A stretch of DNA of 64,000 bases from the NCBI GenBank assembly GCA_049509455.1, contig JBEKZX010000002.1, positions 26,485 to 90,484 of the forward strand, in the 5' to 3' direction. The notes beneath the pieces are model-generated. The model did no database searches. It was not told the origin of the DNA and worked only from the letters and a program-made list of their open reading frames with translations. The position numbers were made by a program, and so were the translations under genes. Within the stretch, counting starts at the first letter, position 1. Every line of letters begins with the position of its first letter. Of this stretch, positions 1 to 64,000 are shown piece after piece. Source of the stretch: Conexivisphaerales archaeon (GTDB lineage: Archaea > Thermoproteota > Nitrososphaeria > Conexivisphaerales > DTJL01).

Positions 1-1
1 C

Positions 2-229
2 AAGTCTGAGAAGTTCAGATTCCGGCTAAAGGCACGCAACGGCGAAATCATAGCTACAGGCGAAGCTTACAACTCGAAGGAAGGGTGCCTAAACGGAATC
101 GAGTCGATGAAGAGGAACGCGCCCACCGCAGCTATCGTGGAAGTCGAGCCTGTCGTCACAAGGGTAAGGAGCACCAAGCCTCGCACGCCAAGGACCACTA
201 GGACGAAGAAGAAAACAGGAATGCAATAG
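2..229 (+). CDS. YegP/DUF1508 family protein, 5'-truncated by window edge, with basic C-terminal tail
   Basis: Manual translation of frame 2: KFRFRLKARNGEIIATGEAYNSKEGCLNGIESMKRNAPTA, matching the DUF1508 pattern; TAG at 227-229. Confidence 0.85.
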   Translation, partial: KSEKFRFRLKARNGEIIATGEAYNSKEGCLNGIESMKRNAPTAAIVEVEPVVTRVRSTKPRTPRTTRTKKKTGMQ

Positions 230-258
230 AAACGGACCGAAGAGATGCCTTAATACGG

Positions 259-624
259 ATGGCTATGATATGTGATAGTCGTCGGACCTTGAAGAAGAGG
301 AAGATCGATCCGGAGGCCGTCTACTCTCTTGTAAAGCAGATCCCAAGAGGAAAGGTGACCAGCTATGGAGAGCTGGCGGTCGCTGTCGGCCATCCTAAGG
401 CAGCCCGTGCCATAGGGAGCATCATGCATGTGAATCCTTACGCGCCGGTCGTCCCGTGCCACAGGGTCGTGCATAAAGACGGCCGCATCGGAGGCTTCGG
501 GGACAAGCACGGCGTGCCTAGGAAGATTGAACTGCTGGCGGCCGAAGGAGTATTTGTGAAAAAGGGCAAGGTGAAAGACTTCGACAGGGTCTACTTTGTC
601 GGGTTCAGGACGAAGCAGTCCTGA
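259..624 (+). CDS. ogt: Methylated-DNA-protein-cysteine methyltransferase (single-domain MGMT)
   Basis: IPRGKVTSYGELA HTH, RAIG, and active-site PCHRVV motif. Confidence 0.9.
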   Translation: MAMICDSRRTLKKRKIDPEAVYSLVKQIPRGKVTSYGELAVAVGHPKAARAIGSIMHVNPYAPVVPCHRVVHKDGRIGGFGDKHGVPRKIELLAAEGVFVKKGKVKDFDRVYFVGFRTKQS

Positions 625-639
625 ATCCTGTCCATAATG

Positions 640-2796
640 TCAGCAAGGCCGTTTCTGCATCGGCGGTTTGATTAGTATCCTCGCATCTAGAGCCTTGCAG
701 CCCTTGCCATCCTCGAGTACCACGAGCGGATTAATGTCCAGCTCGCTGATCTCCTGAAGCTCGCAGGCCATCTGCGATAGCCTCTCTAGGTTCTCTTCGA
801 GTTTAGTTATATCACCTTTCTTGGAACCCCTATAGCCAGCGAGGAGCTGACTGGCTCTGGTCGAGCTGATCATGTTATACGCACCCAATTCCCTGATGGG
901 TGCCAGCCTGAATGATACATCCTTGTAAAGTTCTACCGCTGTGCCTCCCGTGCCGAAGACAATGATGGGGCCGAACTGGGGGTCTCTCTTGACACCGAGG
1001 ATGGTCTCTATTCCACCTTTCACCATTTCGTAGATTCCAACGCCCCAGACTTTCGCGTTGGGCGCGGCCGCGTTCACCGCCTTTATCATCTCTTCATACG
1101 ATTGACGTAGCGCGCTAGCGTCCTGAATGCCGACCTTGACTCCTCCTACGTCCATCTTGTGGATGATGTCGGGTGACACTATCTTCATGACCACAGGATA
1201 GCCTACCTCTTGGGCCGCTTTGATGGCCTCTTCCACGTTCTTCGCGAGATAGTGTCTTGGCACGTCGAACCTGTATGCTTCTAGGACATCGTAGGCTTCG
1301 GGTTCGGTCAGTACCTCTCTTTTCTCCTTCGTCACCGCGTCGATGATACTCTGGGCCTTCGCTCTGTCTACATCTTTGAACGTCTTCACCTCTGTCCTGC
1401 GCCTGAGGACCCAGCTTTCATACTTCTGCATCATGGCAAGGGCCCTTACGGCGGACTCGGAGAATTGGTACACAGGAACGTTGTTCTCCTCTAGGTAGAC
1501 CACCCCTTCATCGTCGGGGGGGGCCCCTGGGAATGAAACCATGATTGTCTTGTCGGTCTGGCTGGCCGCTCTAGCGATGGCTTCGGCGATGGCCTTGGTG
1601 TCGGTCATGAATTGCCTAGTGGCGATCACAATCAGGGAGTCGATGGAGGGGTCCTTTATCATGACCCCAAGTGTCTTCTCATACCTGTTCTCGTCGGCGT
1701 CCCCAATTATGTCGATGGGATTGTTCAGGGCGGCGGCGGCCGGAAGGAATGATTTCAAAGCAGTGATCGTTTCGGGCATGAGCGTTGGGATGGACATTTC
1801 ATACCTGATGCAAGCGTCAGTCGTCAGTATGCCTGGTCCCCCGGCGTTCGTGATGATGCCAATCCTGTTGCTCTTGGGAAGGCGCTGCCTAGCAAAGGCG
1901 ATAGCGTAGTCAAAGAGCTCTGCCGTGAATTCGACGCGAAGGACGCCGCTCTGGAGGAAGATGGCATCATACACTTCGTCGGAGCCGGCGAGAGACCCAG
2001 TGTGTGAAGAAGCCGCTTTGGCTCCTGCCGCCGTGCGACCGGCCTTTAGAGCCAAGATGGGCTTCCCAATTGTATCTGTCACCGTCCTGACCGTCTCTAT
2101 GAATCCTCTGCCATCGACTAGATCTTCAAGGTAAAGCAAGATGACCTTGGTCAGGGGATCGCTGGCTAGGGCCTTCAGCAGGTCGAGCTCGTTGAGAACG
2201 GCCTTGTTTCCCAAGCTTACCACTTTGGATATCCCAATGTTCCGTGAAGAAGCGTAATCCATCAGCGACACGCCTAGCGCGCCACTCTGGGAAACGATGG
2301 CAATGTTCCCAGCCCTAGGAACACGCTTAGCGAAGGTCGCGTTCAGTTGGACGTTGGGATCCATATTACCCAACCCGAGACAGTTGGGGCCAACCAGCGG
2401 CAGGTTGTAAGAATTGGCAGCTTCTTTTAGAGCCTCTTCCAACTTGGCTCCTTCGGCCCCCGTCTCTTTGAACCCGGCGCTGATGACGACCACGCCCTTG
2501 ACGTCTTTCTTGCCGCAGTCGATTATACATTGAGGCACGAACTTACTGGGGATGCATATGACAGCTAAGTCTACAGGATCTGGAATCTCTAAGACGGAAG
2601 AGTAACAACGCACTCCGAGAATGGAGCGTGTCGATGGGTTCACAGGATATACTATGCCTTTGAACCCCGTCTTCAGGATGTTGGCGAAGACGGCGTAACC
2701 TACGCTGTCCTCCCTAGCGGAGGCCCCTATCACGGCTACGGACGATGGTTTCATGAAGGCGATGAGACGGGTGAAGGTGTTATCGAGGTCTGACAT
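640..2796 (-). CDS. Acetate/acyl-CoA ligase (ADP-forming), fused alpha-beta subunits
   Basis: CoA-binding N-terminus (VAVIGAS), GPNCLG, phospho-His SHTGSLAG, and C-terminal ATP-grasp (HKMDVGGV, ELDINP). Confidence 0.93.
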   Translation of the reverse strand: MSDLDNTFTRLIAFMKPSSVAVIGASAREDSVGYAVFANILKTGFKGIVYPVNPSTRSILGVRCYSSVLEIPDPVDLAVICIPSKFVPQCIIDCGKKDVKGVVVISAGFKETGAEGAKLEEALKEAANSYNLPLVGPNCLGLGNMDPNVQLNATFAKRVPRAGNIAIVSQSGALGVSLMDYASSRNIGISKVVSLGNKAVLNELDLLKALASDPLTKVILLYLEDLVDGRGFIETVRTVTDTIGKPILALKAGRTAAGAKAASSHTGSLAGSDEVYDAIFLQSGVLRVEFTAELFDYAIAFARQRLPKSNRIGIITNAGGPGILTTDACIRYEMSIPTLMPETITALKSFLPAAAALNNPIDIIGDADENRYEKTLGVMIKDPSIDSLIVIATRQFMTDTKAIAEAIARAASQTDKTIMVSFPGAPPDDEGVVYLEENNVPVYQFSESAVRALAMMQKYESWVLRRRTEVKTFKDVDRAKAQSIIDAVTKEKREVLTEPEAYDVLEAYRFDVPRHYLAKNVEEAIKAAQEVGYPVVMKIVSPDIIHKMDVGGVKVGIQDASALRQSYEEMIKAVNAAAPNAKVWGVGIYEMVKGGIETILGVKRDPQFGPIIVFGTGGTAVELYKDVSFRLAPIRELGAYNMISSTRASQLLAGYRGSKKGDITKLEENLERLSQMACELQEISELDINPLVVLEDGKGCKALDARILIKPPMQKRPC

Positions 2797-2858
2797 GCAC
2801 CATTCATGTTCCCCACGTCGGTGGTAGTTTTAACCATGACCATCAGTCGTCAGCTTAC

Positions 2859-3044
2859 ATGTCTCCGAAAAGGGTAGGGCGTGATTCAATCTCTTTGCAT
2901 CAAACGGTAGCTTGTGTATTGAGAGCTGAACATGGTCACTGGGTGGATCAAGACGGCGATGAGACTGTAAGGCCAAAGCCGGAAGAGATGATGGGGTTAT
3001 TTCGTTCATTGAAGCTCAATGAATCGAGAGCAAGTATAAGGTAA
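2859..3044 (+). CDS. Possible small hypothetical protein (61 aa)
   Basis: ATG-initiated ORF filling an intergenic gap; no recognisable motif. Confidence 0.25.
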   Translation: MSPKRVGRDSISLHQTVACVLRAEHGHWVDQDGDETVRPKPEEMMGLFRSLKLNESRASIR

Positions 3045-3049
3045 ATATA
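3042..3049 (+). promoter_or_regulatory. TATA box of tRNA-Met gene
   Basis: TAAATATA placed so that +1 falls at about 3072. Confidence 0.6.
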
Positions 3050-3079
3050 CTGTCAGCAAGTAGGGATGCCTGCCGGGAG

Positions 3080-3210
3080 GCCGGGATTCAAACTTCAAGC
3101 CCGACAGCTCAGCCTGGTTAGAGCGCCAGCCTCCTTCGAAGGGCGATACTCATAATCTGGAGGTGGACGCGAGCCACCAGAAGTCGAGGGTTCGAAACCC
3201 TCTCCCGGCA
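3080..3210 (+). tRNA. tRNA-Met(CAT), probably elongator, with three BHB introns: 8/9 (3088-3105), 30/31 (3130-3147), 45/46 (3163-3182)
   Basis: Removing the three segments gives GCCGGGA-TA-GCTC-AGCCTGGTTA-GAGC-G-CCAGA-CTCATAA-TCTGG-AGGTC-GAGGG-TTCGAAA-CCCTC-TCCCGGC-A. Each junction has a perfect 4-bp central helix (CGGG/CCCG, CGCC/GGCG, CTGG/CCAG) with 3-nt bulges. Confidence 0.9.
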
Positions 3211-3212
3211 CC

Positions 3213-3221
3213 TTTTTCTTT
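3213..3221 (+). terminator. Oligo-T terminator after tRNA-Met
   Basis: TTTTTCTTT directly after the tRNA 3' end. Confidence 0.55.
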
Positions 3222-3286
3222 CTTGGGGCCGTTTGACGTTGTAAGCTTTAATAATTGAATGGATGGAGGGTGATGCTGTATACTGT

Positions 3287-3397
3287 ATGACCCCCAGTCA
3301 ATTCTTCTCATTCGCGGGTACGCTTACCTTCGTAATCCTCGTAGCGGCCGTCATATCCCTGTTCATATACGAGCACTACGCAGCGAAGAAAAAGTAA
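3287..3397 (+). CDS. Small single-pass membrane protein (36 aa; not in ORF track)
   Basis: MTPSQFFSFAGTLTFVILVAAVISLFIYEHYAAKKK: one hydrophobic helix plus a basic tail; GGAGGGTGA upstream. Confidence 0.55.
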   Translation: MTPSQFFSFAGTLTFVILVAAVISLFIYEHYAAKKK

Positions 3398-3413
3398 GAT
3401 AGAACGACCCGTA

Positions 3414-6122
3414 TTGACAATGGCCGCGGACGTCGCGTTACGTGTCCTCCTGTCTAAGGCTGGCATAGAAAGTCCGACCTCCATTCAGACCAAGACTTGG
3501 CCTATCATAATAAGGCGCAAGAACTCCCTTGTGTGCGCTCCCACCGGGTCAGGGAAGACGGAAGCCGTCATGATTCCGGTGCTAGTGTCGATGGCAGCCT
3601 CTCGGAAGGTGCCGGGCATCAGGGCGCTCTACGTTACGCCCTTACGGGCTCTCAATCGTGACCTTCTGGTGCGGCTGACGGAGTATGCAGAAGCGGTCGG
3701 GTTGAAGGCGGCAGTCAGACATGGCGACTCGCCAGAATCGGCCCGAAGGAAGACCTTGACGAATCCTCCTGATCTCCTCATAACCACGCCTGAAACGTTG
3801 GGGATCCTTTTGTCCTCTAAGAAGTTCAAAGAGAACCTGAGGACGGTCGAATGGGTTGTAATAGATGAAGTCCATGAGTTGGTGAACAGTAAGAGGGGAG
3901 CTCACCTAGCTATCAGCCTCGAGCGCCTCGCATACATCGCTAGCAAACCTCCGGTCAGGGTCGGGGTCTCCGCCACTATAGGGAACCTTGATTTGGCCGC
4001 CAAGTTCATCCTCGGCGCAGAGGGGGATTACGCGATAATCGTAGACCCCGTACCGAGGGAGTATGAAATAGAACCAATCCTGCTTGACGGTGACTTCCGG
4101 GCTGTGGCGAGTTACGTTCTCAAGGATATGGTAGGCAAGAACTATGGTACTTCTCTGGTATTTGCTAACACTAGAGATGAGGTGGAGATCATAACTGCTC
4201 TGATGAAAGAGAAGAACGAACTGAGCGTGGGAGTCCATCACGGCTCCCTGTCCAAGGAGATACGAGAAGATGTAGAGCGTGCGTTGAAGGGAGGGAAGCT
4301 TAGGGTCGTGGTGTCTACTTCCTCCCTTGAATTGGGTCTTGATATTGGGGACATCGACCATGTGTACCAAATCAATTCTCCGCGCCAGGTCACCAAGCTC
4401 GCTCAGAGAATAGGTCGCAGCTTCCATGAAGTTGGACATAGGGCTGGCGGAACGGTATTGTGTACCGATATGGACAACTACGTGGAAAGCCTTGCGCTCA
4501 TCAGACGCCTGAAGGAAGGCAGTATTGAGAAGATTGGTCCGTTGGACCACCCGCTAGATGTCTTGGCTCACCACATAGTCGGCACGACCATTGAGAGGGG
4601 GAGGTATTCTGGGACAGATTTCTTGACCATGGTGAGAGAAGCGTACCAGTATAGTGACCTAGACAGTCCTACATTTGACGATGTTGTGACAATCCTCGCA
4701 GGAAACTATCTCGTTTGGCATGACGGACCAACTATCAGCGGGCGAGGGAAGAAGACTTACGAATTCTACTTTTCGAACGTCTCTATGATACCGGAAGTCG
4801 AGAACTATGAAGTGGTTGAGCTGATGAGCAGGAAGAAGATTGGTTTCTTGGACGAGAGGTTCGTCGCAGAAAACATGGAACAGAACCAATCGGTTATACT
4901 GCACGGCGAACCCTGGCGCGTCGTGTCGATTGATGATCAAGAAGCCAAAGTGTTCGTCGAAAGGACGAAAACGCTCGCCGGGGCCATTCCCATATGGACG
5001 GGCGAAATGATGCCTGTCGAATGCGAGACCGCGCGGATGGTCGGACGGATCAGGAATGGTTCGTCAGGGGAAGGCGGTGAGCTTGCAAAATATCATGATC
5101 GGATTCTGGAAGAGCTGGGGGTGATTCCCGACGAGGACGATGTAATTATTGAGGTCGGAAGGGGTGGGGCTGTGATTCATTCCTGTTTCGGGACGAAGAT
5201 TAACAGCACGCTAGAGAAGATGGTTTCTGCTATGATACGGGGACTCCAGGGAGGCGTCCCTCAATCAATCAGTGACGCATATAGGATACTTGTTCTTTCA
5301 CAACCGCTTTTGAGTGGAGAAAGGCTCAGAGATTTGATTATGCAAGTGAAGGACCTAGAAGCTGTCACTGTCTCTGAAATCATTTCGTATAGAGTATTCC
5401 AGTATGCAATATGGCAGGTCGCCAAGCGATTCGGTGTGATAGACAGGACGGCGAAGTACGATCGCAGGGCAGCCAAGGTGATTATGGAGAGGTATCGACA
5501 GACACCTGTCTATGTTGAAGCCCTAAACGAAGTGTTGCAAAGGAAGTACGACATTGCAGGCGCGAAGAATGTGTTAGAAAAAATGCAGGACGGCCGCATC
5601 AGGATTGGGATTGTGAACACAGAGAGGTATTCAGTGCTTTCATCTAGAATCGTTGATGATGCGATTGATAGGGGGGTCGAGGGACCTGAGAAAGCGGTCG
5701 AAAAGCTAAAGGAGCGTCTGAGCGTCCGTCACGTCAAATTGGTTTGCCTGACCTGCGGGAAATGGAGTAGTGTGATTAAGGCTTTTGAAGCCCAAGACAA
5801 GTTCCGATGCAAACTCTGTGGTTCCAGGATGATAGCGATTACTTCGCCGTATGACATCATGACTGAGAAGGTTGCGGAGAAGAGGGTGAAGAAGAAGCGG
5901 TTGGCCGAAGATGAGGACAAACGATTCAGGAAGGCTTGGAAGTCGGCGTCGTTGGGCATGTCCTTTGGACGCAAGGCGGCTATAGCTATGTCCTGCTACG
6001 GCGTAGGTGAAGACACTGCTGGCAGGATTCTCAGACAGTCTGTGACAGAGGAAGACATGTTCCTTCAGCTCTATTATGCGGAAAGGAACTTCCTCCTTTA
6101 TCGCCAGTATTGGGACAACTAG
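3414..6122 (+). CDS. lhr: Lhr-like SF2 DEAD/DEAH helicase with C-terminal zinc ribbon
   Basis: APTGSGKT, PLRALNRD, DEVH, SAT, SSLELGLDIG, QRIGRS; C-terminal CxxC...CxxC. Confidence 0.9.
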   Translation: MTMAADVALRVLLSKAGIESPTSIQTKTWPIIIRRKNSLVCAPTGSGKTEAVMIPVLVSMAASRKVPGIRALYVTPLRALNRDLLVRLTEYAEAVGLKAAVRHGDSPESARRKTLTNPPDLLITTPETLGILLSSKKFKENLRTVEWVVIDEVHELVNSKRGAHLAISLERLAYIASKPPVRVGVSATIGNLDLAAKFILGAEGDYAIIVDPVPREYEIEPILLDGDFRAVASYVLKDMVGKNYGTSLVFANTRDEVEIITALMKEKNELSVGVHHGSLSKEIREDVERALKGGKLRVVVSTSSLELGLDIGDIDHVYQINSPRQVTKLAQRIGRSFHEVGHRAGGTVLCTDMDNYVESLALIRRLKEGSIEKIGPLDHPLDVLAHHIVGTTIERGRYSGTDFLTMVREAYQYSDLDSPTFDDVVTILAGNYLVWHDGPTISGRGKKTYEFYFSNVSMIPEVENYEVVELMSRKKIGFLDERFVAENMEQNQSVILHGEPWRVVSIDDQEAKVFVERTKTLAGAIPIWTGEMMPVECETARMVGRIRNGSSGEGGELAKYHDRILEELGVIPDEDDVIIEVGRGGAVIHSCFGTKINSTLEKMVSAMIRGLQGGVPQSISDAYRILVLSQPLLSGERLRDLIMQVKDLEAVTVSEIISYRVFQYAIWQVAKRFGVIDRTAKYDRRAAKVIMERYRQTPVYVEALNEVLQRKYDIAGAKNVLEKMQDGRIRIGIVNTERYSVLSSRIVDDAIDRGVEGPEKAVEKLKERLSVRHVKLVCLTCGKWSSVIKAFEAQDKFRCKLCGSRMIAITSPYDIMTEKVAEKRVKKKRLAEDEDKRFRKAWKSASLGMSFGRKAAIAMSCYGVGEDTAGRILRQSVTEEDMFLQLYYAERNFLLYRQYWDN

Positions 6123-7600
6123 CTCCGTATATGTTGGACCGATGAGTAGTCTCTGAGCTCTATCGAATGGCTTCCCCGGCTGTCGGTCCGAGGCAATGCA
6201 CCGTACACGAGCAGCCTTGTCCCGGGCAACAGACCGTTCAACATGTCCGATAGATTTCGCCACGCCACAAGCCTGCTTTCACCCGTTTCATCACCCACCA
6301 AGACCTCTCCCAAGGTGGTCGTCTTTCCATCTCTTAGAATGATATCCCTGGTGACGGGCTTGGCTAGGACTACCAATTCGATTATCCCCGCCGTGCGCAC
6401 GGTAGGCAAATCTTGGATCCTAAATTTGAACTGGGCGAGCCCCTGTTGTGAGTTCCCAAGGAGCTGTAGGTCGTCTTCCGACAGGTTAGAAACGAAGATT
6501 TCATCCCCCTTGACGGAGAAGTTCTTCAGCCTGACTTGGTCCCCGGAATCCATGCTGTCGAACAGCCGCGCAGAAGCGTCGCTGGCAGCCAGCAGGAAAG
6601 TGCGTTTCTCCTTCCCCAACAGCACCGACCTTCGCTGTCTGCCGGCGAAGTCGCCTATCGGGCCTACGGATATGATTACGAATGGTTCTTCTTCGTGGGT
6701 TGGTTGTTGGTTATTGCTCACCGGAGCCAGCAACTCAATCACGGTATTTTCATTGCCATGAAGCTCTAAGGAACCGTCGGGCTGACGTTTTGAATCCATG
6801 TTGATCAGCCGGATTTCCATGCCGCGTTTCACCTGCGTCTCGTATTCCGAGCGAATTGACCAGAGGACAACCCGTAACGGAGACTCGAAAGAATTCTGAC
6901 TTGACAGAGTGAGCTGGAGCGCATTGCTGGATGAGCCATCTTGCCGCTTGAATGACATGGGTTTGGGGTCGCTGGTGACGAAGCCCCTGACGACCAGACC
7001 TCGTCTCGCAAAGTTGATGTCAGAAGTCTTCAAAGTGATGGAATCTAGCTTCTTCGATCCATGGACGTGTGAATCCAACACCTCAATCTTGGTCTGGGCG
7101 CTCGAGTGAGTCTCTAGGAGATTGTCTTTCCCGATTCGTGCGGTTACGTTTGATATTCTTACAGGTTCGCCGATGGAAACGTTCGCGAACGAACCGTTCT
7201 TGGCCAAAGCGTCCCACAGCATGAGCCTCACGGTGATGCCATCGTCGAAGAGGAGAACAGATTGATATGTTCCCTCCGATCCGTCTCTCCGGCTGAAGTT
7301 GCGGGGAGTGGAGGCAGCCAAGAAATACGACTTGATGTTGACTGACGCCATCCCAGGCCCCAAGTCTTTGAGAGAGTAATCGTTTAGGCCTGCGTTAGTG
7401 AGATCGATGTTGAGTTCGCTAGCGACCAAGTAACTGGCCCCTGTGTCTGTCAGGAACCCGGAGCCGACCTTTCTTTTCTTCTCAGCGATCAGGTCAAGCA
7501 GCTTGTCCTTCGTCAGGTCACTCCGCTGTCGAGTCATCTCGCTAAGAATCTTCTCTAGTCTGTCGTCTGGCAAAGTGAGGGCAGCCGGAGAGAAGGCCAT
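6119..7600 (-). CDS. Replication protein A-like multi-OB-fold ssDNA-binding protein
   Basis: N-terminal helical domain (YLVASELNI) and repeated OB folds (FSRRDGSEG...RLMLWD; FKRQDG...VVLW; VGDETGESRLVAW). Confidence 0.8.
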   Translation of the reverse strand: MAFSPAALTLPDDRLEKILSEMTRQRSDLTKDKLLDLIAEKKRKVGSGFLTDTGASYLVASELNIDLTNAGLNDYSLKDLGPGMASVNIKSYFLAASTPRNFSRRDGSEGTYQSVLLFDDGITVRLMLWDALAKNGSFANVSIGEPVRISNVTARIGKDNLLETHSSAQTKIEVLDSHVHGSKKLDSITLKTSDINFARRGLVVRGFVTSDPKPMSFKRQDGSSSNALQLTLSSQNSFESPLRVVLWSIRSEYETQVKRGMEIRLINMDSKRQPDGSLELHGNENTVIELLAPVSNNQQPTHEEEPFVIISVGPIGDFAGRQRRSVLLGKEKRTFLLAASDASARLFDSMDSGDQVRLKNFSVKGDEIFVSNLSEDDLQLLGNSQQGLAQFKFRIQDLPTVRTAGIIELVVLAKPVTRDIILRDGKTTTLGEVLVGDETGESRLVAWRNLSDMLNGLLPGTRLLVYGALPRTDSRGSHSIELRDYSSVQHIRS

Positions 7601-7644
7601 TTGTTTGTTATATTAACCTATACGTTTTCATGCGATTACCGAAT

Positions 7645-9423
7645 TCAGAAGACGAGCAAGGCAATCAATTCTGCGATAAGAAGGCAGAAGATGAGTAAAA
7701 GGCCTTTCTTGGTGGCGTTTACGGCGTTGGTGAGCGTGGCTTCCATTTGATCAAGTAGATCGGCCTTCGGGAGCTGAATATGTGACACCCATTCAAAGAA
7801 TCCGAGAGAAGCACCCTTCGTATTAAGGAGAGATTGATCGGCCAGGTTTGACACGGCGGTCGTGATATTGGTGGAGGGCGTGGTTTCGCCTAGTGCCAAG
7901 TACCCCCTCTTGTTCCTGATTCTGGCGGCGTTGAAATGTGAATCGGACGTGCAGAATTCCAGCAGTTTAATCGATTTCGCAGCCAAGGCTGCGTCTATGT
8001 CATGTCTAAGCCCCACTAACGAGTTATTGGAATCCACAGATACTATGGTGTAGTTGACGCCATTGATTGTGATGGTCATGCAACCCAGACCACCGGCTCC
8101 GATGTCGGCGCCGCTGATGGAAGGGAAGGCGTATGCCTTGTTGGCGCAGCCCAAGCTGAATTCGTATTGAGGGGCAGAGAAGAGTTCAGAAGCCACCTGT
8201 TTGATTCCTTCCAGGGCGTCGGACTGCAACGCGGCGGAAGGGTTGTCTCCTATGGAATTGTGGGCGTCGATTAGGACCACCCTCCGATAGCCTATCTTTG
8301 CGCAGAGATTCTTTGCCGATTCTCTGAAACTGGAAGGGTAGTCTTCTGATCCTTTCGGCACCGATACGAAGATGCAGAGTGAGTCTCCAAATCGAATCCC
8401 TGTGACGATGGCATCTCCTGATTCTTTGACAAGGGGGGACGAGATTCTGTTACTGAAGGTGCCGTCTACGGGGGGGACGGTCAGCTGCGCTAGATATCGC
8501 TCTACTTCCCGTGAACTTGTGATGTTCAATGAATGATCGACGGCCCCATGGAGGACGAAAACATCATCGTATCCCTTTCCTCTCAAATACCAATGTATCC
8601 TTCCAGGAAGGTCGAAAGCTCCTACTGGCGCAAATGGGCCCGGATGAACTTCTGGTACTACCAAAGCTGTCTTCTTCCGGTCGTCAGTTGTGAATTCAAG
8701 TAGGTATGTGGAGACGGACCCAGCCTGACAAAACGTCGAGAGAGACGACTCCAGCGCGGCGCCATCGAAGTTGGTCCATGCGTCGAGGAACGCTTTGAGC
8801 AGCTTGAATGAAGGCGTATGAAAGTGCTTCTTGGCAGCCCCGTTGATCCAGCTCAACGTAATCAACGTCGCGAAGAAGAAACCAGCTCCAAGAGCAAAGG
8901 GAAGGCTCAAGGCCGAAGAGACTCCGTACGACGAGATGTACAAGAAGAATCTGAGCGCAAGAGGGAGGGCGTTGAGAGCCGAGATTGCGATGGCGAGCCA
9001 TACAGTCTCCGTGAACACGGGCCAGAAGATCAGCACATTGAAGGCCGCTGATACGAACGAAGTGAATGCGAATGAATATAGGGCAGCCGGCGGATTGAAT
9101 CCCTTCGCGAGAAGGATCAAAAGCGTGACGACGAGCCAGACGCCGTTGACGATTGTTAAACTCGCAGTTACTCTTCTGGTGGTGGCTATGGGAGAAAGAT
9201 GGGAAGAGATCGTCGTAACCATCTGCAACACAAGAGCTTGAAGTATTAAGATGATGAGAATCATGAAGGTCGCGAGTGGTGGCTGCAGGCCATAGCAATA
9301 TTCATAGACGGCAGCCAAGAAGAAGAAGACTACGAAGTATGTAGCTACGATTGAGTAGAGGGACCGGGGAAGCACGAAAAGCAGTTGAAACCTCTTCGCC
9401 ATGCTGGCTGAAGCGCTTTCCAT
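7645..9423 (-). CDS. DUF2070 family membrane protein
   Basis: Multi-TM N-terminus then HPGPF, DAHNS and SDSH motifs typical of DUF2070. Confidence 0.8.
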   Translation of the reverse strand: MESASASMAKRFQLLFVLPRSLYSIVATYFVVFFFLAAVYEYCYGLQPPLATFMILIILILQALVLQMVTTISSHLSPIATTRRVTASLTIVNGVWLVVTLLILLAKGFNPPAALYSFAFTSFVSAAFNVLIFWPVFTETVWLAIAISALNALPLALRFFLYISSYGVSSALSLPFALGAGFFFATLITLSWINGAAKKHFHTPSFKLLKAFLDAWTNFDGAALESSLSTFCQAGSVSTYLLEFTTDDRKKTALVVPEVHPGPFAPVGAFDLPGRIHWYLRGKGYDDVFVLHGAVDHSLNITSSREVERYLAQLTVPPVDGTFSNRISSPLVKESGDAIVTGIRFGDSLCIFVSVPKGSEDYPSSFRESAKNLCAKIGYRRVVLIDAHNSIGDNPSAALQSDALEGIKQVASELFSAPQYEFSLGCANKAYAFPSISGADIGAGGLGCMTITINGVNYTIVSVDSNNSLVGLRHDIDAALAAKSIKLLEFCTSDSHFNAARIRNKRGYLALGETTPSTNITTAVSNLADQSLLNTKGASLGFFEWVSHIQLPKADLLDQMEATLTNAVNATKKGLLLIFCLLIAELIALLVF

Positions 9424-9477
9424 GAATCAATCGTGCACCTAGTGTACGTTGGGATGTTAGCGCATTCATTGTAACTA

Positions 9478-9661
9478 TTAATCTTTCGTTTGTTTGAAGA
9501 AGGCTAGGACCAGCAGAGAGCCTACTTGTAAAGTAGCTTTCGCGCCTAATGATGATGTCCACGTTCGTGCGGAAACTTGGCGTGTCGTCTTCGAAGAACC
9601 GTAGAAGACCCGCATTCAAAGCCGGCAACGGAGCCTTGTTCTTCCGTTTCCTCGTGCTCAT
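9478..9661 (-). pseudogene. Preprotein translocase subunit Sec61beta, apparently +1 frameshifted
   Basis: N-terminus APLPALNAGLLRFFEDDT is the Sec61beta signature; the hydrophobic tail (VGSLLVLAFFKQTKD*) lies in the +1 frame after ATC ATC ATT AGG C. Confidence 0.7.
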
Positions 9662-9773
9662 GTTCGCTTCTAGCTAGCTCGCATCATGTTGACTTGGAAG
9701 GCGCTCTCATGGGTTTGGCGACCCTATCGTTCGCGGGACAAATTAAAATGATGGATGATTCTATATCTCAGCC

Positions 9774-11096
9774 ATGAGAACGGATGCCGCCCGTGACGAT
9801 TACGACAAAGTTTTCGAGCTAATGAAGTCGCATCATAAGTGGTTCTCCGAAAGCTTGCCCTTGATTGCATCGGAGAATGTCGTTAGTGCCGCTGTTAAGG
9901 AGGCAATGGTTTCGGATTTTGGAAACAGGTATGCCGAAGGATGGCCGGGAGAGAGAGTCTACGCCGGCTGTACCTATATAGATGAAGTTGAAAGGATTGC
10001 GATACGCCTGGCTAAACAACTGTTCAACGCCGAGTTCGTGGATGTGAGACCAGTTTCCGGCGTCAACTCTAACTTAATTGCGTACACAATCTTTACGAAC
10101 CCAGGAGACACGATCATGGCCTTGTCGATACCTAACGGAGGACATATTTCATATGGCCGAAACGAGCTTGGCGGCACCGCCGGCAGTGTGAGAGGCCTGA
10201 AGGTGGAGTACCTCGTTTTCGACCAAGAATCCATGAATGTCGATGTTGATGGTACGATTGCCAAGGTGAAGAAGTTAGAGGCGGAAGGGGTTCGACCCAA
10301 GATGGTCATATTCGGGGCGTCTGTCTTCCTCTTTCCCCATCCGGTCAAGGAACTTGAATCATTTTTCCATTCGATTGGAGCGACGGTGCTTTATGATGGT
10401 GCACACGTCCTTGGATTGATTGCTGGCAAGCAGTTCCAGGATCCTCTTCGAGAGGGTGCTGACTTAGTGACGGGAAGTACTCATAAGACTCTGCCAGGGC
10501 CTCAAGGGGGCATAGTCCTGTCTTGGAACAAGTACGCTGATGCAATCAAGAAAGCGACCTTCCCCGGCAATGTCTCTAATCATCACCTCCACCATGTCGC
10601 GGGAAAGGCTTTGGCGTTCGCAGAGATGCTCACATTCGGCGAATCCTATGCACAGGAGGTTGTGAAGAACGCTAGGGCGTTAGCTGAATCACTTAGCTCG
10701 AGAGGAATTACGGTCTTCGGAGAGAAGTTAGGCTTTACCCGTTCTCATCAAGTCTTGGTTGATGTGACGAAGTATGGTGATGGCGGGACGCTTGAGAAGA
10801 AGCTCGAGTCAGCAAATATCATAGTAAACAGGAACATGATTCCGACGGACATCAAAGCCGGTAGACACTTCGATCACCCAGGAGGCCTTCGCTTCGGCGT
10901 TCAGGAATTGACGCGTCTCGGTATGGGTACGGATCAGATGGACCGGGTCGCCGAATTGGCAGCTAAAATCATAGTTGGCGGTGATGATTCGAGCCTGGTA
11001 GCGAGTGAAGTGAAAGACTTCCGGCGAGGATACCAGAAGATTCGTTACGCCTTTGACACGGCGAATGATGCCTATGGATATATCTCATTGAGGTAA
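9774..11096 (+). CDS. glyA: Serine hydroxymethyltransferase
   Basis: LIASEN, YAEGWPGERVYAGC, PLP-lysine motif STHKTLPGPQGG. Confidence 0.97.
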   Translation: MRTDAARDDYDKVFELMKSHHKWFSESLPLIASENVVSAAVKEAMVSDFGNRYAEGWPGERVYAGCTYIDEVERIAIRLAKQLFNAEFVDVRPVSGVNSNLIAYTIFTNPGDTIMALSIPNGGHISYGRNELGGTAGSVRGLKVEYLVFDQESMNVDVDGTIAKVKKLEAEGVRPKMVIFGASVFLFPHPVKELESFFHSIGATVLYDGAHVLGLIAGKQFQDPLREGADLVTGSTHKTLPGPQGGIVLSWNKYADAIKKATFPGNVSNHHLHHVAGKALAFAEMLTFGESYAQEVVKNARALAESLSSRGITVFGEKLGFTRSHQVLVDVTKYGDGGTLEKKLESANIIVNRNMIPTDIKAGRHFDHPGGLRFGVQELTRLGMGTDQMDRVAELAAKIIVGGDDSSLVASEVKDFRRGYQKIRYAFDTANDAYGYISLR

Positions 11097-14000
11097 TCAA
11101 ACATAGTCCGCAATGGAAGTTTGCTTCTTTGATTCGGAGAGAAGTTGCAGGTTCTCTAGTGTCAGAGCGACCTTGTCTTTAATCGGTTGGGGGATTTTAT
11201 GCGACCTTGTGAGTTCGTTAGCTAACAGCGCGTACTTCTCAACCGCGGCCATTGTAACGGTCGGAAGGAGCTCCCTTCCACAGGTCAGACAGTTTCCTTT
11301 GAGTGGTGGACGGCGGTATGCCTCTCCACATCCCTTGCAACGGAACTTCTGAGTAGAGTACGCTTCCAGATTCTTGATTATTTCTTTGACAAGGTAGTTG
11401 TTCAGCAGGGATGAGACGAGGGCATCAACGTCGACTGCCTGGATTCTGCTTGCAACGGCTATCTGTTTGTTCACTTTGTCGGGCATCGGTCCTGGAGCGG
11501 CGTATTGGGACCATGGCTGACGTGGAACTATGTTTGATGACCAGTGTGTGTACTCGTAGATTAGCTCTGGAGCCTCTGAATTATCGCTTCGCGAAGCGGA
11601 TGAGAACATGCGTTCGAATAATTGGGAGGAAACCTTCTCACTAGCCTTGATGAAGAACTCTTGAGGATATGAGCTCAAAGTGTCTAGAAGTGTGGGAGTC
11701 CTAGTCGTCGTTGACTGTAAGATGATTGGTTCTATCATTGTGGGTGTGTCCAGCAGCCCTTCCAGCTGGTCCGGGCAAAGCCTTGGGGAGTAATTCAGTA
11801 GGACATCCAAAAGCAGCGTCAGCGAGTCAGCGTCGCCTCCACAGTCTCGATGCTTGGCAGCATGCCACATGGGATGGGCAAAACAAACTCGTGCGTTTGC
11901 AAAGCCTATGATGCGACCCACTACTCCGATAGAGGCTTTGGGAGATATCCCGACCACAAGAGCGCCCAGAAGGTCGTCCTGTTTGTGGATGTCGTAAAAC
12001 GCTTCGGTCTTAAAGAATCGTGTCAAGAGATCGTCCAAATAGGCGGCAAGTCTCTTGAGGTGATCGCCACATTCTTCGGGCAGGATTATGTCCTGAGGCT
12101 TGAGCTCCAAGGTTTGCTCTTCGGATTCCAAAGGTCTGCCGTATCGATCTACGACGTAACCGAGATTTTGAAGCGTTTTGATGTCCGTGTGGAGCTGGGA
12201 GGGTTTGAAGTGTGTCAGAGGAGCGTTGATAGTATCGTACCTTATTGTTCCATCCTTGAAGCTCGTCAGGCTATGGCGTTGTCTCATGATGCCTTTTTCA
12301 AGTCGCTCTGGTGTCAATGAGCGGTTCGCGAGTCTGACTACGCCCTTCAGAGGTGGATAGGGCTGAAGGCCTGTGCTAGCTGAAGCGGCACGAAGGATAT
12401 CCAGTACCCTTGGGACCGCAGTAGTATAAGGCAACGTGACGCTTCCGCAGTCCGGACATTTCTCGGCGCGGCTCTCCTTTCGGCATGAAGTGCAGAAATA
12501 TAGTCTAGACGTAGGGGATTCACAGAAGGGACAAGAGTTGTATGGGGAAGGAGAACCACAAGATGGGCATATCTGCATGAGAAGGTCAACTGTTGAAGGA
12601 GAGTGTGAAAACTGGAGGAGATCCCGAGACGGTCCAACTTTCGACCCCACCGGAAACAATACATGGATTGGAGGTCTCATCTTGCGCTCGTTTGCCAACT
12701 CTATCCTGCGCAGTGCCACCCCAACATATGTTGAGGACTTCTTCCTGATCTCGAGGCCAGAAAGGAACTTGAGCAGAGTCAACGTATCCGAATAGTTGGT
12801 TCCGAGAGGGATGGTCTTCTCCGGGGCTAGTGTTAGATAGGCTGATTCCGCGTCGTCCCCGGAGACGACGAGGAGGGAACCCGAGACTTTATGTGGGATG
12901 CCGATTGTCTCTAGGATTCGCTTGATTTGTGAAGAATTCAAGAAGGCGAGCGTCTTAGGGCGATATTCATCGTTTTGATAGTCGACAATGTTATCCCTGA
13001 GCGAAAATATGTCTTTTATGGCGAGCAAGTCCCAGAAGAACGTATAATGTGGATGGAGCGGGATTGCGAGCGCGTTGCAGAGTTGTAAGGACTCGAGAAG
13101 GGTGGGTGTGGTAGAAATGGGATTAGCTAATATCGTTTGAAGCCTATTGATGTCGATGGTGGCTAGGGCCGACAGCTGTTCGAGGGTAAGGTGTCTCTGT
13201 TCTCCTCCGCTTTGGACATCTGTGATCCACCATTCTTCGACGTAGCCGGAAGGATCTAGTTTTAAGCCAGAAGATAGAAACTCGCTCGGCGAGGTTAGGA
13301 TGTCTCCGAGATGAAGAATGCAGTCCAGGCTATCCTTGAGGGCTCGTGCCTCATCGGCGCTTTCAATCCTGCGCGTGTCACCGTTGTGAAGGCGAACTAT
13401 AGGAGGTTCGATTGAATCGACCATAGCTACCGAACCCGTCCGCCCCAAGATGCTGATCTTGATCTGTGTCCCAGTGGTTATTGGGAAGTCTAGGAGCTCG
13501 AGGACGGCGGGGTGGAAGCCAAAGCAACCAAATCCGGTATCTTGGGCTCTACCGTACCGCAGCCTGAAGCTCCCTTGCTTGTCCGGCAACGACAAGACCG
13601 GCCTGCCTGGCTTGGCGTCCAGAATGTATGATTGTGGGTCTTCTGGTTTACGTATCTTGGTACCGCCCTCTAGACTCGAGAGCCAATCCCATTCTTGGAT
13701 TTGCAACTCCCTAGCAAGATCGAGTAGACGGGAAGATCTGCCAATAACTCCATCGACTAGAACATGCAGGGCCCCTCCTCTCACTCGATCCTCCTTGATT
13801 CTGCTTAGACCTCGGTTGACGAGGACTTCGGTGCCTGAGGTTCCGTAGCCGTCCACTTCGACTGGGATGTTATGGAGAACGGATTGCAAGTCGGCTTCGC
13901 TAACTTTGAATTGAAATGGACCGGTTTCTCTCTGGCATAGGCGCAACTCCTCCAAGAATCGTGCGGTTTCATTCTCACCCGTTGAGTCGATGTGATATTT

Positions 14001-14564
14001 ATCGAGACCGATGATGAGTCGAACCCTGTCAACAACTAGGAGCATAAACGCGGCTTGGAGAGGCGAGATAATGCCGGAAATCTGGCCGAACACTACTGCA
14101 GGATAGGATGTGCCATCGCCGTTCTTCTTAATGACGACCTTTGTGATGTTCTCAACAGGAATGGCCAAAGCACATGATGTCACAAGAGCCAACGCCGCTT
14201 TCAGGACAGAATTAAGCGTTTCTTCCTTTTCGAAGAAGCCGAAATGGCCTAACGCTATGTCTTCAGCTATCTTGAGAGCCGTTTTGGCCACTGGGTCCTT
14301 GGAATCATAGGAAGTGAGCCTTTCTGAGATGCCACTAATGCCAGTAATCATCTCTAGCCGGTCGGCTATATCACATACCGCATGTGATTGTGGTTCCCTA
14401 TCCAAGTCGATTCCCTTTGACATTGCAGTAGTTGCGCACTCGAAGGCTTTGACGTAGGAGTCTCCAATGTTCCGAAGGTAAGTGATTTGAGACGGTTCGA
14501 CTACGCGCTCAAGGATTCTCTTGATGGTGTTTCTGGGATCGGTCCTGTCCTTGTCTAGGCTCAA
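11097..14564 (-). CDS. polC: DNA polymerase D large subunit DP2, highly diverged, with predicted catalytic Asp lost
   Basis: LRYGR, GRIIGF, NAPLTHF, HAAKHRDCGGDAD, zinc fingers, C-terminal FRCxxC...RRPPLxGxCxxCG, and PIP-like QTSIADYV. Confidence 0.92.
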   Translation of the reverse strand: MSLDKDRTDPRNTIKRILERVVEPSQITYLRNIGDSYVKAFECATTAMSKGIDLDREPQSHAVCDIADRLEMITGISGISERLTSYDSKDPVAKTALKIAEDIALGHFGFFEKEETLNSVLKAALALVTSCALAIPVENITKVVIKKNGDGTSYPAVVFGQISGIISPLQAAFMLLVVDRVRLIIGLDKYHIDSTGENETARFLEELRLCQRETGPFQFKVSEADLQSVLHNIPVEVDGYGTSGTEVLVNRGLSRIKEDRVRGGALHVLVDGVIGRSSRLLDLARELQIQEWDWLSSLEGGTKIRKPEDPQSYILDAKPGRPVLSLPDKQGSFRLRYGRAQDTGFGCFGFHPAVLELLDFPITTGTQIKISILGRTGSVAMVDSIEPPIVRLHNGDTRRIESADEARALKDSLDCILHLGDILTSPSEFLSSGLKLDPSGYVEEWWITDVQSGGEQRHLTLEQLSALATIDINRLQTILANPISTTPTLLESLQLCNALAIPLHPHYTFFWDLLAIKDIFSLRDNIVDYQNDEYRPKTLAFLNSSQIKRILETIGIPHKVSGSLLVVSGDDAESAYLTLAPEKTIPLGTNYSDTLTLLKFLSGLEIRKKSSTYVGVALRRIELANERKMRPPIHVLFPVGSKVGPSRDLLQFSHSPSTVDLLMQICPSCGSPSPYNSCPFCESPTSRLYFCTSCRKESRAEKCPDCGSVTLPYTTAVPRVLDILRAASASTGLQPYPPLKGVVRLANRSLTPERLEKGIMRQRHSLTSFKDGTIRYDTINAPLTHFKPSQLHTDIKTLQNLGYVVDRYGRPLESEEQTLELKPQDIILPEECGDHLKRLAAYLDDLLTRFFKTEAFYDIHKQDDLLGALVVGISPKASIGVVGRIIGFANARVCFAHPMWHAAKHRDCGGDADSLTLLLDVLLNYSPRLCPDQLEGLLDTPTMIEPIILQSTTTRTPTLLDTLSSYPQEFFIKASEKVSSQLFERMFSSASRSDNSEAPELIYEYTHWSSNIVPRQPWSQYAAPGPMPDKVNKQIAVASRIQAVDVDALVSSLLNNYLVKEIIKNLEAYSTQKFRCKGCGEAYRRPPLKGNCLTCGRELLPTVTMAAVEKYALLANELTRSHKIPQPIKDKVALTLENLQLLSESKKQTSIADYV

Positions 14565-14569
14565 GCTCC

Positions 14570-15328
14570 TTAACTCTTCGGCCCTTTGAGGTGGGCGGTT
14601 TCTACTATTTGACGTAAAACAACGTCGAAGTCCCGTGTCTCAAGCAGGTTCCCAATTACAAGGATGTCCGCTCCGGCCTCCACAGCGGCTCGAGCTGTTT
14701 CACCGTCTCTTATGCCACCCCCCACTATGAGCATTCCTTTGTAGAGACCTCGGACCGTCTTCACGGTCCCGGCAGGTATGTTAGAAGTCGCACCGGACCC
14801 GGCCTCTAGGTAGACATATTTCATACCTAGGTATTGAGCAGCTAGGGCGTAGAGAGCTACCAATTCAGGTTTGTTTTGAGGGAACGGACGTGCCCTCCCG
14901 ACGAACCCAGCGGTTCCCCCCTCTCCGGCGATGATATATCCCGTCGGAAGTGCTTCAATGTTGTACTTTCTCACCAAGGACGAACCAAGTGCCTGCGCTC
15001 CTGTGATGAAATATGGGTCCTCGGAATTAAGGAGTGATGCAAATAGTATGGCATCGGCGCCCGGCGACACTCCTGTCACATTTCCGGGAAAAAGAATCAC
15101 AGGTATAGTCACATGTTTCTTGACTTGTGTAACTACTGCGTCAAGGGTTAATTGATCAATGGCAGTCGATCCTCCAACTAATATGGCGTCGACCCCGGCT
15201 TCTGCCACCCTCCTAGCCAATGGCGGCGCCGCTTCAGCAGTTATGTTATCAGAATCCAGGAGTGCGAATACTAGAGCTTTCTTCTTTCCAAGTTCTCGTA
15301 GTATGTATGAATCAACCTTGGAGTCCAA
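14570..15328 (-). CDS. Geranylgeranylglyceryl phosphate synthase (GGGPS/PcrB family)
   Basis: ILVGGS, ILFPGN, YLEAGSG, VGGGIR, VIGN motifs. Confidence 0.93.
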   Translation of the reverse strand: MDSKVDSYILRELGKKKALVFALLDSDNITAEAAPPLARRVAEAGVDAILVGGSTAIDQLTLDAVVTQVKKHVTIPVILFPGNVTGVSPGADAILFASLLNSEDPYFITGAQALGSSLVRKYNIEALPTGYIIAGEGGTAGFVGRARPFPQNKPELVALYALAAQYLGMKYVYLEAGSGATSNIPAGTVKTVRGLYKGMLIVGGGIRDGETARAAVEAGADILVIGNLLETRDFDVVLRQIVETAHLKGPKS

Positions 15329-15331
15329 AGG

Positions 15332-15568
15332 TTAACCCCCAATCTTGCCTTTGTAAAATGCATCCACAAAATCGTTGAAGATGTCGATGACTTCACGAGG
15401 TCTAGGGGGGACGGTATCGTAGACCAGGTTACAAGATCCACATATTACATGAAACCCTTCGGTTTCTTTTAATACTTTTACTGATGGTGCTCCGCACCTA
15501 GGGCAATTGAATATTTTTGGAAGCGTTTTCCTAACCGGTTTATATACCTTCCTTCGACGTCTTCCCAT
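15332..15568 (-). CDS. elf1: Transcription elongation factor Elf1 homolog
   Basis: MGRRRRK...LPKIFNCPRCG...CGSC...IDIFNDFVD; start refined to the ATG at 15568. Confidence 0.9.
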   Translation of the reverse strand: MGRRRRKVYKPVRKTLPKIFNCPRCGAPSVKVLKETEGFHVICGSCNLVYDTVPPRPREVIDIFNDFVDAFYKGKIGG

Positions 15569-15687
15569 TATCTCACCGAGTGGCTTCGTTCTTGAGTAAG
15601 GATTCGGATGAGTTATAAAGGTATCACACGCGTCTGTCTGTTCCCTGTTAACCCTAGCAAGCAGTAGACAACCATAAATATACAAAA

Positions 15688-16092
15688 ATGTATAACAGGG
15701 CCATGCTTAAGGCGGCGCTCGAACCAGAGGCCCTCCAACTATTATTCAAAAGGTCTCACTTCAAGGAGGCGCAACTTGATGCTCTTCTCGTAAAGAGATC
15801 TTGCGATAAGAATGGTGTGAAGCTGAAAGAGGGTTTGCGAATGAGAGATAAGGAAGCTTCATTGGGTTCGACTTTGAGGTCTGCGTCGCAAGCCGAGGGC
15901 GTCATCTCTAAGTCAATAGCATCTTTGGTTCTTGCCATAAGCATGGGACTAGTGAGTTCATCCACCCTAGACGCGGCTTCCAAGGTGGCAAGTGCTGTCG
16001 AACAGTCAATGCTGCATAGATTGGATGAAGAGCAATTCATTCAGCTGACGAGGATAGTGGACGCGTTTTTGCAACAAGCATCACATCAATGA
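15688..16092 (+). CDS. Hypothetical helical protein in the origin-flanking cluster
   Basis: 134-aa ORF with normal codon usage; divergent from elf1 and apparently cotranscribed with the next gene. Confidence 0.7.
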   Translation: MYNRAMLKAALEPEALQLLFKRSHFKEAQLDALLVKRSCDKNGVKLKEGLRMRDKEASLGSTLRSASQAEGVISKSIASLVLAISMGLVSSSTLDAASKVASAVEQSMLHRLDEEQFIQLTRIVDAFLQQASHQ

Positions 16093-16144
16093 CCAACGCC
16101 GGCAACGCTTATATCACACCTTGAGAATCACATTATGTCACTCA

Positions 16145-16777
16145 ATGACCGACCTGACATCCTATTTGGCATTGGGGATTTCCCTAGTGAGCCTTGTCGT
16201 CGTAGTCATTGTCAGCCGGTATCTCCCTGTCCTAAGGAAGGCCTCCGCGGCCTATGTTGACGGTTCCGATGTTGTCTCAAAGATTATGAGTGAATTGAAT
16301 GCTAGGGCCTCAATCCAGGACAGACGCCTAGCTGATACACAAGTCAAATTAGATGTGTTGGAGGACCGGTGGATTAGAAGTGGTTGGATGCCTACCCAGG
16401 GTCCTTCATCTTATCCGTCTTCGAGGACCCGGTCTGGCATCAGCCCCAGAGAGTCAGCAGTCGAGACTACCATAAACCGGACGGAAGCCAGATTTGATAC
16501 TGGCTTTGGTCTGGGCTTGAGCGCCCCGCTCAAGCAGAGGTTTGCAAGGCCTTCTAGAGTGGAGACCTCTGTGCTAGAGAGTCTCCTCAGCAAGGAGATG
16601 ACCTCTCCCGAAGTGAGAGGGCTGCTGGGAAGCAGTAGAGAGCACGCAGCGAGGGTCATGAAATCGTTGACAGACAACGGTTTGGTGATGAGGGAGACTT
16701 CGAAGAAGCCTTACGTCTACCAGATTAGTGATGCAGGGCGTGACATGGTCACAAACGGCACTGCATCAGGTTCATAA
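16145..16777 (+). CDS. Membrane-anchored protein with C-terminal winged-helix (MarR-like) domain
   Basis: N-terminal TM (YLALGISLVSLVVVVIVS), coiled segment, and C-terminal MTSPEVRGLLGSSREHAARVMKSLTDNGLVMRETSKKPYVYQI wHTH. Confidence 0.75.
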   Translation: MTDLTSYLALGISLVSLVVVVIVSRYLPVLRKASAAYVDGSDVVSKIMSELNARASIQDRRLADTQVKLDVLEDRWIRSGWMPTQGPSSYPSSRTRSGISPRESAVETTINRTEARFDTGFGLGLSAPLKQRFARPSRVETSVLESLLSKEMTSPEVRGLLGSSREHAARVMKSLTDNGLVMRETSKKPYVYQISDAGRDMVTNGTASGS

Positions 16778-16812
16778 AATGTTCGGTTATGAAATTAGCG
16801 GACACATGTAAG

Positions 16813-17295
16813 CTAACGGTCTATTATCTGGCTGAATCGCGTTCCTTGTTGTCTCATCGCTGAAGGTGTTTGAATAGTAGTCGAGGGAGCTAAAGTGTAA
16901 ACCCATTTCCTTCCACGTTTGGACCTAGAGATAAGATTTTGATCATTCATTCTGAGAAGGTATGTACTTATTGCGGCCAGTTTCATCGGTTGGTTATATG
17001 TGTCTTCGAACGCGTCACGAATCTGGTCTGATGTAAATCGTTTGAACATGAACTTCTCAGAAATCAGATTTTGGACTTTACCATAAAGTGTGTCGTCTGT
17101 TTGGGTGGTCTTGGAGCTCTCCTCCTTAGCCAAGAGTTCATACATATCCATGACACGCATCACCTTATCTTTCGACAGACTTCCCTCTAGTTTGATGGTA
17201 TATCGTTCCCCACCAGATCCTTCGAACTGAATCCGGACAGCATGTCTGCCCAAGGAGTAGGGTAAGGTCTTTGTCTGACGGATATAACCGTTCAC
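16813..17295 (-). CDS. Hypothetical protein with C-terminal winged-helix domain
   Basis: FTSDQIRDAF...AAISTYLLRM...LISRSKRGRKWVYTL has wHTH helix and wing pattern. Confidence 0.7.
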   Translation of the reverse strand: MNGYIRQTKTLPYSLGRHAVRIQFEGSGGERYTIKLEGSLSKDKVMRVMDMYELLAKEESSKTTQTDDTLYGKVQNLISEKFMFKRFTSDQIRDAFEDTYNQPMKLAAISTYLLRMNDQNLISRSKRGRKWVYTLAPSTTIQTPSAMRQQGTRFSQIIDR

Positions 17296-17399
17296 AGTGA
17301 TAATGTGTGAACTAGGTTGTTAATCTTAATGAACTAACGTTGAGAGGAATTGTGAAGGTCCAGCCTAGTTTACTGGAGTTAGCAGGCACTATTCGCCCT

Positions 17400-17810
17400 T
17401 GTTGGGAGTAAGCGGCTGCACGGGTTCCAGTGGACGCACTGGGGTGGCGGTGGTCGGTTAACAAACTTAAAGGTGTAGATTGGGTCCACTGGAAACAATG
17501 GGGTTCAAAGCTGGCTCCTTTTGGTTGCGATACAAGTGTATGTTAACAAATAGGCTACTATCTATGATTGTCGTTCAGGTTGATGAGGGGCACCCGTAGA
17601 TCGCCAGTGGAGACCCCTTATAGAATCTGGAATATTGACTATTGGCGTCGAAGTAGTCTAGACTAGATTTAACTGTCTTATCAGTCAACTAGTGTTAACA
17701 TGATTGTATATATGCTTCTTGGGGCATCAAATAGCGGTATATTTTCCATCTTCCCGTTTATCATCTTTAACTTATATATTTTCCAGTGGAAGTAATGGGG
17801 GGAGGGGCTC
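17400..17810. promoter_or_regulatory. Chromosomal replication origin (oriC) with ORB elements
   Basis: ORB-like TCCA(G/C)TGGA...GGGG copies at about 17424-17445 (+), 17484-17505 (+), 17591-17612 (-, weaker) and 17780-17801 (+), with AT-rich stretches, directly upstream of cdc6. Confidence 0.85.
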
Positions 17811-19013
17811 TTGTCAAACCCATCAAGCGATCCATTAAATGACATATTCGATAGGGCGATTAACGGGGAAAGTCTCTTCCTAAACAGAAATGCCCTCAGG
17901 AACGAATTCATCCCTAACCAAATCCACTTCAGAGACGAACAGATCAAGAATGTGGGCCAAATATTATCCCCCGCTCTCACTGGTCACAAACCTTCTAGTC
18001 TGTTAATTTACGGCAAAACCGGCACAGGGAAGACCGTAGTCGTAAGATATGTAATCAACCGCCTAGTCGAGAGAAGCAAAACAATGGACACAAACATCCG
18101 AACGGCCTATGTGAATACACGCGTAGCTTCAACCGAGTATCGAATTCTGTCTGAAGTTGCGATTGAGCTGGGAGTAGCTTTACCATTTACCGGACTGTCT
18201 CTCAGTGAAGCATTCAATAGAATAACTAGCAACATGAGAGAACACTCGCTCAAAACCATCTTCGTTCTTGACGAGATCGATTTTCTGGTCAAATCGTCAG
18301 GCGACAACCTCCTTTACGAATTCACTAGAGCCAACGAAAATTTGACCAACAACGCTTTCATCGCGTTAGTGGGGATATCCAACGACCTCAAATTCAAAGA
18401 GACACTCGATCCGAGGGTCCTTAGCAGCCTAAACGAAGAAGAAATAGTGTTCTCTCCCTACTCAGTAGACGAACTAAGGGCCATCTTGCGCGAACGGATT
18501 GAGGTAGCTTTTGTCCCAGGGAAAGTAAGCGAAGCCGCAGTCAACCTGTGCGCAGGCATGGGGGCCGCAGAGCATGGAGACGCGAGACGCGCCGTCGACC
18601 TCCTTCGAGTAGCTGGAGAGCTTGCTGAAAGAGAAGGCGCGCAAACGGTTGAGGACTCCCATGTAAGAGAAGCCTCGAAGAGCATCGAAAGAGACCGAGT
18701 GCTTGAAGCAATCCAGTCATTACCCATTCATGGCAAATTGACACTCCTAGCCGTCTCATCCTTCAAAGAAGCCGAGAACACAGGCCATATATACGCCAAA
18801 TACATTGAGGTCACCAAACAACTTGGGCTCGAACCCTTGACGCAGAGAAGGGTAAGCGGCCTCCTAAGTGAACTTGATCTCTTGGGACTTGTTTCGGCTC
18901 CAGTCGTTAGCAAGGGCAGGATGGGCCGATCCAAGAAGGTCAGGCTGGAAATACCACAACAGGTCGTCGAAGCCTCTCTCAAGGACGATGAAACCGTCAA
19001 AACGCTTCTCTAG
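17811..19013 (+). CDS. cdc6: Orc1/Cdc6 replication initiator
   Basis: Walker A GKTGTGKT, Walker B LDEID, DPRVLSSL, HGDARRAVDLLR, and C-terminal wHTH (SELDLLGLV...GRMGR). Confidence 0.96.
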   Translation: MSNPSSDPLNDIFDRAINGESLFLNRNALRNEFIPNQIHFRDEQIKNVGQILSPALTGHKPSSLLIYGKTGTGKTVVVRYVINRLVERSKTMDTNIRTAYVNTRVASTEYRILSEVAIELGVALPFTGLSLSEAFNRITSNMREHSLKTIFVLDEIDFLVKSSGDNLLYEFTRANENLTNNAFIALVGISNDLKFKETLDPRVLSSLNEEEIVFSPYSVDELRAILRERIEVAFVPGKVSEAAVNLCAGMGAAEHGDARRAVDLLRVAGELAEREGAQTVEDSHVREASKSIERDRVLEAIQSLPIHGKLTLLAVSSFKEAENTGHIYAKYIEVTKQLGLEPLTQRRVSGLLSELDLLGLVSAPVVSKGRMGRSKKVRLEIPQQVVEASLKDDETVKTLL

Positions 19014-19015
19014 GC

Positions 19016-20449
19016 TCAAGCGCGCCACAAGACATCAAAAGTTGATAGGTCTACTAGCGCCGCTTTTCCTTGGCTTCGCACAGCAGATTTCGTACCGGCA
19101 ATCCAAGACGGAGTAGAGAGCAACAGCGTACCTCTGTAAACTTCTTCATCAGGTATACCAACATGGCCACAATGCATTATGTCAGGTATAGGATCTATAA
19201 TCAGCAGGTCATCCTTCTCTGGAGCCAACAGCGTCAAGCCACCATACGTTGGAGCCACATGCCTAGCTCTGAGCAAAGCGCGCATTCCCGTAGAGGGTCG
19301 GCTCACGGAGACAGACTGTAGCTGCCTGAACACTTCATCTAGACTCTGCCCATGATAGAGGAGTACATTCACGCCATCAAGTCTTACCATGGAGGGGTTA
19401 CCCAACATGACGACATTTTTCATTTCATAAAGTCTCTTGGCGTACTTCCTTATGATTGCAGGCTGGGGCAAAGCAATTCTAGTAGCATCCGTGTCTCCTG
19501 GTGTGAGGAAAATCTTCATCGGCCTCCTTATGTTTTCAAGATATCCTGCGAGCACATCATAGGAAGACCTAACGTCATGCTCACTCAGGCGTCCATCGCC
19601 TGCCAACGGATTTTCGATAAGATCACCATTCAAGACCAGATATCCGATCCTAGACACCACTTCAAGTTCACCTAGGTCTCCATTAATCCAGTCAATCATC
19701 TTCTGAAACGAAGTCTCGTCAAAGTCTGGCGACCCCACATGAAGGTCTGACAAGAACATAGCATAGATTTTTTTATCGGCCGTCCTCTTGGCCCTCTCGG
19801 GCACATCTAGATGGTAGATATTCTTAGCATAATACCCTCTAGGTTGCGACTCAACTTCCACCAAAACGAACTCATCAATGAGAACTTCGTCCATCTTGCG
19901 TATCGCGTCGCCTGTACACATCAGTCGAAGGTACCCGCTATCGTCCTCCAGCGTTAAAGACATATAATCACTTGAAATCTTTTTAGACGCTACAAGTCCA
20001 ACCACTTTCGCTAGGACTTTTCTACCTGAGAGCGGGGTCTTAATGGCATTCAGCTTCTCAATCTGGAAGAAATCTGGCCGACCCCTGATTAGCGAAGACA
20101 TCCTCTCGAGCCTGTTCCTAAACATTAGAACATATCCCGATGTATCAGTAGTCGGGCTGATGGCGCTCGTTGGATCAGAAAGCACTTCGAAATCTAGAAC
20201 GAGCTCCCTTTCCGCGTCCTCCAGGTCATTTCTAGAATGCAAAAACGGTTTGATATCCTTGGAGCCTATGACGAAGTGTTTTCCACGCTGTTTGGCCTTC
20301 GTTTTCATAACGGCCTCAAGAACGCGAAGTACCGAATCCGGCTCTCCTTCCTGATCGAGGAGCTCCCGTACCGCATCCAATTCCACTTGGTAGCCCTGTT
20401 CTAACATCCTCCTTACTATCATGACTTCGTCGTCCTTTCGGCTTGCCAT
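19016..20449 (-). CDS. DNA polymerase D small subunit DP1, with degenerate exonuclease motifs
   Basis: OB fold (LEDDSG), SDLHVGS, NGDL, ALPQP, YHG, RHVAPTYGG, PDIMHCGHV; start refined to the ATG at 20449. Confidence 0.9.
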   Translation of the reverse strand: MASRKDDEVMIVRRMLEQGYQVELDAVRELLDQEGEPDSVLRVLEAVMKTKAKQRGKHFVIGSKDIKPFLHSRNDLEDAERELVLDFEVLSDPTSAISPTTDTSGYVLMFRNRLERMSSLIRGRPDFFQIEKLNAIKTPLSGRKVLAKVVGLVASKKISSDYMSLTLEDDSGYLRLMCTGDAIRKMDEVLIDEFVLVEVESQPRGYYAKNIYHLDVPERAKRTADKKIYAMFLSDLHVGSPDFDETSFQKMIDWINGDLGELEVVSRIGYLVLNGDLIENPLAGDGRLSEHDVRSSYDVLAGYLENIRRPMKIFLTPGDTDATRIALPQPAIIRKYAKRLYEMKNVVMLGNPSMVRLDGVNVLLYHGQSLDEVFRQLQSVSVSRPSTGMRALLRARHVAPTYGGLTLLAPEKDDLLIIDPIPDIMHCGHVGIPDEEVYRGTLLLSTPSWIAGTKSAVRSQGKAALVDLSTFDVLWRA

Positions 20450-20500
20450 CGGATTCGCGTTACTACTGTTCTGGAGGCGCCCTATTTTACGATTATATTC

Positions 20501-21163
20501 ATGCATCTGCTAGGGTGGACTCGGTTGCCATCAAAACCAGACGCCGTTGCCGCTCTCATACTTGCGGGCGGTCTTTCTTCCCGTATGGGTCAGGAGAAAG
20601 CCACGCTAATGATCAAATCTAGACCATTGATTAGTTGGGCTTACGACGCCGCAAATAGATTCACCAATCATATCTACATATCATCTCACGATGAAAGCAT
20701 GACTAACCGTTTCCGACCACTGTTACCAGCCGATGTGGTTTTCATAGCCGATCTATATGACGGCCCACGCTCGGTGCTTCTGGCCTTGCTCTCATCCTTT
20801 CAGTCTATCAAGGAAGAATACATAATTGTATTTCCTGTAGACTCACCCCTCATAAGGCCTAATCTGATGGCCGAAATGGTTTCCAAATCAAAGGAGTTTG
20901 ACCTCGTAATACCCGTCTGGCCAGACGGCAAGCTCGAAGCGATACATGCGGTCTATGACAGGGAAGCCACCTTACCGGTCATTAGAGACCTGTGGCACAG
21001 CAGGACGTTGGAGCTCTGGCAGATAGCTAAGCATGCCAAGAAAACACTATTCATATCCACAGAACGCCTTGCTGAACTGGATCCAGGCCTCGTCTCGCTT
21101 CTTGATGCTGACACACCCGATGAATTCGAAACTCTCAAATCAGTTGCAGCCAACTACATGTAA
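20501..21163 (+). CDS. mobA: MobA-like molybdenum cofactor guanylyltransferase / NTP transferase
   Basis: LILAGGLSSRMGQEKA, PVDSP, EAIHAVY, DADTPDE. Confidence 0.8.
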   Translation: MHLLGWTRLPSKPDAVAALILAGGLSSRMGQEKATLMIKSRPLISWAYDAANRFTNHIYISSHDESMTNRFRPLLPADVVFIADLYDGPRSVLLALLSSFQSIKEEYIIVFPVDSPLIRPNLMAEMVSKSKEFDLVIPVWPDGKLEAIHAVYDREATLPVIRDLWHSRTLELWQIAKHAKKTLFISTERLAELDPGLVSLLDADTPDEFETLKSVAANYM

Positions 21164-21172
21164 ACATAGACA

Positions 21173-21370
21173 GTGCTCTGTCCAGTGTTCATTGACACCC
21201 GTTTCAGGCCCCTGGGTCCAACATACTCTGCTTCAGACCCGATCATCTTACTCTCTTTCAAATGCAAACAATCCTCCTTTTCGGAAGGAGCCTTCAGGGA
21301 TGAGATAGGCTGTCTCTTCGAAGCTAACATGCTTTACCATGCCTACGATGTTATAAACTCGACAGGCTAA
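21173..21370 (+). CDS. Possible small hypothetical protein (65 aa)
   Basis: GTG ORF starting 10 nt after the mobA stop; no motif recognised. Confidence 0.3.
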   Translation: MLCPVFIDTRFRPLGPTYSASDPIILLSFKCKQSSFSEGAFRDEIGCLFEANMLYHAYDVINSTG

Positions 21371-21487
21371 GAAACCGTCCGACGTGCTCTTCACGATTTC
21401 CATTCGACTAACAACCACACTATACAGTCCCTTTAGCAGACAATTCAATCCGGGCGCCTGACGCCCTAAAGCGCTTCTTCTGCTGTT

Positions 21488-22426
21488 CTAGCGCGATTTC
21501 AAAAACCTAGCGGCAGCTCCGGCCGACCTGGAGTCGAAGCTTTCATACGAGTAGTAGTCAATTAGATTATAGATGTCCTCCCTGGTCATCATCCTGTCTA
21601 ACATTCCTTCTTGTGAGCCCGAACGCTTCAACTCGACATAAGTCTCCTCCATTGTTTTGAGAGAGGCCCTGAAAGCCGCCATGGGGAATATTACGACCTT
21701 ATACCCCATTCGCCAAAACTCATTCACCTTGATGTAAGGAGACTTGCCGAACTCCGTCATGTTTGCAAGCAAAGGAACATGAACCTTCTTGGCGAACTCC
21801 TTGAATTCGTCGACGCTCTCTAAAGCCTCTGGGAATATCATATCGGCTCCTGCCCTAGCGTAGGCCTTGGCCCTTTCGATTGCGGCATCCATTCCTTCAA
21901 CCTCTCTGGCATCAGTCCTGGCTATCACCACGATGCCCTTTCTACTGCTGTCTTTGGCTGCAACAATCTTCTTCACCATTTCACCCATACCTACGACTTG
22001 CTTCCCCGACAACTGCCCGCACTTCTTAGGCATCAATTGATCTTCGATGTGCAAACCCGCAACGTCTAGTCTTTCCAACCCACGTACGGTTCTCATCACA
22101 TTAACGGCTTCACCAAACCCCGTGTCGACGTCTACAATCAAAGGCAATTTCACCCTGTCCACGATATAGCTAACAGCTTGAATACACTCACTCATCGTAG
22201 TCATCCCCAAATCGGGTAATCCTAACGAGTTCGCAAAACCCCCACCCGAGAAGTAAAGGGCTTTGAAACCAACTTGGGCCGCTATCAAAGCCGATATCGG
22301 ATCTAATACACCTGGCGCCACTATGATGTCATCTCCTTTGAGAGCATCCCTCAGATTATCGACCGCACTTCTTCCATGTTCCATGATCATATCAATCTCC
22401 TCTCGGCAGCGTCCTGATGATATCAC
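21488..22426 (-). CDS. prpB: 2-methylisocitrate lyase-like enzyme (ICL/PEP mutase family)
   Basis: GLPDLG, DVDTGFG, HIEDQ..PKKCG, ARTDAR, ANMTEFGKSP; true start probably about 40 nt downstream of the track start. Confidence 0.88.
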   Translation of the reverse strand: MISSGRCREEIDMIMEHGRSAVDNLRDALKGDDIIVAPGVLDPISALIAAQVGFKALYFSGGGFANSLGLPDLGMTTMSECIQAVSYIVDRVKLPLIVDVDTGFGEAVNVMRTVRGLERLDVAGLHIEDQLMPKKCGQLSGKQVVGMGEMVKKIVAAKDSSRKGIVVIARTDAREVEGMDAAIERAKAYARAGADMIFPEALESVDEFKEFAKKVHVPLLANMTEFGKSPYIKVNEFWRMGYKVVIFPMAAFRASLKTMEETYVELKRSGSQEGMLDRMMTREDIYNLIDYYSYESFDSRSAGAAARFLKSR

Positions 22427-22620
22427 CGATGTCGTCTCCTTCGATGTTCCAGAACTTCGTTAAAGCGTCCTTCGGGGCTCTCAATTTGATGAATCTCGAT
22501 TCCATTTCCCCAGCTAGCGTCATGCCCTAGGTCTCACAATGGGAGAACTATAAACAGTGATACGACAAACCAACATCTAGCGGCGACCATCGGCACTCCG
22601 TCTCGGTTTCTTAGTCTGAA

Positions 22621-22750
22621 TGCGGGGGGTGGGATTCGGACCCACGAAGGCCTACGCCAGCAGATCTTGAGTTTGGGCTTTGCAGACGCCGTCACTGCCC
22701 CCTTTTGTCGCCCAATTCGAAAGGCTTTGACCTGGCTCGGGGACCCCCGC
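22621..22750 (-). tRNA. tRNA-Leu(CAA) with two non-canonical introns (about 21/22: 22704-22726; 30/31: 22673-22694)
   Basis: Spliced sequence GCGGGGG-TC-CCCG-AGCCAGGTCAA-AGGG-G-GCAGA-CTCAAGA-TCTGC-long variable arm-GTGGG-TCCGAAT-CCCAC-CCCCCGC-A; the 30/31 intron has a GGGC/GCCC central helix. Confidence 0.88.
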
Positions 22751-22799
22751 AGTCCTCAACTTGGGTTCATGGTTATTTTATGCTTTGCATCCAGCTAGA

Positions 22800-23018
22800 T
22801 CAGGCCTTGGAGAGCAATTGCAGAAAGACAAACAAGATGGCTATGCCGAACATGGCCACCAAGACGAACCTAGTTACGAAATCTCCATTTTTCCTCCGCC
22901 TTTCCTCCCTAAGGCCAATCTTCTCACACTCACCAGAACAGTAATTCTTACCGGGTGAAATGGCCTTGCCGCAGGTCCTACAGTGCGCATGGGCCGGTAA
23001 CTGCGAAAGGTCCTTCAT
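22800..23018 (-). CDS. DUF2116 family zinc-ribbon membrane protein
   Basis: HAHCRTCGKAI...YCSGEC followed by a C-terminal TM helix. Confidence 0.85.
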   Translation of the reverse strand: MKDLSQLPAHAHCRTCGKAISPGKNYCSGECEKIGLREERRRKNGDFVTRFVLVAMFGIAILFVFLQLLSKA

Positions 23019-23022
23019 GAAG

Positions 23023-23700
23023 TTACACGACGACTAGCGTACCCACTGGTTCTCCCTTTATAGCTTTGTTAATGGCGGACGGCTCACACTTGAGAATGAC
23101 CGTCTTTATCTTCGACCGTTCGATGATGTTAACTGCCAAGAGGTCCAACAACTCATATGTACCCGCTTTCATCTGCCCCTCCCCGAACATCTTCCGTAAC
23201 TGTGGCGGCGTAACTCGATTCAGTTTCCTGGCGTTACCGTCCTTGTCTGGGTCAGCCGTGTAAACGCCGTCTACGTCTGTTGCGTTTACAAACAGGTTTG
23301 CATGCACCCTTTCAGCAGTCAACGCGGCCACGGCATTGGTGCTATGACCTGGGTGGAAACCACCTACGACGACGATTTTCCCCGTGGCATACGCCTCCGC
23401 CGCCCGATCCATGTTCTCAGGGATAGTTGGGTAAGCCAAGTCCCCCAATCCACCTGCCAACAACTCAGCGTTGAGTCGTGCTGCCCTCAACCCCAAATCG
23501 TCCAACATGGATTCGTCGATACCAAGCTTCCTCCCAGCCATAATATATCGTCGAGCAGTCTCACCACCTCCAGCCACCAAAACTAGCCTCTCTCCTTCCT
23601 CGGCAAGATTTTTGAAAAGCGTCAGCAACGGAGGGAGATTCTTATCTACACTGTCCCAATAGAATGTGGAACCGCTAATCTTAATTACTGTCCCTTTCAA
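23023..23700 (-). CDS. pyrH: Uridylate kinase
   Basis: IKISGS, VAGGG, GHSTNAVAA, TDVDGVYTADP. Confidence 0.93.
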   Translation of the reverse strand: MKGTVIKISGSTFYWDSVDKNLPPLLTLFKNLAEEGERLVLVAGGGETARRYIMAGRKLGIDESMLDDLGLRAARLNAELLAGGLGDLAYPTIPENMDRAAEAYATGKIVVVGGFHPGHSTNAVAALTAERVHANLFVNATDVDGVYTADPDKDGNARKLNRVTPPQLRKMFGEGQMKAGTYELLDLLAVNIIERSKIKTVILKCEPSAINKAIKGEPVGTLVVV

Positions 23701-23763
23701 GGCTTTCCCATAAGTTCATCTAACCCCTCAATAAAAAGTTGAGGGTGAGGATGGCGATGCTAT

Positions 23764-25011
23764 TTGCCAGAGTACGACTCAGTAGCAATGTACAGGGTGA
23801 GGAAACTACTAACGGAGCTCGGCAGCAAACAGGGTCGTGGAACGGAACTAATCTCACTCTACGTTCCCCCCAAGAGGCCCATCTATGACGTCATAGCCAA
23901 CCTGAGAGACGAATATGGCACCGCATCCAACATAAAGAGCGATACAACTCGCAACCACGTACAGGACGCGCTTACCCGCGTCCAGCAACGCTTGAAACTA
24001 TACAAGAACGCACCACCCCATGGCCTCGTAATCTTTTGCGGGGCATTACCTGTCAGTGGCCCGAACACCGAAGTGATCCAGCTGTTCGAAATCGAGCCGC
24101 CGAAGCCCATCAGCGTATACCTGTATCGGTGCGACGATCACTTCCATCTAGATCTTCTCAGGGACACGATCAGAGAGCAAGAGGCTATTGGAATCCTCAC
24201 CATCGACACAGCGGAAGCCGCGCTGGGCCTTCTTGTAGGAGACAAAGTATCCGTAATCGAGGAGATGACTTCGGGCGTGGCCGGCAAGCACCGCCAAGGC
24301 GGTCAATCAGCACGCAGGTTCGAGAGGCTTCGGGCTAATGAAATCAATGATTTCTTCAATCGAATTGCAGTACATTCATACAAAGCCTTCATAGAGGCCA
24401 CGCCCGTCAAGAAGATGATCCTCGGTGGCCCTGGGCCTACCAAAGATTCCTTCTACAAAGGGGAGTACCTAGATTATAGGCTCCAAAACGCCGTCATCGG
24501 GCTCGTCGACATCTCCTACTCAGGCGAGGCTGGCATCCGCGAAACGGTCGAGAAGGCAGGCCCACTTCTACAGGATATCAGGTTCGTCCAAGAAAAGAAC
24601 ATCATCAACAAATTCATCGGAGAGGCGTCCAAAGACTACGGCCTGGCCGTCTACGGTCTGGATAACGTCTTGAACTGTCTCAAGAACAACTCGGCGGATA
24701 CCATCATAATCTCCGATGAATTAGACTCAAACCATCTTGCATTCAAATGCAGGAAGTGCGGCGAAACGATTGAGAAGTTCCTAAAACAGAGCGAAATCTT
24801 TGGAGAGAAGGTGGAGGTCATGGGCAAGAACTGCCCCTCATGTAATGCCAATGAATGGGACTATTCGCAACAAGACCTAGTGGATTACCTCTTTGATCAG
24901 GCGTCCACCACAGGCGCCAAGGTCGAAGTCGTCAGCACCAAGACAGAGCATGGGCAGATGTTCAGAAGCTTCGGCGGAATAGGTGCCTTGCTCAGATACA
25001 GGACCAAGTAG
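23764..25011 (+). CDS. prf1: Peptide chain release factor aRF1
   Basis: TELISLY, NIKS, YRCD, HRQGGQSARRF. Confidence 0.97.
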   Translation: MPEYDSVAMYRVRKLLTELGSKQGRGTELISLYVPPKRPIYDVIANLRDEYGTASNIKSDTTRNHVQDALTRVQQRLKLYKNAPPHGLVIFCGALPVSGPNTEVIQLFEIEPPKPISVYLYRCDDHFHLDLLRDTIREQEAIGILTIDTAEAALGLLVGDKVSVIEEMTSGVAGKHRQGGQSARRFERLRANEINDFFNRIAVHSYKAFIEATPVKKMILGGPGPTKDSFYKGEYLDYRLQNAVIGLVDISYSGEAGIRETVEKAGPLLQDIRFVQEKNIINKFIGEASKDYGLAVYGLDNVLNCLKNNSADTIIISDELDSNHLAFKCRKCGETIEKFLKQSEIFGEKVEVMGKNCPSCNANEWDYSQQDLVDYLFDQASTTGAKVEVVSTKTEHGQMFRSFGGIGALLRYRTK

Positions 25012-25064
25012 CCAGGTAACAGACCAAACTTTTAAGGGACCATCCATGGACGTCATTCCCATTA

Positions 25065-27422
25065 ATGCAAGCCGTACCTTTCAAGCCCACGATTGAGGAA
25101 AAGGCCTGGAGCCATGAACTTGAGGAGAAGATGTTCGAGTTGTGGTCCAGAGAGCAACTCTACCACTTCGACAAGAATTCGGAGAAACCAGTCTACAGTA
25201 TAGACACTCCTCCCCCTTACATCAACACGCCTGTCCACATAGGCCAAGCCTACACGTATACATGGATGGACGCCATCGCCAGATACAAGCGGATGTCCGG
25301 CTTCAACGTGCTTTTCCCAATAGGTCTGGACAGGAACGGCCTCCCCATCGAAGTGCAAGCCGAGAAGGAATTCAAGATTAGCATCAGGAACACCCCGAGA
25401 GAGGAGTTCATTCAGAAAGCAAGAAGCCTCTTGGATCGCTACGAAGGCATTTCAGTTTCTACCTTCAAGAAGCTCGGCCTCAGCGTCAGCCAATGGGAGA
25501 AGGGCAATTCGATAGGCTCAGTTTATGAGACCGACGATACCGAATACAGGAAGCTCACACAGGAGACCTTCATTAAACTGTTCAAGGAAGGTCTGGTCTA
25601 TGAAGGCGTGAAGACGGCCAACTACTGCCCAGTATGCCGTACGACCATCTCCGATGCGGAAGTGGAGTACAAAGAGTATCCTGCTAGCCTCAACTATGTC
25701 AATTTTGCACTTGTCGACGGCGGCGCGATAGCGGTGGCTACTACAAGACCGGAGTTGCTTTCAGCATGCAAAATCGTCCTCTACAATCCTGACGACGATC
25801 GATATAAAGGCCTCCAAGGGAGAGAAGCCATCGTCCCTATATTCGGGAAGACCGTGAAGGTCATCCCTCACCCCTACGCGAAACCGGAGTACGGATCCGG
25901 TATGGTCATGGTTTGTAGCTACGGCGACTATAACGACGTCAGAATCCTTAGGGAGCTTTCCATAGCTCCTACGTACGTCATAGACCAAGACGGTCGTATG
26001 ATCGGCGAGGCTGGCCCCTACGCGGGGCTTACCGTGAAGGAGGCCCGAAAGAAGATAATCGAAGACCTCCAGGCCAAAGGCTTTCTGATTAAGGCAGAAC
26101 AAGCTATTCATAGGGAGCCCATTTGCTGGCGGACCAAGAATCCCATAGAATTCATACCGACAAAGGAAATCTACCTCAAACAGGTCGAATTCAAGGAGGA
26201 CCTGCTCAGAATGACTGATCTGATGTCCTTCCATGCTCCACAGAGCAAGAACCTCTTGACAGACTGGGTGAACAGCATTTCCGTGGACTGGGTCCTTTCA
26301 CGTAGGCGATTCTACGGCACTGAGATTCCCCTTTGGTACTGCCTCAAGTGCGGAGAAACCATCTTGCCTCCCGCCGGCAGGTACTACCATCCCTGGAGAG
26401 AGAACCCTCCCATCGAAAGGTGCCCAAAGTGCGGAGGAACGGAATTCAGAGGAGAAGAAAGGATCTTCGACACTTGGTTCGATTCAAGTAGCAGCCAGCA
26501 ATACATTCTTGGCTATCTCTGGGACAAGGAGTTCTTCGAGAAGAATTACCCATGCTCGCTAAGGCCCCAGGGTAAAGAGATCGTCCGAAGCTGGCTCTAC
26601 TTTACGGTGCTCAAATCCTATCTTCAATTCAAGGAGCCGCCGTTCAAAGACGTCTGGATTAATCATCATGTCGTGGACGAATCAGGCGAGAAGATGAGCA
26701 AGAGCTTGGGCAACGTAATCGATCCCCAAGAAGTCATCAAGCGGTTCGGAGCCGAAGCCTTCCGAGCTTGGGTCTTCCTAGAGGGGGACATCACGGAAGG
26801 CGACGTGAAGTATTCCTATGCCAGAACAGAAGGATCAGGGAAGTTCCTGACCAAACTTTGGAATATCTCCAGACTGATTTCGTCCTTCCCAGAGGGCCCC
26901 AGCATGGCTCTCACCCTGAGCGAGGATTGGTTGCTGGCCGAATTATCTTCCGTTGTAACTAGAGTGAAATCTGACTATGAGAATTACTCCTTCAACAGAG
27001 CCGCCCTAGACGTCAGATTTTTCATCTGGAACGTTTTTGCTGACCACTACGTTGAAATGGTCAAAGCTAGGGCTTACGGCGGGCCTGGCGTAACAAAGGA
27101 GGAACAGGAAGCCGCTTGGAATGGGTTACACACCGGTTTGAAGAACATCCTGCTGCTGATGGCACCGTTGACGCCATTTATCACGGACTATTTATGGAGG
27201 AAGCTGTACGGGTCGTCCAGCGTGCATTTACAAAGCTTCCCCACATTCAAGCATGAATCGGAAAGTATCAGCCTGACTCCGTCGCTCATTGACTTTGACT
27301 CGACGGTATGGAACACCAAGAAATCCCAAGGGCTATCCCTGAAGGACCCCATCACGATTGTCATACCAGATCAGCTCAAGCCATTCGAGTCCGACCTTCG
27401 CCGCATGCATCACATCGAGTGA
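25065..27422 (+). CDS. valS: Valine--tRNA ligase
   Basis: IDTPPP, HIGQ (HIGH variant), DWVLSRRRFYG, KMSKSLGN. Confidence 0.93.
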   Translation: MQAVPFKPTIEEKAWSHELEEKMFELWSREQLYHFDKNSEKPVYSIDTPPPYINTPVHIGQAYTYTWMDAIARYKRMSGFNVLFPIGLDRNGLPIEVQAEKEFKISIRNTPREEFIQKARSLLDRYEGISVSTFKKLGLSVSQWEKGNSIGSVYETDDTEYRKLTQETFIKLFKEGLVYEGVKTANYCPVCRTTISDAEVEYKEYPASLNYVNFALVDGGAIAVATTRPELLSACKIVLYNPDDDRYKGLQGREAIVPIFGKTVKVIPHPYAKPEYGSGMVMVCSYGDYNDVRILRELSIAPTYVIDQDGRMIGEAGPYAGLTVKEARKKIIEDLQAKGFLIKAEQAIHREPICWRTKNPIEFIPTKEIYLKQVEFKEDLLRMTDLMSFHAPQSKNLLTDWVNSISVDWVLSRRRFYGTEIPLWYCLKCGETILPPAGRYYHPWRENPPIERCPKCGGTEFRGEERIFDTWFDSSSSQQYILGYLWDKEFFEKNYPCSLRPQGKEIVRSWLYFTVLKSYLQFKEPPFKDVWINHHVVDESGEKMSKSLGNVIDPQEVIKRFGAEAFRAWVFLEGDITEGDVKYSYARTEGSGKFLTKLWNISRLISSFPEGPSMALTLSEDWLLAELSSVVTRVKSDYENYSFNRAALDVRFFIWNVFADHYVEMVKARAYGGPGVTKEEQEAAWNGLHTGLKNILLLMAPLTPFITDYLWRKLYGSSSVHLQSFPTFKHESESISLTPSLIDFDSTVWNTKKSQGLSLKDPITIVIPDQLKPFESDLRRMHHIE

Positions 27423-27446
27423 TGCCCCCCAGCTCCGGTCGAAATT

Positions 27447-27454
27447 CTTAAAAA
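27447..27454 (+). promoter_or_regulatory. TATA box of tRNA-Thr(GGT) gene
   Basis: CTTAAAAA placed so that +1 falls at about 27477-27478. Confidence 0.55.
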
Positions 27455-27489
27455 CTCCCACTGGGTCGTGGCTTCAAGAGCCCCGGAAG

Positions 27490-27602
27490 GCCCCGGTACC
27501 TCGTCAGTGCCCGAGGCTGGAAAGCATAGTGGTCGAATGTGCTTCCTTGGTAGACTCGATACAAAGAGGAAGAGACCGCGGGTTCAAATCCCGCCCGGGG
27601 CT
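27490..27602 (+). tRNA. tRNA-Thr(GGT) with introns at 8/9 (27498-27522) and 37/38 (27553-27566)
   Basis: Spliced sequence GCCCCGG-TA-GCAT-AGTGGTCGA-ATGT-G-CTTCC-TTGGTAA-GGAAG-AGACC-GCGGG-TTCAAAT-CCCGC-CCGGGGC-T; U73 discriminator is typical of archaeal tRNA-Thr. Confidence 0.88.
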
Positions 27603-27680
27603 CCTTTTCAGAGGCGTCTAGAGTATGGTCTGACGCATGTCGCCAATTCAGAATCGAACGCATCTATCCCCTCGTGTGAG

Positions 27681-27944
27681 ATGATCCGAACGCTCGAAAT
27701 CCTATTCGAGTCCTCTAGGGATAAGCCTGTGCTGATGTCGGCACACATCGGAGAAAGGCTGTCCACAGCACCTCTCTTGAAGGCCCACCCCATCATCTTT
27801 GAAGACACGTCCCCAGATGATGCCAGCCCAATGATTGCGCTCATACGAGAATTCCTAGTGGCAGTGGGTCAACGCAGTTTCAAGAAGACAGTAAAGGGAC
27901 ATAAAAAAGCGGTGCAAGCTCTAGCAGACGAAGCCGTCTCTTGA
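27681..27944 (+). CDS. Hypothetical protein (about 87 aa)
   Basis: Portion of the track ORF downstream of the tRNA, from the ATG at 27681; start uncertain. Confidence 0.45.
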   Translation: MIRTLEILFESSRDKPVLMSAHIGERLSTAPLLKAHPIIFEDTSPDDASPMIALIREFLVAVGQRSFKKTVKGHKKAVQALADEAVS

Positions 27945-27956
27945 GCCAATCGCTAG

Positions 27957-28064
27957 AGTCCACCTGTCAGTCTTCCCCTCAAGGTATACCTGTGCCTCCA
28001 CTGTGAGAAGGTCTTCACAAGCGAAGAAAGATATAGGGTCCACATCATCATTCATTACGTCTAA
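27957..28064 (+). CDS. C2H2 zinc-finger microprotein; no in-frame start codon (frameshift or pseudogene)
   Basis: Manual translation YLCLHCEKVFTSEERYRVHIIIHYV* fits Y-x-C-x2-C-x3-F-x5-Y-x2-H-x3-H. Confidence 0.55.
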   Translation, partial: SPPVSLPLKVYLCLHCEKVFTSEERYRVHIIIHYV

Positions 28065-28128
28065 CCCCGCTACAAACACTTATCTTGCTCGTGCATGTGA
28101 GCAGCCGCAAGAGAGCGTTCACTCGAAT

Positions 28129-28204
28129 GGGGCCGTGGGCTAGCCTGGTCCACGCTACCAGCCTTGGGCGCTGGTGATCGGCGGTTCAAATCCGCCCGGC
28201 CCCA
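28129..28204 (+). tRNA. tRNA-Pro(TGG), intronless
   Basis: GGGGCCG/CGGCCCC acceptor, CCAGC-CTTGGGC-GCTGG anticodon arm, GGCGG-TTCAAAT-CCGCC T-arm. Confidence 0.93.
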
Positions 28205-28205
28205 C

Positions 28206-28955
28206 CTATTCCTTTCCCGATGCGATAATCTCAGAAGCCTTTCCAGAAGCAACCTTCTTCAGCTGAAGGTCCCGGACTTCGTAGCCGTACCTGCCGATGC
28301 GAAGCCTCTTCAAGAATGGGGCTACCGTCGACGGAGGGCCTGGCCTGTAGCCTGCCCGCGACGCATACCTGCTAAAATGGGGCAACATGATGACCTTGGC
28401 AGGCTTGACCCCATGACCTTTCAAGGTAAGCCACACAGGACTCCATTCTCCGTTGACAATCCACTGCGGATGCACATGACCGCATACCATCATGTCATAT
28501 GACTCCGGGCTCTCAGCCAGCCTAGGCAGGGAATGCCCATGCATGAAAACTGTCTTCTCGATTTCTAGCCCACCTTTTCCGACGATTCTTACTCGCTCGT
28601 CCAAACATTCCTCGATTCCATAGTCATGGTTGCCTTTCATGACCCACACTTCGAAGTCTTCCGCTAGGCCCTCCGTCAGGCTTCTCAGCGCTTTCCTCTC
28701 ATGCATGGTAGGCTCAAATATTCTATGCTTGAGGTCCCCCAGCACGATGATGTTATGTGCGTCCGCTTGATGGCAAGCCAAGACGACCCTTTCAAGGACA
28801 TCCTTGGCTTCCTCTTCCGGAGAAGGTCTTCGCAGCCCCATCCAAGCAGTCATCCCGATATGAAGGTCGCTTATGACTAGGAAGAGTCTGCCATCCCTTG
28901 TTCGCGCGACCAAAGCGGGGAATCCCTTTAACGGCGTTACCTTCAAACACACCAT
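28206..28955 (-). CDS. Calcineurin-like metallophosphoesterase
   Basis: SDLHIG, LGDLKH, KGNHD, MHGH, GHVHP; start refined to the ATG at 28955. Confidence 0.9.
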   Translation of the reverse strand: MVCLKVTPLKGFPALVARTRDGRLFLVISDLHIGMTAWMGLRRPSPEEEAKDVLERVVLACHQADAHNIIVLGDLKHRIFEPTMHERKALRSLTEGLAEDFEVWVMKGNHDYGIEECLDERVRIVGKGGLEIEKTVFMHGHSLPRLAESPESYDMMVCGHVHPQWIVNGEWSPVWLTLKGHGVKPAKVIMLPHFSRYASRAGYRPGPPSTVAPFLKRLRIGRYGYEVRDLQLKKVASGKASEIIASGKE

Positions 28956-29001
28956 CCATCTTTGCTTAAACAGATAAATCATCCTCTTCTTGTAAGAACG
29001 A

Positions 29002-29361
29002 ATGATGTCGAGACCTGCCGACGACGACGATTCGTACCATGCCAAGGCGTCGAAAATCGTCGATTCTGGCGGTGTCAAGCGACATATCTTCGAACCCAGC
29101 GGAACCGAAATCTGGACCGTCGTCGGAGCGGAAGGAGAGTATCTTGTATCCGATGACCCCCCATTGTGCACGTGTCCAGCCTTCTACTTCTCTCTGACGC
29201 GTGGCAAAAAGAGGAACTGCCATCACCTCATAGCCGTGGAACTGGCCAAGCAGGAGGACCATGTGGCGACGACGGTGGGACGAGACGAGGAGATCCGCAT
29301 ATTCCTGAAGTTACTCTGCGAAGAGGCCAGCGAGGACGACAGCAGTCAGCTTAATGAATAA
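29002..29361 (+). CDS. SWIM zinc-finger protein
   Basis: CTCPAFYF...NCHHLIAV (CxC...CxH). Confidence 0.85.
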   Translation: MMSRPADDDDSYHAKASKIVDSGGVKRHIFEPSGTEIWTVVGAEGEYLVSDDPPLCTCPAFYFSLTRGKKRNCHHLIAVELAKQEDHVATTVGRDEEIRIFLKLLCEEASEDDSSQLNE

Positions 29362-30285
29362 GTTCTTTCACTCAATGACTGAGGCTGTGAGATGCATGTA
29401 CCTCAAGGATTCTAGGTTCCAGAAGATGACCGACTTGGGTTTCGAGCCTCGCCTGGGTCACCATCTTGCTGAAGTGACCTCGGCCTGAGCCAGCCGTCGA
29501 AACGGTCACCGTTCAGGTCGCAATAAAGGACTGCTGGCTCTGGTTCCAAAACCATTATCGGTGAAGCTATCCTTCCTGCTTATCTAGACCATGTCTTCAG
29601 CCATTATAACGTCAGATGCCTCGAAGGCGTCAAAATCGCGCTTGGCGACCTACTTAACAGGAAGACCCTAGCCCTATTCACAGGACACGACTGGTTATAC
29701 GACAGGTTCTCGCAGGAATAGGCCCCCTCAACCACTAGCTCCTACTTTTCGGGAACCTCCCAAGTCGTAGTAGGTTGTTTACGTCAGGTAGGTTTCGACG
29801 GCCCCGAAATACGCCAACGAAGTTATGCCGCATCCCCCGAAAAGGGTTAGCTCATGTTAGCTCATTTCCTGTCGTCGGCCCGTCGGCGGTAGGTCGGTGA
29901 CGACAATTCTCCTTTCCGACCTAAGCCTGTTTCCTCTTCGTCAGTGTTAGGCCCACAGGCTCTATATTGGTCAACACGAACCAAAAACACTAAACGGAAC
30001 TAACCCCGCCACCGAGGGAACTAACCCTCCAACGGACCGCAAGAGCCACCAGAAGTCGAGGAAGGCTCGGGGGAGGGAGAGGAGGGAGGTCGGGAAGGCG
30101 CAAACCAATAAGGGAAGCAACGTAGACCACCGATGGGCAAAGTGCAGGTGCAATGGATTTACAACGGTTTCGAGGCGGAGATGACAGTACCGCAGTTGAC
30201 AGAACCCCTCGGCCCTAGTCGGCTCCCCACCGTCGCCTTCTTGCCCTGCACCTTCCTTCTTCCCTCGCCTCCTACCGTCGCGGGT

Positions 30286-30551
30286 GGGAGGTTGTGAGAG
30301 GTTGTCTCCGTCGGCTGGGAGGTTGGTGGGAGGTTGGTGGGAGGTTCGCCTAGGGTTGGTGGGAGGTTCGCCTAGGGTTGGTGGGAGGTTCACTACCTCC
30401 TACTTCTGCGTCGGTGGGAGGTTTGTCAAGAGATTCGGGTCTGATGTTCGTCGGCTAACGAGATAACGGGTAGAACAAACGATACCCATTGCTGGGAGGT
30501 TAGTGGGAGGTTGCGGGAGGTTAATGGGAGGTTTTGGGAGGCATTGGGAGG
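30286..30551 (+). repeat. Helically phased array of (T)GGGAGG(TT) direct repeats in two clusters
   Basis: GGGAGG starts at 30286, 30317, 30328, 30339, 30361, 30383, 30416, 30494, 30505, 30515, 30526, 30536, 30546; variants at 30296, 30350, 30372; inverted copies at 30668, 30678, 29756. Confidence 0.9.
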
Positions 30552-30750
30552 CATGAACCCCCCCGTTAAGGCTATCACTATAGAAGACCCAAGCAGAAAA
30601 CAGGCTCAAGTCGGAGAGGAGAATTCTATCCTCGGCCACCTCTCCGGCCCAGACCCTTCTCCGGAGACCTCCCACTACCTCCCACCCCTCTTGACGGATG
30701 CGGTATAACACCAAAGACCACTTTCACGCGGTCTCCGGGGCTCGCACGAC

Positions 30751-30951
30751 ATGAGCATCCCAGACTTCTTCAACGAGTGCGTCGACTTCTACCAGATGAA
30801 CCACGGCATGATTTCGGAGCTACGCTTCAAGAACGTGGCCATGGTCGACTACATTGACCTGCTGAAGGCGAAGATAACCTTGCTGGAGCAACGAATCGAC
30901 ACGCAGGACATGGCTACCCAAACGGTTTACGAGATGATGACGAATAGGTGA
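30751..30951 (+). CDS. Small helical / coiled-coil hypothetical protein (66 aa)
   Basis: MSIPDFFNECVDFYQ...YIDLLKAKITLLEQRIDTQ shows a heptad pattern. Confidence 0.55.
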   Translation: MSIPDFFNECVDFYQMNHGMISELRFKNVAMVDYIDLLKAKITLLEQRIDTQDMATQTVYEMMTNR

Positions 30952-31060
30952 ACACGTTAGCACCTCCTAGACCTTGCCTCAGGCTGACCGCCCACTCCCA
31001 AGGCATCCAGAACGGAGATCCTGAATCAGAATGGTGATATATTTTATGCTTAGAGTTAGG

Positions 31061-31135
31061 AGCCTCGGAGGGGCTTCGCTCCCCTGACCCACAGCTTACA
31101 AGGCTGTTGCTCTAACTAGGCTGAGCTACCGAGGC
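31061..31135 (-). tRNA. tRNA-Thr(TGT) with atypical D- and T-loops
   Basis: GCCTCGG-TA-GCTC-AGCCTAGTTA-GAGC-A-ACAGC-CTTGTAA-GCTGT-GGGTC-AGGGG-AGCGAAG-CCCCT-CCGAGGC-T; all four stems pair perfectly. Confidence 0.85.
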
Positions 31136-31249
31136 CCTCGAACAACTCTCCCCAAGAGGCAATTATATACTTCGCTTCTTCGACGCGGCGGACGACATTC
31201 GCTTCAGGTCGGCAACACATTTTTAACTCTTGCCCCTTGAGCCGAATTC

Positions 31250-32143
31250 ATGTTTCTGGTACCGGGGTCTGGCAACAGGCCCCTAGGGCTCAAGATTGCC
31301 GAGAATCTGCCTTGCGAAGTGATAGATTACGAGACAAGGCGCTTCCCTGATGGTGAAAGGTACATCCGGTTCACAAGAGACGTGCCTCGAGATACTGCCC
31401 TGGTCACCCAGTCGCTGTATAAAGATCCAGATGACCTGTTGATAGAATACACATTCCTGGCGAAGACCCTCCTAAGCCTCGGCGCGAAGAACATCGTCGG
31501 CGTGTTCCCATATATGGCGTATTTAAGGCAAGACAATCGTTTCAAACCTGGAGAAGCTATCAGTGCTAACATAATCAGCCAGATAATTGAATCTGCACCG
31601 ACATCCGCCGTTGTGACCATGGACAGCCACCTCCATAGGATTCACGACCTGAGCGGGCTATTCCAAGTACCAGCCGTCAACCTTTCTGCCATTCCCTCTT
31701 TGGCAGAATGCCTAAAATCAGAATGCAATCTTCAAAATCCCGTCGTCGTCGCGCCTGACGAAGAAGCAAAGCAATGGGCGAACCTAGCGGCGCCGGTCCT
31801 TGAAGCGGAGTCTGTCATCATGCAGAAAGTCAGGCGTGGAGATACATCAGTAGATATAGACTTGGGCCACGTGAAACCCCATGGTCGGGACATCGTGCTT
31901 GTGGATGACATCATCAGCACAGGCGGGACCATAGCTCAGGCGGCTCAACAGCTTAAAAGCAAAGGGGCAAACCACGTTCATGCGTTAGTAACGCATGGCC
32001 TGTTCGTAGAGGGCGCATTTGATAGGGTCTCCAAGGCTGGCGTCGAGCACCTCATAACATCCGATACCGTGCCAAACCAGTTCAGCAAAGTGACCGTGGC
32101 CCCTGTGTTCGCCAAAGCCCTCAATGAAGGTCCGGTCACATAG
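31250..32143 (+). CDS. prs: Ribose-phosphate pyrophosphokinase
   Basis: FPDGE, PYMAYLRQD, VAPDEEA, LVDDIISTGGT, THG. Confidence 0.96.
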   Translation: MFLVPGSGNRPLGLKIAENLPCEVIDYETRRFPDGERYIRFTRDVPRDTALVTQSLYKDPDDLLIEYTFLAKTLLSLGAKNIVGVFPYMAYLRQDNRFKPGEAISANIISQIIESAPTSAVVTMDSHLHRIHDLSGLFQVPAVNLSAIPSLAECLKSECNLQNPVVVAPDEEAKQWANLAAPVLEAESVIMQKVRRGDTSVDIDLGHVKPHGRDIVLVDDIISTGGTIAQAAQQLKSKGANHVHALVTHGLFVEGAFDRVSKAGVEHLITSDTVPNQFSKVTVAPVFAKALNEGPVT

Positions 32144-32149
32144 TCTTCA

Positions 32150-32311
32150 TCATGCGTTACTCGTCACAGAGACTTCGAACTCTTCCGGATTCAACTTGAC
32201 GCCGCACTTCTTGCATTGTCCTTTATACAGGCGTAATATCTGTCTAGGCGATTTCACTTCGTCTCCGGCGTAGATTTTGGCACCGCACTTCGAGCAGACG
32301 ATCTCGAACAT
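32150..32311 (-). CDS. Small zinc-ribbon protein (53 aa; not in ORF track)
   Basis: MFEIVCSKCGAKIYAGDEVKSPRQILRLYKGQCKKCGVKLNPEEFEVSVTSNA: two CxxCG knuckles. Confidence 0.75.
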   Translation of the reverse strand: MFEIVCSKCGAKIYAGDEVKSPRQILRLYKGQCKKCGVKLNPEEFEVSVTSNA

Positions 32312-32385
32312 CCTTCCAATGCTTGCGGTCAGCTATGATTTAAATATAAAAGGGCCAACTTCCAACAGGCGGTTCAGTTCATCAT

Positions 32386-34488
32386 ATGTCAGTGTTGCCG
32401 AAGGACTACACTCTGGTGGTGACCGAGAAGCCAGACGTTGCCAGGCGAATCGCAGCCGCCTTGGGGGAAGACTCCTCACAAGTCGAAGGCAACTACGAAT
32501 ACATCCTATGTCCAGGCAAGACGAATTACATAATCGTCTCAGCCGTCGGTCACCTCTTCTCGCTTATGCCTACTTACCCCAGGCGAGACATATATCCTGT
32601 GCTCGATACGAGGTGGGTACCGCTTTCTGCCGTCGACAAGAAGCGAAAGGACGTCGACCGAAGGATAAGGACCATCAAATCCCTCTCGAAGGGAGCCTCG
32701 AAGTTGGTCATAGCCTGCGACTACGATTTAGAGGGAGACACAATCGGCTACAACATCCTGAAATACGCGTGCGGGGCGAAGAAGGTTAAAGCCTTTCGAG
32801 CGAAGTTCTCGACTCTCGCGCTAGACGAACTATCGAAATCCTTCTCCGATTTGACATGGCACGAGGAGTGGCCCAGGGCCGAAGCAGGTCGCGCCAGACA
32901 TCTCCTAGATTTCGTCTGGGGCGTAAACCTGTCCAGGGTCCTCCTGGACAGCCTCCTCGAGGCTGGTGGCAGGTACACAACTTTGAGCATCGGGCGCGTC
33001 CAAGGTCCTGCGCTCAACTACATCCACGACAGAGAGCTAGAGATCATGGCCCATGTGCCCGTGCCGTATTGGAGAGCCAAAGCCCTAGTCGACGCCGATG
33101 GAAAACGCTTCACGGCAGAATACACGGTCGACAGGATCGGGACTGAAGCCGGAGCTAGACTCGTGAAGGGACAGGTCGAAGGGAATAGGGGAACAGTGGT
33201 TGAGGCCAGCAGACGACCGTTCGCAATCCCACCTCCGCCTTCTTTCAACCTTGGAGACCTTCAGCATGAAGCATTTCAGATTCTCGGCTTCTCACCATCC
33301 CAGACCCTTTCCATTGCGGAAAAACTCTATCTCCAAGCGGCTATATCCTACCCTAGGACTTCGTCGCAACGGATTCCTCCTTCCATCGATTGTGAACGCA
33401 TTCTAAGCTCGCTCGCAAGGCAGGAAGCCTTCAAGCCTTACGTAACGCTGGTGATGAAAGAGAGCCTATCTCCGGCGCAGGGCCAGAAGACCGACCCGGC
33501 GCATCCAGCCATATTCCCGACCGGGGAACCCCCCAGCGGGACAGACGCCAAAGAATGGCAGCTCTACAACCTCATCGTACGCAGGTTCATTTCTGCTTTC
33601 GCCGAGCGGGCTGTTAAAGAAAGACATTCTCTCAGGATTGCCTGCGGAAGGCATGAGTTTCGAGCTTCGGCAACGAGCATCATATCGCCGGGTTGGTCGG
33701 CGATCTATGATTTCGGCAGCGAGAAGGAGATGCGGGGACTACCTTCACTGAATGTGGTCGACATCGTCTCATTCGTCACGGTGGATGTCGTCGAGTGCTT
33801 CGATCACCCTCCGTCAAGGTATAACCAAAGTTCGCTTCTGGAACAGATGGAAAGCGACGAGATAGGGACCAAAGCCACCAGGGCGGAGATAATCTCAACC
33901 TTGGTCGACCGAGGCTACGTTTCGGGAGGCAGCATCGAACTGTCTGAGCTCGGGTTTGCCATCGTTGACGCTGCGTCGAAATACTCTCCCTCGATTCTAT
34001 CGCCACAGATGACTAGGTCAATCGAAGAGAAGCTCGATGGTGTGGAAGCCGCTTCTCTTGACCCTGGCACCGTAACCTTCGACGGCGTAGATCAGCTTCT
34101 CTCATGCCTCCGTCTCTTTGAGGAGAACATGGCCGAAGTGGGCGCCATGATTCGCCTTGCTAACCTGCAGACGGCCAAGGGTAGGGAGACGCTGGGGAGC
34201 TGCCCGGTCTGCCACGATGGCCAGCTCATAATAATCCGTTCTCACAAGAGCGGCAAGAGGTTCGTCGGTTGCAGCAGGTACTCCAATGGCTGTAGAGCCT
34301 CTGCGCCTCTTCCCCAGAATGGCATCATAAGGGCCACTAAAGGTCCTTGCAAGACCTGCGGCTGGCCTGTGATTCTCGTGTTTACGAGCCGCGGCCGCCG
34401 ACCTTGGCGGCTGTGCGTCAACCCGGATTGCCCCATGAAAGGGTCAGCGCTAAATCGCAAGGCCGTCTCTGGAGGTTCTCGAAGTTGA
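32386..34488 (+). CDS. topA: DNA topoisomerase I (type IA)
   Basis: TEKP, GHL, ACDYDLEG, GRVQGP, catalytic ISYPRT, GTKATR, and C-terminal zinc ribbons. Confidence 0.96.
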   Translation: MSVLPKDYTLVVTEKPDVARRIAAALGEDSSQVEGNYEYILCPGKTNYIIVSAVGHLFSLMPTYPRRDIYPVLDTRWVPLSAVDKKRKDVDRRIRTIKSLSKGASKLVIACDYDLEGDTIGYNILKYACGAKKVKAFRAKFSTLALDELSKSFSDLTWHEEWPRAEAGRARHLLDFVWGVNLSRVLLDSLLEAGGRYTTLSIGRVQGPALNYIHDRELEIMAHVPVPYWRAKALVDADGKRFTAEYTVDRIGTEAGARLVKGQVEGNRGTVVEASRRPFAIPPPPSFNLGDLQHEAFQILGFSPSQTLSIAEKLYLQAAISYPRTSSQRIPPSIDCERILSSLARQEAFKPYVTLVMKESLSPAQGQKTDPAHPAIFPTGEPPSGTDAKEWQLYNLIVRRFISAFAERAVKERHSLRIACGRHEFRASATSIISPGWSAIYDFGSEKEMRGLPSLNVVDIVSFVTVDVVECFDHPPSRYNQSSLLEQMESDEIGTKATRAEIISTLVDRGYVSGGSIELSELGFAIVDAASKYSPSILSPQMTRSIEEKLDGVEAASLDPGTVTFDGVDQLLSCLRLFEENMAEVGAMIRLANLQTAKGRETLGSCPVCHDGQLIIIRSHKSGKRFVGCSRYSNGCRASAPLPQNGIIRATKGPCKTCGWPVILVFTSRGRRPWRLCVNPDCPMKGSALNRKAVSGGSRS

Positions 34489-34703
34489 TTTGTCCCATAT
34501 GCGGCAGAGAGTCCGCACGACCTTCGGAGTTGTGCGGACGCCACAACCTCGCGAAGAAGAATCTCACCGCCTCTTATGAGAAATGGCGCCTGGCGTACGG
34601 GAGCATGGACTGGAGAGAATACCTGAGCAAGATTGAGAAACTGGAGGACTCAGGCGAGTGGGTCAAGGAGGTAGCGAGATACCTCGCTACCAAGCAAGGC
34701 TAG
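34485..34703 (+). CDS. Small hypothetical protein with N-terminal CxxC...CxxH, coupled to topA
   Basis: TTG overlaps the topA TGA, with GGAGGT upstream; MICPICGRE...LCGRH...WREYL. Confidence 0.7.
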   Translation: MICPICGRESARPSELCGRHNLAKKNLTASYEKWRLAYGSMDWREYLSKIEKLEDSGEWVKEVARYLATKQG

Positions 34704-35044
34704 GAATACTGTCTCCAAGTATAGCCGCATTTAGTGCATCGGTAGAACTGAGTCGGTGGTTCATCGCCGCTTCTGGTCTGCACAAACCACCATTCAGCTT
34801 CATTGTTATGACAGCGAGGGCACTCCACGGTGGTCGTCGGCATCGTCCTGATTTGGCTGGCCTCATCACCCACCACTTTTATCGGCGCAGAACTCTCCGA
34901 CTCCTCCTCTATCGTCACGTTCTCCTCCTTGACGCTCTTCGAGAAGTAGCCACACTTATCGCAGGTCAGCGCCATGAAGCTATCCTTGTCCGTCTTCACG
35001 AGCTTCACCTTCAGCCACATGCCACAGTTCGGACAAAACTGCAT
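34700..35044 (-). CDS. tfs: Transcription factor S (TFS/RpoM)
   Basis: MQFCPNCG...CDKCG and CPRC...QTRSGDEPPTQFYRCTKC with the acidic DE hairpin; start refined. Confidence 0.95.
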   Translation of the reverse strand: MQFCPNCGMWLKVKLVKTDKDSFMALTCDKCGYFSKSVKEENVTIEEESESSAPIKVVGDEASQIRTMPTTTVECPRCHNNEAEWWFVQTRSGDEPPTQFYRCTKCGYTWRQYS

Positions 35045-35066
35045 CATACAACCCTCCGCTTGGGAA

Positions 35067-35348
35067 TCAGGCCCTCTCCATGACCTTACCGAGCAAGGTG
35101 AGAGTCTTCTTAGTCTTTTCGACCGCCTTCTCACAGCTTTCACTGAAGACCTCTTTCGGATTACCTTGATTGACGGCGACACGCATGGTCTGGCTCTTCA
35201 AGAGCGGATGCGGTCTGTTATAAGCGGCGAAGGTCACCCGCTTGTCACTGAGCAGTTGCTCTTGTATTATCTGAAGTAACGACTGGTCAGCTCCAGTGAC
35301 ATCGATTTCCAGACTTCTGGAATCTTCTTTGATGATCTTTATCTGCAT
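35067..35348 (-). CDS. rpoL: RNA polymerase subunit Rpo11 (RpoL)
   Basis: VTFAAYNRPHPL signature. Confidence 0.9.
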   Translation of the reverse strand: MQIKIIKEDSRSLEIDVTGADQSLLQIIQEQLLSDKRVTFAAYNRPHPLLKSQTMRVAVNQGNPKEVFSESCEKAVEKTKKTLTLLGKVMERA

Positions 35349-35413
35349 GCCTACATTTAGGAGTCTTAGACGATGTGTGTTTAAGTGTTTCCTTTTTACC
35401 GGTCTTCAAAGCG

Positions 35414-36067
35414 TCAGCGGGGGCGCCTGTAGCTCCTTCTGTGGGGGCCGCCGTAGCGGCCTTCTCCATGGCCTTGGCGGCGCCTGTCGCTGTACCGTCT
35501 CGGTCTATCGCTAAACTGCGGTTCTTCCTCGAATCCGGCCATCTTGCGGTATTCGATGTTACCGCAGACGGTACACTTGGCCTTTCCTCCGCTGATACCT
35601 TCCATCAGACCGCCGCAGAGTGAACACCAGGTCTTCACCACGCCCAGGCCCATATCTCTGAATCCTAGGAATATCATGCTGTTTGCATTACTCGTAACTG
35701 CCGCACGCACGATGTCTCCCGGTTTGCTCGGGCTCGAAGCCCTAGTTCTCGTGAGCAGCATCCCCATCAGATTATTGTTCACCTCCATATCGTTCACCGC
35801 ATAGATCCTAATTTGGAGGCCGGCACCTTGCTGAACCTCGACGACACCCATGACGATGTCGCCTCTAGTCGGGATGGGGCTCTTCATCCCCTTACCTACA
35901 ACGCTCACTTCACGCCTAGCGCGGTCATATTCGACTTTCCCCGAGACAAGCGACCTGATTTCGCCTTCCTTTTCATAGGCACCCTTGGATGCGGCGAACT
36001 CCTCTATGACGGACAGCCTGTCTCCAGGGGCGGCTTTGTCCGGTCGGACCTTCTTTATGGTTGCCAA
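35414..36067 (-). CDS. csl4: Exosome complex RNA-binding protein Csl4
   Basis: PGDRL...EEF, S1 domain (GDIVRAAV), C-terminal CSLCG...CTVCGNIEYRK. Confidence 0.88.
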   Translation of the reverse strand: MATIKKVRPDKAAPGDRLSVIEEFAASKGAYEKEGEIRSLVSGKVEYDRARREVSVVGKGMKSPIPTRGDIVMGVVEVQQGAGLQIRIYAVNDMEVNNNLMGMLLTRTRASSPSKPGDIVRAAVTSNANSMIFLGFRDMGLGVVKTWCSLCGGLMEGISGGKAKCTVCGNIEYRKMAGFEEEPQFSDRPRRYSDRRRQGHGEGRYGGPHRRSYRRPR

Positions 36068-36073
36068 GTCACA

Positions 36074-37081
36074 TTACACCCAAAACCCTGAACTGAACAT
36101 ATCCCCCAGCTCTTTCCCTTCTAATAACCTTATCAAACCTAGTGCCTGTTCGTATGAGAGCATTAGCCGGTCGAAGTCCTCGTTATCCAGAGCCACCCTT
36201 GGGCACGCCGTTTCCACGAAAGCATCTATGTCGCGAATAGCAGCTATCCTTTGCGGAGTGATTTCACGCAGGTGAAAGAGGTAAGCCTTCTTCCCCAGCC
36301 CGGTTAGCCTCTCCTTGATTTCATCAGCCTGTTTTCTGAAGAGCTGCCCCTCTTTCATGCTCACCACGATTCCAATCTTTCGAGCATCTTTGGCCTTGAG
36401 AACCGACAATATGGCCTTCCTTTCGACGTGGTCAGCCTCTTTGGACATGTCCTCGACGAGGTTGAAGAATGGATCCAACATAAAGGTAGGCTTGCGTGCG
36501 TTCAGGCAGACCCCTATGGCGTGGAACCTGCTCTGTCCTAAGAAGAAGAAAGCATCAACGTCTTCTTTGATGCTCCTGACGCTGTAGTAATTGCAGCCGA
36601 AGACCTGGCCGTCGAAGAGCATGCCTTCGCTCCTTCCTTTCACTGCAGCCAGCCCTCTCTCATTCAGATAGCTGACAGCGGCATCTAGCTGCGACTTGTG
36701 ATTGCTGATCGTCACGACGCCGACCCGTGCGAACTTCCCTTTGAGCTGTTTCAAGGCTAGGTCCAAAACAGGCCCAAAATCGACATCATACTCGACATCG
36801 ATAAGGTAGGTGTACTTGCCCATCTTGTCGACGCCCACAGTGTGGCCCAAATTCAGGATTATGTCCAGACCCAGGCGTTCGGCATCGAAGTTCAGCGTGT
36901 CGCACGTACCGTAGCTCGGGTCTAAGAGTATCATCGTTTCCACACCATGCTTCTGTTCTAACCTTTCGGCGAGCTCGAGCACAGAATTCAGGAGTCCGTC
37001 CGGCGCCTGAATCCCAACCTTCCTAGGTCTTTGCTCGACCAATATTCTTGATATCTGGTCCTCACGTATCGATATGCCCAC
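36074..37081 (-). CDS. dph2: Diphthamide biosynthesis enzyme Dph2
   Basis: IQAPDGL, YGTCD, NLGH, GQVFGCN, TACPRV; start refined to the GTG at 37081, after the rpl10e stop. Confidence 0.92.
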   Translation of the reverse strand: MGISIREDQISRILVEQRPRKVGIQAPDGLLNSVLELAERLEQKHGVETMILLDPSYGTCDTLNFDAERLGLDIILNLGHTVGVDKMGKYTYLIDVEYDVDFGPVLDLALKQLKGKFARVGVVTISNHKSQLDAAVSYLNERGLAAVKGRSEGMLFDGQVFGCNYYSVRSIKEDVDAFFFLGQSRFHAIGVCLNARKPTFMLDPFFNLVEDMSKEADHVERKAILSVLKAKDARKIGIVVSMKEGQLFRKQADEIKERLTGLGKKAYLFHLREITPQRIAAIRDIDAFVETACPRVALDNEDFDRLMLSYEQALGLIRLLEGKELGDMFSSGFWV

Positions 37082-37082
37082 G

Positions 37083-37607
37083 TCAAGCACCAGACGCGGC
37101 GGCTGGCGATTCAATAATCTCCAGCCGGGTCTTGACAGGCAGTTTACTGGAAGCCACCTTGAGGGCATCCTTTGCCTGCTGGACATTCTTCCCCCTTATG
37201 CCCAGCTCTAGCAAGACGGTGCCATCTTCCACCCTCGCGGCGAGACCTACGGGCTTGCCGAAGGCACGTCTCATTCCCTCAGACAACCTATCTGCACCAG
37301 CCGTGGCCACTACTTTATTCTCACGCAAGATGATGTGTGGAAAGGCCTTGACTGAGAGGTAGTAGTTCCCCTCTCCGAGGGGCGTAGCGAGCTTGTTCAC
37401 GGACACTCTGGCCGCTTCAAGGGCATTATGCCTTATCTGAGCCTTCTCGCATGATATGAGCTTGAACACATAATCATATCTTTCACTCGGATTGCCTATC
37501 GTAAACTTGGCAATCTTAGGCTGAGGGTGGCCCTTGATATACTCGGTTCTCGTGTAGGGTTGTCCCTTCACCTCTCGATAGTTACGTCCTTTCAACTTAG
37601 TCAACAC
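37083..37607 (-). CDS. rpl10e: 50S ribosomal protein L10e (uL16)
   Basis: YTRTEYI, ALEAARV, LRENK...GADRLSEGMRRAFGKP; start may be the TTG at 37595. Confidence 0.97.
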   Translation of the reverse strand: MLTKLKGRNYREVKGQPYTRTEYIKGHPQPKIAKFTIGNPSERYDYVFKLISCEKAQIRHNALEAARVSVNKLATPLGEGNYYLSVKAFPHIILRENKVVATAGADRLSEGMRRAFGKPVGLAARVEDGTVLLELGIRGKNVQQAKDALKVASSKLPVKTRLEIIESPAAASGA

Positions 37608-37643
37608 CGTAGGTTTGAGGCGGCTTTAAAAGTATATTGGTCG

Positions 37644-38375
37644 TTAGAATCGTCTCTCCAGCGCCAGGTTCACCTTACGAAACACCCCCATCAGCGCTAT
37701 AATCTCATCCTGCTGCGCCCCCGACTGAATCATGGCGTTGCCAAGTATCTTTATGGCCATCCGTCTCCTGTGCTCGGGGTATCTGCTTACGCCCAACATC
37801 TCTGAGAAGTACTTCAGCATTCTATCCATGTAAACTCGATCTACTCGGCGAGCCTCCGCAGATTCGGTCGAGCTCAGTTTGTAAAGCATTATGGCCAACG
37901 CATGCGAGATGTTCAACGTCGGGTAGGAAGTCCCCGTATGCACATGCACCACAATGTCGCATGCGTTCAGCTCGGTAGCGGTCAGCCCCGTCGTGTCTCT
38001 CCCGAGGACAATCACCATATCGGCCGGGTCGACCCTCAGTGTAGCCAGAGCGTCGAGCGAAACGGTCTTCCTCACCGGGTTCCTTCCTCTGCTTCCCGTG
38101 ATGGCCGTGGTACCCACAACGACGTCGAACTTCTTCCTCAATTCGCGCAGGCTCACATACTCTGCACCCTTCACTATGTCTGCGCCATGCGATGCAAAAC
38201 GTATGGCTGAGCGAGGCACGTCGTCTTTCCCTACAATGAAGAGATGGCTCACGCCGAAGTTCTTCATCGTCCTGGCAACATAACCGATGTTCAGGCCGAA
38301 CCTCGGTTCAACCATGGCCACGCTAAGCCGCTCTAGATGCATGCCCGTTCCGGGAGGAACATTAAAAACAGGCAT
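37644..38375 (-). CDS. SPOUT RNA methyltransferase, TrmJ/TrmH family
   Basis: VEPRFGLNIGYVARTMKNFG, LGRDTTGLT, YPTLNISHA. Confidence 0.88.
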   Translation of the reverse strand: MPVFNVPPGTGMHLERLSVAMVEPRFGLNIGYVARTMKNFGVSHLFIVGKDDVPRSAIRFASHGADIVKGAEYVSLRELRKKFDVVVGTTAITGSRGRNPVRKTVSLDALATLRVDPADMVIVLGRDTTGLTATELNACDIVVHVHTGTSYPTLNISHALAIMLYKLSSTESAEARRVDRVYMDRMLKYFSEMLGVSRYPEHRRRMAIKILGNAMIQSGAQQDEIIALMGVFRKVNLALERRF

Positions 38376-38382
38376 TTAACGA

Positions 38383-39498
38383 TTGGTCCAACCAAGTCGA
38401 CAGTTGCCCACCAACATCACAGCGGAGGCCAGAGCCCGCTGGGCCAAGGCTCGCGCCACAAAAGATCCCAAGGAGAAAGCGAAGCTGCTTCGGGAGTTCT
38501 ATTCTCTGATGCCTCATCATAAATCGACGGAGAGGTTGGAGGTGTCCATCAAGAAGCAGATTTCAAACCTCGAGGACGAGATCGAGTCGGCAAAGTCGAG
38601 AAAGACTGGCAGCACGCGCGTCGAATGGCAGGTGGAGAAGGGCATCTTTCCACAGCTAGCCCTCAGTGGACCCTTCGAACGTGCCGCGCATCTCTTCAAA
38701 GAGCTCACCGGGCTGACGGCTTCGCTATTCGAAGTCCATAAAGGTCCCGTGGTGGGCGTATATCGTCTAGGTGGGCTCACACTGCAAGTCATGCTAACTC
38801 CCTACGATCAAGCTATTGGAAGGCAGGTGCGAGAGAGGATGCTCTATCTGATCAGGACCTCTGACCTTCTCCTAATCGACCTCCCTCCGAAATCATGGGA
38901 AGAGTATTGGGCTGAATTCAGCCAATGGACTCTGGAACACAACCTCGAAGTTTCTCCGAAACAGGCGGCTGTGGAGCTCAGGAACATGCCCACCGGCGGC
39001 ATCCGGCTCGTCGGCAGGTCCGGCTCGTTCAGCGAGGCCGAAATAATCTCGTTCCTTCAAAGCTATAACATCCTGAACTGTATCGTCAAGATATCGCAAG
39101 ATGCCACCTTGGACGACGTGGAGGCAGTGATCTTCGGCAGGGCCTTCAAGAAGTGCGCTTTTCTGACCCCGGCGGGGGTTCCAGCCGTCGGGGGGGTGTC
39201 GTCAGGATCTTTCAGCCTTGATGGCGTATTCACTTCACCTCAGAAGTTCGTAGATATGTTGCTGGCCAACATGGAGCTGATCCGAATCAATACGCGGTCG
39301 GCGAGCGGAACCATAGCCCAGAGGCCCCTTCTGGTCAGGCGTAACTGCAAGGTCATAGAAGTGGCTAGAGACATCCACAAGGACCTCTGGCGAAACTTCA
39401 AATACGCCAAAGTCTGGCATGGTGCAGGCAGACCACCCATCAGGGTCGGCAAGGACTTCAAAATCGCTAACGGTGACATCATAGAGATTTTTGACTGA
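38383..39498 (+). CDS. DRG/Obg-family GTPase homolog with TGS domain; G1-G3 motifs degenerate
   Basis: PTN...WA..., PHHKSTE N-terminus and C-terminal TGS (IHKDL...FKYAKVW...RVGKDF...GDIIEI); no GxxxxGK(S/T); likely start is the TTG at 38404. Confidence 0.85.
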   Translation: MVQPSRQLPTNITAEARARWAKARATKDPKEKAKLLREFYSLMPHHKSTERLEVSIKKQISNLEDEIESAKSRKTGSTRVEWQVEKGIFPQLALSGPFERAAHLFKELTGLTASLFEVHKGPVVGVYRLGGLTLQVMLTPYDQAIGRQVRERMLYLIRTSDLLLIDLPPKSWEEYWAEFSQWTLEHNLEVSPKQAAVELRNMPTGGIRLVGRSGSFSEAEIISFLQSYNILNCIVKISQDATLDDVEAVIFGRAFKKCAFLTPAGVPAVGGVSSGSFSLDGVFTSPQKFVDMLLANMELIRINTRSASGTIAQRPLLVRRNCKVIEVARDIHKDLWRNFKYAKVWHGAGRPPIRVGKDFKIANGDIIEIFD

Positions 39499-40042
39499 CC
39501 AACTCTTTAGTCACCTTGAACGCGTAAAGCTCCTCGAAAAACAACTTCAACGAAACCAGTTGCACCGCATTCTTCCCTTCCCGGCGTAGCTTCTGCAAGA
39601 GAGATTCAAGATTGGATAGGTTGGAAGCAAGGAACACCATGCAACCGTGATCGACCAAAGCCTCATAGGAGCTGCAAGCCATCTCGTAGGTTCTTTCGAA
39701 GCCTTCCCTTCCACCCGACGTTGCCAAATCTTCAGCGTCCTCGTCTCTAAGATAAGGTGGGTTGAAGAAGACCATCTGGAAGGAGCCCTCCCTGAATGGG
39801 TCACAGGAGAGGCAAAGCACATGGTCGATTATCTCACGGCCGTTCCTGTCACGAGCTATCTTCAGGGCTTCTATGTCCAGGTCGGTGCCTACGGCAATGT
39901 CAGGCGAGTTGGCCTTGACATATTCATGAATTACGAAGCCGGATCCGATTCCGACTTCAGCCACCTTTGCCGCACGGATTCGTTCCACCACCTTTAAGAG
40001 GAAAAAGCTGTCTTCGCTTGGCTGGTAGACCCGGCTCAACAC
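39479..40042 (-). CDS. HemK2/PrmC-like SAM-dependent methyltransferase (release factor Gln methylase)
   Basis: VYQPSEDSF, EVGIGSG, FNPPYL, GGREG. Confidence 0.88.
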   Translation of the reverse strand: MLSRVYQPSEDSFFLLKVVERIRAAKVAEVGIGSGFVIHEYVKANSPDIAVGTDLDIEALKIARDRNGREIIDHVLCLSCDPFREGSFQMVFFNPPYLRDEDAEDLATSGGREGFERTYEMACSSYEALVDHGCMVFLASNLSNLESLLQKLRREGKNAVQLVSLKLFFEELYAFKVTKELVSQKSL

Positions 40043-40779
40043 TGCTTCATCCTCTGGATTACGCTCATGGCTTCTGCAGGCGCAAGTTCCTCTACTCTCT
40101 TGCGTAGCAACGATCCTTCTGTTTGACCGCAGTCTCCCCAGAGTCCTCTCTTCTTCATATCTCGCACAAATGAAGCCGCCAATCTTCCTCTGTAGCTGAA
40201 TAACGCCTTTAGCTTCACAGCAGTCGACTTGGCTTCCGGGACGCTTCTCAGCCTCTCCATTCGCAAGGCAGAAGAGAAGACCCGTGGTCTGGGTTCGAAA
40301 TCATGGGGCGGGATGATGAACATCTCTTCCATGGCGAAGCAACATGAAGCCAAGACAGAATAGGCACCATACTTGCGGCTTCCGACATCAGAGACAAGCT
40401 TGTCGGCGAAGTCCTTCTGCAGCACTACTATGCCTAACGGCGTTGACGACGAAGAGAACCATTCCACGAACCTCCTCGAAGCATAATAGGGGAGACTCGA
40501 AACGAGTGCATCATACGTTTCCTCATCTTCGAATCCATCGCCCATCATCAACCGGAGGTTCTCTGCGTCGCCCAGCCTCCTCTTCGTAATGTCATAGAGC
40601 CCACTGTCCAGCTCGTAGCTGGTTACAAGATGTCCGGCTTCTACCAGTAGTCTCGTCAGCCTTCCGTCTCCGGCTCCTATTTCGATGATTCTCTTCGGCG
40701 GGAGATGTACTTGCTCAACCAGCCTTCGTAGGGTTTCATCATTCTTCAGAAAGTGCTGACCAAGCCTGGCCGACTTCAT
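40036..40779 (-). CDS. rsmA: 16S rRNA adenine dimethyltransferase
   Basis: LGQHFL, EIGAGDG, SSLPY, YGAYSV, FEPRP. Confidence 0.9.
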   Translation of the reverse strand: MKSARLGQHFLKNDETLRRLVEQVHLPPKRIIEIGAGDGRLTRLLVEAGHLVTSYELDSGLYDITKRRLGDAENLRLMMGDGFEDEETYDALVSSLPYYASRRFVEWFSSSSTPLGIVVLQKDFADKLVSDVGSRKYGAYSVLASCCFAMEEMFIIPPHDFEPRPRVFSSALRMERLRSVPEAKSTAVKLKALFSYRGRLAASFVRDMKKRGLWGDCGQTEGSLLRKRVEELAPAEAMSVIQRMKQC

Positions 40780-40782
40780 GAC

Positions 40783-41346
40783 CTATTTCCTGATGAATAT
40801 GTTGATGCGTGTCTCGCCTGTGAGTTCTTCGTAGACCCTCTTGGCCATCTGTCTTGCAGGCTCCTTCAGTCCAACTCTGGCCTGGATGTCCGCAAACGAG
40901 TCGAACGGTTTTCGCTCTCGGGCATCAAGTATCTCCACGGTCAAAGTCTTTCCGATCCCTGGGATGAGCTCCAGAGCGTGCAGCCTAGGTGTAATCGGCT
41001 GTAAGTTGTTGAAGTAGCTGACATACTTCTGCTCTCCATTCTTGATGAGTGTCTCTATGACCGTGGGCAGCTCGCTCTTAGCACTTTGAGTCAGATCTTC
41101 ATAATTGAGCTTACCTAAAACACTGATGACCTTGTCACGATGGTCCTTCCCTATGTATACCCTTTCCTCTTGAGCGAACTGGGCGTTGTTAAAGGCCAGT
41201 AGCTCGAGAATGGTAAGGTATTCTTCGCCAAGCGCCTGGACTATGAAGCCCTCTCTGTTGTGGACGATCTTGGACCGGGCCCTGGGCATGAAGTCGAGGA
41301 CATAAGAAAACTCCTCGTACTTCTTGATTTGAGGTTGAAAGGTCAT
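40783..41346 (-). CDS. DUF655 family putative nucleic-acid-binding protein
   Basis: YVLDF, QALGE...LLEL, RLHALELIPGIGK (HhH); typical rpl21e-rpoF-DUF655-rsmA order. Confidence 0.9.
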   Translation of the reverse strand: MTFQPQIKKYEEFSYVLDFMPRARSKIVHNREGFIVQALGEEYLTILELLAFNNAQFAQEERVYIGKDHRDKVISVLGKLNYEDLTQSAKSELPTVIETLIKNGEQKYVSYFNNLQPITPRLHALELIPGIGKTLTVEILDARERKPFDSFADIQARVGLKEPARQMAKRVYEELTGETRINIFIRK

Positions 41347-41482
41347 CTTAGCGACTCACACATCTCTCGTTCTAAAACACGATACGGAGGCCTATCCAAG
41401 AACTCGGGTTTTCAACCTTAGGAGCCCTCATTGGATCCACTTCGCGAGGCATTAAGAAAACATCTGAACTAAGATTTAAAGA

Positions 41483-41830
41483 TTAAGACGAGGTCTTGGG
41501 CCTTTTGGAATTCAAAATACTCAAGATCTTGTCCAACACATCAGTAGCTACCAACTTCCTCCATCCCACAGTGAACGTACGGAGCTCTTCTCGTGTCTTG
41601 GGCATGATGTTCACGACTTCAACGGCTTCTTGCTCCGTCAAGCCAGTTTCTTTCATCAGCTCCTTAACCATCGCTCTGGAGTCATCACCGTCTATATTCG
41701 AGAACTTGGTGACGTAATCTAGAGTCCTCTTCTGAATCTGGTCTGCCTTCTCCGCATCCACCTTCTCCAGAAGCTTCTTGGCTTCATGAATCGTGAGAGG
41801 CTTCCGCTCTAGCTCTTCGACCAAACCCAA
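41483..41830 (-). CDS. rpoF: RNA polymerase subunit Rpo4 (RpoF)
   Basis: RTLDYVTKF, AVEVVNIMPKTREELR; conserved gene order. Confidence 0.9.
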   Translation of the reverse strand: MGLVEELERKPLTIHEAKKLLEKVDAEKADQIQKRTLDYVTKFSNIDGDDSRAMVKELMKETGLTEQEAVEVVNIMPKTREELRTFTVGWRKLVATDVLDKILSILNSKRPKTSS

Positions 41831-42109
41831 TCACCCAATCGGTTTGATGTGCTCGAAACGAGCTATAATCCTTTTGGTCTTGTTTCCCACGGGCACGTCG
41901 ATTACGAGCGCTCGTAGCCTGACTTCCTTAACGATGCCCACCAAACCTTGAAACCTACGATGTGGCATCCCCTTTTCCTGGCTCGGCTCGATGTCTATGG
42001 CGACCTTCTGGCCTACGTCATAATCAGTCATGAGTCTTGAAAGCCCCGGTTTGGATCTCGAGGTCAGAACACTTCTGGTCTTTCGTCTGAACCCTCTGTG
42101 ATGAGGCAT
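41831..42109 (-). CDS. rpl21e: 50S ribosomal protein L21e
   Basis: GFRRKTR, IEPSQEKGMPHRRFQGLVG, EHIKP. Confidence 0.97.
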   Translation of the reverse strand: MPHHRGFRRKTRSVLTSRSKPGLSRLMTDYDVGQKVAIDIEPSQEKGMPHRRFQGLVGIVKEVRLRALVIDVPVGNKTKRIIARFEHIKPIG

Positions 42110-42157
42110 TATATTCTCACGATCGCTTGCTTACAGCAAGCCTTCATTCCCCCATAA

Positions 42158-43351
42158 TTAATGTTTTTCCTCAGTAGCCGCCTTATGAAAGCCTAGCACG
42201 CAGCTTTCAATGGCTAGGACCCTTTTGCCCGGCAGCAGGTCGGCGAAGCTCGGCTGAATCCTGTCCTGATCACGTTGCGAATCCGCTTTGAGAGCCAAGA
42301 GCTCTCTCAGGCTCACTCCGTTATCCAACACGAACCGCATCTCCGCCTTCCTCCCTGAAACGGCAGCTTCTAGTGTGTACACTTTTCTCCTCCTCCCCTT
42401 CCTGTCGCCCAAGAACAGCAAATCCCTATCCTTGTATGCTTGCTGCAGCAACTCGACGTCGGCAGCCATCAATTCGCTTTCAAAATCCGCCGTAACCGAG
42501 ACTTCTTTCACTAGATTCTCTATCTTCTCCCTGTCGAGGGGTTCAATCTCTGCTCTAGTCAGTTGCACACCTCTAGTTGGGGCCATGTCGAGATTCATCA
42601 ATCCTGAAATCCTCTTGGCCGGCGCCACCACTTCGACATACGTCGGCCTTCCACTCCCCACCAACAAAGAAGATTCGTCCTCTATCCCCGACCAGCTGAC
42701 TCTGACCTTCCTCCCCATGAATGCGGTCAGGAGAGCCCTAGTCAATTCCGCTTCCACGCTTTCGTCCCCTTTTTCGATCCCCATTCCACCACAGGCCTTG
42801 CAACCTTCTCCTCTACAATCAGGGCAAGAGATGGCTCTTGTGGAGATGCCTCTGGCCAGCTTCAGGTATTCGACGTAGACGGTGACCGGTTTGCTTTCAA
42901 GCTGAATCGTCTGTTCGGGGAGGCCGATTCTGATTGTCATGTCTGGGCTACGCAAGGCCGGCTTCTTGTGCAGCCGCTTGGCGAGCTCAAGCCTGAACAT
43001 GGTCGTGAGGCCTTTCTTCAGGCTTATCCCACTGCTCAGTTTCAGCCTTGATCGCATTTCGTCCTCCTTCTCAATCGAATCGTCGGATAGGGTTACACCC
43101 ACTTGGAAGGTCCCGAACTCGAACCCATGCAGCTCGCGGAGGACCCGATCTACTATGTCGATTCTATTTTCGAACGCGTTTCCACAAAGCTCGCAATTTC
43201 GTGATAACCTTAGGCCCAATTTCTCGGCTGTCCGTTTCCCCGTACTTTCAATCGCTTCGGGTGAGGAAGTGTACTGCCTCCCGAGGCACCAAGCACAAAT
43301 TCCTGTTTCGCGCAGAACTCTGCGGCCCTTTCCGGCGACCTTTGCATTCAT
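42158..43351 (-). CDS. pus10: tRNA pseudouridine(54/55) synthase Pus10, divergent
   Basis: N-terminal CxxCLGR, THUMP-like domain, GIED...GSGRP, and C-terminal QPSFADLL; position between srp54 and rpl21e. Confidence 0.82.
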   Translation of the reverse strand: MNAKVAGKGRRVLRETGICAWCLGRQYTSSPEAIESTGKRTAEKLGLRLSRNCELCGNAFENRIDIVDRVLRELHGFEFGTFQVGVTLSDDSIEKEDEMRSRLKLSSGISLKKGLTTMFRLELAKRLHKKPALRSPDMTIRIGLPEQTIQLESKPVTVYVEYLKLARGISTRAISCPDCRGEGCKACGGMGIEKGDESVEAELTRALLTAFMGRKVRVSWSGIEDESSLLVGSGRPTYVEVVAPAKRISGLMNLDMAPTRGVQLTRAEIEPLDREKIENLVKEVSVTADFESELMAADVELLQQAYKDRDLLFLGDRKGRRRKVYTLEAAVSGRKAEMRFVLDNGVSLRELLALKADSQRDQDRIQPSFADLLPGKRVLAIESCVLGFHKAATEEKH

Positions 43352-44683
43352 CTAGGCTAGGCCGCTCCCCTTGAGTTGCCTCATGAGCTGCTTGTTCATC
43401 CGCATGCTCTTGGCGCTCTTCATGAGCTTCTTACCTTGTTCAAAAGCCGTCATCATCTCTTTGACGTCCTTCTCCGATACGCCCGATCCTCGGGCTATCC
43501 TCCTAATCCTAGACGAGTTGATGAGGCTGGGATCCTTACGCTCCTGTGGCGTCATTCCCCTGATGACGGCCTTCCATTTCTTGAACCTCTGTTCCATCTG
43601 TTCAGCAGCGCCCTCCTCTAACTTGGGCAGGCCAGGCAACATCTCCATAATCTTCTGGAGGGGGCCCAGCTTGTTCAACTGCTCCATCTGGGCATAGAAG
43701 TCCTCTAAGGTCATCTTCCCCGAAGTAATCCTCTTCGCCGTCAATTCGTCTACTTCGGTGCCAGCCATCTTCACCTTTTCGAGGAGGCCGTGTAGGTCTC
43801 CCATGCCGAGCATCCTGCCGGCGAACCGGCTAGGAGAAAACTCCTCTAAATCGTCCACCCTTTCTCCGGCAGAAACGAAGACTATCTTTGCCCCGGTGGC
43901 AGCCGCCGCAGCCAGTGCACCTCCTCCTTTCGCAGTGCCGTCGAGCTTGGTTACTATGATTCCGCCCACCTTCGTGGTGGAGTTGAATGCCGCTGCTTGA
44001 GCGTAGGCTTGCTGACCAATGGTTCCATCGATCACCAGCAGAGCGATGTTGGGCCTCAGGCTGTTTTCGATCCTCTTCATCTCATCCAAAAGCGACTTCT
44101 CTTCCTTATGTCTGCCCGCTGTGTCAACGATTATGAGTTGGTGGCCTTCGGCCATGAAATGTTTCTTTCCATCAATGGCAATATCCTCCGGCTCCCCCTT
44201 TTCCTCCCAGAACACTTCGGTCTGCGTCCTTTCGCCTAGCGTCTTCAGTTGGTCATATGCCCCTGCGCGGAACGTGTCAGCGCAGACGAGCCCCACCTTG
44301 AAACCTCTTCGAGTGAAATATCTAGCAAGCTTCCCTGCGGCCGTCGTCTTCCCTGATCCTTGGATTCCCACCAAGAGTATTGTATAGGCCTCGGTCGGAA
44401 GGGGGTTGAGCTTCGTTTCTGTCCCCATGATTTTCGTTAGCTCGTCGAACAGGATGGAAAGCGCTTGCTCCTTCAATGAAATACCTGGTTTGGTCTTCTC
44501 GGCCAGAAGACGGTCCTCGACCCTCTTACTCAGGTCGAAGACGACTTTAACGTTGACGTCTGCCTGTATCAAAGCCCTCTGGATGTCCTTGATGAACTCT
44601 TTGATGGCCGCCTCGTCTACCACGTCGGCGTCAAATAGCCGCTTTATTGCCGACTGTAGGCTTTCCCTAATCTTCTCAAACAT
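43352..44683 (-). CDS. srp54: Signal recognition particle protein SRP54
   Basis: GIQGSGKTT, DTFR, DTAGRH, TKLDGTAKGGG, M domain (RRIARGSG). Confidence 0.97.
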   Translation of the reverse strand: MFEKIRESLQSAIKRLFDADVVDEAAIKEFIKDIQRALIQADVNVKVVFDLSKRVEDRLLAEKTKPGISLKEQALSILFDELTKIMGTETKLNPLPTEAYTILLVGIQGSGKTTAAGKLARYFTRRGFKVGLVCADTFRAGAYDQLKTLGERTQTEVFWEEKGEPEDIAIDGKKHFMAEGHQLIIVDTAGRHKEEKSLLDEMKRIENSLRPNIALLVIDGTIGQQAYAQAAAFNSTTKVGGIIVTKLDGTAKGGGALAAAAATGAKIVFVSAGERVDDLEEFSPSRFAGRMLGMGDLHGLLEKVKMAGTEVDELTAKRITSGKMTLEDFYAQMEQLNKLGPLQKIMEMLPGLPKLEEGAAEQMEQRFKKWKAVIRGMTPQERKDPSLINSSRIRRIARGSGVSEKDVKEMMTAFEQGKKLMKSAKSMRMNKQLMRQLKGSGLA

Positions 44684-45407
44684 CGGCGATTTTATTCCTA
44701 AGCATAGCCTTTTTAATATTTAGCGTCCCTTCGCCCTTCTCCCAGCTCTTCTCCGATTCCTGGATCACAATCTCCTTCGTAAACAGGGGCATGTCTAGTA
44801 CGAAGGTTTCCCCTTCACCTCCTTCGAGAGAGGGATTGAAATGATTCTTGCGCGCCAGCATAATCAGATCCTCAATCCTTCTAGCGTCAAGCTCAGCACC
44901 TAACCAGTCGGGGCCCAACCCCAGGGCAGCCACGCGAGTCATGATCGCTCTGAAGCCCTCCGGCACTAGCTTCCTGAGGTACGCTTCCTCGTCCACCCCC
45001 CAAAGGGGGTTTAGGCCTTTCACACCGTTGTTCCCGAAGACCTTGCTGAAGCTGTCCATCTGATACTTGCTCTTCACGGCTCCTGTGACGACTCCAGCCA
45101 TTTCGAACCTATCCTTGGCTTCAGCTACCAGATCAGACAGCAACCCTAGCTCGTCCTCGCCCGGGCGGATGTCCCTCACCAGAAGAGGGATGCCGAGGGA
45201 TTCGGCCTGCAACCCAGTGAGGCTAGCATTCGGGTAATGGAAGAGCATGCTCTCCACGTCGTGAGGTCTGAGAGAGAGCAGGCAGACCACTTCGAACCCA
45301 CCCTTCACTGTTTGGAACAAAGCGTAGTTGCTGTCCTTCCCTCCCGAGTAGAGGACGGCCAGCCTAGCTTGTTTAAGGGGCCTCTCATCACTCATAATCC
45401 ACATCAC
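44676..45407 (-). CDS. Diphthine--ammonia ligase family (PP-loop ATPase, Dph6-like)
   Basis: YSGGKDS, SMLFH, PLWG, EGGEGETFVLD. Confidence 0.88.
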   Translation of the reverse strand: MMWIMSDERPLKQARLAVLYSGGKDSNYALFQTVKGGFEVVCLLSLRPHDVESMLFHYPNASLTGLQAESLGIPLLVRDIRPGEDELGLLSDLVAEAKDRFEMAGVVTGAVKSKYQMDSFSKVFGNNGVKGLNPLWGVDEEAYLRKLVPEGFRAIMTRVAALGLGPDWLGAELDARRIEDLIMLARKNHFNPSLEGGEGETFVLDMPLFTKEIVIQESEKSWEKGEGTLNIKKAMLRNKIADV

Positions 45408-45510
45408 GAAATGTCAGCCGGCTCTTCCGTGCAATCATTGAGGCCAAACTGGTTTCAGTTGCTCTATTCATTAACTTAACTGCGTGCCCATGTCATGACA
45501 GATTTATTAA

Positions 45511-46377
45511 ATGCCTGCTTCACCTATCAATTCAATGGTGTCGGCGGCCAAGGCTGTGAAGACCGTAGCCGTGACCTCGAAGGAGAGCCTTGTAGGCATA
45601 CCGGTCTTCAACGACATCATAGACGTCCTTTCCGCCCATTTTGACGTCTCTACCATACCACCTGCCAGACACCCCAAAGCCAAGAGTCTTCCCTCCTTGG
45701 GGGCCGTGTCAGCGAGCAAATATGATCTAGTCCTGAGCCTTGGCGGTGACGGCACGCTGCTTACGGTCGTTCGAGGGCTGAAGAAACAGATGCCAGTCCT
45801 AGGCCTCAATCTAGGAGGGCGGGGAATAATCAACGAGCTCGAACTCAGGGATCTCCCAATCGCCGTGGAGAGATTGAAATCGGGCGACTATCACATAGAG
45901 CAACGCACCAGGCTTAGAACCAAGACGGACGACAAGACCTTCCCTGACGCTCTGAACGAGGTCTATCTCGCCAGGCCACGTCACAACGTTACTCCATCAT
46001 TCTTATTACGGTTCCTTGACAGGACCATGTCATCAAAGATGGATGGCTTGATCATTTCGACTCCGACCGGCTCCACAGGTTATTCCTATTCGGCAGGAGG
46101 TCCGGTCGTCCTCGAATCCCTTGAGGTCTTGGTTATGACCCCGGTTCTGCCGATAAACAGAATTCCCCCTATGGTTCTTCCTATTCGAGAAATCGCCGTT
46201 TCTTCGAGTTCGGCGTTCGACGTTACGATTGACGGACAGCAGGTGTTCGATGCCAAAGAAGGGGACGAGATATATGTCTCGCTTGCGCCTGAACCTGCTC
46301 GTTTCGTGAGGTTCAGCCCTCAACCCTTCAAACAGCTTTCAAAGTTACTGAGTGAAAATGTCATACAACAACAGTAA
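45511..46377 (+). CDS. NAD(+) kinase
   Basis: LGGDGTLL, ALNE, DGLIISTPTGSTGYSYSAGGP. Confidence 0.95.
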   Translation: MPASPINSMVSAAKAVKTVAVTSKESLVGIPVFNDIIDVLSAHFDVSTIPPARHPKAKSLPSLGAVSASKYDLVLSLGGDGTLLTVVRGLKKQMPVLGLNLGGRGIINELELRDLPIAVERLKSGDYHIEQRTRLRTKTDDKTFPDALNEVYLARPRHNVTPSFLLRFLDRTMSSKMDGLIISTPTGSTGYSYSAGGPVVLESLEVLVMTPVLPINRIPPMVLPIREIAVSSSSAFDVTIDGQQVFDAKEGDEIYVSLAPEPARFVRFSPQPFKQLSKLLSENVIQQQ

Positions 46378-46888
46378 GGGACGCACGCTGGTTCTAGATA
46401 CGTCAGCCCTCATTGCAGGCCTCCTCCAGTCAGGCATGGATCTCAAGATGTACACGACGCCGGCGGTGATAGACGAAGCTAGGGGGCGAGGGTACTCCTC
46501 ATTCCTTCGAAAAGAGGCGCAGAACGCACGGGATCTTGCCGTGATGGAGGCCACCCAAGACACAGTTAGTTCGGTCAAGGCTAAGATTAGGCAGCTCGGC
46601 GAGAGCGCCAGGCTGTCTGATACGGACATCTCTGTCATAAGCTTGGCACTCTACCTGAAGAACGAAGGAAACTCCGACGTCACCATAATGTCAGACGACT
46701 ACTCGCTACAGAACGTGGCTTCCTCCTTAGGCTTGGTCACGAAATCATCCAACACACAAGGCATCGCCAAACAGTTCGAATGGTCATACTATTGTCCGGC
46801 CTGCTTCAAGAGCTATGAAAGGCCGCCGAAGGACATGCTTTGTGCGCTCTGTGGCACCAAGCTGAAGAGAAAGCCCATCAAGACCTAG
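46352..46888 (+). CDS. nob1: Nob1 PIN-domain rRNA maturation endonuclease
   Basis: VLDTSA, LSDTD, SDDYSLQNVA, CPAC...CALCG. Confidence 0.92.
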   Translation: MKMSYNNSKGRTLVLDTSALIAGLLQSGMDLKMYTTPAVIDEARGRGYSSFLRKEAQNARDLAVMEATQDTVSSVKAKIRQLGESARLSDTDISVISLALYLKNEGNSDVTIMSDDYSLQNVASSLGLVTKSSNTQGIAKQFEWSYYCPACFKSYERPPKDMLCALCGTKLKRKPIKT

Positions 46889-47013
46889 AGCAAGTCGGAG
46901 GGAACCTATTATGGCGGCAGGAATCCAGCAATGATTACGGCCTTCTGCCAACTTAGTGTGCCCAACGGTATTAAGCTAACCATAGGCGGGAGCGAAATCA
47001 AGCAAGGCGATGG

Positions 47014-47088
47014 TGGTGGACTGGGGGGGACTCGAACCCCCGACCTCTCCCATGCCAAGGGAGCATTCTACCTCTGAACTACCAGCCC
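47014..47088 (-). tRNA. tRNA-Ala(GGC), intronless, CCA encoded
   Basis: GGGCTGG/CCAGTCC acceptor with G3:U70, CTCCC-TTGGCAT-GGGAG anticodon arm, GGGGG-TTCGAGT-CCCCC T-arm. Confidence 0.96.
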
Positions 47089-47207
47089 TTAGTGAGAGCT
47101 TCTCTGGGCATCAGTATTTATTTTCTTCGTTCGTAGCTGCGCTCCTCACAAGAGGCCGCATGTGCCCATTTCTCGTAGATGCAACGCGGCGGAACAAGAG
47201 AGCCGTG

Positions 47208-48788
47208 CTATCTATGTGCAACACTTACGGTCATCCAATCCAGCTTCGACCTGTTCGCCCAACCGAACTTCTTTTGCATCGTCTTGGGGTACAGCGTTTG
47301 CCAATCGAACCCCAGATGGCCGGCCCAGGCCTTATACACCCTTGGATCGATGTAATTCTTCAGAGACGTATTCAGGTTGTAGTCTCTGGTCATCTTGGCG
47401 ATCTCCAAAGAGAGCTCGGCTTTGCGAAGGCGCTTCCTGTAAGCATCCGCTTGTTTGGCCGACTTGGGCTGGATGGCCTTGAGCGCCTTGAACCTCTCCT
47501 CCTTCCTCTTCAGGCTGTCATCCCAGGTCTTTGGCGGGGTCCTCTTATGGTTGCACAATATGGCCGCCTTGAGGTTAGCCATTCGTGCGAAGTACAAGCC
47601 CAGCTCGGTCTCCTCCTTGCTCACTTCATCCTCCACCGACGACAGGTAATCCCGCACGACGCTGGTCGCATGATAGGTTCTGAAGACTTTCGCCGTGAGC
47701 CCAGGCACGATGCTGCCCAGATACGAGTTGACTTTGGACGACGTAACTCCATCGAAGATGAGTTGGTCGGGTCCCTTCCCTCTCATGAATTCTCTGAAGT
47801 TGTTCATGACCCTCGGTTCGACGTTCTCCAAGACCTTCAGCCACCTGACGCTGTCCTTGCCCAAAAAGTCGAAGCAAATCTCCTTCTCTTTCAGGACGAC
47901 GTGCTCCACACGCAGAGTCGTTGCACCGACCGTATCCGCTTCATCTTCATCCTTTTCATCTCCGACTCTCATGCAGAGCCGGTCTATCAGGTAGCACACC
48001 GTCGCCGTCTTCCTAGCTTGTTGGTCGCCTTTGGCCATCCCCAGCTCAATCTTCTTTCGGATGCGGCCCAAGCTTTGGTCAAGCTTTAACGCCTTGTCAT
48101 ATTTCGACTTGTTCTTCTCTTGGGCTAGGAAGCTGCTCTCATGAGGCCAAACATATTTCAACTTGCCCGACAGGCCATCCGCCCATGACGCCAACCACAT
48201 ACTGGATGTATCATGAACTATTCTGCCCCATCTACCAAGTGGCACCGGGGCATCTACATCGAGGTTTAGCGTTACATCTTGTTCCTCTACCCTTGGTTTC
48301 CATCTCCCACGCATGGGATGATTGCCACGCCCTTGGAATATCCCCGGAGGCTCGACCACCCAATTCTGAATCTCCACTTTAGCTCCGTCAATCCAAGCAT
48401 AGCCATGTCTCTCCTTCAACACTTCTTTGGCCTTCTTCCTTTGAGCGGCCAACGCCTTCTTCGCTTCCTTGGTGAGCTGTTCTTTTTCCCTCTTCTCCGA
48501 ATCAACCAGGTCGTTGAATTCCCTAAAGTCGAAATCCTTCACGGATGCGCCTTTGAGTTCCATCGGAAGTTGCTTGAGGAGGTCCTTGCAGAAGTTCTCG
48601 GCATACGTCGAGTCGTTGACGTAAGGGGTGTCTTTCTTCTTGGCCCACGAGTAAGCCATTTCCTCGGCTAGAGGACTGAGGCCGTACTTCTCGCCTCTGA
48701 ACCCCAACCGCAGCCCCTTGGGCTGATAGGGTGGCGTGAAGGCGACGCCGTTATGTCGCAGGGTTGTCCAGTAACCGACCTTGGGCAT
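47208..48788 (-). CDS. DNA topoisomerase IB (eukaryote-like)
   Basis: W..L.HNG, EPPGIFQGRG.HP, MRVGDEK, DTVG, FDFLGKDS, KVFRTY, CNH, catalytic SLKNYIDPR. Confidence 0.96.
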   Translation of the reverse strand: MPKVGYWTTLRHNGVAFTPPYQPKGLRLGFRGEKYGLSPLAEEMAYSWAKKKDTPYVNDSTYAENFCKDLLKQLPMELKGASVKDFDFREFNDLVDSEKREKEQLTKEAKKALAAQRKKAKEVLKERHGYAWIDGAKVEIQNWVVEPPGIFQGRGNHPMRGRWKPRVEEQDVTLNLDVDAPVPLGRWGRIVHDTSSMWLASWADGLSGKLKYVWPHESSFLAQEKNKSKYDKALKLDQSLGRIRKKIELGMAKGDQQARKTATVCYLIDRLCMRVGDEKDEDEADTVGATTLRVEHVVLKEKEICFDFLGKDSVRWLKVLENVEPRVMNNFREFMRGKGPDQLIFDGVTSSKVNSYLGSIVPGLTAKVFRTYHATSVVRDYLSSVEDEVSKEETELGLYFARMANLKAAILCNHKRTPPKTWDDSLKRKEERFKALKAIQPKSAKQADAYRKRLRKAELSLEIAKMTRDYNLNTSLKNYIDPRVYKAWAGHLGFDWQTLYPKTMQKKFGWANRSKLDWMTVSVAHR

Positions 48789-48951
48789 ACGCCTAACACC
48801 CAAAGTCGGGGCTTTTTAGAATTATTCCTTTCCGCCGACCGTGTCTCCAGAAGGAAAGACATTCATCGTAATCACTTCATGCCCAGATCGAACTTCGGCC
48901 CCTGACTAGACTTTAAATACTGTCGGAGAAGGCTAAAGGCTGAAAACTCTC

Positions 48952-49938
48952 TTGCCTTCCGACAGAAGGCTGGCCCTGGCACTGCTCATGGTCTCGCTCG
49001 CGTTGCCTCTGGCGGCCGCCACCGCGTCGAACCCGTTGATACTTGAAGCCGGATGGAACGAAGGGAAGGGGAGTCTCGTATTGGTATTGGTGTTCATAGT
49101 CATCGAAGGCCTTGACCCCAGCTACCACGTCAGCAGAATCAGAATTGCCTTCGCCCTTCTCTGCTCAGCCTTCCTATCAATCGCCTTCTATTTCGATCCG
49201 ATGTCATTCCAGGTCATAACGCAGGCTGGAACCTATTTCGGCGTGGCCCCCAGCCTTCTGATTTACAGCTGGCATGAGTTCTGGGTCACCGTTGCCTACC
49301 TCTCCCTCGTCTTGGCGCTGATATTCGATCTAGCCGGCTTCAAACAGCTAAGAGCCTTTCTGTTCACCTTGACCTACACCACATTGACCGCGTTGGTCCT
49401 CTTACTGGACGCCATCTTCCCCTACAATGAGTTGGGCCCCCTTCAGTCAATCGTGCCTGTGCTGGTGTCGACCGCCACGGGGCTCATGAAGGCCATCAAT
49501 CTTGTCAACGTAACATCGTATGGCAACACCATGCTCATCAACGCGGGGGGATCGGTGAAGGCGTTGGTGGTTTATTGGCCCTCGGCCGGGGTCGACAGTC
49601 TACTGATATTCACAGGAATCGACATAGCTTTCCTTCTCAAGCAGAGAATAAGGGGCATCAGGTTCGTAATCTATACGGTTCTCGGCGCTCTCGGAACAGT
49701 TTCAGTGAACGTTGTAAGAATCATGTTGTTAGCATACTACACGGCATACTACCCAGCGCAGTACTTCCAAAGCTTCCATGACGTAATCGGGGAAATACTG
49801 TTCCTGCCGTGGCTCATCGGCTTCATGCTCATTGTCCACTACGCTGAGAAGCACTTCAGAGTGAAAAAGTCCACAGCCCCATCAAGTGGCATCATCGCGC
49901 CTTCCTTAGGTTCACCCGGGAAAGTGCCATCCATCTGA
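48952..49938 (+). CDS. Thaumarchaeosortase-type exosortase/archaeosortase family protein
   Basis: Multi-TM protein with WPSAG (Ser at the Cys site), NVVRI and FHD triad motifs. Confidence 0.85.
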   Translation: MPSDRRLALALLMVSLALPLAAATASNPLILEAGWNEGKGSLVLVLVFIVIEGLDPSYHVSRIRIAFALLCSAFLSIAFYFDPMSFQVITQAGTYFGVAPSLLIYSWHEFWVTVAYLSLVLALIFDLAGFKQLRAFLFTLTYTTLTALVLLLDAIFPYNELGPLQSIVPVLVSTATGLMKAINLVNVTSYGNTMLINAGGSVKALVVYWPSAGVDSLLIFTGIDIAFLLKQRIRGIRFVIYTVLGALGTVSVNVVRIMLLAYYTAYYPAQYFQSFHDVIGEILFLPWLIGFMLIVHYAEKHFRVKKSTAPSSGIIAPSLGSPGKVPSI

Positions 49939-50033
49939 TCTAGATACTCTTCATGTGGGGGCTCCCTCTAGGACCGATGCCCGACAAGCCGCGTCGGCGT
50001 ATGCCGCTCGGGCAGCCCTTTCATCAAGAATCG

Positions 50034-51956
50034 CTACTTGAGATGCAGGTCGAACCACCTGAGGTAGTTCTCCAGCCTCAAAATCCTGTGCTTAGGCTTC
50101 CCTCCTCTTGAAAGCTCATGATTCTCACCTGGGAATAGGACGAGCTCTGCTTCTTTTCCATAATACTTCAAAGCGGTAAACATCTGCAAGGCTTCGACCA
50201 TCCAGCACCTGTAGTCCTCCATCGAATGCACAAAAAGTATCGGCGTCTTCACATTCTTCACGTATCGAATGGGCGACTTCGCCAGAGTCGTCTCTTCATC
50301 CTCCCAAGGATTACAGCCTATTTGATCTTTCGTGAAGTATGGACCGATGTCGCTGGTACCCCAGAAGGTCCACCAGTTGGATATGGATCTGTCTGAGACC
50401 GCCGCCTTGAAACGATCTGTCTGCGTCACCATCCAGTTCGTCATGTAGCCGCCGTACGAACCTCCAGCCACGCCGATCCTCTTCCTATCTACAAAGCCGA
50501 AATGCGATATAGCATAATCCACAGCCTCCATCAGATCTAGATAGTCGCGCTCTGCGTAGTGACTCCTGATGTCCGCGAACTTCTCCGAATAGCCATCGCT
50601 TCCTCTCGGATTCACATAGAGCACAGCATAGCCTTTGCCGGCGAACACCTGGAATTCATGGAGATACGCGTATCCGAAGGCCGTCTTGGGGCCGCCGTGG
50701 ATGTACAAGATGGTAGGGACCTTCCCCTCCGTTACAGGCCTTACAATCCACCCATCGATGGTTTCGCCGTCGCTCGCCTTGAAGTGGAACCCCTTCGGTT
50801 CAAGAATGTTGAGCGTCGTGCCGACGCCTTCGTTGAAGTGAGTAATTCTCTTGACTTCTCCATCATAGAAGTACAGGTCAGCCGGCTTGGTGGACTCCAT
50901 GGAGGTGAAGAACAACCCTTTACTGCCGACTTCGAACGCCTCTACGCTTCGGTCTCCCCCGACGATTTGCCTGACCTTCCCGCTCACCAGATCGAAACTG
51001 TGGATGTGAACCGCCCCATGATCATTCACCAGAAAGTAGATGTTGTTCCCGACCCATTTCGGCTCCCCATTCAACTCGCCCTTCCTGACGTCGCTGTTCA
51101 AGGTATTCGTCTTGCTTCTATCGATATGATCTAGCTGCGTCGGCTTGCCACCCGTGACGCCGATCGTCCAGAGATGCTCATGAGTCACAGATCCTAGCTC
51201 TCTCCGGTGACCCAGGAAAACCAGCTGACGGTCATCTTGGCTCCAGCCCACCGAATATATCTCCATGTCATGCTGGGTCAACTTGGTGGAGGAACCCCGG
51301 TGCAAGTCCAACACGAAGATGTCCGTAAGATACGGCCTCAGGTCGTCACTCGAAACTGTGTACGCGATTTTCGTTCCGGAATGTGAAACGGCGGCCTTGT
51401 CGACATCGATTTCGCCGTCGGTAACCTGCGTGGCCTTCCCAGTCTCGACGTCCAGCACGAACGCATGGCGCCTAACGTTGAAGATGAAACCTTTGTCGTT
51501 GAACCACAAGTTGATTCGTCTTACCGTCTTTACGTCATCCTGAGCCTCGCCTACCGCCGATATGAACAGGATTCTCTTGCCGTCAGGGAACCAAACGGGT
51601 GCCTCGATGGCCCTGTCCCGCCGGATGAGAAGCTTCACTTTCCCATCAGCGGCCTTCACCAAGTACAACCCGTTTCTCTTGCTCCCCTTCTTCATTCCGC
51701 GCTTTGAAGTCAGAGCTACGTAGCTCCCGTCGGGCGAGAACCTAGGAGCACCATCCCTTCCCGAGGTCGTCAGCTTTCTAGGTTCCCCACCCTTAGAGGG
51801 GATTAGCCAGACGTTCCCTTCATATTCGTTCTTCTTGAGGTTGGCCCTGTAGACAGTGATAGCCACCGTGTCGTCTAGGGGGGACACGGAAGGCTCGGAT
51901 AGCAGGGAATATCGCACAAGGTCCTCCGGTCTCACCGAACCCATCATTATAGCCAA
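50034..51956 (-). CDS. S9 family serine peptidase (acylaminoacyl/dipeptidyl aminopeptidase-like) with beta-propeller
   Basis: PD40-like repeats, IHGGP, NPRGSDGY, GGSYGG, DYRC, ENHEL. Confidence 0.93.
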   Translation of the reverse strand: MAIMMGSVRPEDLVRYSLLSEPSVSPLDDTVAITVYRANLKKNEYEGNVWLIPSKGGEPRKLTTSGRDGAPRFSPDGSYVALTSKRGMKKGSKRNGLYLVKAADGKVKLLIRRDRAIEAPVWFPDGKRILFISAVGEAQDDVKTVRRINLWFNDKGFIFNVRRHAFVLDVETGKATQVTDGEIDVDKAAVSHSGTKIAYTVSSDDLRPYLTDIFVLDLHRGSSTKLTQHDMEIYSVGWSQDDRQLVFLGHRRELGSVTHEHLWTIGVTGGKPTQLDHIDRSKTNTLNSDVRKGELNGEPKWVGNNIYFLVNDHGAVHIHSFDLVSGKVRQIVGGDRSVEAFEVGSKGLFFTSMESTKPADLYFYDGEVKRITHFNEGVGTTLNILEPKGFHFKASDGETIDGWIVRPVTEGKVPTILYIHGGPKTAFGYAYLHEFQVFAGKGYAVLYVNPRGSDGYSEKFADIRSHYAERDYLDLMEAVDYAISHFGFVDRKRIGVAGGSYGGYMTNWMVTQTDRFKAAVSDRSISNWWTFWGTSDIGPYFTKDQIGCNPWEDEETTLAKSPIRYVKNVKTPILFVHSMEDYRCWMVEALQMFTALKYYGKEAELVLFPGENHELSRGGKPKHRILRLENYLRWFDLHLK

Positions 51957-52005
51957 AGCCTACGTCAACTAGTCCTTAAAACTAACGGCTGAAGGATCAC
52001 GGCGT

Positions 52006-53079
52006 TCAGGAGGACAACTCTCTGTCAAGGTCCTCAAGAAGCCTCCTCTGCCTGGAGTTTAGGTTACGTGGAGTCTCGACGTTGACCTTGACGAACTGAT
52101 CGCCCTTTCCCCACCCGCTCATCTTCGGCAGGCCCTTCCCTTTCAATTTGAACACGGTGCCGTTCTGCGTGCCCGAAGGGATTTTGAGCTCGGCCCTCCC
52201 GTCAATCGTGGTCAGGCCCACGGTCACGCCGAGGGCGGCCTTGGGGAAGCTCACCCTGATCTCAGAGAGGAGGTCGGCCCCGGTCCTCTTGAACAAGGGA
52301 TGAGGCCGGATGCGCACCATCACGTATAGGTCTCCTGAACCGCCTCGCTTGCCGTTGCCTTCCCCGCTCAACCTCAAACTGTATCCATCTTCTATGCCGG
52401 CAGGTATCCGAACGTCGATGGTCCTGTGCTTCTGCAGCAGGCCGCTCCCCCTACAGTTTCGACATGGGGTCTCGACGATCCTTCCTGATCCAGAGCATCT
52501 CGAACAAGTCTCTACACGGACCAGTCTAGCGAAACCTGCGGATTGCACCCTTTGCACTTGGCCTGCCCCGTTGCACTGGGGGCAGGTCCTCACGCTCGTG
52601 CCGGGCTGGGCCCCTGAACCGCGGCACACGTCACACTCCTCCATCCGGTCAAGCTCTATCTGTTTTACGGCCCCCCTGAACACATCCTCAAGCGACACGT
52701 CCACTGTCACCTGAATGTCTCTACCCTTGGACGGTTCCCTCTGTCCCCCCATCCCGAATAGGTTGTCGAATATGCTGAAGCCACCGAAACCGAAGCCGCG
52801 AAGTATCTCATCGAAGTCGACCCCTCTGAAGATGTCTTCCTGAGAGTACCTACTGTCAATCCCCGCGTGGCCGAACTGGTCATATTGAGCGCGTTTCTCG
52901 TCGTCTGAAAGCACCGCATAGGCTTCAGAGATTTCCTTGAACCGTTCTTCGGCTCCGGGAGACTTGTTCCTGTCGGGGTGATACTGCAGCGCGAGCTTCC
53001 TGTACGAGTTCTTGATTTCGTCCTTTGAGGCATTCTTAGGAACAGCTAGCACATCATAATAGTCGCGCTTATCGCTCAC
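52006..53079 (-). CDS. dnaJ: Chaperone DnaJ
   Basis: J domain with HPD, four CxxCxGxG repeats, and C-terminal domain. Confidence 0.97.
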
Positions 53080-53126
53080 GCCCGGTTACGCCCCTGTGGA
53101 ACAACCTCTACTTCTTTGTTCATCTA

Positions 53127-55034
53127 CTACTTCTTTTCTTCATCTACTACTTTGTAATCGGCGTCGACGACCTTGGGCTCCTGTTCCGGCTGCGAAGTTT
53201 CGCCCTGTTGGCTTCCCTGCTGGGGGCCGGCCTGCGAGGCCTGCTGCTTCGCCTGCGCCTCCGCTGCCTTCTGGTATACGCTTGTTCCAACTTCTTGAAG
53301 CACCTTCGACAGCGCTTCGCTAGCGGCTTTGATCTCAGCCAGGTCCTTGCCGGCCAAGGCTGTTCGCAGGTCGCCGGCGGCCTTGTCAATGCTGGCTACC
53401 TGTTCCTGTGTTATCTTGTCTTTAAGGTCGCCCTTCGTCTTCTCCGCGGTGTACAGCATGGCGTCAGCGGAGTTCCGCGTCTCCGCTTCTTCCACCTTCT
53501 GCTTATCAGCCTCGGCGAACTCCTCAGCTTGCCTGATCATGCGGTCCTTTTCCTCTTTCGAGAGTTTCGTCGATGCGGTAATAGTGATCTTGGCCTCCTT
53601 CCCGGTGCCTAGGTCCTTAGCGGATACGTTGATTATTCCGTTGGCGTCGATGTTGAACGCCACCTCTATCTGTGGAACTCCTCGAGGCGCCGGAGGTATT
53701 CCTGACAGGTTGAACATACCTAGGGAGACATTGTCGGCCGCCATCGGCCTCTCACCCTGCAACACGTGGATAGTGACAGTCGTCTGGAAGTCTGCTGCCG
53801 TGGAGAATATCTGGCTCTTCTTGGTCGGGATGGTCGTGTTCCTTTCAATGGTCTTGGTGAAGACGCCGCCCATGGTCTCGACGCCCAACGAAAGAGGGGT
53901 CACGTCGAGCAGCAATAGGTCCTTGACATCACCAGCCAGAACCGCTCCTTGGATGGCCGCCCCCACCGCAACGCATTCCATCGGGTCTACGCCCCGCTCG
54001 GCGGCCTTGCCTACAATCTCCTCGACGAACTTCCTCACTAGAGGCATCCTCGTCTGCCCGCCAATCAAGATGATCTTGTCAACCTGCTGCGGCTGTAGTT
54101 TCGCATCCTCTAGGACGTGCAAGATTGGAGCCCTAACTCTCTCAACGATGGGTCTAGCAAGTTCTTCAAGTTTGGCTCTGGTCAACGTGATATGAAAGTT
54201 CTTTGGAGTCGTCCCCACCATGGCTAGGAACGGAAGGTCGATATCCGTATTCACGAGGTTCGAAAGCTCAATCTTGGCCTTCTCAGCCGCCTCCTTCACC
54301 CTTGTCATAGCGGCTTTGTCATTAGTCAAATCGATGCCGTACTGTCTCCTGAATTCTTCCACGAGAAAAGCCGATACAGCGTTGTCAATGTCGGCCCCAC
54401 CCGTCTTTGTATCGCCACTGGTGGCGAGCACTTGGAACACTCCACCTCCGAAATCCATGAGGGTGACATCGTGCGTGCCGCCTCCGAAGCTGAATACCAT
54501 AATCTTCATCTCCTTATCCAGCTTGTCCAATCCGTAGGCAAGACAAGCCGCGGTGGGCTCGTTAATGAGGCGCATGACCTCGAAACCCGCGATCGCGCCT
54601 GCGTCCTTGGTGGCCTGTCGCTGGTTGTCGTCGAAATGCGCAGGGACCGTGATGACGGCCTTCTTCAACGGCACTCCTAGATAGGTTTCAGCATCTCGCT
54701 TGATCTTCTGAAGGATGAAGGCAGAGATCTGTTGGGGCGTGTATTCCTTCCCGAATATCCGCACCTTGTAGTCCGTGCCCATCTTTCTCTTGATCTCCGA
54801 GACGGTCCCTTCGGGGTTGCTGGACATCTGTCTCTTCGCTGACTCGCCCACCAGCAGTGTCCCGTCTGGCGTGAAAGAAACTACCGATGGAAACATCTTC
54901 CCTGACATGGTAGGTCCTTCGGCGCTGGGGATAACCACTGGTCTGCCAGCCTCTAAGATGGCCGCCGCTGAATTGGTGGTGCCAAGGTCGATTCCCAGTA
55001 TCTTCTCCTTCTGCACGGGTTTAGATTCGCTCAA
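53127..55034 (-). CDS. dnaK: Chaperone DnaK (Hsp70)
   Basis: [37 protein letters not shown]. Confidence 0.98.
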
Positions 55035-55050
55035 TTCTCACAACACCTCA

Positions 55051-55620
55051 CTATTCTTCCTCTACTTCCTTCTGCGCCACACCAACCTTCACTAGACTGC
55101 TTCTTATCACTTTTCCTCTTAACATGAATCCCTTTCTCACTTCTTCGACGATTCTCCCTTCATCTTTGTTGCCCGGTTCCACCGGTTCGATCGCTTCATG
55201 AAGATTAGGATCAAACTCTTTGCCGACGGCTTCTATGGGCACCAGCCCCTCGCTCGCGAACAGGGAAGTGAGTTTCTTCAACACCATCTCTAACCCAGCG
55301 ACCACGACCTCCCTGTCCTCGGCCTTCTTCGCAACTTCGATGGCGATTTGGAGCTCATCGAAGATGCTCAACAGGTTGACCAGCAGCTTGTCCGCGGCCG
55401 CTCTGTTCATTTCATTCCTCTCCCTCTCTACACGCTTCCTGTAGTTGTCAAATTCCGCTTGAAGGTATTGCAGGCGTCGCAGATAGTCTTCTGTCCTAGT
55501 GCGCTCCCGTCGTAGTTCATCCTCTAGCTCGATTCTTTCATTATGCTTCTCGGTTGTCTTGCTCCCGTCGGCAGGAGGGGTCTCCCCTTCATCATTGTCA
55601 GCCTTATGAAGCTCTTCCAT
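55051..55620 (-). CDS. grpE: Nucleotide exchange factor GrpE
   Basis: AEFDNYRKR, FDPNLHEA, KGFMLRGKVIR. Confidence 0.96.
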   Translation of the reverse strand: MEELHKADNDEGETPPADGSKTTEKHNERIELEDELRRERTRTEDYLRRLQYLQAEFDNYRKRVERERNEMNRAAADKLLVNLLSIFDELQIAIEVAKKAEDREVVVAGLEMVLKKLTSLFASEGLVPIEAVGKEFDPNLHEAIEPVEPGNKDEGRIVEEVRKGFMLRGKVIRSSLVKVGVAQKEVEEE

Positions 55621-55702
55621 TCAAACTCTCTCCAAGTTACGCTGGGTAGCGTCAAAACGAATCAAAGTACACTTCCTATAAATCTTGCGCAGAGAGGCGG
55701 AC

Positions 55703-55823
55703 GCCGTGGGGGCTATATCCCCTTTAGCAACATCACTTGGAGGAGCCGGATGCCGCTGAAGAAATATCAGAAGAGCCCTATCGAAATGACGTAAAGCAGA
55801 GACGCCACATAGCTGGGACTGAC
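55703..55823 (-). pseudogene. Possible relic of an ABC permease C-terminus
   Basis: In the ATPase frame after its stop: VSPSYVASLLYVISIGLF*YFFSGIRLLQVMLLKGI*, a hydrophobic helix broken by one TGA. Confidence 0.3.
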
Positions 55824-56621
55824 TCATTTACGTCCATCCAAGGAGAACGCCTCTCTGAGCGTTCGCATAGTGTCAGCGACCTCCGCCTCTTCGTTTGTCA
55901 GTTTCAAGAAGACTTCTTCCAAGGTCGCACCCTTCCCGCCGGCTAAGCCGCGGAGCTGCTCAAGGGTCCCTTCGGCTAGGATTTTCCCTTGATATATGAT
56001 TCCAATCTTCGTGCAGATGCGCTCCGCCACCTCCATTATATGAGTTGAGAAGAGCACGGCTCCCTCGCCCTGAGTGTGAAAGGAAATCATGTCTTTCAGG
56101 ATGCGACTGCTCTTCGCATCCAGGCCGTTCATGGGCTCGTCGAGGAGGAGAAGAGGTGGCTTGTGTAGCAGAGAGGCGATGATTGCTACCTTTTGTTTGG
56201 TGCCCATGGACAACGTAGCAATGGGAGAGTCGAAATACTGGGCCAAGTCAAAGGCCTCGGCCAACTGTGTCACCATCCTGTTAGCTGCTACTTGATTTAT
56301 CTTACGGACAGAAGCGACAAACTCGAAAAAATCCCTTGGAGAGAGGGATTCATACATAGTTGGATTCTCTGCAACATATCCGATCCTCGACTTGACTTCG
56401 ACAGGGCTACTGACAGGATCAAAGCCCGCGACCCGGACGGCTCCAGAGGTGGGTTCGAGAAGGCCGCTGACTATCTTCATGGTGGTGCTCTTACCCGCTC
56501 CGTTGGGGCCCAAGAGGCCGTATATCTCGCCGGGAAGGATCTTCAGATTCAGCCCGTCGAGCGCTCTAACTGTCCCGAACACTTTTGTTAGGTTCGACGC
56601 CTCTAGAAGCGGGGCGGCCAC
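55824..56621 (-). CDS. ABC transporter ATP-binding protein (ABC-2 type)
   Basis: GPNGAGKST, LSMG signature, LLLDEP, STH. Confidence 0.93.
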   Translation of the reverse strand: MAAPLLEASNLTKVFGTVRALDGLNLKILPGEIYGLLGPNGAGKSTTMKIVSGLLEPTSGAVRVAGFDPVSSPVEVKSRIGYVAENPTMYESLSPRDFFEFVASVRKINQVAANRMVTQLAEAFDLAQYFDSPIATLSMGTKQKVAIIASLLHKPPLLLLDEPMNGLDAKSSRILKDMISFHTQGEGAVLFSTHIMEVAERICTKIGIIYQGKILAEGTLEQLRGLAGGKGATLEEVFLKLTNEEAEVADTMRTLREAFSLDGRK

Positions 56622-56760
56622 AAGACGGCTATCCGAAGTTGGGGATTTAACGTTTTAACCCATCGCAGGAACAGCTGATAAACAGAGCTCTTCAACGACG
56701 AGCCCCGTCTCAGCGGCACAAGCAGTTAAGAGCGCGTTCGCAGTCTACACCTAGCACTCG

Positions 56761-57462
56761 ATGGATCCCTTCGCGCTCATCACATGGGACACCCTAGTCA
56801 GAGGACACTTTATCGCCAAGGTCAACAGGTTCGCCGCCCGGGTCGAAGTCTTCGGCTCAGAATGCTACACATACGTCCAGAACCCCACTCCCGCCGCCGA
56901 ACTGCTCAAGCCTGGCGCGGACGTGCTCCTAGTCGAGATGTCTCCAAACCACAAGACCGGGTTCAGGCTGATCGCAGCCAGAGCCGGTGAGCTCTGGGCC
57001 ACACTTGATACGTCCATCCCCAACATTGTGTTCAGGGAGGGCATCAGGCGTTCTCTCTTCGAGGCGTTCGCCGGAATGACAGTGAAGGATGAGAACGTCC
57101 GCCTCGGGAGGAGCATAATCGACTTCCAACTCTCAGGCGAGAAGACCACCTATGTAGAGGTCAAGAGCTGCTCGCTCGTCAGAAAAGGGACGGCCCTCTT
57201 CCCTGACGCCGTAACCGAACGTGGCCGCCGGCACCTGAAGGAACTGGAGGAAGCCGTTGCCGGTGGCGCGGAGGCCTTCATGGTATGGATCATCCAACGG
57301 CCTGATGCCAGAGAACTGGAACCATATCGACAAAAGGATCCGAGATTCGCTTCCGAGTTAGTCAGGGCGCGTAGGGCAGGGGTCCAACTCCTCGCCTACC
57401 GATGTTCTTTCGACGGCCGAACGCTTCGACTGGTAGGACAGGTCCCCGTCAAAATCGAATGA
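56761..57462 (+). CDS. sfsA: DNA/RNA nuclease SfsA
   Basis: NRF, IDF, EVKSCSL, FPDAVTERGRRHL. Confidence 0.93.
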   Translation: MDPFALITWDTLVRGHFIAKVNRFAARVEVFGSECYTYVQNPTPAAELLKPGADVLLVEMSPNHKTGFRLIAARAGELWATLDTSIPNIVFREGIRRSLFEAFAGMTVKDENVRLGRSIIDFQLSGEKTTYVEVKSCSLVRKGTALFPDAVTERGRRHLKELEEAVAGGAEAFMVWIIQRPDARELEPYRQKDPRFASELVRARRAGVQLLAYRCSFDGRTLRLVGQVPVKIE

Positions 57463-57559
57463 CTGCGACTTCCCCTGGGCATCATTCGTCACAACAGACT
57501 GGTGAAGAATAGTAAACCTCTGGACTATTATAACATCGACGCAGACTTCTGGATGCTAA

Positions 57560-59461
57560 TTGCCTACTGAACGGGAAGAAGCGGTCCTACTATTCTTTCG
57601 CGACGGCGGCGAGTTGCAGGTCGGCGAAAACGAAGAATACGCACGAGTCTACTTGGAGATGCGTGGGCCTGACAGATGGTTCGCGTCGACGCCTTCAAGA
57701 CGGCTAGAGGGCATCAAACGGGGATTGTATCCCATGTATCTGGTTCCTGTCCCCAACAGGAACGGGTACTGGATGGTGGACGCCACTAGACCCGTTTCAA
57801 TTACTTCCTTCGACGATTACAACCCTGCGGTGCTCTCGGCGCAGCTGAGTTACCTAGTCAACCAGGAGAGGACGGCCTTGGATTTCACCGAGGAATCAGG
57901 TCAGGCTGTCTTCGATCACATTTCTGGCGCGCTGCTGGACTACGCCAGGCTACAAGAGGATTACAATCAGGACCTCGCCTCCGCCATCAGCAAGGAGTTC
58001 CTGACCAAGGACTACTTGAGCTTCGTCAGCGCCGTTAAACCCATTATTGGAGGGAACAGCTTCAGGCCCTCTCCTTACAAAATCGCGGTCTCGGAAAGAA
58101 TCAATCCGGCGTATTCATGGGATGAAGCCTTCAAGCTTATCGAAGCCATAGAGAAACGCACCAGCTTCATGATCGAATATTTTCACAGGTGCAACGGTTC
58201 GATGGGGGAGCTGGACGGGCGTGTCCAGGAATTCGGGAATCATGTCACAGTCGCCAAAGGCAAGCTGTCGAAGGAGTTCGATGACTTCAAGGCCCTCAAG
58301 GGCCGGGAAGAGGTGGACATCGTGGAGCAGTGCGATTCAGACAAGCAAGATGTAGAGAAGACGTACAAGCCACAACTGAGCAAGGCGGAAAAACAGCTCA
58401 AGGGCGCCAGGGAGAGCAGCGAGGCAGCCCAGATTGAGCTTATGCCAGTGCAGAGCGTCTACGACGAAATGCTCTCAACCGCGAAGAAGCTCCAAGAGTC
58501 CATCGACCAATCTGTCGCCGCCCGCAACGAAGCATCTGGCAAGGCCGAGGAGTTCAGGGCCAAATACAACAAGCTACAGGAGGACCAGTCTAATATCCAA
58601 GCTCGCTCCACCAAGGCTTCTGAAGAGGAATCCGTTCCAGAAGATACTCCTCTCGATGCAGAGATGGCTTACCTTGAGAGGCAGGCCCTAGGCTACGAGA
58701 GCAAGAAACAGCAGCTTGACGAGGAGCTGAAGAAGCTCAACGACGATCAGGCCAAGGGGAAGGCCGAGCTGGAGAAGTTTGAGAAGAGTTACCGTCCAAT
58801 CAAGGAGAAGGCTGACGAGGCGAAACATTTCTTCGAGAATAAGGAGGCGGAGCTGGAGGAGCTAAGGCGGAGAAGGAGCGACGAGATTGACGCAATCGAG
58901 AAGAAGCGCCAAGGCGGCATGGATCGCATACGGTCTGAGGTCGCAGGTGCGGAGGTCGTCCTTGGCCACAGGCTTCCTTCGGTAGACAAGTCCTTCGAAG
59001 TGTTGAAGTCGTCGACGGAGAAACTGAAGGTCACCATGGCTTCGGCTCTGAAATATGCTGACGAGAACATCCAGCAGGGTATTGAAGCAATTACGCTGTC
59101 GGGGGGCGATCTACCTCGTGTGGTTCACTACGCCGTCTATGTGGGAGAGGGACCCGGCGTGCTCGCGTCCGCGTTCGTCACAGGACGGGTCGTCGCCTCT
59201 CAGAACGAATCGGCCTCTCCAAATTCACAGACCATGGGCCACACTTACTCACCGGGCGCCATAGACCTGTACGTTCAGAGCAGGCTGCCTTCGGTACGGT
59301 GGGACCCTGTGGCCGGCGATTTCAACCTGTTCAATGACATGGAGTTCAAGGGACGCCTCTTCGTCGGGTTCAAAGAGATGGCCATTAAGGGGTCCATCAC
59401 CCAGAGCAAGATGCTCAAGCTGGCCAAAGAAGTGGCCGGCGTCGGCCTGACCTTCACCTAG
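57560..59461 (+). CDS. Hypothetical protein with long central coiled coil
   Basis: 633-aa ORF with about 250 residues of E/K/Q-rich heptads flanked by globular ends. Confidence 0.8.
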   Translation: MPTEREEAVLLFFRDGGELQVGENEEYARVYLEMRGPDRWFASTPSRRLEGIKRGLYPMYLVPVPNRNGYWMVDATRPVSITSFDDYNPAVLSAQLSYLVNQERTALDFTEESGQAVFDHISGALLDYARLQEDYNQDLASAISKEFLTKDYLSFVSAVKPIIGGNSFRPSPYKIAVSERINPAYSWDEAFKLIEAIEKRTSFMIEYFHRCNGSMGELDGRVQEFGNHVTVAKGKLSKEFDDFKALKGREEVDIVEQCDSDKQDVEKTYKPQLSKAEKQLKGARESSEAAQIELMPVQSVYDEMLSTAKKLQESIDQSVAARNEASGKAEEFRAKYNKLQEDQSNIQARSTKASEEESVPEDTPLDAEMAYLERQALGYESKKQQLDEELKKLNDDQAKGKAELEKFEKSYRPIKEKADEAKHFFENKEAELEELRRRRSDEIDAIEKKRQGGMDRIRSEVAGAEVVLGHRLPSVDKSFEVLKSSTEKLKVTMASALKYADENIQQGIEAITLSGGDLPRVVHYAVYVGEGPGVLASAFVTGRVVASQNESASPNSQTMGHTYSPGAIDLYVQSRLPSVRWDPVAGDFNLFNDMEFKGRLFVGFKEMAIKGSITQSKMLKLAKEVAGVGLTFT

Positions 59462-59624
59462 TCGGCACCAGCGACGCGTCAAGATTGGCCCTTGTGCTCT
59501 GACAGCCCAACTTCACCACGCAAGGGCATCCTCACGGCTCCACGTCTGGCTTCATCGCCTACACGCCAGGGAAACGGTGAAATGAGCAAAATGTTTTAGC
59601 ACCACCTTATACAAGCTCAAAGTC

Positions 59625-59915
59625 GTGAGCGAAGAGCAATTCCGGAGCTGGGCCAGCGGTCGTGGTCCCCACATGCCCTTGGCGGTGAGGGGCCATACAT
59701 TCATGCTCGAAAAAGAGAACATCATCAAGGTGGATGGAGGCACTTTTGTCTATGAAGAAGCCTTGGAGCTGGTTAAGATGCTCAATTCACGCAACCCAAT
59801 GGACTCGATTAACGCCAACGTCGTAATCTGGGAAAGGAACGGAGTCCTTAGACTTATGGTATTGGCCCTGGTGGCTATCCTGGTGGTGGCCGTCATAGCT
59901 TTGGCCCGTCATTGA
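59625..59915 (+). CDS. Small protein with C-terminal membrane anchor
   Basis: C-terminal LMVLALVAILVVAVIALA; start uncertain (see findings). Confidence 0.65.
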   Translation: MSEEQFRSWASGRGPHMPLAVRGHTFMLEKENIIKVDGGTFVYEEALELVKMLNSRNPMDSINANVVIWERNGVLRLMVLALVAILVVAVIALARH

Positions 59916-59924
59916 AACTGTCTT

Positions 59925-62810
59925 CTACGGCGTGATTGTTAAGTAGAACAGCTGGGCCACTCCAAGGCCTCCGGATTCGAACACCCCTATGTAGTAGTTC
60001 TGGGAACTATCCTCCCATATGTAAACCGTTGTCCCAATGCTACCAGGACCGTAGGTGGTGAGGAAGTTGCTCACCTGGCTGAGAGTTGCGTTCAGGCCCA
60101 GTCCGGAGAATGAGAGGACTCCCCGATTTATCCAGACAGTTGGGTTCACCGTGGTTGCATTCACAAATGAGTAATTCTCAGACGTCGCCAAGAGGACCAC
60201 GTCGGACAGAAACACGTGTATGTCGCTGACCGGCGGAGCCGTAACGATTCCTGCCAAGTTGTAATATGCGGTGCCGGCATTAGAGCCAAGGCTGACGTTG
60301 CCAGTGGTGGGATTGATGGCTGTGATGAATGGAAGCTGTGTCACTACGCCGCTGGTCCCGGGGTTGGTGTACACGGCCACGAAATAGGTCAGCTGCCCTC
60401 CGATCGAATAAAGGAGGTAGGACCCGATCCTATAGTTGGGCAGGAGGGTGAGCTGAGTTCTCACTAGCCCGTTGGTCTGCAGGGCCTGCTCAGCCGCAGT
60501 GGGACCTATGAAAGTTGTCGATGGTGACGGGTTCACGTAGACCTCGATTTGGCCTAACCTTGTACCGCCGTAGGCGATATACATGGCCGCCAAATTCTGG
60601 CTCTCAGAGTTCTCGAAGTTGACCAACTGCATTCCTACGAAGTAGGTCGCGTCCCCGACGGCCCACGGAATGTACTGGACAGATGTACCCGGCCTCTCAT
60701 AAAACTGCGTCCCGGACCGCCACACGAACGGGTCGGTCACATGAAAGTTGAAGTTGTAGTCGAGCTGACCAGCGCTGGTCGGAGAACCCAGGAGCTGCTC
60801 CGGGTACCTGAGCTGAGGGACGAGCCAGGACGGGGGCGCCCCCCACGTGGGGTAATACTTCTGGTAGAACTGGGTAAGGAAATCCGTGCTGTTGGTGCCG
60901 ATGAGGTTGGATACGGTGTACCCCTGCATGGACCCATCTGCAACGTTGACGAGGACCACTCCGAAGAACCTGAGGTATGGACTTGCAGCGAAACCGGATT
61001 GCATGGGATAGTCGATGTAGAGCTGTACCGTGTAGTAAATATTTGTGCCATCGGTGGATAGATACGCCGCGGGGTCCTCCACAAGGCCCGGAATCAAGAT
61101 GCTCTGGACCCGGTTGAAAACGTCTCTGTTGAAGAGCATGTCGATCGATTGGTACTGGCTTGAGAAGGCGAAGCCCAGCTGGCCCTCCCCGAAGGTCATC
61201 CAGAGGGCCTTCTGCCATCCGGTCAGGACATAGTCGGGCTGGCCCTGATAAGAGGAATTCTGCACTTCATCGTACCCAGGGATGTGGACGTACACATTCT
61301 GCGCAAACCCTCCAGCCACCCCGTTGAGCGGCTCTTCCCCATAGTAGATGGGGGGCTCCGTCGACACGTTGAAGGCGTTCTCGGTGGAGACCTGCTGGCC
61401 GGTGTAGGTGTTTATCACCATTACCTGCGAGGTATGCGTGTAGATCAGGTGCTCGCTGATCCAGTCGGTCGAAGGATAGAGCGTCGAGGTCGGGGCCACC
61501 CAATACTCCTCATGGTTCAGGAACACTATCTCGGAACTAGCTAGGGTCATCCAGTTGTACGCCCCAATCTCCTTGGTCATAGTCGTTGCAGCAGCGACCT
61601 GATCCCACTGCCGGATCAAGCCCAGCGTCGTGGTGGCGTTGCTGCCCGGCAGATTGAGAAGAGATTCTTGCTGTATGTTCCCCGTCCCTGATGCCCAATC
61701 AGTTACGGTTATCTCCTTCTGCGTCTGCGGATTCCACTCGTAACCGACGTAGTTGTTGTTCCAATTCAGGTATAGGAAGGCCACTGCACCAACATTGATT
61801 ACGAGGCCTATGGCCACCACCACAGTCAGCCCCTTGAAGATGGTTCTCCTTGAGCTGGGCCCCTCGAATACTCTCTTGCCGGTGGCTTTGAGATACCCCC
61901 AGCCGACGGCCGAACCTGCCACCATAGTCCACAGCGCGCCATAGATGTATGGTGTAGCGGCGTTCATCAGCCAGTAGGGCGCGCCCAAGATGAAGGATAG
62001 GATGATGGCAGCGGCGAACACGAAGAAATTGCGCAGCCATACATCGCTGGTTCTGGTCCCCAGGTTGCCGAGGAGTCGCAGGATCATGCGAACGGCGACG
62101 ATCGAAAGGACCGCCCAGGCAACGATATACAGAACCCGATACTGAATCTCCAGCGCAGGCATCAATGAGACTAGCTCAGTCCCAGAAGCAGGGAAGAGGG
62201 GCAAGATGAGGATGCGCGGCACCTTCGACCAATCTCCCATCCCCATGGACAACATCATAAGGGGGTTCATCACGTTCCCTAGGTACATGAGTCCGCTCGT
62301 GAGCACGAAATAAGCGAAGCCCGCGGACCACTTGATGACCTGCCATAGGAACCAGAGCCATTTTCCAGGCTTGGGGAGCCTTATGGGCTCATAGGCGGGG
62401 GCCTCTCCTTCTAATTCTCTCGGCCTTCGGACCATCAGAGAGCCTCTCAGGAATGTGCTCACTAATCTCCAAAGGTCGCTCTCTCCCACCTTTGGGTTGA
62501 TCAATAGAAGCGAAAACAGGGCAGCAGCGATGAAGGTATAGTTATGATAGAATACGATCTGGAACCAGTTCAGTCCGGCCTTCAACGAATACATGTAGTC
62601 ATAGATAGACCATTCCAGATACGTCCAAGCAGCAAACAGCGCCACCACTACAGCGATGACGCCTATGATCAGCCAAGCGAGCCAAGGGCCTCGGCCGAAC
62701 CTGCTAGGTCTTGGCATCTCATCTTGCATTAAACCGGGACCGGTACTTGGTGATATAAATACCCTCTCTACATCTACTCCCTGTCTCGTAACGGATCGAG
62801 ACGACATCAC
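59925..62810 (-). CDS. UPF0182 family membrane protein
   Basis: Multi-TM N-terminus; IRQWD, HLIYTH, IYYGE, RYPEQL and YVNP motifs characteristic of UPF0182. Confidence 0.85.
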   Translation of the reverse strand: MMSSRSVTRQGVDVERVFISPSTGPGLMQDEMPRPSRFGRGPWLAWLIIGVIAVVVALFAAWTYLEWSIYDYMYSLKAGLNWFQIVFYHNYTFIAAALFSLLLINPKVGESDLWRLVSTFLRGSLMVRRPRELEGEAPAYEPIRLPKPGKWLWFLWQVIKWSAGFAYFVLTSGLMYLGNVMNPLMMLSMGMGDWSKVPRILILPLFPASGTELVSLMPALEIQYRVLYIVAWAVLSIVAVRMILRLLGNLGTRTSDVWLRNFFVFAAAIILSFILGAPYWLMNAATPYIYGALWTMVAGSAVGWGYLKATGKRVFEGPSSRRTIFKGLTVVVAIGLVINVGAVAFLYLNWNNNYVGYEWNPQTQKEITVTDWASGTGNIQQESLLNLPGSNATTTLGLIRQWDQVAAATTMTKEIGAYNWMTLASSEIVFLNHEEYWVAPTSTLYPSTDWISEHLIYTHTSQVMVINTYTGQQVSTENAFNVSTEPPIYYGEEPLNGVAGGFAQNVYVHIPGYDEVQNSSYQGQPDYVLTGWQKALWMTFGEGQLGFAFSSQYQSIDMLFNRDVFNRVQSILIPGLVEDPAAYLSTDGTNIYYTVQLYIDYPMQSGFAASPYLRFFGVVLVNVADGSMQGYTVSNLIGTNSTDFLTQFYQKYYPTWGAPPSWLVPQLRYPEQLLGSPTSAGQLDYNFNFHVTDPFVWRSGTQFYERPGTSVQYIPWAVGDATYFVGMQLVNFENSESQNLAAMYIAYGGTRLGQIEVYVNPSPSTTFIGPTAAEQALQTNGLVRTQLTLLPNYRIGSYLLYSIGGQLTYFVAVYTNPGTSGVVTQLPFITAINPTTGNVSLGSNAGTAYYNLAGIVTAPPVSDIHVFLSDVVLLATSENYSFVNATTVNPTVWINRGVLSFSGLGLNATLSQVSNFLTTYGPGSIGTTVYIWEDSSQNYYIGVFESGGLGVAQLFYLTITP

Positions 62811-62904
62811 AGCAGTGCTTTGGAGGAACTCTCAGCTGACCTCTAGCTCTCCCTTGCAACGCGTCCAAACTTTTTATCGGTGTCACAACGGAGAGCCTGC
62901 AGCG

Positions 62905-64000
62905 ATGCAAATAGCACAGAATATCGCCGACATCCCTCCTTCAGTCCATCGGAAGGTGGTCTCCATCGCTGAGCGGAAGAGAAGAGAAGGCAAGGTCATC
63001 TACAACTTCTCGCAGGGACAACCCGGCCTTCCGCCGGACGCGGAAGCCTTGAGAGCTTTCTCTGACAAGCTTCTGAAACAGCCTTTCGAGATATCCAAGT
63101 ATGTAGAGACCAAGGGGCTGTTTCCGCTTAGACAAGCCCTGAGTGACGATATCAAGAAGTACGGTTCGGTGGATGTGGCTCCGGACCAGTTCGTGGTCAC
63201 GGATGGAGCGCTGGAAGGCCTCAACCTAAGCCTTTCCTGTCTTACCAAGCCTGGAGACCGGGTGCTTCTTCTGGAACCATGCTATAGCGTGTACTGGGAC
63301 CTGCTGCAGTTCCACGAGCTGAAGGCATTCACCGTGAGCCAGCAGCTCGAAGATGGGTTCCAGCCCAACCCTGAGGAACTCAAGAAAGCCCTAGACGCTG
63401 ACGTCGCGGCGATCATACTCTGCAGCCCAGACAACCCCACCAGCAGAATCATCTCGAAGGAAGCGGCAGGGACGATCATCGACGCGGTGGTCGAAAAGGG
63501 AATACCCCTGCTGTACGACGAGGCATACAAACACATCCTCTACGAAGGCGAGCATTTATGGATTCACAACCACACGGGCCTGGCCGAAAACCTCGTGAGC
63601 TTGAGCTCCTTCTCAAAGGACCTAGCCATCCCAGGATTCCGACTAGGCTACATGTTTGGCCCGAAGGCCTTCATCGAGCAGGTAACGAAGGTCAAAGCAA
63701 TGACTTCGATATGCAGCCCTACTCCATCTCAGCATCTGGCTCTATGCTATTTCGAAAACGGCCGCAAAGAGCCTTATCTCCAGAAGGTGCTCCCCGTATA
63801 CCGCAGGCGCAGAGACGCTCTCTTCCATGCGATTACATCTAATCTTCCACTGGTCCGAGTGATCAGGCCGGACGCAGGAATGTATCTGTTCCCAGACTTC
63901 TCTGCCTACCTCGACCGGCTACATTTGAGCGACATCGATTTCTCTTTGGGGTTAGCCGAGGAGGCGGAAGTGATCGCACTTCCTGGGTCAATATCAGGCC
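62905..64000 (+). CDS. PLP-dependent aminotransferase class I/II, 3'-truncated by window edge (not in ORF track)
   Basis: Manual translation: NFSQGQP, LRQAL, VTDGALEG, SPDNPT, YDEAY, SFSKDLAIPGFRLGY. Confidence 0.92.
   Translation, partial: MQIAQNIADIPPSVHRKVVSIAERKRREGKVIYNFSQGQPGLPPDAEALRAFSDKLLKQPFEISKYVETKGLFPLRQALSDDIKKYGSVDVAPDQFVVTDGALEGLNLSLSCLTKPGDRVLLLEPCYSVYWDLLQFHELKAFTVSQQLEDGFQPNPEELKKALDADVAAIILCSPDNPTSRIISKEAAGTIIDAVVEKGIPLLYDEAYKHILYEGEHLWIHNHTGLAENLVSLSSFSKDLAIPGFRLGYMFGPKAFIEQVTKVKAMTSICSPTPSQHLALCYFENGRKEPYLQKVLPVYRRRRDALFHAITSNLPLVRVIRPDAGMYLFPDFSAYLDRLHLSDIDFSLGLAEEAEVIALPGSISG

Follow-up and report, generated by a model that had tools for sequence, protein, structure and literature searches.

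A conserved spare first strand in the leader most likely holds the 3' end during splicing of tRNAs with acceptor-proximal introns in a Nitrososphaerota archaeon

Closest described systems

Archaeal tRNA genes with non-canonical and multiple bulge-helix-bulge (BHB) introns have been described in Thermoproteales, Thaumarchaeota and Asgard archaea (PMC4090602, PMC4033280, 10.64898/2026.10.13.758758). The standard motif, in the definition of Marck and Grosjean quoted in the preprint 10.64898/2026.10.13.758758, consists of 3-nt bulges flanking a 4-bp helix. The genes analysed here resemble these known cases in their splice motif, in carrying up to three introns per gene and in the presence of two EndA-domain genes in the genome. 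However, the texts searched mention no leader element pairing with the 3' acceptor strand and treat acceptor-proximal introns as positions only, whereas here they come with an obligatory extra strand outside the gene. An intron in this place creates a folding conflict, as the splice motif and the acceptor stem share nucleotides and the 7-bp stem should win. A stand-in strand in the leader would resolve this conflict, would account for the sites at which introns can survive in tRNA genes with many interruptions, and would imply that splicing and 5' trimming follow a set order.

Complementarity between leader and trailer is known from the split and permuted tRNAs of Nanoarchaeum equitans, Caldivirga, Thermofilum and Cyanidioschyzon (PMC4090602, PMC3218864, PMC3978253), in which, as here, pairing by sequence beyond the mature tRNA gives the precursor a processable shape. 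There, the paired flanks form a BHB that is cut by EndA, whereas the leader:3'-end helices of the present genes are uninterrupted over 7-13 bp, include the mature 3' strand, and contain neither a bulge nor a splice site. The leader would here free another strand for the BHB, and its own removal would need a different enzyme. A further likeness is found in the tRNA-Thr of Caldiarchaeum subterraneum, where long direct repeats of the tRNA 5' fragment enclose a 1.8-kb element with a recombinase gene, with no function proposed (PMC3293823). In both cases a tRNA that has acquired an intron is preceded by a repeat of its own 5' part, but the present copies are 7-10 nt long and 0-5 nt apart, unlike att-site repeats, with nothing between them, and are conserved for pairing.

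Ordered removal of nested introns in multi-intron crenarchaeal pre-tRNAs was reportedly described by Tocchini-Valentini and colleagues in PNAS in 2009. The likeness to the present genes would be that alternative precursor folds set which BHB forms and in which order the steps proceed; the difference is that only introns are involved there, and no surrogate acceptor strand in the leader is known to take part.

An initial reading of this DNA, hereafter the first-pass annotation, had stated that no prior description of such a device was known. This agrees with our survey of the openly readable literature, in which a leader strand replacing the acceptor strand was found neither in the reviews PMC4090602 and PMC4033280, nor in the Caldiarchaeum paper PMC3293823, nor in the Asgard tRNA-intron preprint 10.64898/2026.10.13.758758, nor by full-text searches. 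On computational evidence, the genes encode non-canonical BHB-intron precursors with what is probably an added cis-acting guard strand. Every recognised acceptor-proximal-intron tRNA gene of this genome carries in its leader a conserved spare first strand, which most likely holds the 3' end during splicing.

Two window loci and the tRNA genes of the source genome

The window, the whole stretch of 64,000 nucleotides that was analysed (C53:26485-90484), belongs to a metagenome-assembled genome (MAG) of 2.05 Mb in 140 contigs with 58% G+C, whose ValRS is 78-81% identical to the ValRS of uncultured Nitrososphaerota soil MAGs. The first-pass annotation had claimed that the leader of tRNA-Met duplicates the 5' strand and forms 9 bp with the 3' end, and that tRNA-Thr(GGT) shares this design. 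Both claims proved exact. In tRNA-Met, TGCCGGGAG (3071-3079) is the exact reverse complement of 3202-3210 (nt 65-73), and GCCGGGA is repeated at 3080-3086. In tRNA-Thr(GGU), GAGCCCCGG (27478-27486) is the exact reverse complement of 27595-27603 (nt 66-74), and GCCCCGG is repeated at 27490-27496. Both genes were read by hand, tRNA-Met(CAU) with three introns (8/9, 30/31 and variable region) and tRNA-Thr(GGU) with two (8/9 and 37/38). The features of the tRNA-Met locus are as follows.

3042-3049, plus strand: TATA-like box TAAATATA, ending 22 nt 5' of the leader helix; putative promoter element
3071-3079, plus strand: leader stand-in strand, pairing with nt 65-73 (3202-3210)
3080-3087, plus strand: exon 1, nt 1-8, GCCGGGAU; U8 and the D-arm register suit only this downstream copy
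3088-3105, plus strand: intron 1 at 8/9, 18 nt; CCCG pairs with exon nt 3-6 (BHB geometry by hand)
3106-3129, plus strand: exon 2, nt 9-30; register set by orthologs
3130-3147, plus strand: intron 2 at 30/31, 18 nt; removal gives stem CCAGA/UCUGG and loop CUCAUAA
3148-3164, plus strand: exon 3 with anticodon CAU (manual reading and orthologs)
3165-3184, plus strand: variable-region intron 3, roughly 20 nt, with ends uncertain within 1-2 nt; intron-free relatives have AGGUC
3185-3210, plus strand: last exon with T arm, 3' acceptor strand (3203-3209) and discriminator A (3210)
3211-3217, plus strand: trailer CC followed by a T run, a likely terminator

The tRNA-Thr(GGU) locus is laid out as follows.

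27448-27454, plus strand: TATA-like box, ending 23 nt 5' of the leader helix
27478-27486, plus strand: leader stand-in strand, pairing with nt 66-74 (27595-27603)
27487-27489, plus strand: spacer AAG; 3-5 nt and variable among relatives
27490-27497, plus strand: exon 1, nt 1-8
27498-27522, plus strand: intron at 8/9, 25 nt, with inner hairpin CCUCG/CGAGG and a central helix with one C.U mismatch
27523-27604, plus strand: remainder, with a canonical 37/38 intron of about 14 nt, 3' strand (27595-27601), discriminator (27602) and trailer CC

In the 8/9 introns, exon nt 3-6 pair with the four intron bases preceding the 3' bulge, the bulges comprise nt 7, nt 8 and the first intron base on one side and two intron bases and nt 9 on the other, and nt 1-2 pair with nt 10-11. 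The Met BHB has a perfect central helix (CGGG/CCCG) and the bulges AU-U and AC-A, where the hyphen stands at the exon-intron boundary; the Gln BHB described below combines CGGU/GCCG with a 5-bp inner hairpin, and the Thr and Asn motifs share this geometry with one central-helix mismatch each, a relaxed form. The hand-spliced tRNAs showed the canonical register (U8, D arm, anticodon arm, T arm, 7-bp acceptor stem) and agreed with intronless orthologs, and Rfam tRNA matches span their exons. Two other arrangements were tried and rejected: an exon 1 made of the upstream copy, with a 7/8 intron, gives no BHB and would place C or G at position 8; for excision of the leader by a second EndA cut, no bulge-helix-bulge could be drawn between the two copies. 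The genome encodes a full-length RNase P RNA (C61:1448-1742, 186 bits) and two EndA ORFs, located at C130:25169-25402 and C108:22430-22684. The tRNA_int_endo domain matches of these ORFs score 94.7 and 67.5 bits, and a pair of such genes would fit a heteromeric enzyme. A separate observation is a 19-nt exact copy of the tRNA-Met interior at window positions 30043-30061, about 27 kb downstream of the gene, which corresponds to query positions 100-118, the end of the variable-region intron and a T-stem strand.

Both window genes are missed or only partly aligned by standard tools. ARAGORN misses them, and Rfam misaligns tRNA-Met and aligns Thr(GGU) only from model position 9, its match beginning at 27523; the leader strand may thus offer an annotation signature for introns overlooked by tRNA finders. 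We assembled a census of 40 recognised tRNA genes in this Nitrososphaerota MAG from Rfam matches, a T-arm/acceptor scan and an individually located Tyr gene; it is incomplete (the MAG is 95.5% complete), since a D-arm-based genome search for further hidden tRNA genes yielded only noise and ARAGORN with introns allowed made several doubtful calls in the genome. One ARAGORN call beyond the window (G000:C53:5033-5119), was reported as tRNA-Tyr, but its sequence, in which G-1 is encoded and the discriminator is C73, corresponds to tRNA-His(GUG); the genuine Tyr gene is a three-intron gene at C71:1196. In five of the 40 genes, the first intron lies at 8/9, 9/10 or 10/11, and each of them has the leader helix.

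tRNA-Met, window: first intron at 8/9
tRNA-Thr-GGU, window: first intron at 8/9
tRNA-Asn-GUU, contig C116: introns at 8/9, 30/31 and 38/39
tRNA-Tyr, contig C71: first intron at 9/10, three introns in all
tRNA-Gln-CUG, contig C75: first intron at 10/11; central helix with nt 5-8 and a perfect inner hairpin

The leader:3'-end helix comprised 8-10 contiguous pairs in all five genes, lying 0-4 nt before G1, with a duplex energy of -17.7 to -21.9 kcal/mol in the four genes computed. Among the other 35 genes, 34 reached at most 6 such pairs and one, Thr-UGU, reached 8, in a weaker, G.U-rich match (-13.6 kcal/mol) that starts 22 nt upstream of G1. The association between intron position and leader helix exceeds chance in this genome (about 1 in 100,000, Fisher's test, with a threshold picked post hoc from the data). 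The Tyr gene was examined only once the rule existed, and it fitted. The device had been tied to introns at 8/9; this holds for both window genes, whose introns follow directly after U8, but the 9/10 (Tyr) and 10/11 (Gln) cases widen the class. No comparable leader was found in genes of the same genome with introns from about 13/14 on (D arm, D loop, anticodon stem, T arm). Four other window tRNAs, all free of the duplicate, had also been reported; the duplicate is indeed absent, but only three such genes were found (Pro, Thr-TGT and Ala). The Thr(UGU) gene just mentioned (31061-31135, minus strand), the sole ordinary tRNA with an 8-bp leader match, has an odd T loop, AGCGAAG, where the UUCRAAU type is usual, and otherwise perfect stems.

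A mirror case, in which a 3'-proximal intron is joined to a copy in the trailer, was absent from a genome scan of orphan T arms; the tRNA-Asp genes of relatives, checked for the same arrangement, had only D-arm and T-loop introns. The Asp genes of the sister genera (L207-L210, G005-G008) carry a D-arm intron and a T-loop intron of about 20 nt, and that of the source genome has an intron directly 3' of the 5' strand of the T stem, so positions shift among genera within the family.

The TATA-like boxes of the five genes end 22-25 nt before the leader helix, compared with a median of 28 nt before G1 in the 35 ordinary genes. The earlier placement of +1 at the start of the duplicate is therefore consistent with the boxes of both window genes (22-23 nt before the helix), though it is the spacing from which the start is deduced. 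Judged from this spacing, transcription would start at or beside the first base of the leader helix, and the first one or two helix bases might lie outside the transcript.

Co-occurrence in relatives and predicted folding

Orthologs of the five genes were taken from 40-60 related genomes. All 38 acceptor-proximal-intron genes (Thr 8, Asn 7, Gln 8, Met 6, Tyr 9; five tRNA families) had a leader helix of 7-13 bp, counted in automatic classes ('D arm directly after position 9') with seven genes (three Thr, four others) reassigned by eye, and in related genomes that are not independent and represent about six independent origins. The approximately 81 distinct other tRNA genes at the same loci showed helices of 2-8 bp, none of at least 9. 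The co-occurrence proposed for checking by the first-pass annotation thus held in 5/5 genes of the genome and 38/38 of its relatives.

The Thr-GGU arrangement was the same in 8/8 genomes of the family, spanning four genera: GA+GCCCCGG, a spacer of 3-5 nt, exon 1 and the 8/9 intron, while the 12 nt upstream were about 30% identical and the intron interior about 46%. Across the family loci, the helix persists although identity falls to about 30% in the upstream flank and to about 46-54% inside the intron. Gln-CUG had both intron and leader in 8/8 family genomes and neither in seven genomes of other families; Tyr had both in nine family genomes and neither in fourteen loci outside the family; Asn had both in seven family genomes and neither in G001, a member of the same genus, nor in five genomes of other families. 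Met had both in four genomes of the genus and neither in the other genera of the family; three genomes of this genus share its leader strand letter for letter. In a distant family (f8), two genomes have a variant, independent version with leader GCCGGGA, exon GCCGAGA and 3' strand UCUCGGC (G.U pair). Intronless tRNAs with a duplicate had been named as a refuting observation; the intronless orthologs of Met, Asn, Gln and Tyr have no leader element. For four of the five genes, the arrangement appears to have been gained at the base of one family. The f8 tRNA-Met genes (L028, L029; G048, G051) combine an 8/9 intron of 14 nt, whose central helix is perfect, with a further intron of 12 nt in the T loop or T stem.

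Four precursors (Met, Gln, Thr and Asn) were folded in silico, once with their leader and once lacking it. With the leader, the minimum free energy (MFE) folds of all four had the 3' end bound by the leader and exon 1 by the intron, and the Met fold was the exact expected intron 1 BHB, including a 3-bp outer helix with the D-stem strand. Without it, exon 1 was predicted to make the normal acceptor stem with the intron simply looped out. The probability of pairing between exon 1 and the 3' strand was 0 with the leader and 0.86-1.0 without, as the proposed folding comparison had anticipated. The central helix had a probability of 0.50 with and 0.00 without the leader in Met, and of 0.85 and 0.01, respectively, in Gln. 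The leader lowered the cost of the canonical BHB by 3-10 kcal/mol in the four precursors (Met, 0 with and 10.3 without; Gln, 1.8 and 5.0; Thr, 7.9 and 13.8; Asn, 8.6 and 14.6 kcal/mol), an effect on folding that the computation demonstrates. In Thr and Asn, which have the central-helix mismatch, the canonical BHB was not the predicted fold even with the leader, at a cost of 8-9 kcal/mol. The claim that the leader replaces the 5' strand so that the BHB can fold accordingly draws support from four sides: co-occurrence, conservation, compensation in the trailer (see below) and this comparison.

The leader is probably a cis-acting helper of the pre-tRNA, which would form an outer helix with the 3' strand, then be replaced as stand-in and be removed. 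At its 5' end, the transcript would carry a short segment complementary to the 3' acceptor strand, to the discriminator and to the trailer bases next to it. This outer helix would sequester the 3' strand and leave the true 5' strand free to build the acceptor-proximal BHB. After ligation, the true strand would displace the stand-in, and RNase P would then remove the leader of 9-13 nt; both of these last steps we infer. A splice-first order would fit, speculatively, because the leader-paired form offers RNase P no cut site if the transcript starts at the helix. After in-silico splicing, the leader helix was still favoured, the ensemble being about 7-8 kcal/mol better than with the leader kept unpaired, so strand exchange is not spontaneous in this simple model; by nearest-neighbour energies of the spliced state, blocking exon 1 cost 1-5 kcal/mol less than blocking the leader. 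Help for the exchange would have to come from tertiary contacts within the tRNA core, from a trimmed trailer, or from RNase P catching the minor conformer.

The persistence of the helix after splicing would also suit a helix with a function other than enabling the BHB, such as protecting the ends of a slow precursor, or holding off RNase P, tRNase Z, CCA addition or aminoacylation for as long as the introns are in place. The helix covers the discriminator and nt 74-76, sites needed by these enzymes, and for Thr and Asn adding the leader is not enough to turn the BHB into the predicted fold. We consider this reading rather unlikely, because tRNAs with two or three introns elsewhere, which would mature equally slowly, have no such leader, and because the element tracks exactly those introns whose central helix needs acceptor nucleotides.

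The helper role could extend beyond this lineage. A general archaeal rule across phyla, by which an intron within about 10 nt of a tRNA end occurs only with a surrogate strand outside the gene, splicing obligatorily precedes trimming and the surrogate serves as a spare exon for one-step intron loss, is a tentative proposal, slightly less likely than not to hold. If it were true, hidden acceptor-proximal introns would be predictable from leader sequence alone.

Pairing constraint, origin and remaining alternatives

The leader strand had been described as a duplicate of the acceptor strand. The repeats are present, but 'anti-3'-end strand' is the better name, since the strand always pairs with the discriminator and often with nt 74-76. 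The base preceding the copy pairs with nt 73 in 22/22 lineage variants, compared with 16/35 ordinary genes of the source genome, and nt 74 is paired by the leader in 21/22 and 18/35, respectively. In one relative whose genes lack an encoded CCA (G006), the leaders track the trailers: its Gln leader has GAU opposite AUC (GGU opposite ACC in other genomes), its Tyr leader CGGU opposite ACCG (UGGU opposite ACCA in others), and its Thr leader GUGA opposite UUAU. As the leader follows changes in a trailer that is not part of the tRNA, comparison shows the helix to be selected for pairing and to be more than a remnant of duplication. Covariation of leader and acceptor was borne out in part: in two genera the 5:68 pair of the Asn acceptor stem switched from C:G to U:A and the leader followed, but G005, the one exception, kept its Asn leader unaltered and so has a C.A mismatch inside the helix. 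The remaining leader substitutions are compatible with pairing, among them C to U opposite G (Thr in G001, Asn in genus g1) and G opposite U (Met in f8). Exon 1, the downstream copy, is invariant and always followed by U8. Together with the pairing-compatible leader substitutions, this marks the downstream copy as the exon and the upstream copy as a helper under a weaker, pairing-only constraint.

The same comparisons bear on the view that the intron arose in an event (a local duplication, or an integration with recombination at the tRNA 5' end) that left the leader copy as a neutral scar, with no role in maturation. Relative to the TATA box and upstream bases, the copy occupies the place that the 5' strand takes in orthologs lacking the intron (Gln of family f2, with GGU+AGCCCGG, and Asn of G001), and a single indel comprising spacer, exon 1 and intron interconverts the composite and intronless forms, so co-occurrence may partly reflect joint gain and loss. 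Direct repeats of tRNA 5' parts after integration of an element are documented, and the Caldiarchaeum integration model (PMC3293823) is a possible source of the arrangement. However, neither window locus adjoins an integrase gene or element, the neighbours being acetyl-CoA synthetase, Lhr helicase and ValRS. A scar would also have had to survive in 38/38 genes of four genera, whose flanks and intron interiors have drifted apart to 30-54% identity, to accept only pairing-compatible substitutions, and to reach the discriminator and trailer, which no copy of nt 1-7 contains, tracking the G006 trailer changes as well. A scar without function is thus unlikely, and the conservation pattern argues for a function of the leader after its origin, whatever that origin.

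The identity of the two copies in Met and Thr, either of which could pair with the 3' end of the intron, allows a reading in which the upstream copy serves as exon 1, be it the real or an alternative one, and the intron includes the downstream copy; the intronless Asn gene of G001, moreover, starts at the place of the upstream copy. This is very improbable, as it is the downstream copy that is invariant and followed by U8, whereas the upstream copy is degenerate (Asn GCUGCCG; Gln in genus g1, AGCCC only; Thr in G003, GCCCCGU) and followed by A, G or U, and as a pseudoknot would result if the upstream copy paired with the intron and, at the same time, the downstream copy with the 3' strand. A spurious local duplication in the assembly, conceivable in a MAG of 140 contigs and named in the first-pass annotation as a possible refutation, is in effect refuted, because genomes assembled separately, from four genera and from a second family, show this architecture with differences in sequence.

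The tRNA-Asn gene of G001 (L068) has lost the 8/9 intron and the leader copy and retains the 30/31 and 38/39 introns; its sequence equals the composite gene minus one segment (the rest of the spacer, exon 1, U8 and the intron), so the upstream copy may have turned into the exon by a single deletion. In intronless Gln genes (L098, L099; G012, G009), GGU stands before G1 and is complementary to A73-C74-C75, an extended acceptor helix that may have pre-adapted this gene for the later arrangement.

Follow-up and report, generated by a model that had tools for sequence, protein, structure and literature searches.

PolD is seen as an essential replicase in most archaea. The locus described here raises the question whether a PolD without catalysis can be kept, and in what capacity. 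In the window, by which we mean the whole analysed stretch of 64,000 nucleotides, an earlier note made from the sequence alone had recognized a gene for the PolD large subunit (DP2) with a substituted active-site Asp, and had interpreted the product as a pseudo-polymerase serving as a replisome scaffold. It had also named observations that would refute this reading, among them an intact Asp codon, compensation by neighbouring Asp residues and neutral decay of the gene. The question bears on why some lineages could drop PolD, and on how it came that eukaryotes retain nothing of PolD but an inactivated DP1, their B-subunit, and the C-terminal domain (CTD) of DP2.

Identity and fold of the large subunit

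11097-14564, minus strand: PolD large subunit (DP2) gene, 1155 aa, TTG start, full length

The domains PF03833 (N-terminal), PF24844 (central) and PF24846 (catalytic) were detected in one chain with scores of 191, 304 and 292 bits, respectively (E<1e-56). The TIGR00354 score (840) exceeded the cut-off of 702, and the NF003103 score (951) was below the cut-off of 1269. The Pfam and TIGR00354 scores bear out the claim of a full-length, 1155-aa reading frame without frameshift. In the clade to which this DP2 belongs the reading frames are intact and 1151-1155 aa long. An AF2 model (pLDDT 86.4), a structure prediction having been proposed as a check, superposed on P. abyssi DP2 (8ppt_B) with a TM score of 0.91 and an rmsd of 3.5 Å (Foldseek). 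In this model the two-barrel fold is kept together with the clamp and the Zn modules. The domain, fold and DP1-gene criteria are all met, and the gene is by homology that of the PolD large subunit.

Loss of catalytic residues in DP2

11826-11864, minus strand: acidic (a-) motif HAAKHRDCGGDAD, catalytic Asp (9degN D964, Pab D956) replaced by Gly909 and 9degN R960 by His905
11931-11951, minus strand: selectivity (s-) motif GISPKAS replacing the invariant GLAPHTS, steric-gate His replaced by Lys
13440-13460, minus strand: basic (b-) motif KISILGR, primer-3'-phosphate Lys (9degN K398) replaced by R375 and the canonical Asp/Glu at +2 by Ser
14058-14087, minus strand: nucleic-acid-binding loop of the KH-like domain (residues 160-169), GQISGIISPL for canonical AGPxRSAGGT (Pab G151, G152)
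12693-12716, minus strand: DPBB-connecting loop ALRRIELA for canonical RxGRPxKA, minor-groove Lys (Pab K661) replaced by Leu (PMC6355029)

The a-motif was aligned by phmmer with the P. abyssi segment HAAKRRNCDGDED, which placed G909 opposite Pab D956. Translation and alignment thus agree with the earlier reading that the first essential Asp is a Gly: the motif is DCGGD, whereas N/DxDGD with both catalytic Asp residues is required. All 13 clade members have G or S at this position, where 103 of 103 canonical DP2 sequences have D. In 9degN PolD the substitution D964A alone abolishes activity (PMC7708050), and the equivalent substitution does the same in P. horikoshii (PMC4996933). The Gly909 codon is GGA (11838-11840), two changes away from GAC or GAT, and across nine independent assemblies the Gly codon is GGA, GGG or GGT, which excludes a base-calling error. 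A GAC codon at this site was not found; Gly or Ser is fixed throughout the clade with synonymous codon changes.

The damage to DP2 goes beyond the a-motif. It includes the His of the steric gate, the Lys that binds the primer, the GG loop of the KH-like domain and the minor-groove Lys, with variation among relatives.

In the s-motif the PHT sequence with the steric-gate His, invariant in all PolD, is PKA in the window and P[K/E/R][A/S/T] across the clade; H931R and H931Y each eliminate the activity of 9degN PolD (PMC7708050). The K398 equivalent of the b-motif, K in 103 of 103 canonical sequences, varies among R, H, F and K in the clade, and the K398A substitution causes a severe drop in primer extension (PMC7708050). 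Both sites flip even within a set of three sequences whose identity is 91-93%. Replacement of b-motif R395 by Ile was rejected as a clade-specific change, Ile being present also in canonical thaumarchaeal DP2. The loop of the KH-like domain has a role in nucleic-acid binding (PMC6355029), and residues 135-139 read IPVEN instead of canonical APxxG. Neither AGPxRSAGGT nor APxxG varies in the 103 canonical sequences, so that the drift of these two segments noticed earlier is real. Overall, 30 of 229 canonical-invariant positions were lost in all 13 clade members, as compared with 0-1 in equally diverse groups of canonical sequences held out as controls, indicating that the motif loss is beyond chance.

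The small subunit

19016-20506, minus strand: PolD small subunit (DP1) gene, 496 aa, Mre11-like exonuclease site degenerate
19481-19504, minus strand: DP1 motif III, TPGDTDAT for canonical PGNHD, metal ligand N450 replaced by Asp and essential H451 by Thr
19154-19174, minus strand: DP1 motif V, HCGHVGI for canonical GHVH, metal ligand H562 replaced by Gly

The exonuclease site comprises the metal ligands D360, H362, D404, N450, H497, H560 and H562 and the catalytic H451 (residue roles: PMC4996933, PMC10721889), a set that the window DP1 does not meet. Within the clade the position of H451 holds T, M, A or S and that of N450 D or E; H562 has become G, and at H362 the residues H, R and C all occur.

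Selection and copy number

The ratio dN/dS was calculated from close pairs only, since dS between the window and its relatives is saturated. Values of 0.09-0.13 were obtained for the whole DP2 gene and of 0.02-0.17 for single domains; the CTD had the lowest (0.02-0.08), and the catalytic domain gave 0.09-0.17. The neighbouring housekeeping gene PcrB yielded the same range (0.08-0.14). The neutral decay for which a domain-wise analysis had been suggested was therefore not seen. Neither was a second DP2, intact or not, detected in the 95.5%-complete genome, where the search returned a single match, and no canonical DP2 was present in the 36 genomes of the order. The DP2 stem of the genus, 0.33 substitutions per site, is similar to canonical clade stems, indicating that the signal is site-specific and not that of a general long branch; the general rate acceleration of the genus, considered as a source of the signal, is only moderate.

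These data bear on the possibility that the unusual gene is artefactual or a pseudogene in decay, i.e. that the motif is a sequencing or assembly error, that an intact DP2 elsewhere makes the gene redundant, or that it drifts neutrally towards deletion. In one relative (G013) the frame shifts near residue 992 and a stray DP2 fragment of about 30 aa lies 36 kb away, and DP2 is heavily decayed in other families of the order, as would be expected of a dying gene. Against this, at least 13 independently assembled sequences share the substitutions while their codons vary synonymously, the reading frames are intact, and dN/dS is about 0.1, equal to that of the housekeeping neighbour. Hardly tenable, this explanation is effectively refuted by copy number, dN/dS and codon variation.

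Can the remodelled site be active?

It is harder to dismiss that PolD of this genus is still a working polymerase, perhaps of low or specialized activity, whose remodelled site holds the metal on D907, D911 and D913 or on E356/E945. Within the clade the acidic loop has kept D913 without exception and carries D or E at position 911; E356 and E945 are clade-specific invariant acidic residues, the former at a position that is non-acidic in canonical DP2. The two-barrel fold and the low dN/dS of the catalytic domain are also what an active enzyme would have. However, loss of the D964 carboxylate is by itself sufficient to abolish activity in two canonical enzymes, and H931R abolishes it in 9degN PolD. 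Five of the 13 clade members have N or T in place of D907, and the primer-binding Lys (R/H/F/K) and the steric-gate His (K/E/R) vary between near-identical sequences, which is unlike a working active site. In addition, DP1 is degenerate as well, and in sister genera all Asp residues of the loop are gone. We therefore regard residual polymerase function as a small but real possibility.

D907, the Asp at -2, was rejected as a compensating residue also because D is normal at this position in all canonical thaumarchaeal PolD; no consistent compensation by a neighbouring Asp was found. With this, every refuter named beforehand that can be tested in silico had come out in favour of a dead PolD.

The conserved D911 and D913, the still conserved RLRYGR segment of DPBB-1 and the catalytic-domain dN/dS of about 0.1 would fit residual or altered catalysis too. 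Sulfolobus PolB2 (Dpo2), which has degenerate motifs, was once predicted to be inactive and was later reported to be active.

Retained modules and the proposed role of the complex

12447-12569, minus strand: Zn-I/Zn-II module, eight Cys kept (C666, C669, C678, C681, C691, C694, C703, C706)
11280-11339, minus strand: Zn-III of the C-terminal DP1-binding domain, four Cys kept (residues 1076-1095)
11100-11123, minus strand: C-terminal PIP-like box QTSIADYV
17811-19013, plus strand: Orc1/Cdc6 gene, convergent with DP1 and adjoining it

The zinc fingers and QTSIADYV had been described as retained, and they are: all 12 Zn-finger Cys residues are invariant in clade and canonical DP2, the eight of Zn-I/Zn-II over 52 sequences, and so is Q1148 of the PIP-like box. 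The box corresponds in position to the P. abyssi iPIP at Q1198 (PMC7101311), and the pattern Qxx[LI]x[DE][FY] is kept in every DP2-like reading frame of the order, including remnants of about 700 aa.

Since the residues essential for synthesis and for proofreading are gone though both genes are conserved, PolD of this genus is probably a non-catalytic part of the replisome: a DP1-DP2 heterodimer devoid of polymerase and 3'-5' exonuclease catalysis that is kept as a folded scaffold. The scaffold interpretation of the earlier note is thus supported by the lost essential residues, purifying selection, the single DP2 and the intact PolB1 described below. The lack of activity is inferred from sequence, without biochemistry; contacts with PCNA, primase and helicase are likewise inferred, in the absence of binding data. 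In the proposed mechanism the Zn-III/C-terminal domain of DP2 would still bind DP1 (again without binding data), the PIP box would presumably still bind PCNA and perhaps primase, and the complex might act as a tether or organizer of the fork, much as in eukaryotes Dpb2 does together with the C-terminal half of Pol epsilon, which is not catalytic. DNA synthesis would be carried out by the intact, intein-bearing PolB1.

The gene neighbourhood could suggest a different job, away from the moving fork: DP1-DP2 might be kept for DNA binding or regulation (control of origins and initiation, or repair) through its clamp and Zn modules. DP1 adjoins Orc1/Cdc6, as it also does in families f1 and f3, and three ORB-like repeats beside them mark a putative oriC; the clamp fold and the Zn modules are kept. 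But the order oriC-cdc6-DP1 is the usual arrangement for active PolD in Archaea and has therefore no special meaning in the window. Moreover, DP2 no longer has the KH loop that contacts DNA or the equivalent of K661, whereas the PIP box and the DP1-binding CTD survive everywhere, which points to PCNA-linked functions at the fork. A role off the fork is accordingly considered improbable.

If the complex proves to be an essential tether at the fork, the order would be a natural setting in which the non-catalytic function of PolD can be studied in isolation. A dead PolD makes this role directly testable, and predicts that the genome is replicated by PolB1 alone.

Graded reduction of DP2 in the order and the state of PolB1

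The sample of the order consisted of 36 genomes from four families, including one closed genome of 1.6 Mb and families that bear remnants of DP2. All DP2 sequences of the order fall to one side of the branch that separates canonical DP2. Across the order the syntenic gene shrinks stepwise to remnants, about 700-850 aa long in other families, which keep only the zinc fingers, the DP1-binding CTD and the PIP box. In sister genera the acidic loop is erased. The genus of the window represents the least-decayed stage, with a full-length DP2 that is only point-inactivated.

An inventory of PolB genes had been suggested in the earlier note, and an intact PolB1 was found in the genome of this soil archaeon. 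It has all exonuclease and polymerase motifs, carries an intein and is without a Zn CTD. PolB1 was intact in 34 of the 36 genomes of the order and in all 15 of high quality. That it is the replicase remains an inference.

It is about as likely as not that the living genomes of the order preserve successive stages of a switch from PolD to PolB as replicase. Such a switch would have started from a full-length, point-inactivated and strongly constrained PolD as in this genus, proceeded by erasure of the acidic loop as in the sister genera, and ended, in the other families, with a protein reduced to the Zn fingers, the CTD and the PIP box that may be bound to a dead DP1. The earlier suggestion of an intermediate on the way to PolD loss is upheld in so far as there is a decay series inside the order itself; the link to Crenarchaeota or Nitrosocaldus that it implied was not found.

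The genus thus offers a PolD apparently dead in both activities yet constrained like a housekeeping gene, and the order a graded reduction down to exactly the modules kept by eukaryotes.

Comparison with known systems

Canonical PolD (P. abyssi and Thermococcus sp. 9degN; 6T8H, 8PPT) and the window share the three-domain architecture, the two-barrel fold, Zn-I/II/III, the DP1-binding CTD, the C-terminal PIP-like box and the location of DP1 next to Orc1/Cdc6. In contrast to the canonical enzymes, the window DP2 is without the catalytic residues of the a-, b- and s-motifs, the GG loop of the KH-like domain and the K661 equivalent, and DP1 is without H451, N450 and H562.

In eukaryotic replicative polymerases an inactivated B-subunit (the DP1 homologue) sits on a Zn-finger CTD (the homologue of the DP2 CTD) in a structural or tethering role, as is proposed for the window; the dead phosphoesterase subunit and the CTD are retained while a B-family polymerase synthesizes DNA (PMC7544198, PMC7101311). 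The CTD of the DP2 model weakly matched the CTD-B-subunit complexes of Pol epsilon and Pol alpha (Foldseek ranks 12 and 31). Unlike in eukaryotes, the CTD of the window has not been joined to PolB but remains part of a complete, dead two-barrel core; the PolB1 of this genome has no Zn CTD. The resemblance is a functional analogy combined with shared ancestry of the parts, and is not evidence of the eukaryotic line. Should the dead complex serve as an essential tether of the fork, the series in the order would be an archaeal replay of the origin of the eukaryotic B-subunit and polymerase CTD.

Replication based on PolB1 without an active PolD, as inferred here, is also the state of the PolD-less lineages, Crenarchaeota and Nitrosocaldus (absence of DP2 in the latter is cited in PMC7544198). 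In two families of the window's class no match to the DP2 catalytic domain was found (0 of 8 and 0 of 4 genomes). The window differs from Crenarchaeota and Nitrosocaldus in keeping both PolD genes under constraint, and has no phylogenetic link to those losses.

The closest precedent was described by Kazlauskas et al. (2020), who noted that UBA160/UBA164-like Nitrososphaeria have an inactivated DP1 and lack both an active DP2 and a PolB with a CTD (PMC7544198, section 20, Figs S15/S16), a state also met in the genome of the window. That group is thermophilic, and its authors thought an interpretation premature (PMC7544198). A literature search for inactive PolD returned no further report. As a dead PolD was briefly noted in these thermophilic relatives, the kind is known, and the window adds a new, least-decayed example: its DP2 is full length, and the relatives in its clade, unlike those thermophiles, originate from soil-type metagenomes. 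UBA160 and UBA164 have been assigned to the order Conexivisphaerales (bioRxiv 10.1101/2025.10.01.679748; PMC10640624), and it is inferred, without direct demonstration, that the order of the window is their lineage. The four families with their closed genome and DP2 remnants, the position of the order's DP2 relative to the canonical branch and the presence of COX1 are in keeping with this. COX1, reported for the aerobic family DTJL01 (PMC10833072), is present in the window's own genome.

Loss of catalytic residues in the PolD large subunit

The PolD subunits are encoded in the window as follows:

11097-14564, minus strand, PolD large subunit DP2 (1155 aa, TTG start)
19016-20506, minus strand, PolD small subunit DP1 (4.4 kb from DP2)

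DP2 matched three Pfam domains (N-terminal, 191 bits; central, 304 bits; catalytic, 292 bits) and exceeded the TIGR00354 equivalog cut-off. Translation of 11826-11864 (minus strand) gave HAAKHRDCGGDAD. The phmmer alignment paired it with HAAKRRNCDGDED of P. abyssi (Pab) DP2, which places Gly909 at Pab D956, corresponding to D964 of Thermococcus sp. 9degN. Because D956 and D958 (9degN D964/D966) are the two Asp residues whose replacement by Ala abolished polymerase activity (PMC4996933; PMC7708050), the earlier note was correct in stating that the first, essential Asp of DGD is Gly here. The Gly909 codon is GGA, two changes from GAC or GAT; among nine assemblies the codon was GGA, GGG or GGT.

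A protein search returned a discrete DP2 clade (proteins P0003-P0012) with 54-74% identity over the searched region. Its members come from independent JGI, ENA and NCBI assemblies, and none has the Asp. The next-best matches were at most 42% identical over that region, and CDGDxD was kept in 109/109. For the comparison of other sites, the active-site motifs (acidic, a; selectivity, s; basic, b) followed Zatopek et al. (PMC7708050), and the elements contacting DNA followed Raia et al. (PMC6355029).

Table. DP2 elements in canonical sequences (n=103), the window and the 13-sequence clade
Element; canonical; window; clade
a-motif Asp (9degN D964); D, 103/103; G909; G or S
a-motif Arg (9degN R960); R; H905; H, Y or F, R in one
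s-motif, steric-gate His; GLAPHTS; GISPKAS; K, E or R for His
b-motif Lys (9degN K398); K; R375; R, H, F or K
KH-like loop (Pab G151/G152); AGPxRSAGGT; GQISGIISPL; variable
DPBB-connecting loop (Pab K661); RxGRPxKA; ALRRIELA; L, I, V or G for Lys

The active-site loss was thus wider than previously described, extending to the s- and b-motifs and both loops. The GLAPHTS s-motif has been called invariant across all PolD, and the 9degN substitutions H931R and H931Y killed the enzyme (PMC7708050). Of 229 DP2 positions at least 97% invariant in the 103 canonical sequences, 30 were lost in 13/13 clade members; the corresponding loss in held-out canonical groups of equal internal diversity was 0-1. 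The lost catalytic positions float, which goes beyond simple replacement; within a trio 91-93% identical, the steric-gate site is either K or E, and the b-motif Lys site either R or H.

The small subunit

DP1 motif III reads PGDTDA in the window versus canonical PGNHDA, the metal ligand N450 being Asp and the catalytically essential H451 Thr. Motif V is GHVG versus GHVH, with Gly for the ligand H562 (for the roles of these residues see PMC4996933 and PMC10721889). In clade DP1 (n=10) T, M, A or S stands at the H451 position and H, R or C at that of the motif I His; canonical thaumarchaeal DP1 retains SDLH, GD, PGNHD, HG and GHVH. DP1 was kept in 29/36 genomes of the order. Since the Asn-His pair of motif III (GNHD) was absent from every DP1 recovered in the order, and most share an N-to-E change, inactivation at or close to the base of the order is favoured, as an inference from sequences made without a rooted species tree.

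A further difference was seen at 11370-11399 (DP2 residues 1056-1065), where canonical DP2 has an invariant T-H-x3-D-x2-G-N just before Zn-III and the clade uniformly N-Y-x3-E-x2-x-N/T/S/D. This C-terminal domain (CTD) motif, whose role is not established, lies on the DP1-facing side of clamp-1, so that a link between its change and DP1 inactivation is possible.

Constraint and retained modules

A search for a second, intact DP2 found one DP2 only in the 95.5%-complete genome. Nei-Gojobori dN/dS, restricted to pairs with unsaturated dS (0.03-0.73), was 0.09-0.13 for whole DP2; by domain it was 0.09-0.17 (catalytic) and 0.02-0.08 (CTD). The adjacent GGGP-synthase gene PcrB gave 0.08-0.14 with the same pairs. 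The AlphaFold2 model (pLDDT 86.4, pTM 0.85) and P. abyssi DP2 superposed with TM 0.91, an rmsd of 3.5 Å and 31% identity. At equal overall divergence, conservation in the clade versus canonical groups was 0.58 versus 0.67 for the KH/N-terminal domain and 0.74 versus 0.65 for the CTD. An artefact, a spare copy or a pseudogene was effectively ruled out by the independent assemblies, codon variation, single copy, dN/dS and fold.

The zinc fingers reported earlier are indeed retained, the eight Zn-I/II and four Zn-III cysteines being invariant in clade and canonical sequences. So is Q1148 of the C-terminal PIP-like QTSIADYV, and a Qxx[LI]x[DE][FY] terminus was found in every DP2-like ORF of the order. 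QTSIADYV occupies the position of the internal PIP of P. abyssi (Q1198), which PCNA-stimulated synthesis requires (PMC7101311).

The main rival explanation is that the DP2 active site has been remodelled and is still active. In its favour are the conserved D911 and D913, the constraint on the catalytic domain and the clade-specific E356; against it stand the dead DP1 and the Lys and His sites, which vary. We consider it improbable.

In the congeneric genome G013, DP2 (G013:C4:349128-352554) is frameshifted near residue 992 and thus split. An ENA contig carries an intact 1152-aa version, so the split may stem from an error in long-read assembly. About 36 kb upstream on the same contig (G013:C4, L081:812-1120) lies a stray fragment of ~30 aa, a copy of the a-motif neighbourhood, GDANSLTLLLDVMLNYSPKLCP.

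B-family polymerases and proposed role of PolD

The genome (G000) encodes an intact PolB1, consistent with the earlier proposal that PolB performs synthesis, and also a second PolB:

G000:C35:16203-20003 (L074:704-4504), minus strand, PolB1
G000:C122 (L002:421-2679), plus strand, second PolB, PolB2/B3-like, 753 aa, nearest PolB3 structures

The best PDB match of PolB1 was S. solfataricus Dpo1 (1S5J, E 1e-202), and its NF004417 score was 1033 (cut-off 780). Exo I-III and motifs A and B are intact; motif C is interrupted between YGD and TDS by an intein of ~390 aa (Ser1, terminal His-Asn, then Thr) and there is no Zn-binding CTD. PolB1 was present in 34/36 genomes of the order and 15/15 high-quality ones. 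The second PolB is nearest to NF004416 but under its cut-off, with HGIVDS as motif C and an Exo I resembling DVDID; its activity status is unclear. Most of the order's genomes carry a second, shorter PolB.

Residue loss, selection (dN/dS), fold, single copy and PolB1 presence, all observed like the series across the order, gave in silico support to the idea of a pseudo-polymerase scaffold. The data are best explained by a non-catalytic DP1-DP2 complex that is retained for its interactions and whose inactivity and partners are inferred. In this complex the CTD/Zn-III of DP2 would attach to DP1, and PCNA, possibly also primase, would dock on the PIP box, contacts shown for Thermococcales PolD (PMC7101311; PMC8096248). 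PolB1, by inference the replicase, would replicate the genome.

Decay series across the order

The order comprised 36 species genomes in four families.

Table. DP2-like ORFs of the order
Group; length; identity to window; acidic loop
Own genus; 1155 aa; 60-66%; CGGD
Genus g2, same family; 1109 aa; about 30%; NCRGRSD
Genus g3, same family; 1075 aa; 26-32%; RCSGVAD
Genus g4, same family; 1071 aa; 25-28%; motif absent
Two other families; about 690-850 aa; low; erased

Pfam catalytic-domain scores dropped along the series from 292 to 225, 217, 199, 74 and 32 bits and then to nothing; the ORFs of the two other families matched only the Zn-finger segment, a barrel vestige and the CTD. The gene order PcrB-DP2-SHMT is kept throughout the window's family, remnants are flanked by PcrB in one other family and by SHMT in another, and the Cdc6-DP1 adjacency is conserved in two families; these ORFs are therefore positional orthologues. 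In a maximum-likelihood tree a branch with 100% support separated canonical DP2 from the rest. The clade of the window's genus was supported at 100% and had a moderate stem (0.33), and other order members had branches of 1.2-3.5 substitutions per site.

Canonical families of the wider class gave catalytic-domain E values of 1e-100 to 1e-140 (genomes G121 and G220, flagged as unpublished, count only toward the tally of the largest, and no claim depends on them). The domain was not detected in sampled genomes (at least 85% completeness) of class families f11 (0/8) and f14 (0/4). One of these probably corresponds to the Nitrosocaldus-like lineage, in which the lack of PolD is known; for the other (1.8-2.3 Mb genomes) a further, separate loss is possible.

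Relation to known systems

PolD inactivation as a phenomenon was already noted by Kazlauskas et al. in UBA160, UBA164 and one further MAG, where DP1 is inactivated and both an active DP2 and a CTD-bearing PolB are lacking, its interpretation being judged premature (PMC7544198); no further reports of inactive PolD were found in the literature. The order Conexivisphaerales includes UBA160/UBA164, which are thermophilic 'Dragon' thaumarchaeota (PMC10640624; bioRxiv 10.1101/2025.10.01.679748). The window's order fits the description of that group, and its identity with Conexivisphaerales is inferred. Three Conexivisphaerales families, DTJL01, Conexivisphaeraceae and UBA164, have aerobic, anaerobic and microaerophilic lifestyles (PMC10833072); the window's genome encodes COX1, and its order includes a closed 1.6-Mb genome. 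The window DP2 is the least-decayed member of this briefly described kind. New are a full-length, point-inactivated and strongly constrained DP2, in a genus with close relatives from soil-type metagenomes, and the selection data, additional lost motifs, universally retained PIP box and graded series.

Putative replication origin

The 515-bp gap upstream of Orc1/Cdc6 contains, at 17425-17800, three direct repeats resembling ORB (TTCCAGTGGA...GGGG) together with one inverted pair. Judged by these repeats, the region is likely an oriC, adjoining cdc6 and the dead DP1.

Follow-up and report, generated by a model that had tools for sequence, protein, structure and literature searches.

Non-canonical and multiple BHB introns are known from the tRNA genes of archaea such as the Thermoproteales and Thaumarchaeota (PMC4090602, PMC4033280; tRNAscan-SE 2.0, PMC8450103), and the tRNA-Thr(GGT) gene described here shows the same bulges, 4-bp central helix and flanking helices. 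Its host genome further resembles those systems in that it encodes two EndA paralogs together with RtcB, and several of its tRNAs contain two or three introns. Introns near tRNA ends are described in the full-text literature searched on archaeal tRNA introns, which covered the principal reviews, the description of tRNAscan-SE 2.0 and a preprint from 2026 about tRNA introns in Asgard archaea; no description was found there of a leader that takes over the pairing of the 3' acceptor strand.

Split tRNAs, found in Nanoarchaeum equitans, Caldivirga and Staphylothermus (PMC4090602, PMC3218864), rely on the same kind of G+C-rich helix made from leader sequence outside the tRNA, which enables BHB formation and ligation and which also covaries between species. 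Unlike them, tRNA-Thr is one contiguous gene with one promoter, and its helix joins the leader to its own 3' acceptor strand. The helix is not adjacent to the BHB and would not be removed by the endonuclease, while it mimics the mature stem and competes with it. A split or trans-spliced tRNA was rejected for this locus, as the gene is contiguous behind a single TATA box (27447-27454), and so was a leader helix of the split-tRNA type, as the helix pairs nt 66-74 and is parted from the BHB by a spacer and the whole tRNA body.

The permuted tRNAs of Cyanidioschyzon merolae and Thermofilum pendens (PMC3978253, PMC3218864) have the same terminus-to-terminus pairing in their processing. However, their paired termini form a BHB and are ligated into a circle, whereas tRNA-Thr has its parts in the usual order and its termini make up a simple helix. 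Duplication of a piece from the 5' part of a tRNA has also been reported for tRNA-Thr(GGU) of Caldiarchaeum subterraneum (PMC3293823), the same isoacceptor in a related archaeon. In that case the fragment measures 27 nt and is found at a distance of 1.8 kb to 500 kb, and the introns occupy positions 24/25 and 45/46. In the tRNA-Thr gene described here the copy spans 9 nt and lies upstream at a distance of 3 nt; it is conserved, shows covariation and is not accompanied by a mobile element nearby. A target-site duplication was rejected as a reading of the leader copy. An att-site duplicate left by a mobile element was also rejected, the two copies being 3 nt apart and flanked by a synthetase gene and tRNA-Pro.

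The tRNA-Thr(GGT) gene occupies positions 27490-27602 of the window, the whole stretch of 64,000 nt that was analysed (G000:C53:26485-90484). The host genome is archaeal, 2.05 Mb in size, with 58% G+C and 140 contigs, and a whole-genome DNA search found the locus once, as the sole detected copy. The gene is flanked by tRNA-Pro and by the gene of a class I aminoacyl-tRNA synthetase, and no Pfam match to an integrase domain was obtained in the three scanned ORFs adjoining it. The locus is laid out as follows:

27447-27454, plus strand: TATA box, an 8/8 match to the consensus 8-mer of the tRNA promoters of the host genome
27478-27486, plus strand: candidate stand-in strand in the leader, a copy of acceptor nt 1-7 with two further bases that pair with nt 73-74
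27487-27489, plus strand: spacer that parts the mature 5' end from the leader copy, 3-5 nt long and unconserved in sequence among the Thr orthologs
27490-27497, plus strand: exon 1 (nt 1-8), with T (U8) following the acceptor strand in every ortholog; the spliced product is a perfect cloverleaf
27498-27522, plus strand: non-canonical BHB intron of 25 nt at 8/9, on whose removal ARAGORN calls tRNA-Thr(GGT)
27523-27552, plus strand: exon 2 (nt 9-37), comprising D arm and 5' half of the anticodon stem, with GGT as anticodon at 27549-27551 (Rfam alignment, ARAGORN)
27553-27566, plus strand: canonical intron of 14 nt at 37/38 (ARAGORN)
27567-27602, plus strand: exon 3 (nt 38-73; Rfam alignment, ARAGORN cloverleaf)
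27578-27594, plus strand: T arm, within exon 3
27595-27601, plus strand: 3' acceptor strand, within exon 3
27602, plus strand: discriminator U73, within exon 3
27595-27603, plus strand: 3' side of the leader helix, made up of nt 66-73 and the trailer base next to them (pairing, covariation register, RNAalifold)

ARAGORN misses the gene when run on the native sequence of 27478-27604, and the Rfam tRNA model covers only positions 9-63 (27523-27594, 33.8 bits). Once 27498-27522 is deleted, ARAGORN recognises a perfect tRNA-Thr(GGT), in which the acceptor stem has 7 bp and U8, A9, U73 and the 14-nt canonical intron are in place. The leader segment 27478-27486 forms nine Watson-Crick pairs with 27595-27603. 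The initial annotation had given the leader nine pairs with the 3' strand, which is correct, and had let the partner segment end at 27604, which is not, since that base is unpaired.

The splice motif of the 8/9 intron is composed of four elements:

27499-27503 with 27512-27516: inner helix of 5 bp
27492-27495 with 27517-27520: central helix, 3/4 pairs in the host genome, with one C.U mismatch (27494/27518)
27496-27498 and 27521-27523: bulges of 3 nt each on opposite strands
27490-27491 with 27524-27525: outer helix of 2 bp

All of these, together with the 25-nt intron itself, had been proposed before and are present in the sequence. Relaxed BHBs are frequent by chance (preprint 10.64898/2026.10.13.758758), and for this reason the central helix alone, with three of its four pairs, is not significant. 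In this gene, however, the motif is backed by the boundaries fixed by the cloverleaf, the presence of both flanking helices, the covarying inner helix and the four pairs in one ortholog. The inner helix covaries in two orthologs (G001 and G003, a double change), and it is in G008 that the central helix has 4/4 pairs. The length of the intron varies from 14 to 25 nt among the orthologs. RNAalifold shifts the register of the central helix by one base, which would not yield a canonical BHB; the unshifted register has the canonical geometry, leads to the correct product and is the one with 4/4 pairs in G008. As in archaeal BHB introns generally, the geometry of the bulges is found, the cloverleaf is restored on removal and the host contains genes for the endonuclease and the ligase.

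The leader helix of tRNA-Thr exceeds chance expectation. Five tRNAs of the host genome have an intron at 8/9, 9/10 or 10/11, and each of the five has a helix of 8-10 bp between the leader and the 3' strand. These are Thr, Met, Asn(GTT) on C116, Gln(CTG) on C75 and a gene with a C1-G72 pair on C71. In 29 ordinary tRNAs of the same genome, nt 66-76 pair with the 30-nt leader over at most 2-6 bp, and only 0.74% of 1078 non-cognate pairings of leaders with 3' strands reach 8 bp. The central BHB helix of the five genes uses acceptor nt 3-6, 4-7 or 5-8. Complementarity of the leader to the gene's own 3' strand, together with a BHB built on acceptor nt 1-8, is thus found in five genes of the host and 27 orthologs in the family, and is absent from the 29 ordinary tRNAs and from orthologs that have no such intron. 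Among the genes compared, introns located at about 13/14 or deeper, with a central helix off the acceptor stem, are not accompanied by a leader copy. Taken together, and as far as the sequences allow one to judge, the leader helix seems to be under selection and to go with introns near the acceptor stem. A tRNA of G006 (on contig C10) with an intron at about 13/14 shows a weak partial leader copy of 6 bp, which is within the chance range (11% of the non-cognate pairs), and its counterpart on G000:C60 has none.

The genes were collected in several ways. A scan from the T arm, for 3' strands with two upstream partners, recovered Met and Thr, and the Asn and Gln genes were found by reading genes with long 5' parts. 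A stricter scan in which a TATA box was required recovered Thr, Met and Gln, added the gene on C71 and missed Asn, which has a G.U pair in its leader helix. Two looser scans for duplicated strands gave mostly noise and were discarded.

Comparison was made within a family of nine genomes in four genera (g1-g4). The leader copy, exon 1 and the 8/9 intron of tRNA-Thr(GGT) are kept in 8/8 orthologs from the four genera, genomes that are related, so that counts across them are not independent. In the MAFFT alignment of the Thr genes the only invariant islands upstream are the TATA box, the leader copy and exon 1. The stretch of about 22 nt from the TATA box to the copy, the spacer of 3-5 nt and most of the intron diverge between genera. 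The TATA box is itself kept in 8/8 orthologs and ends 23 nt ahead of the leader helix, and the copy stays at a fixed distance from it. A survey of relatives had been suggested as a check on the leader, and the outcome is in line with the proposal, as the copy is retained while the leader around it has diverged. In one Thr ortholog the leader has a C-to-U change, with a G.U pair retained.

Covariation was read in a register of 27 intron-bearing genes aligned on nt 66-76. The leader base that pairs with nt 68 in tRNA-Asn forms a C-G pair in g1 and a U-A pair in g3 and g4, and the matching base of the real 5' strand changes in parallel, which makes three positions that shift in concert. Seven genomes have G-C where the tRNA-Gln leader pairs with trailer nt 74, and G006 has A-U there; for the Thr leader and nt 75, two genomes show A-U and one shows U-A. 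These Gln and Thr bases lie outside the mature tRNA, and their covariation is therefore not a by-product of exon copying. The discriminator is Watson-Crick paired with the leader in all 27 genes. Differences between the leader and the real strand mostly preserve pairing as G.U, and some are terminal mismatches; the mismatches within the leader helix are one C.A in Asn of G005 and one U.C in Gln of g1. In the consensus folds that RNAalifold computed from the sequences only, Thr and Asn each show the leader helix as well as the pairing of nt 1-2 with nt 10-11.

The tRNA-Met(CAT) gene of the window has a similar arrangement:

3071-3079, plus strand: leader copy, pairing over 9 bp with 3202-3210
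3080-3087, plus strand: exon 1
3088-3105, plus strand: 8/9 intron of 18 nt, with boundaries fixed by intron-less orthologs

[quoted passage not shown] Both the 8/9 intron and the copy are present in the four genomes of g1, and neither is found in the orthologs of g2, g3 and g4, where the longest leader helix is 3-5 bp. In tRNA-Asn(GTT) the intron and the copy occur together in seven genomes, and both are missing from G001, which belongs to the same genus as the host genome. For tRNA-Ser(TGA), the gene of G006 has an 8/9 intron and a leader copy of 8 bp, and the gene of the host genome has neither. According to the initial annotation, each leader fits its own acceptor stem through selected RNA pairing and not through shared ancestry, and this view is borne out by comparative and computational evidence, namely conservation, covariation, joint presence or absence, the distance from the promoter and the consensus folds.

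Several features of these genes may be mentioned here. The tRNA-Met(CAT) of g1 (window 3080-3210) contains three introns, at 8/9, in the anticodon loop and in the variable region, and the latter two are common to the other genera, which do not have the 8/9 intron. The tRNA-Asn gene of G001 (G001:C15) shows an exact loss of the 22-nt 8/9 intron and of an 11-nt segment, the leader copy with the spacer; its promoter and upstream sequence are still homologous, which makes this a clean paired loss of the intron and its helper. In tRNA-Gln(CTG) of the host genome (G000:C75:45284-45440) the first intron is best placed at 10/11 and not at 8/9, with a central helix that uses nt 5-8; G10 is then invariant, and a G/A difference between genera comes to lie inside the intron. 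The 3' half of the anticodon arm in this tRNA is broken by a second, long intron.

The position of the promoter indicates how much of the leader is likely to be transcribed. In 25 ordinary tRNA genes of the host genome with a recognisable TATA box, the mature 5' end is located at a median of 26 nt behind the box, with a tight cluster at 25-27 nt, and most pre-tRNAs of this genome should therefore have leaders of only about 3-4 nt. An outlier is tRNA-Pro (window 28129-28206), with a spacing of 42 nt. In Thr, Met, Asn and Gln the mature end is 30-36 nt behind the TATA box, while the leader copy, at 22-25 nt, stands at about the ordinary distance. In archaea the TATA box is usually centred near -26, and transcription of tRNA-Thr is predicted to start at about 27477, one base ahead of the leader helix. 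The segment 27478-27489, whose absence from the transcript had been named as an outcome that would speak against a role for the leader, falls inside this predicted transcript. These distances suggest that the leader copy occupies the ancestral position of the tRNA 5' end. Behind the gene a run of T (27605-27608) looks like an archaeal terminator, and with a start at about 27477 the 9-bp helix would join the two ends of the primary transcript.

Energies of alternative folds were calculated with the ViennaRNA nearest-neighbour model (kcal/mol, 37 C):

Unspliced precursor, leader helix with full BHB: -40.0
Unspliced precursor, acceptor stem with D stem: -35.6
Unspliced precursor, BHB with the 3' strand free (no leader helix): -19.7
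Both introns removed, leader helix forced: -41.7
Both introns removed, acceptor stem forced: -36.2

In the model, the leader helix turns the splice-competent fold from strongly disfavoured to favoured, and the minimum-energy fold of the precursor retains this helix at 37, 60 and 80 C. With the introns removed the leader helix is still favoured, by 5.5 kcal/mol at 37 C, 2.2 at 60 C and 0.8 at 80 C. Calculated nearest-neighbour energies do not account for a displacement of the leader after splicing, and its release would thus have to rest on tertiary folding, modification or capture by RNase P.

The computed evidence, which comprises the arrangement of the gene, its conservation and covariation, the co-occurrence of copy and intron, the distance from the promoter, the fold energies and the set of enzyme genes, makes it probable that the leader is a stand-in acceptor strand, which would free nt 1-8 for the splice motif, tether the 8-nt exon and be displaced after splicing. 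The order of events, with cleavage, tethering and strand exchange, is one that we infer. The primary transcript would start near 27477 with the copy of the 5' acceptor strand. In the precursor this copy, and not the real nt 1-7, would pair with the 3' acceptor strand and on through the discriminator to the first trailer base, giving a pseudo-acceptor stem of 9 bp. The freed nt 1-8 could then build the BHB with the 3' end of the 8/9 intron, nt 3-6 forming the central helix and nt 1-2 pairing with nt 10-11. The predicted two-subunit splicing endonuclease would cut at 27497/27498 and 27522/27523, and the leader helix would hold the 8-nt exon, joined to the leader, to the body of the tRNA until ligation by RtcB. 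Finally, the real strand would displace the copy and RNase P would take off the leader of about 13 nt. The tethering would resemble the role of the complementary leaders that hold the halves of split tRNAs together (PMC4090602, PMC3218864).

The helix might instead be selected mainly for timing or protection, blocking RNase P, RNase Z, CCA addition or aminoacylation until splicing has taken place or shielding the ends, without being required for the formation of the splice motif. Its position at the extreme 5' and 3' ends of the predicted transcript would suit such a function, as would the fact that it always includes the discriminator and often nt 74-76, bases that the end-processing enzymes need unpaired. 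We regard this as unlikely, because it gives no account of why the copy is confined to tRNAs that build the intron motif on acceptor nt 3-8 and is missing where a tRNA has its one to three introns elsewhere. In the energy model, moreover, the BHB fold without the leader helix is 16 kcal/mol worse than the acceptor-stem fold. The two roles could coexist.

A copy without function, left over from the mutation that gave rise to the intron, for instance a tandem duplication or the scar of a mobile element, is very improbable. It is true that the copy sits at the ordinary distance of a tRNA 5' end from the TATA box, which would fit a duplication of the 5' end, and that integration of mobile elements leaves tRNA fragments and creates introns in a related archaeon (PMC3293823). 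A relic, however, would not be expected to stay conserved in four genera while the adjacent bases diverged completely, or to be lost whenever the intron is lost. Both sides of the leader pairs covary, including trailer bases that were never in a duplicated exon; the two copies do not flank the intron and the three scanned neighbouring ORFs contain no integrase domain. Hardly any weight can be given to the reading in which the upstream copy (27480-27486) is the true 5' end of the tRNA and the downstream copy is part of a longer intron. Perfect pairing with the 3' strand and normal promoter spacing would agree with it, but U8 is found behind the downstream copy only, in 27/27 genes, and the base behind the upstream copy varies. 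The spacer in Gln of G007, G005 and G008 is 0-1 nt, which leaves no room for a splice-site bulge. The upstream copies also carry G.U pairs and mismatches and pair with the discriminator, unlike a mature acceptor stem, while splicing at 8/9 yields a perfect cloverleaf. A second BHB that would remove the leader was rejected as well, as there are no suitable bulges.

The stand-in reading bears on a structural problem that has not been addressed, since an intron placed within the acceptor stem or next to it calls for a splice motif that cannot coexist with the mature fold. A stand-in strand encoded in the leader would solve acceptor-proximal splicing in a simple way, and as a short, mutable element it is directly testable. 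It would also link cis-spliced genes mechanistically to split tRNAs. For annotation it is relevant that gene finders miss or truncate such genes and may set the 5' end at the wrong copy. Gain and loss of an intron paired with its copy within one genus offers a rare view of the turnover of tRNA introns. Tentatively, and with somewhat less than even confidence, one may think of a general, undescribed class of cis-acting pre-tRNA elements, in which BHB introns that use the acceptor stem need a stand-in strand at the terminus of the transcript that serves as folding switch and exon tether and enforces splicing before end maturation; the copy may then be the ancestral 5' end, with the introns having arisen through duplication of the first strand.

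The leader-copy pattern of tRNA-Gln is found in 7 of 401 sampled genomes of the class, a sample dominated by two large families, and all seven are of the same family. For the Thr pattern, one genome per species across the whole collection yielded six archaeal MAGs of the same family and six bacterial sites, the latter without a tRNA body and taken as chance matches. The restriction to the family applies to these particular Thr and Gln genes only. In G010 and G011, from other families of the order, the sole match to a 5'-truncated tRNA is tRNA-His, which has an intron in the T loop and no leader copy. The tRNA-His of G010, a complete genome (G010:C1:1509049-1509274), has this T-loop intron together with a genomically encoded G-1, and shows neither a leader nor a trailer copy.

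The host genome encodes two EndA paralogs (PF01974, 94.7 and 67.5 bits), RtcB (490 bits) and a full-length archaeal RNase P RNA (186 bits). The EndA paralogs are located on contigs C130 and C108. The model of the RNase P-T form (RF02357) matched no genome, control genomes included. Only two types of endonuclease are able to cut non-canonical introns, one of which is the (alpha-beta)2 type (PMC5829648), and the presence of two EndA paralogs would fit an enzyme of this kind. RtcB (G000:C108:22430-25716) is encoded in one frame of 995 amino acids, in which the Pfam match is split into two parts (positions 1-54 and 45-426) about 1.3 kb apart, suggesting an intein. One of the EndA paralogs directly adjoins the RtcB gene.
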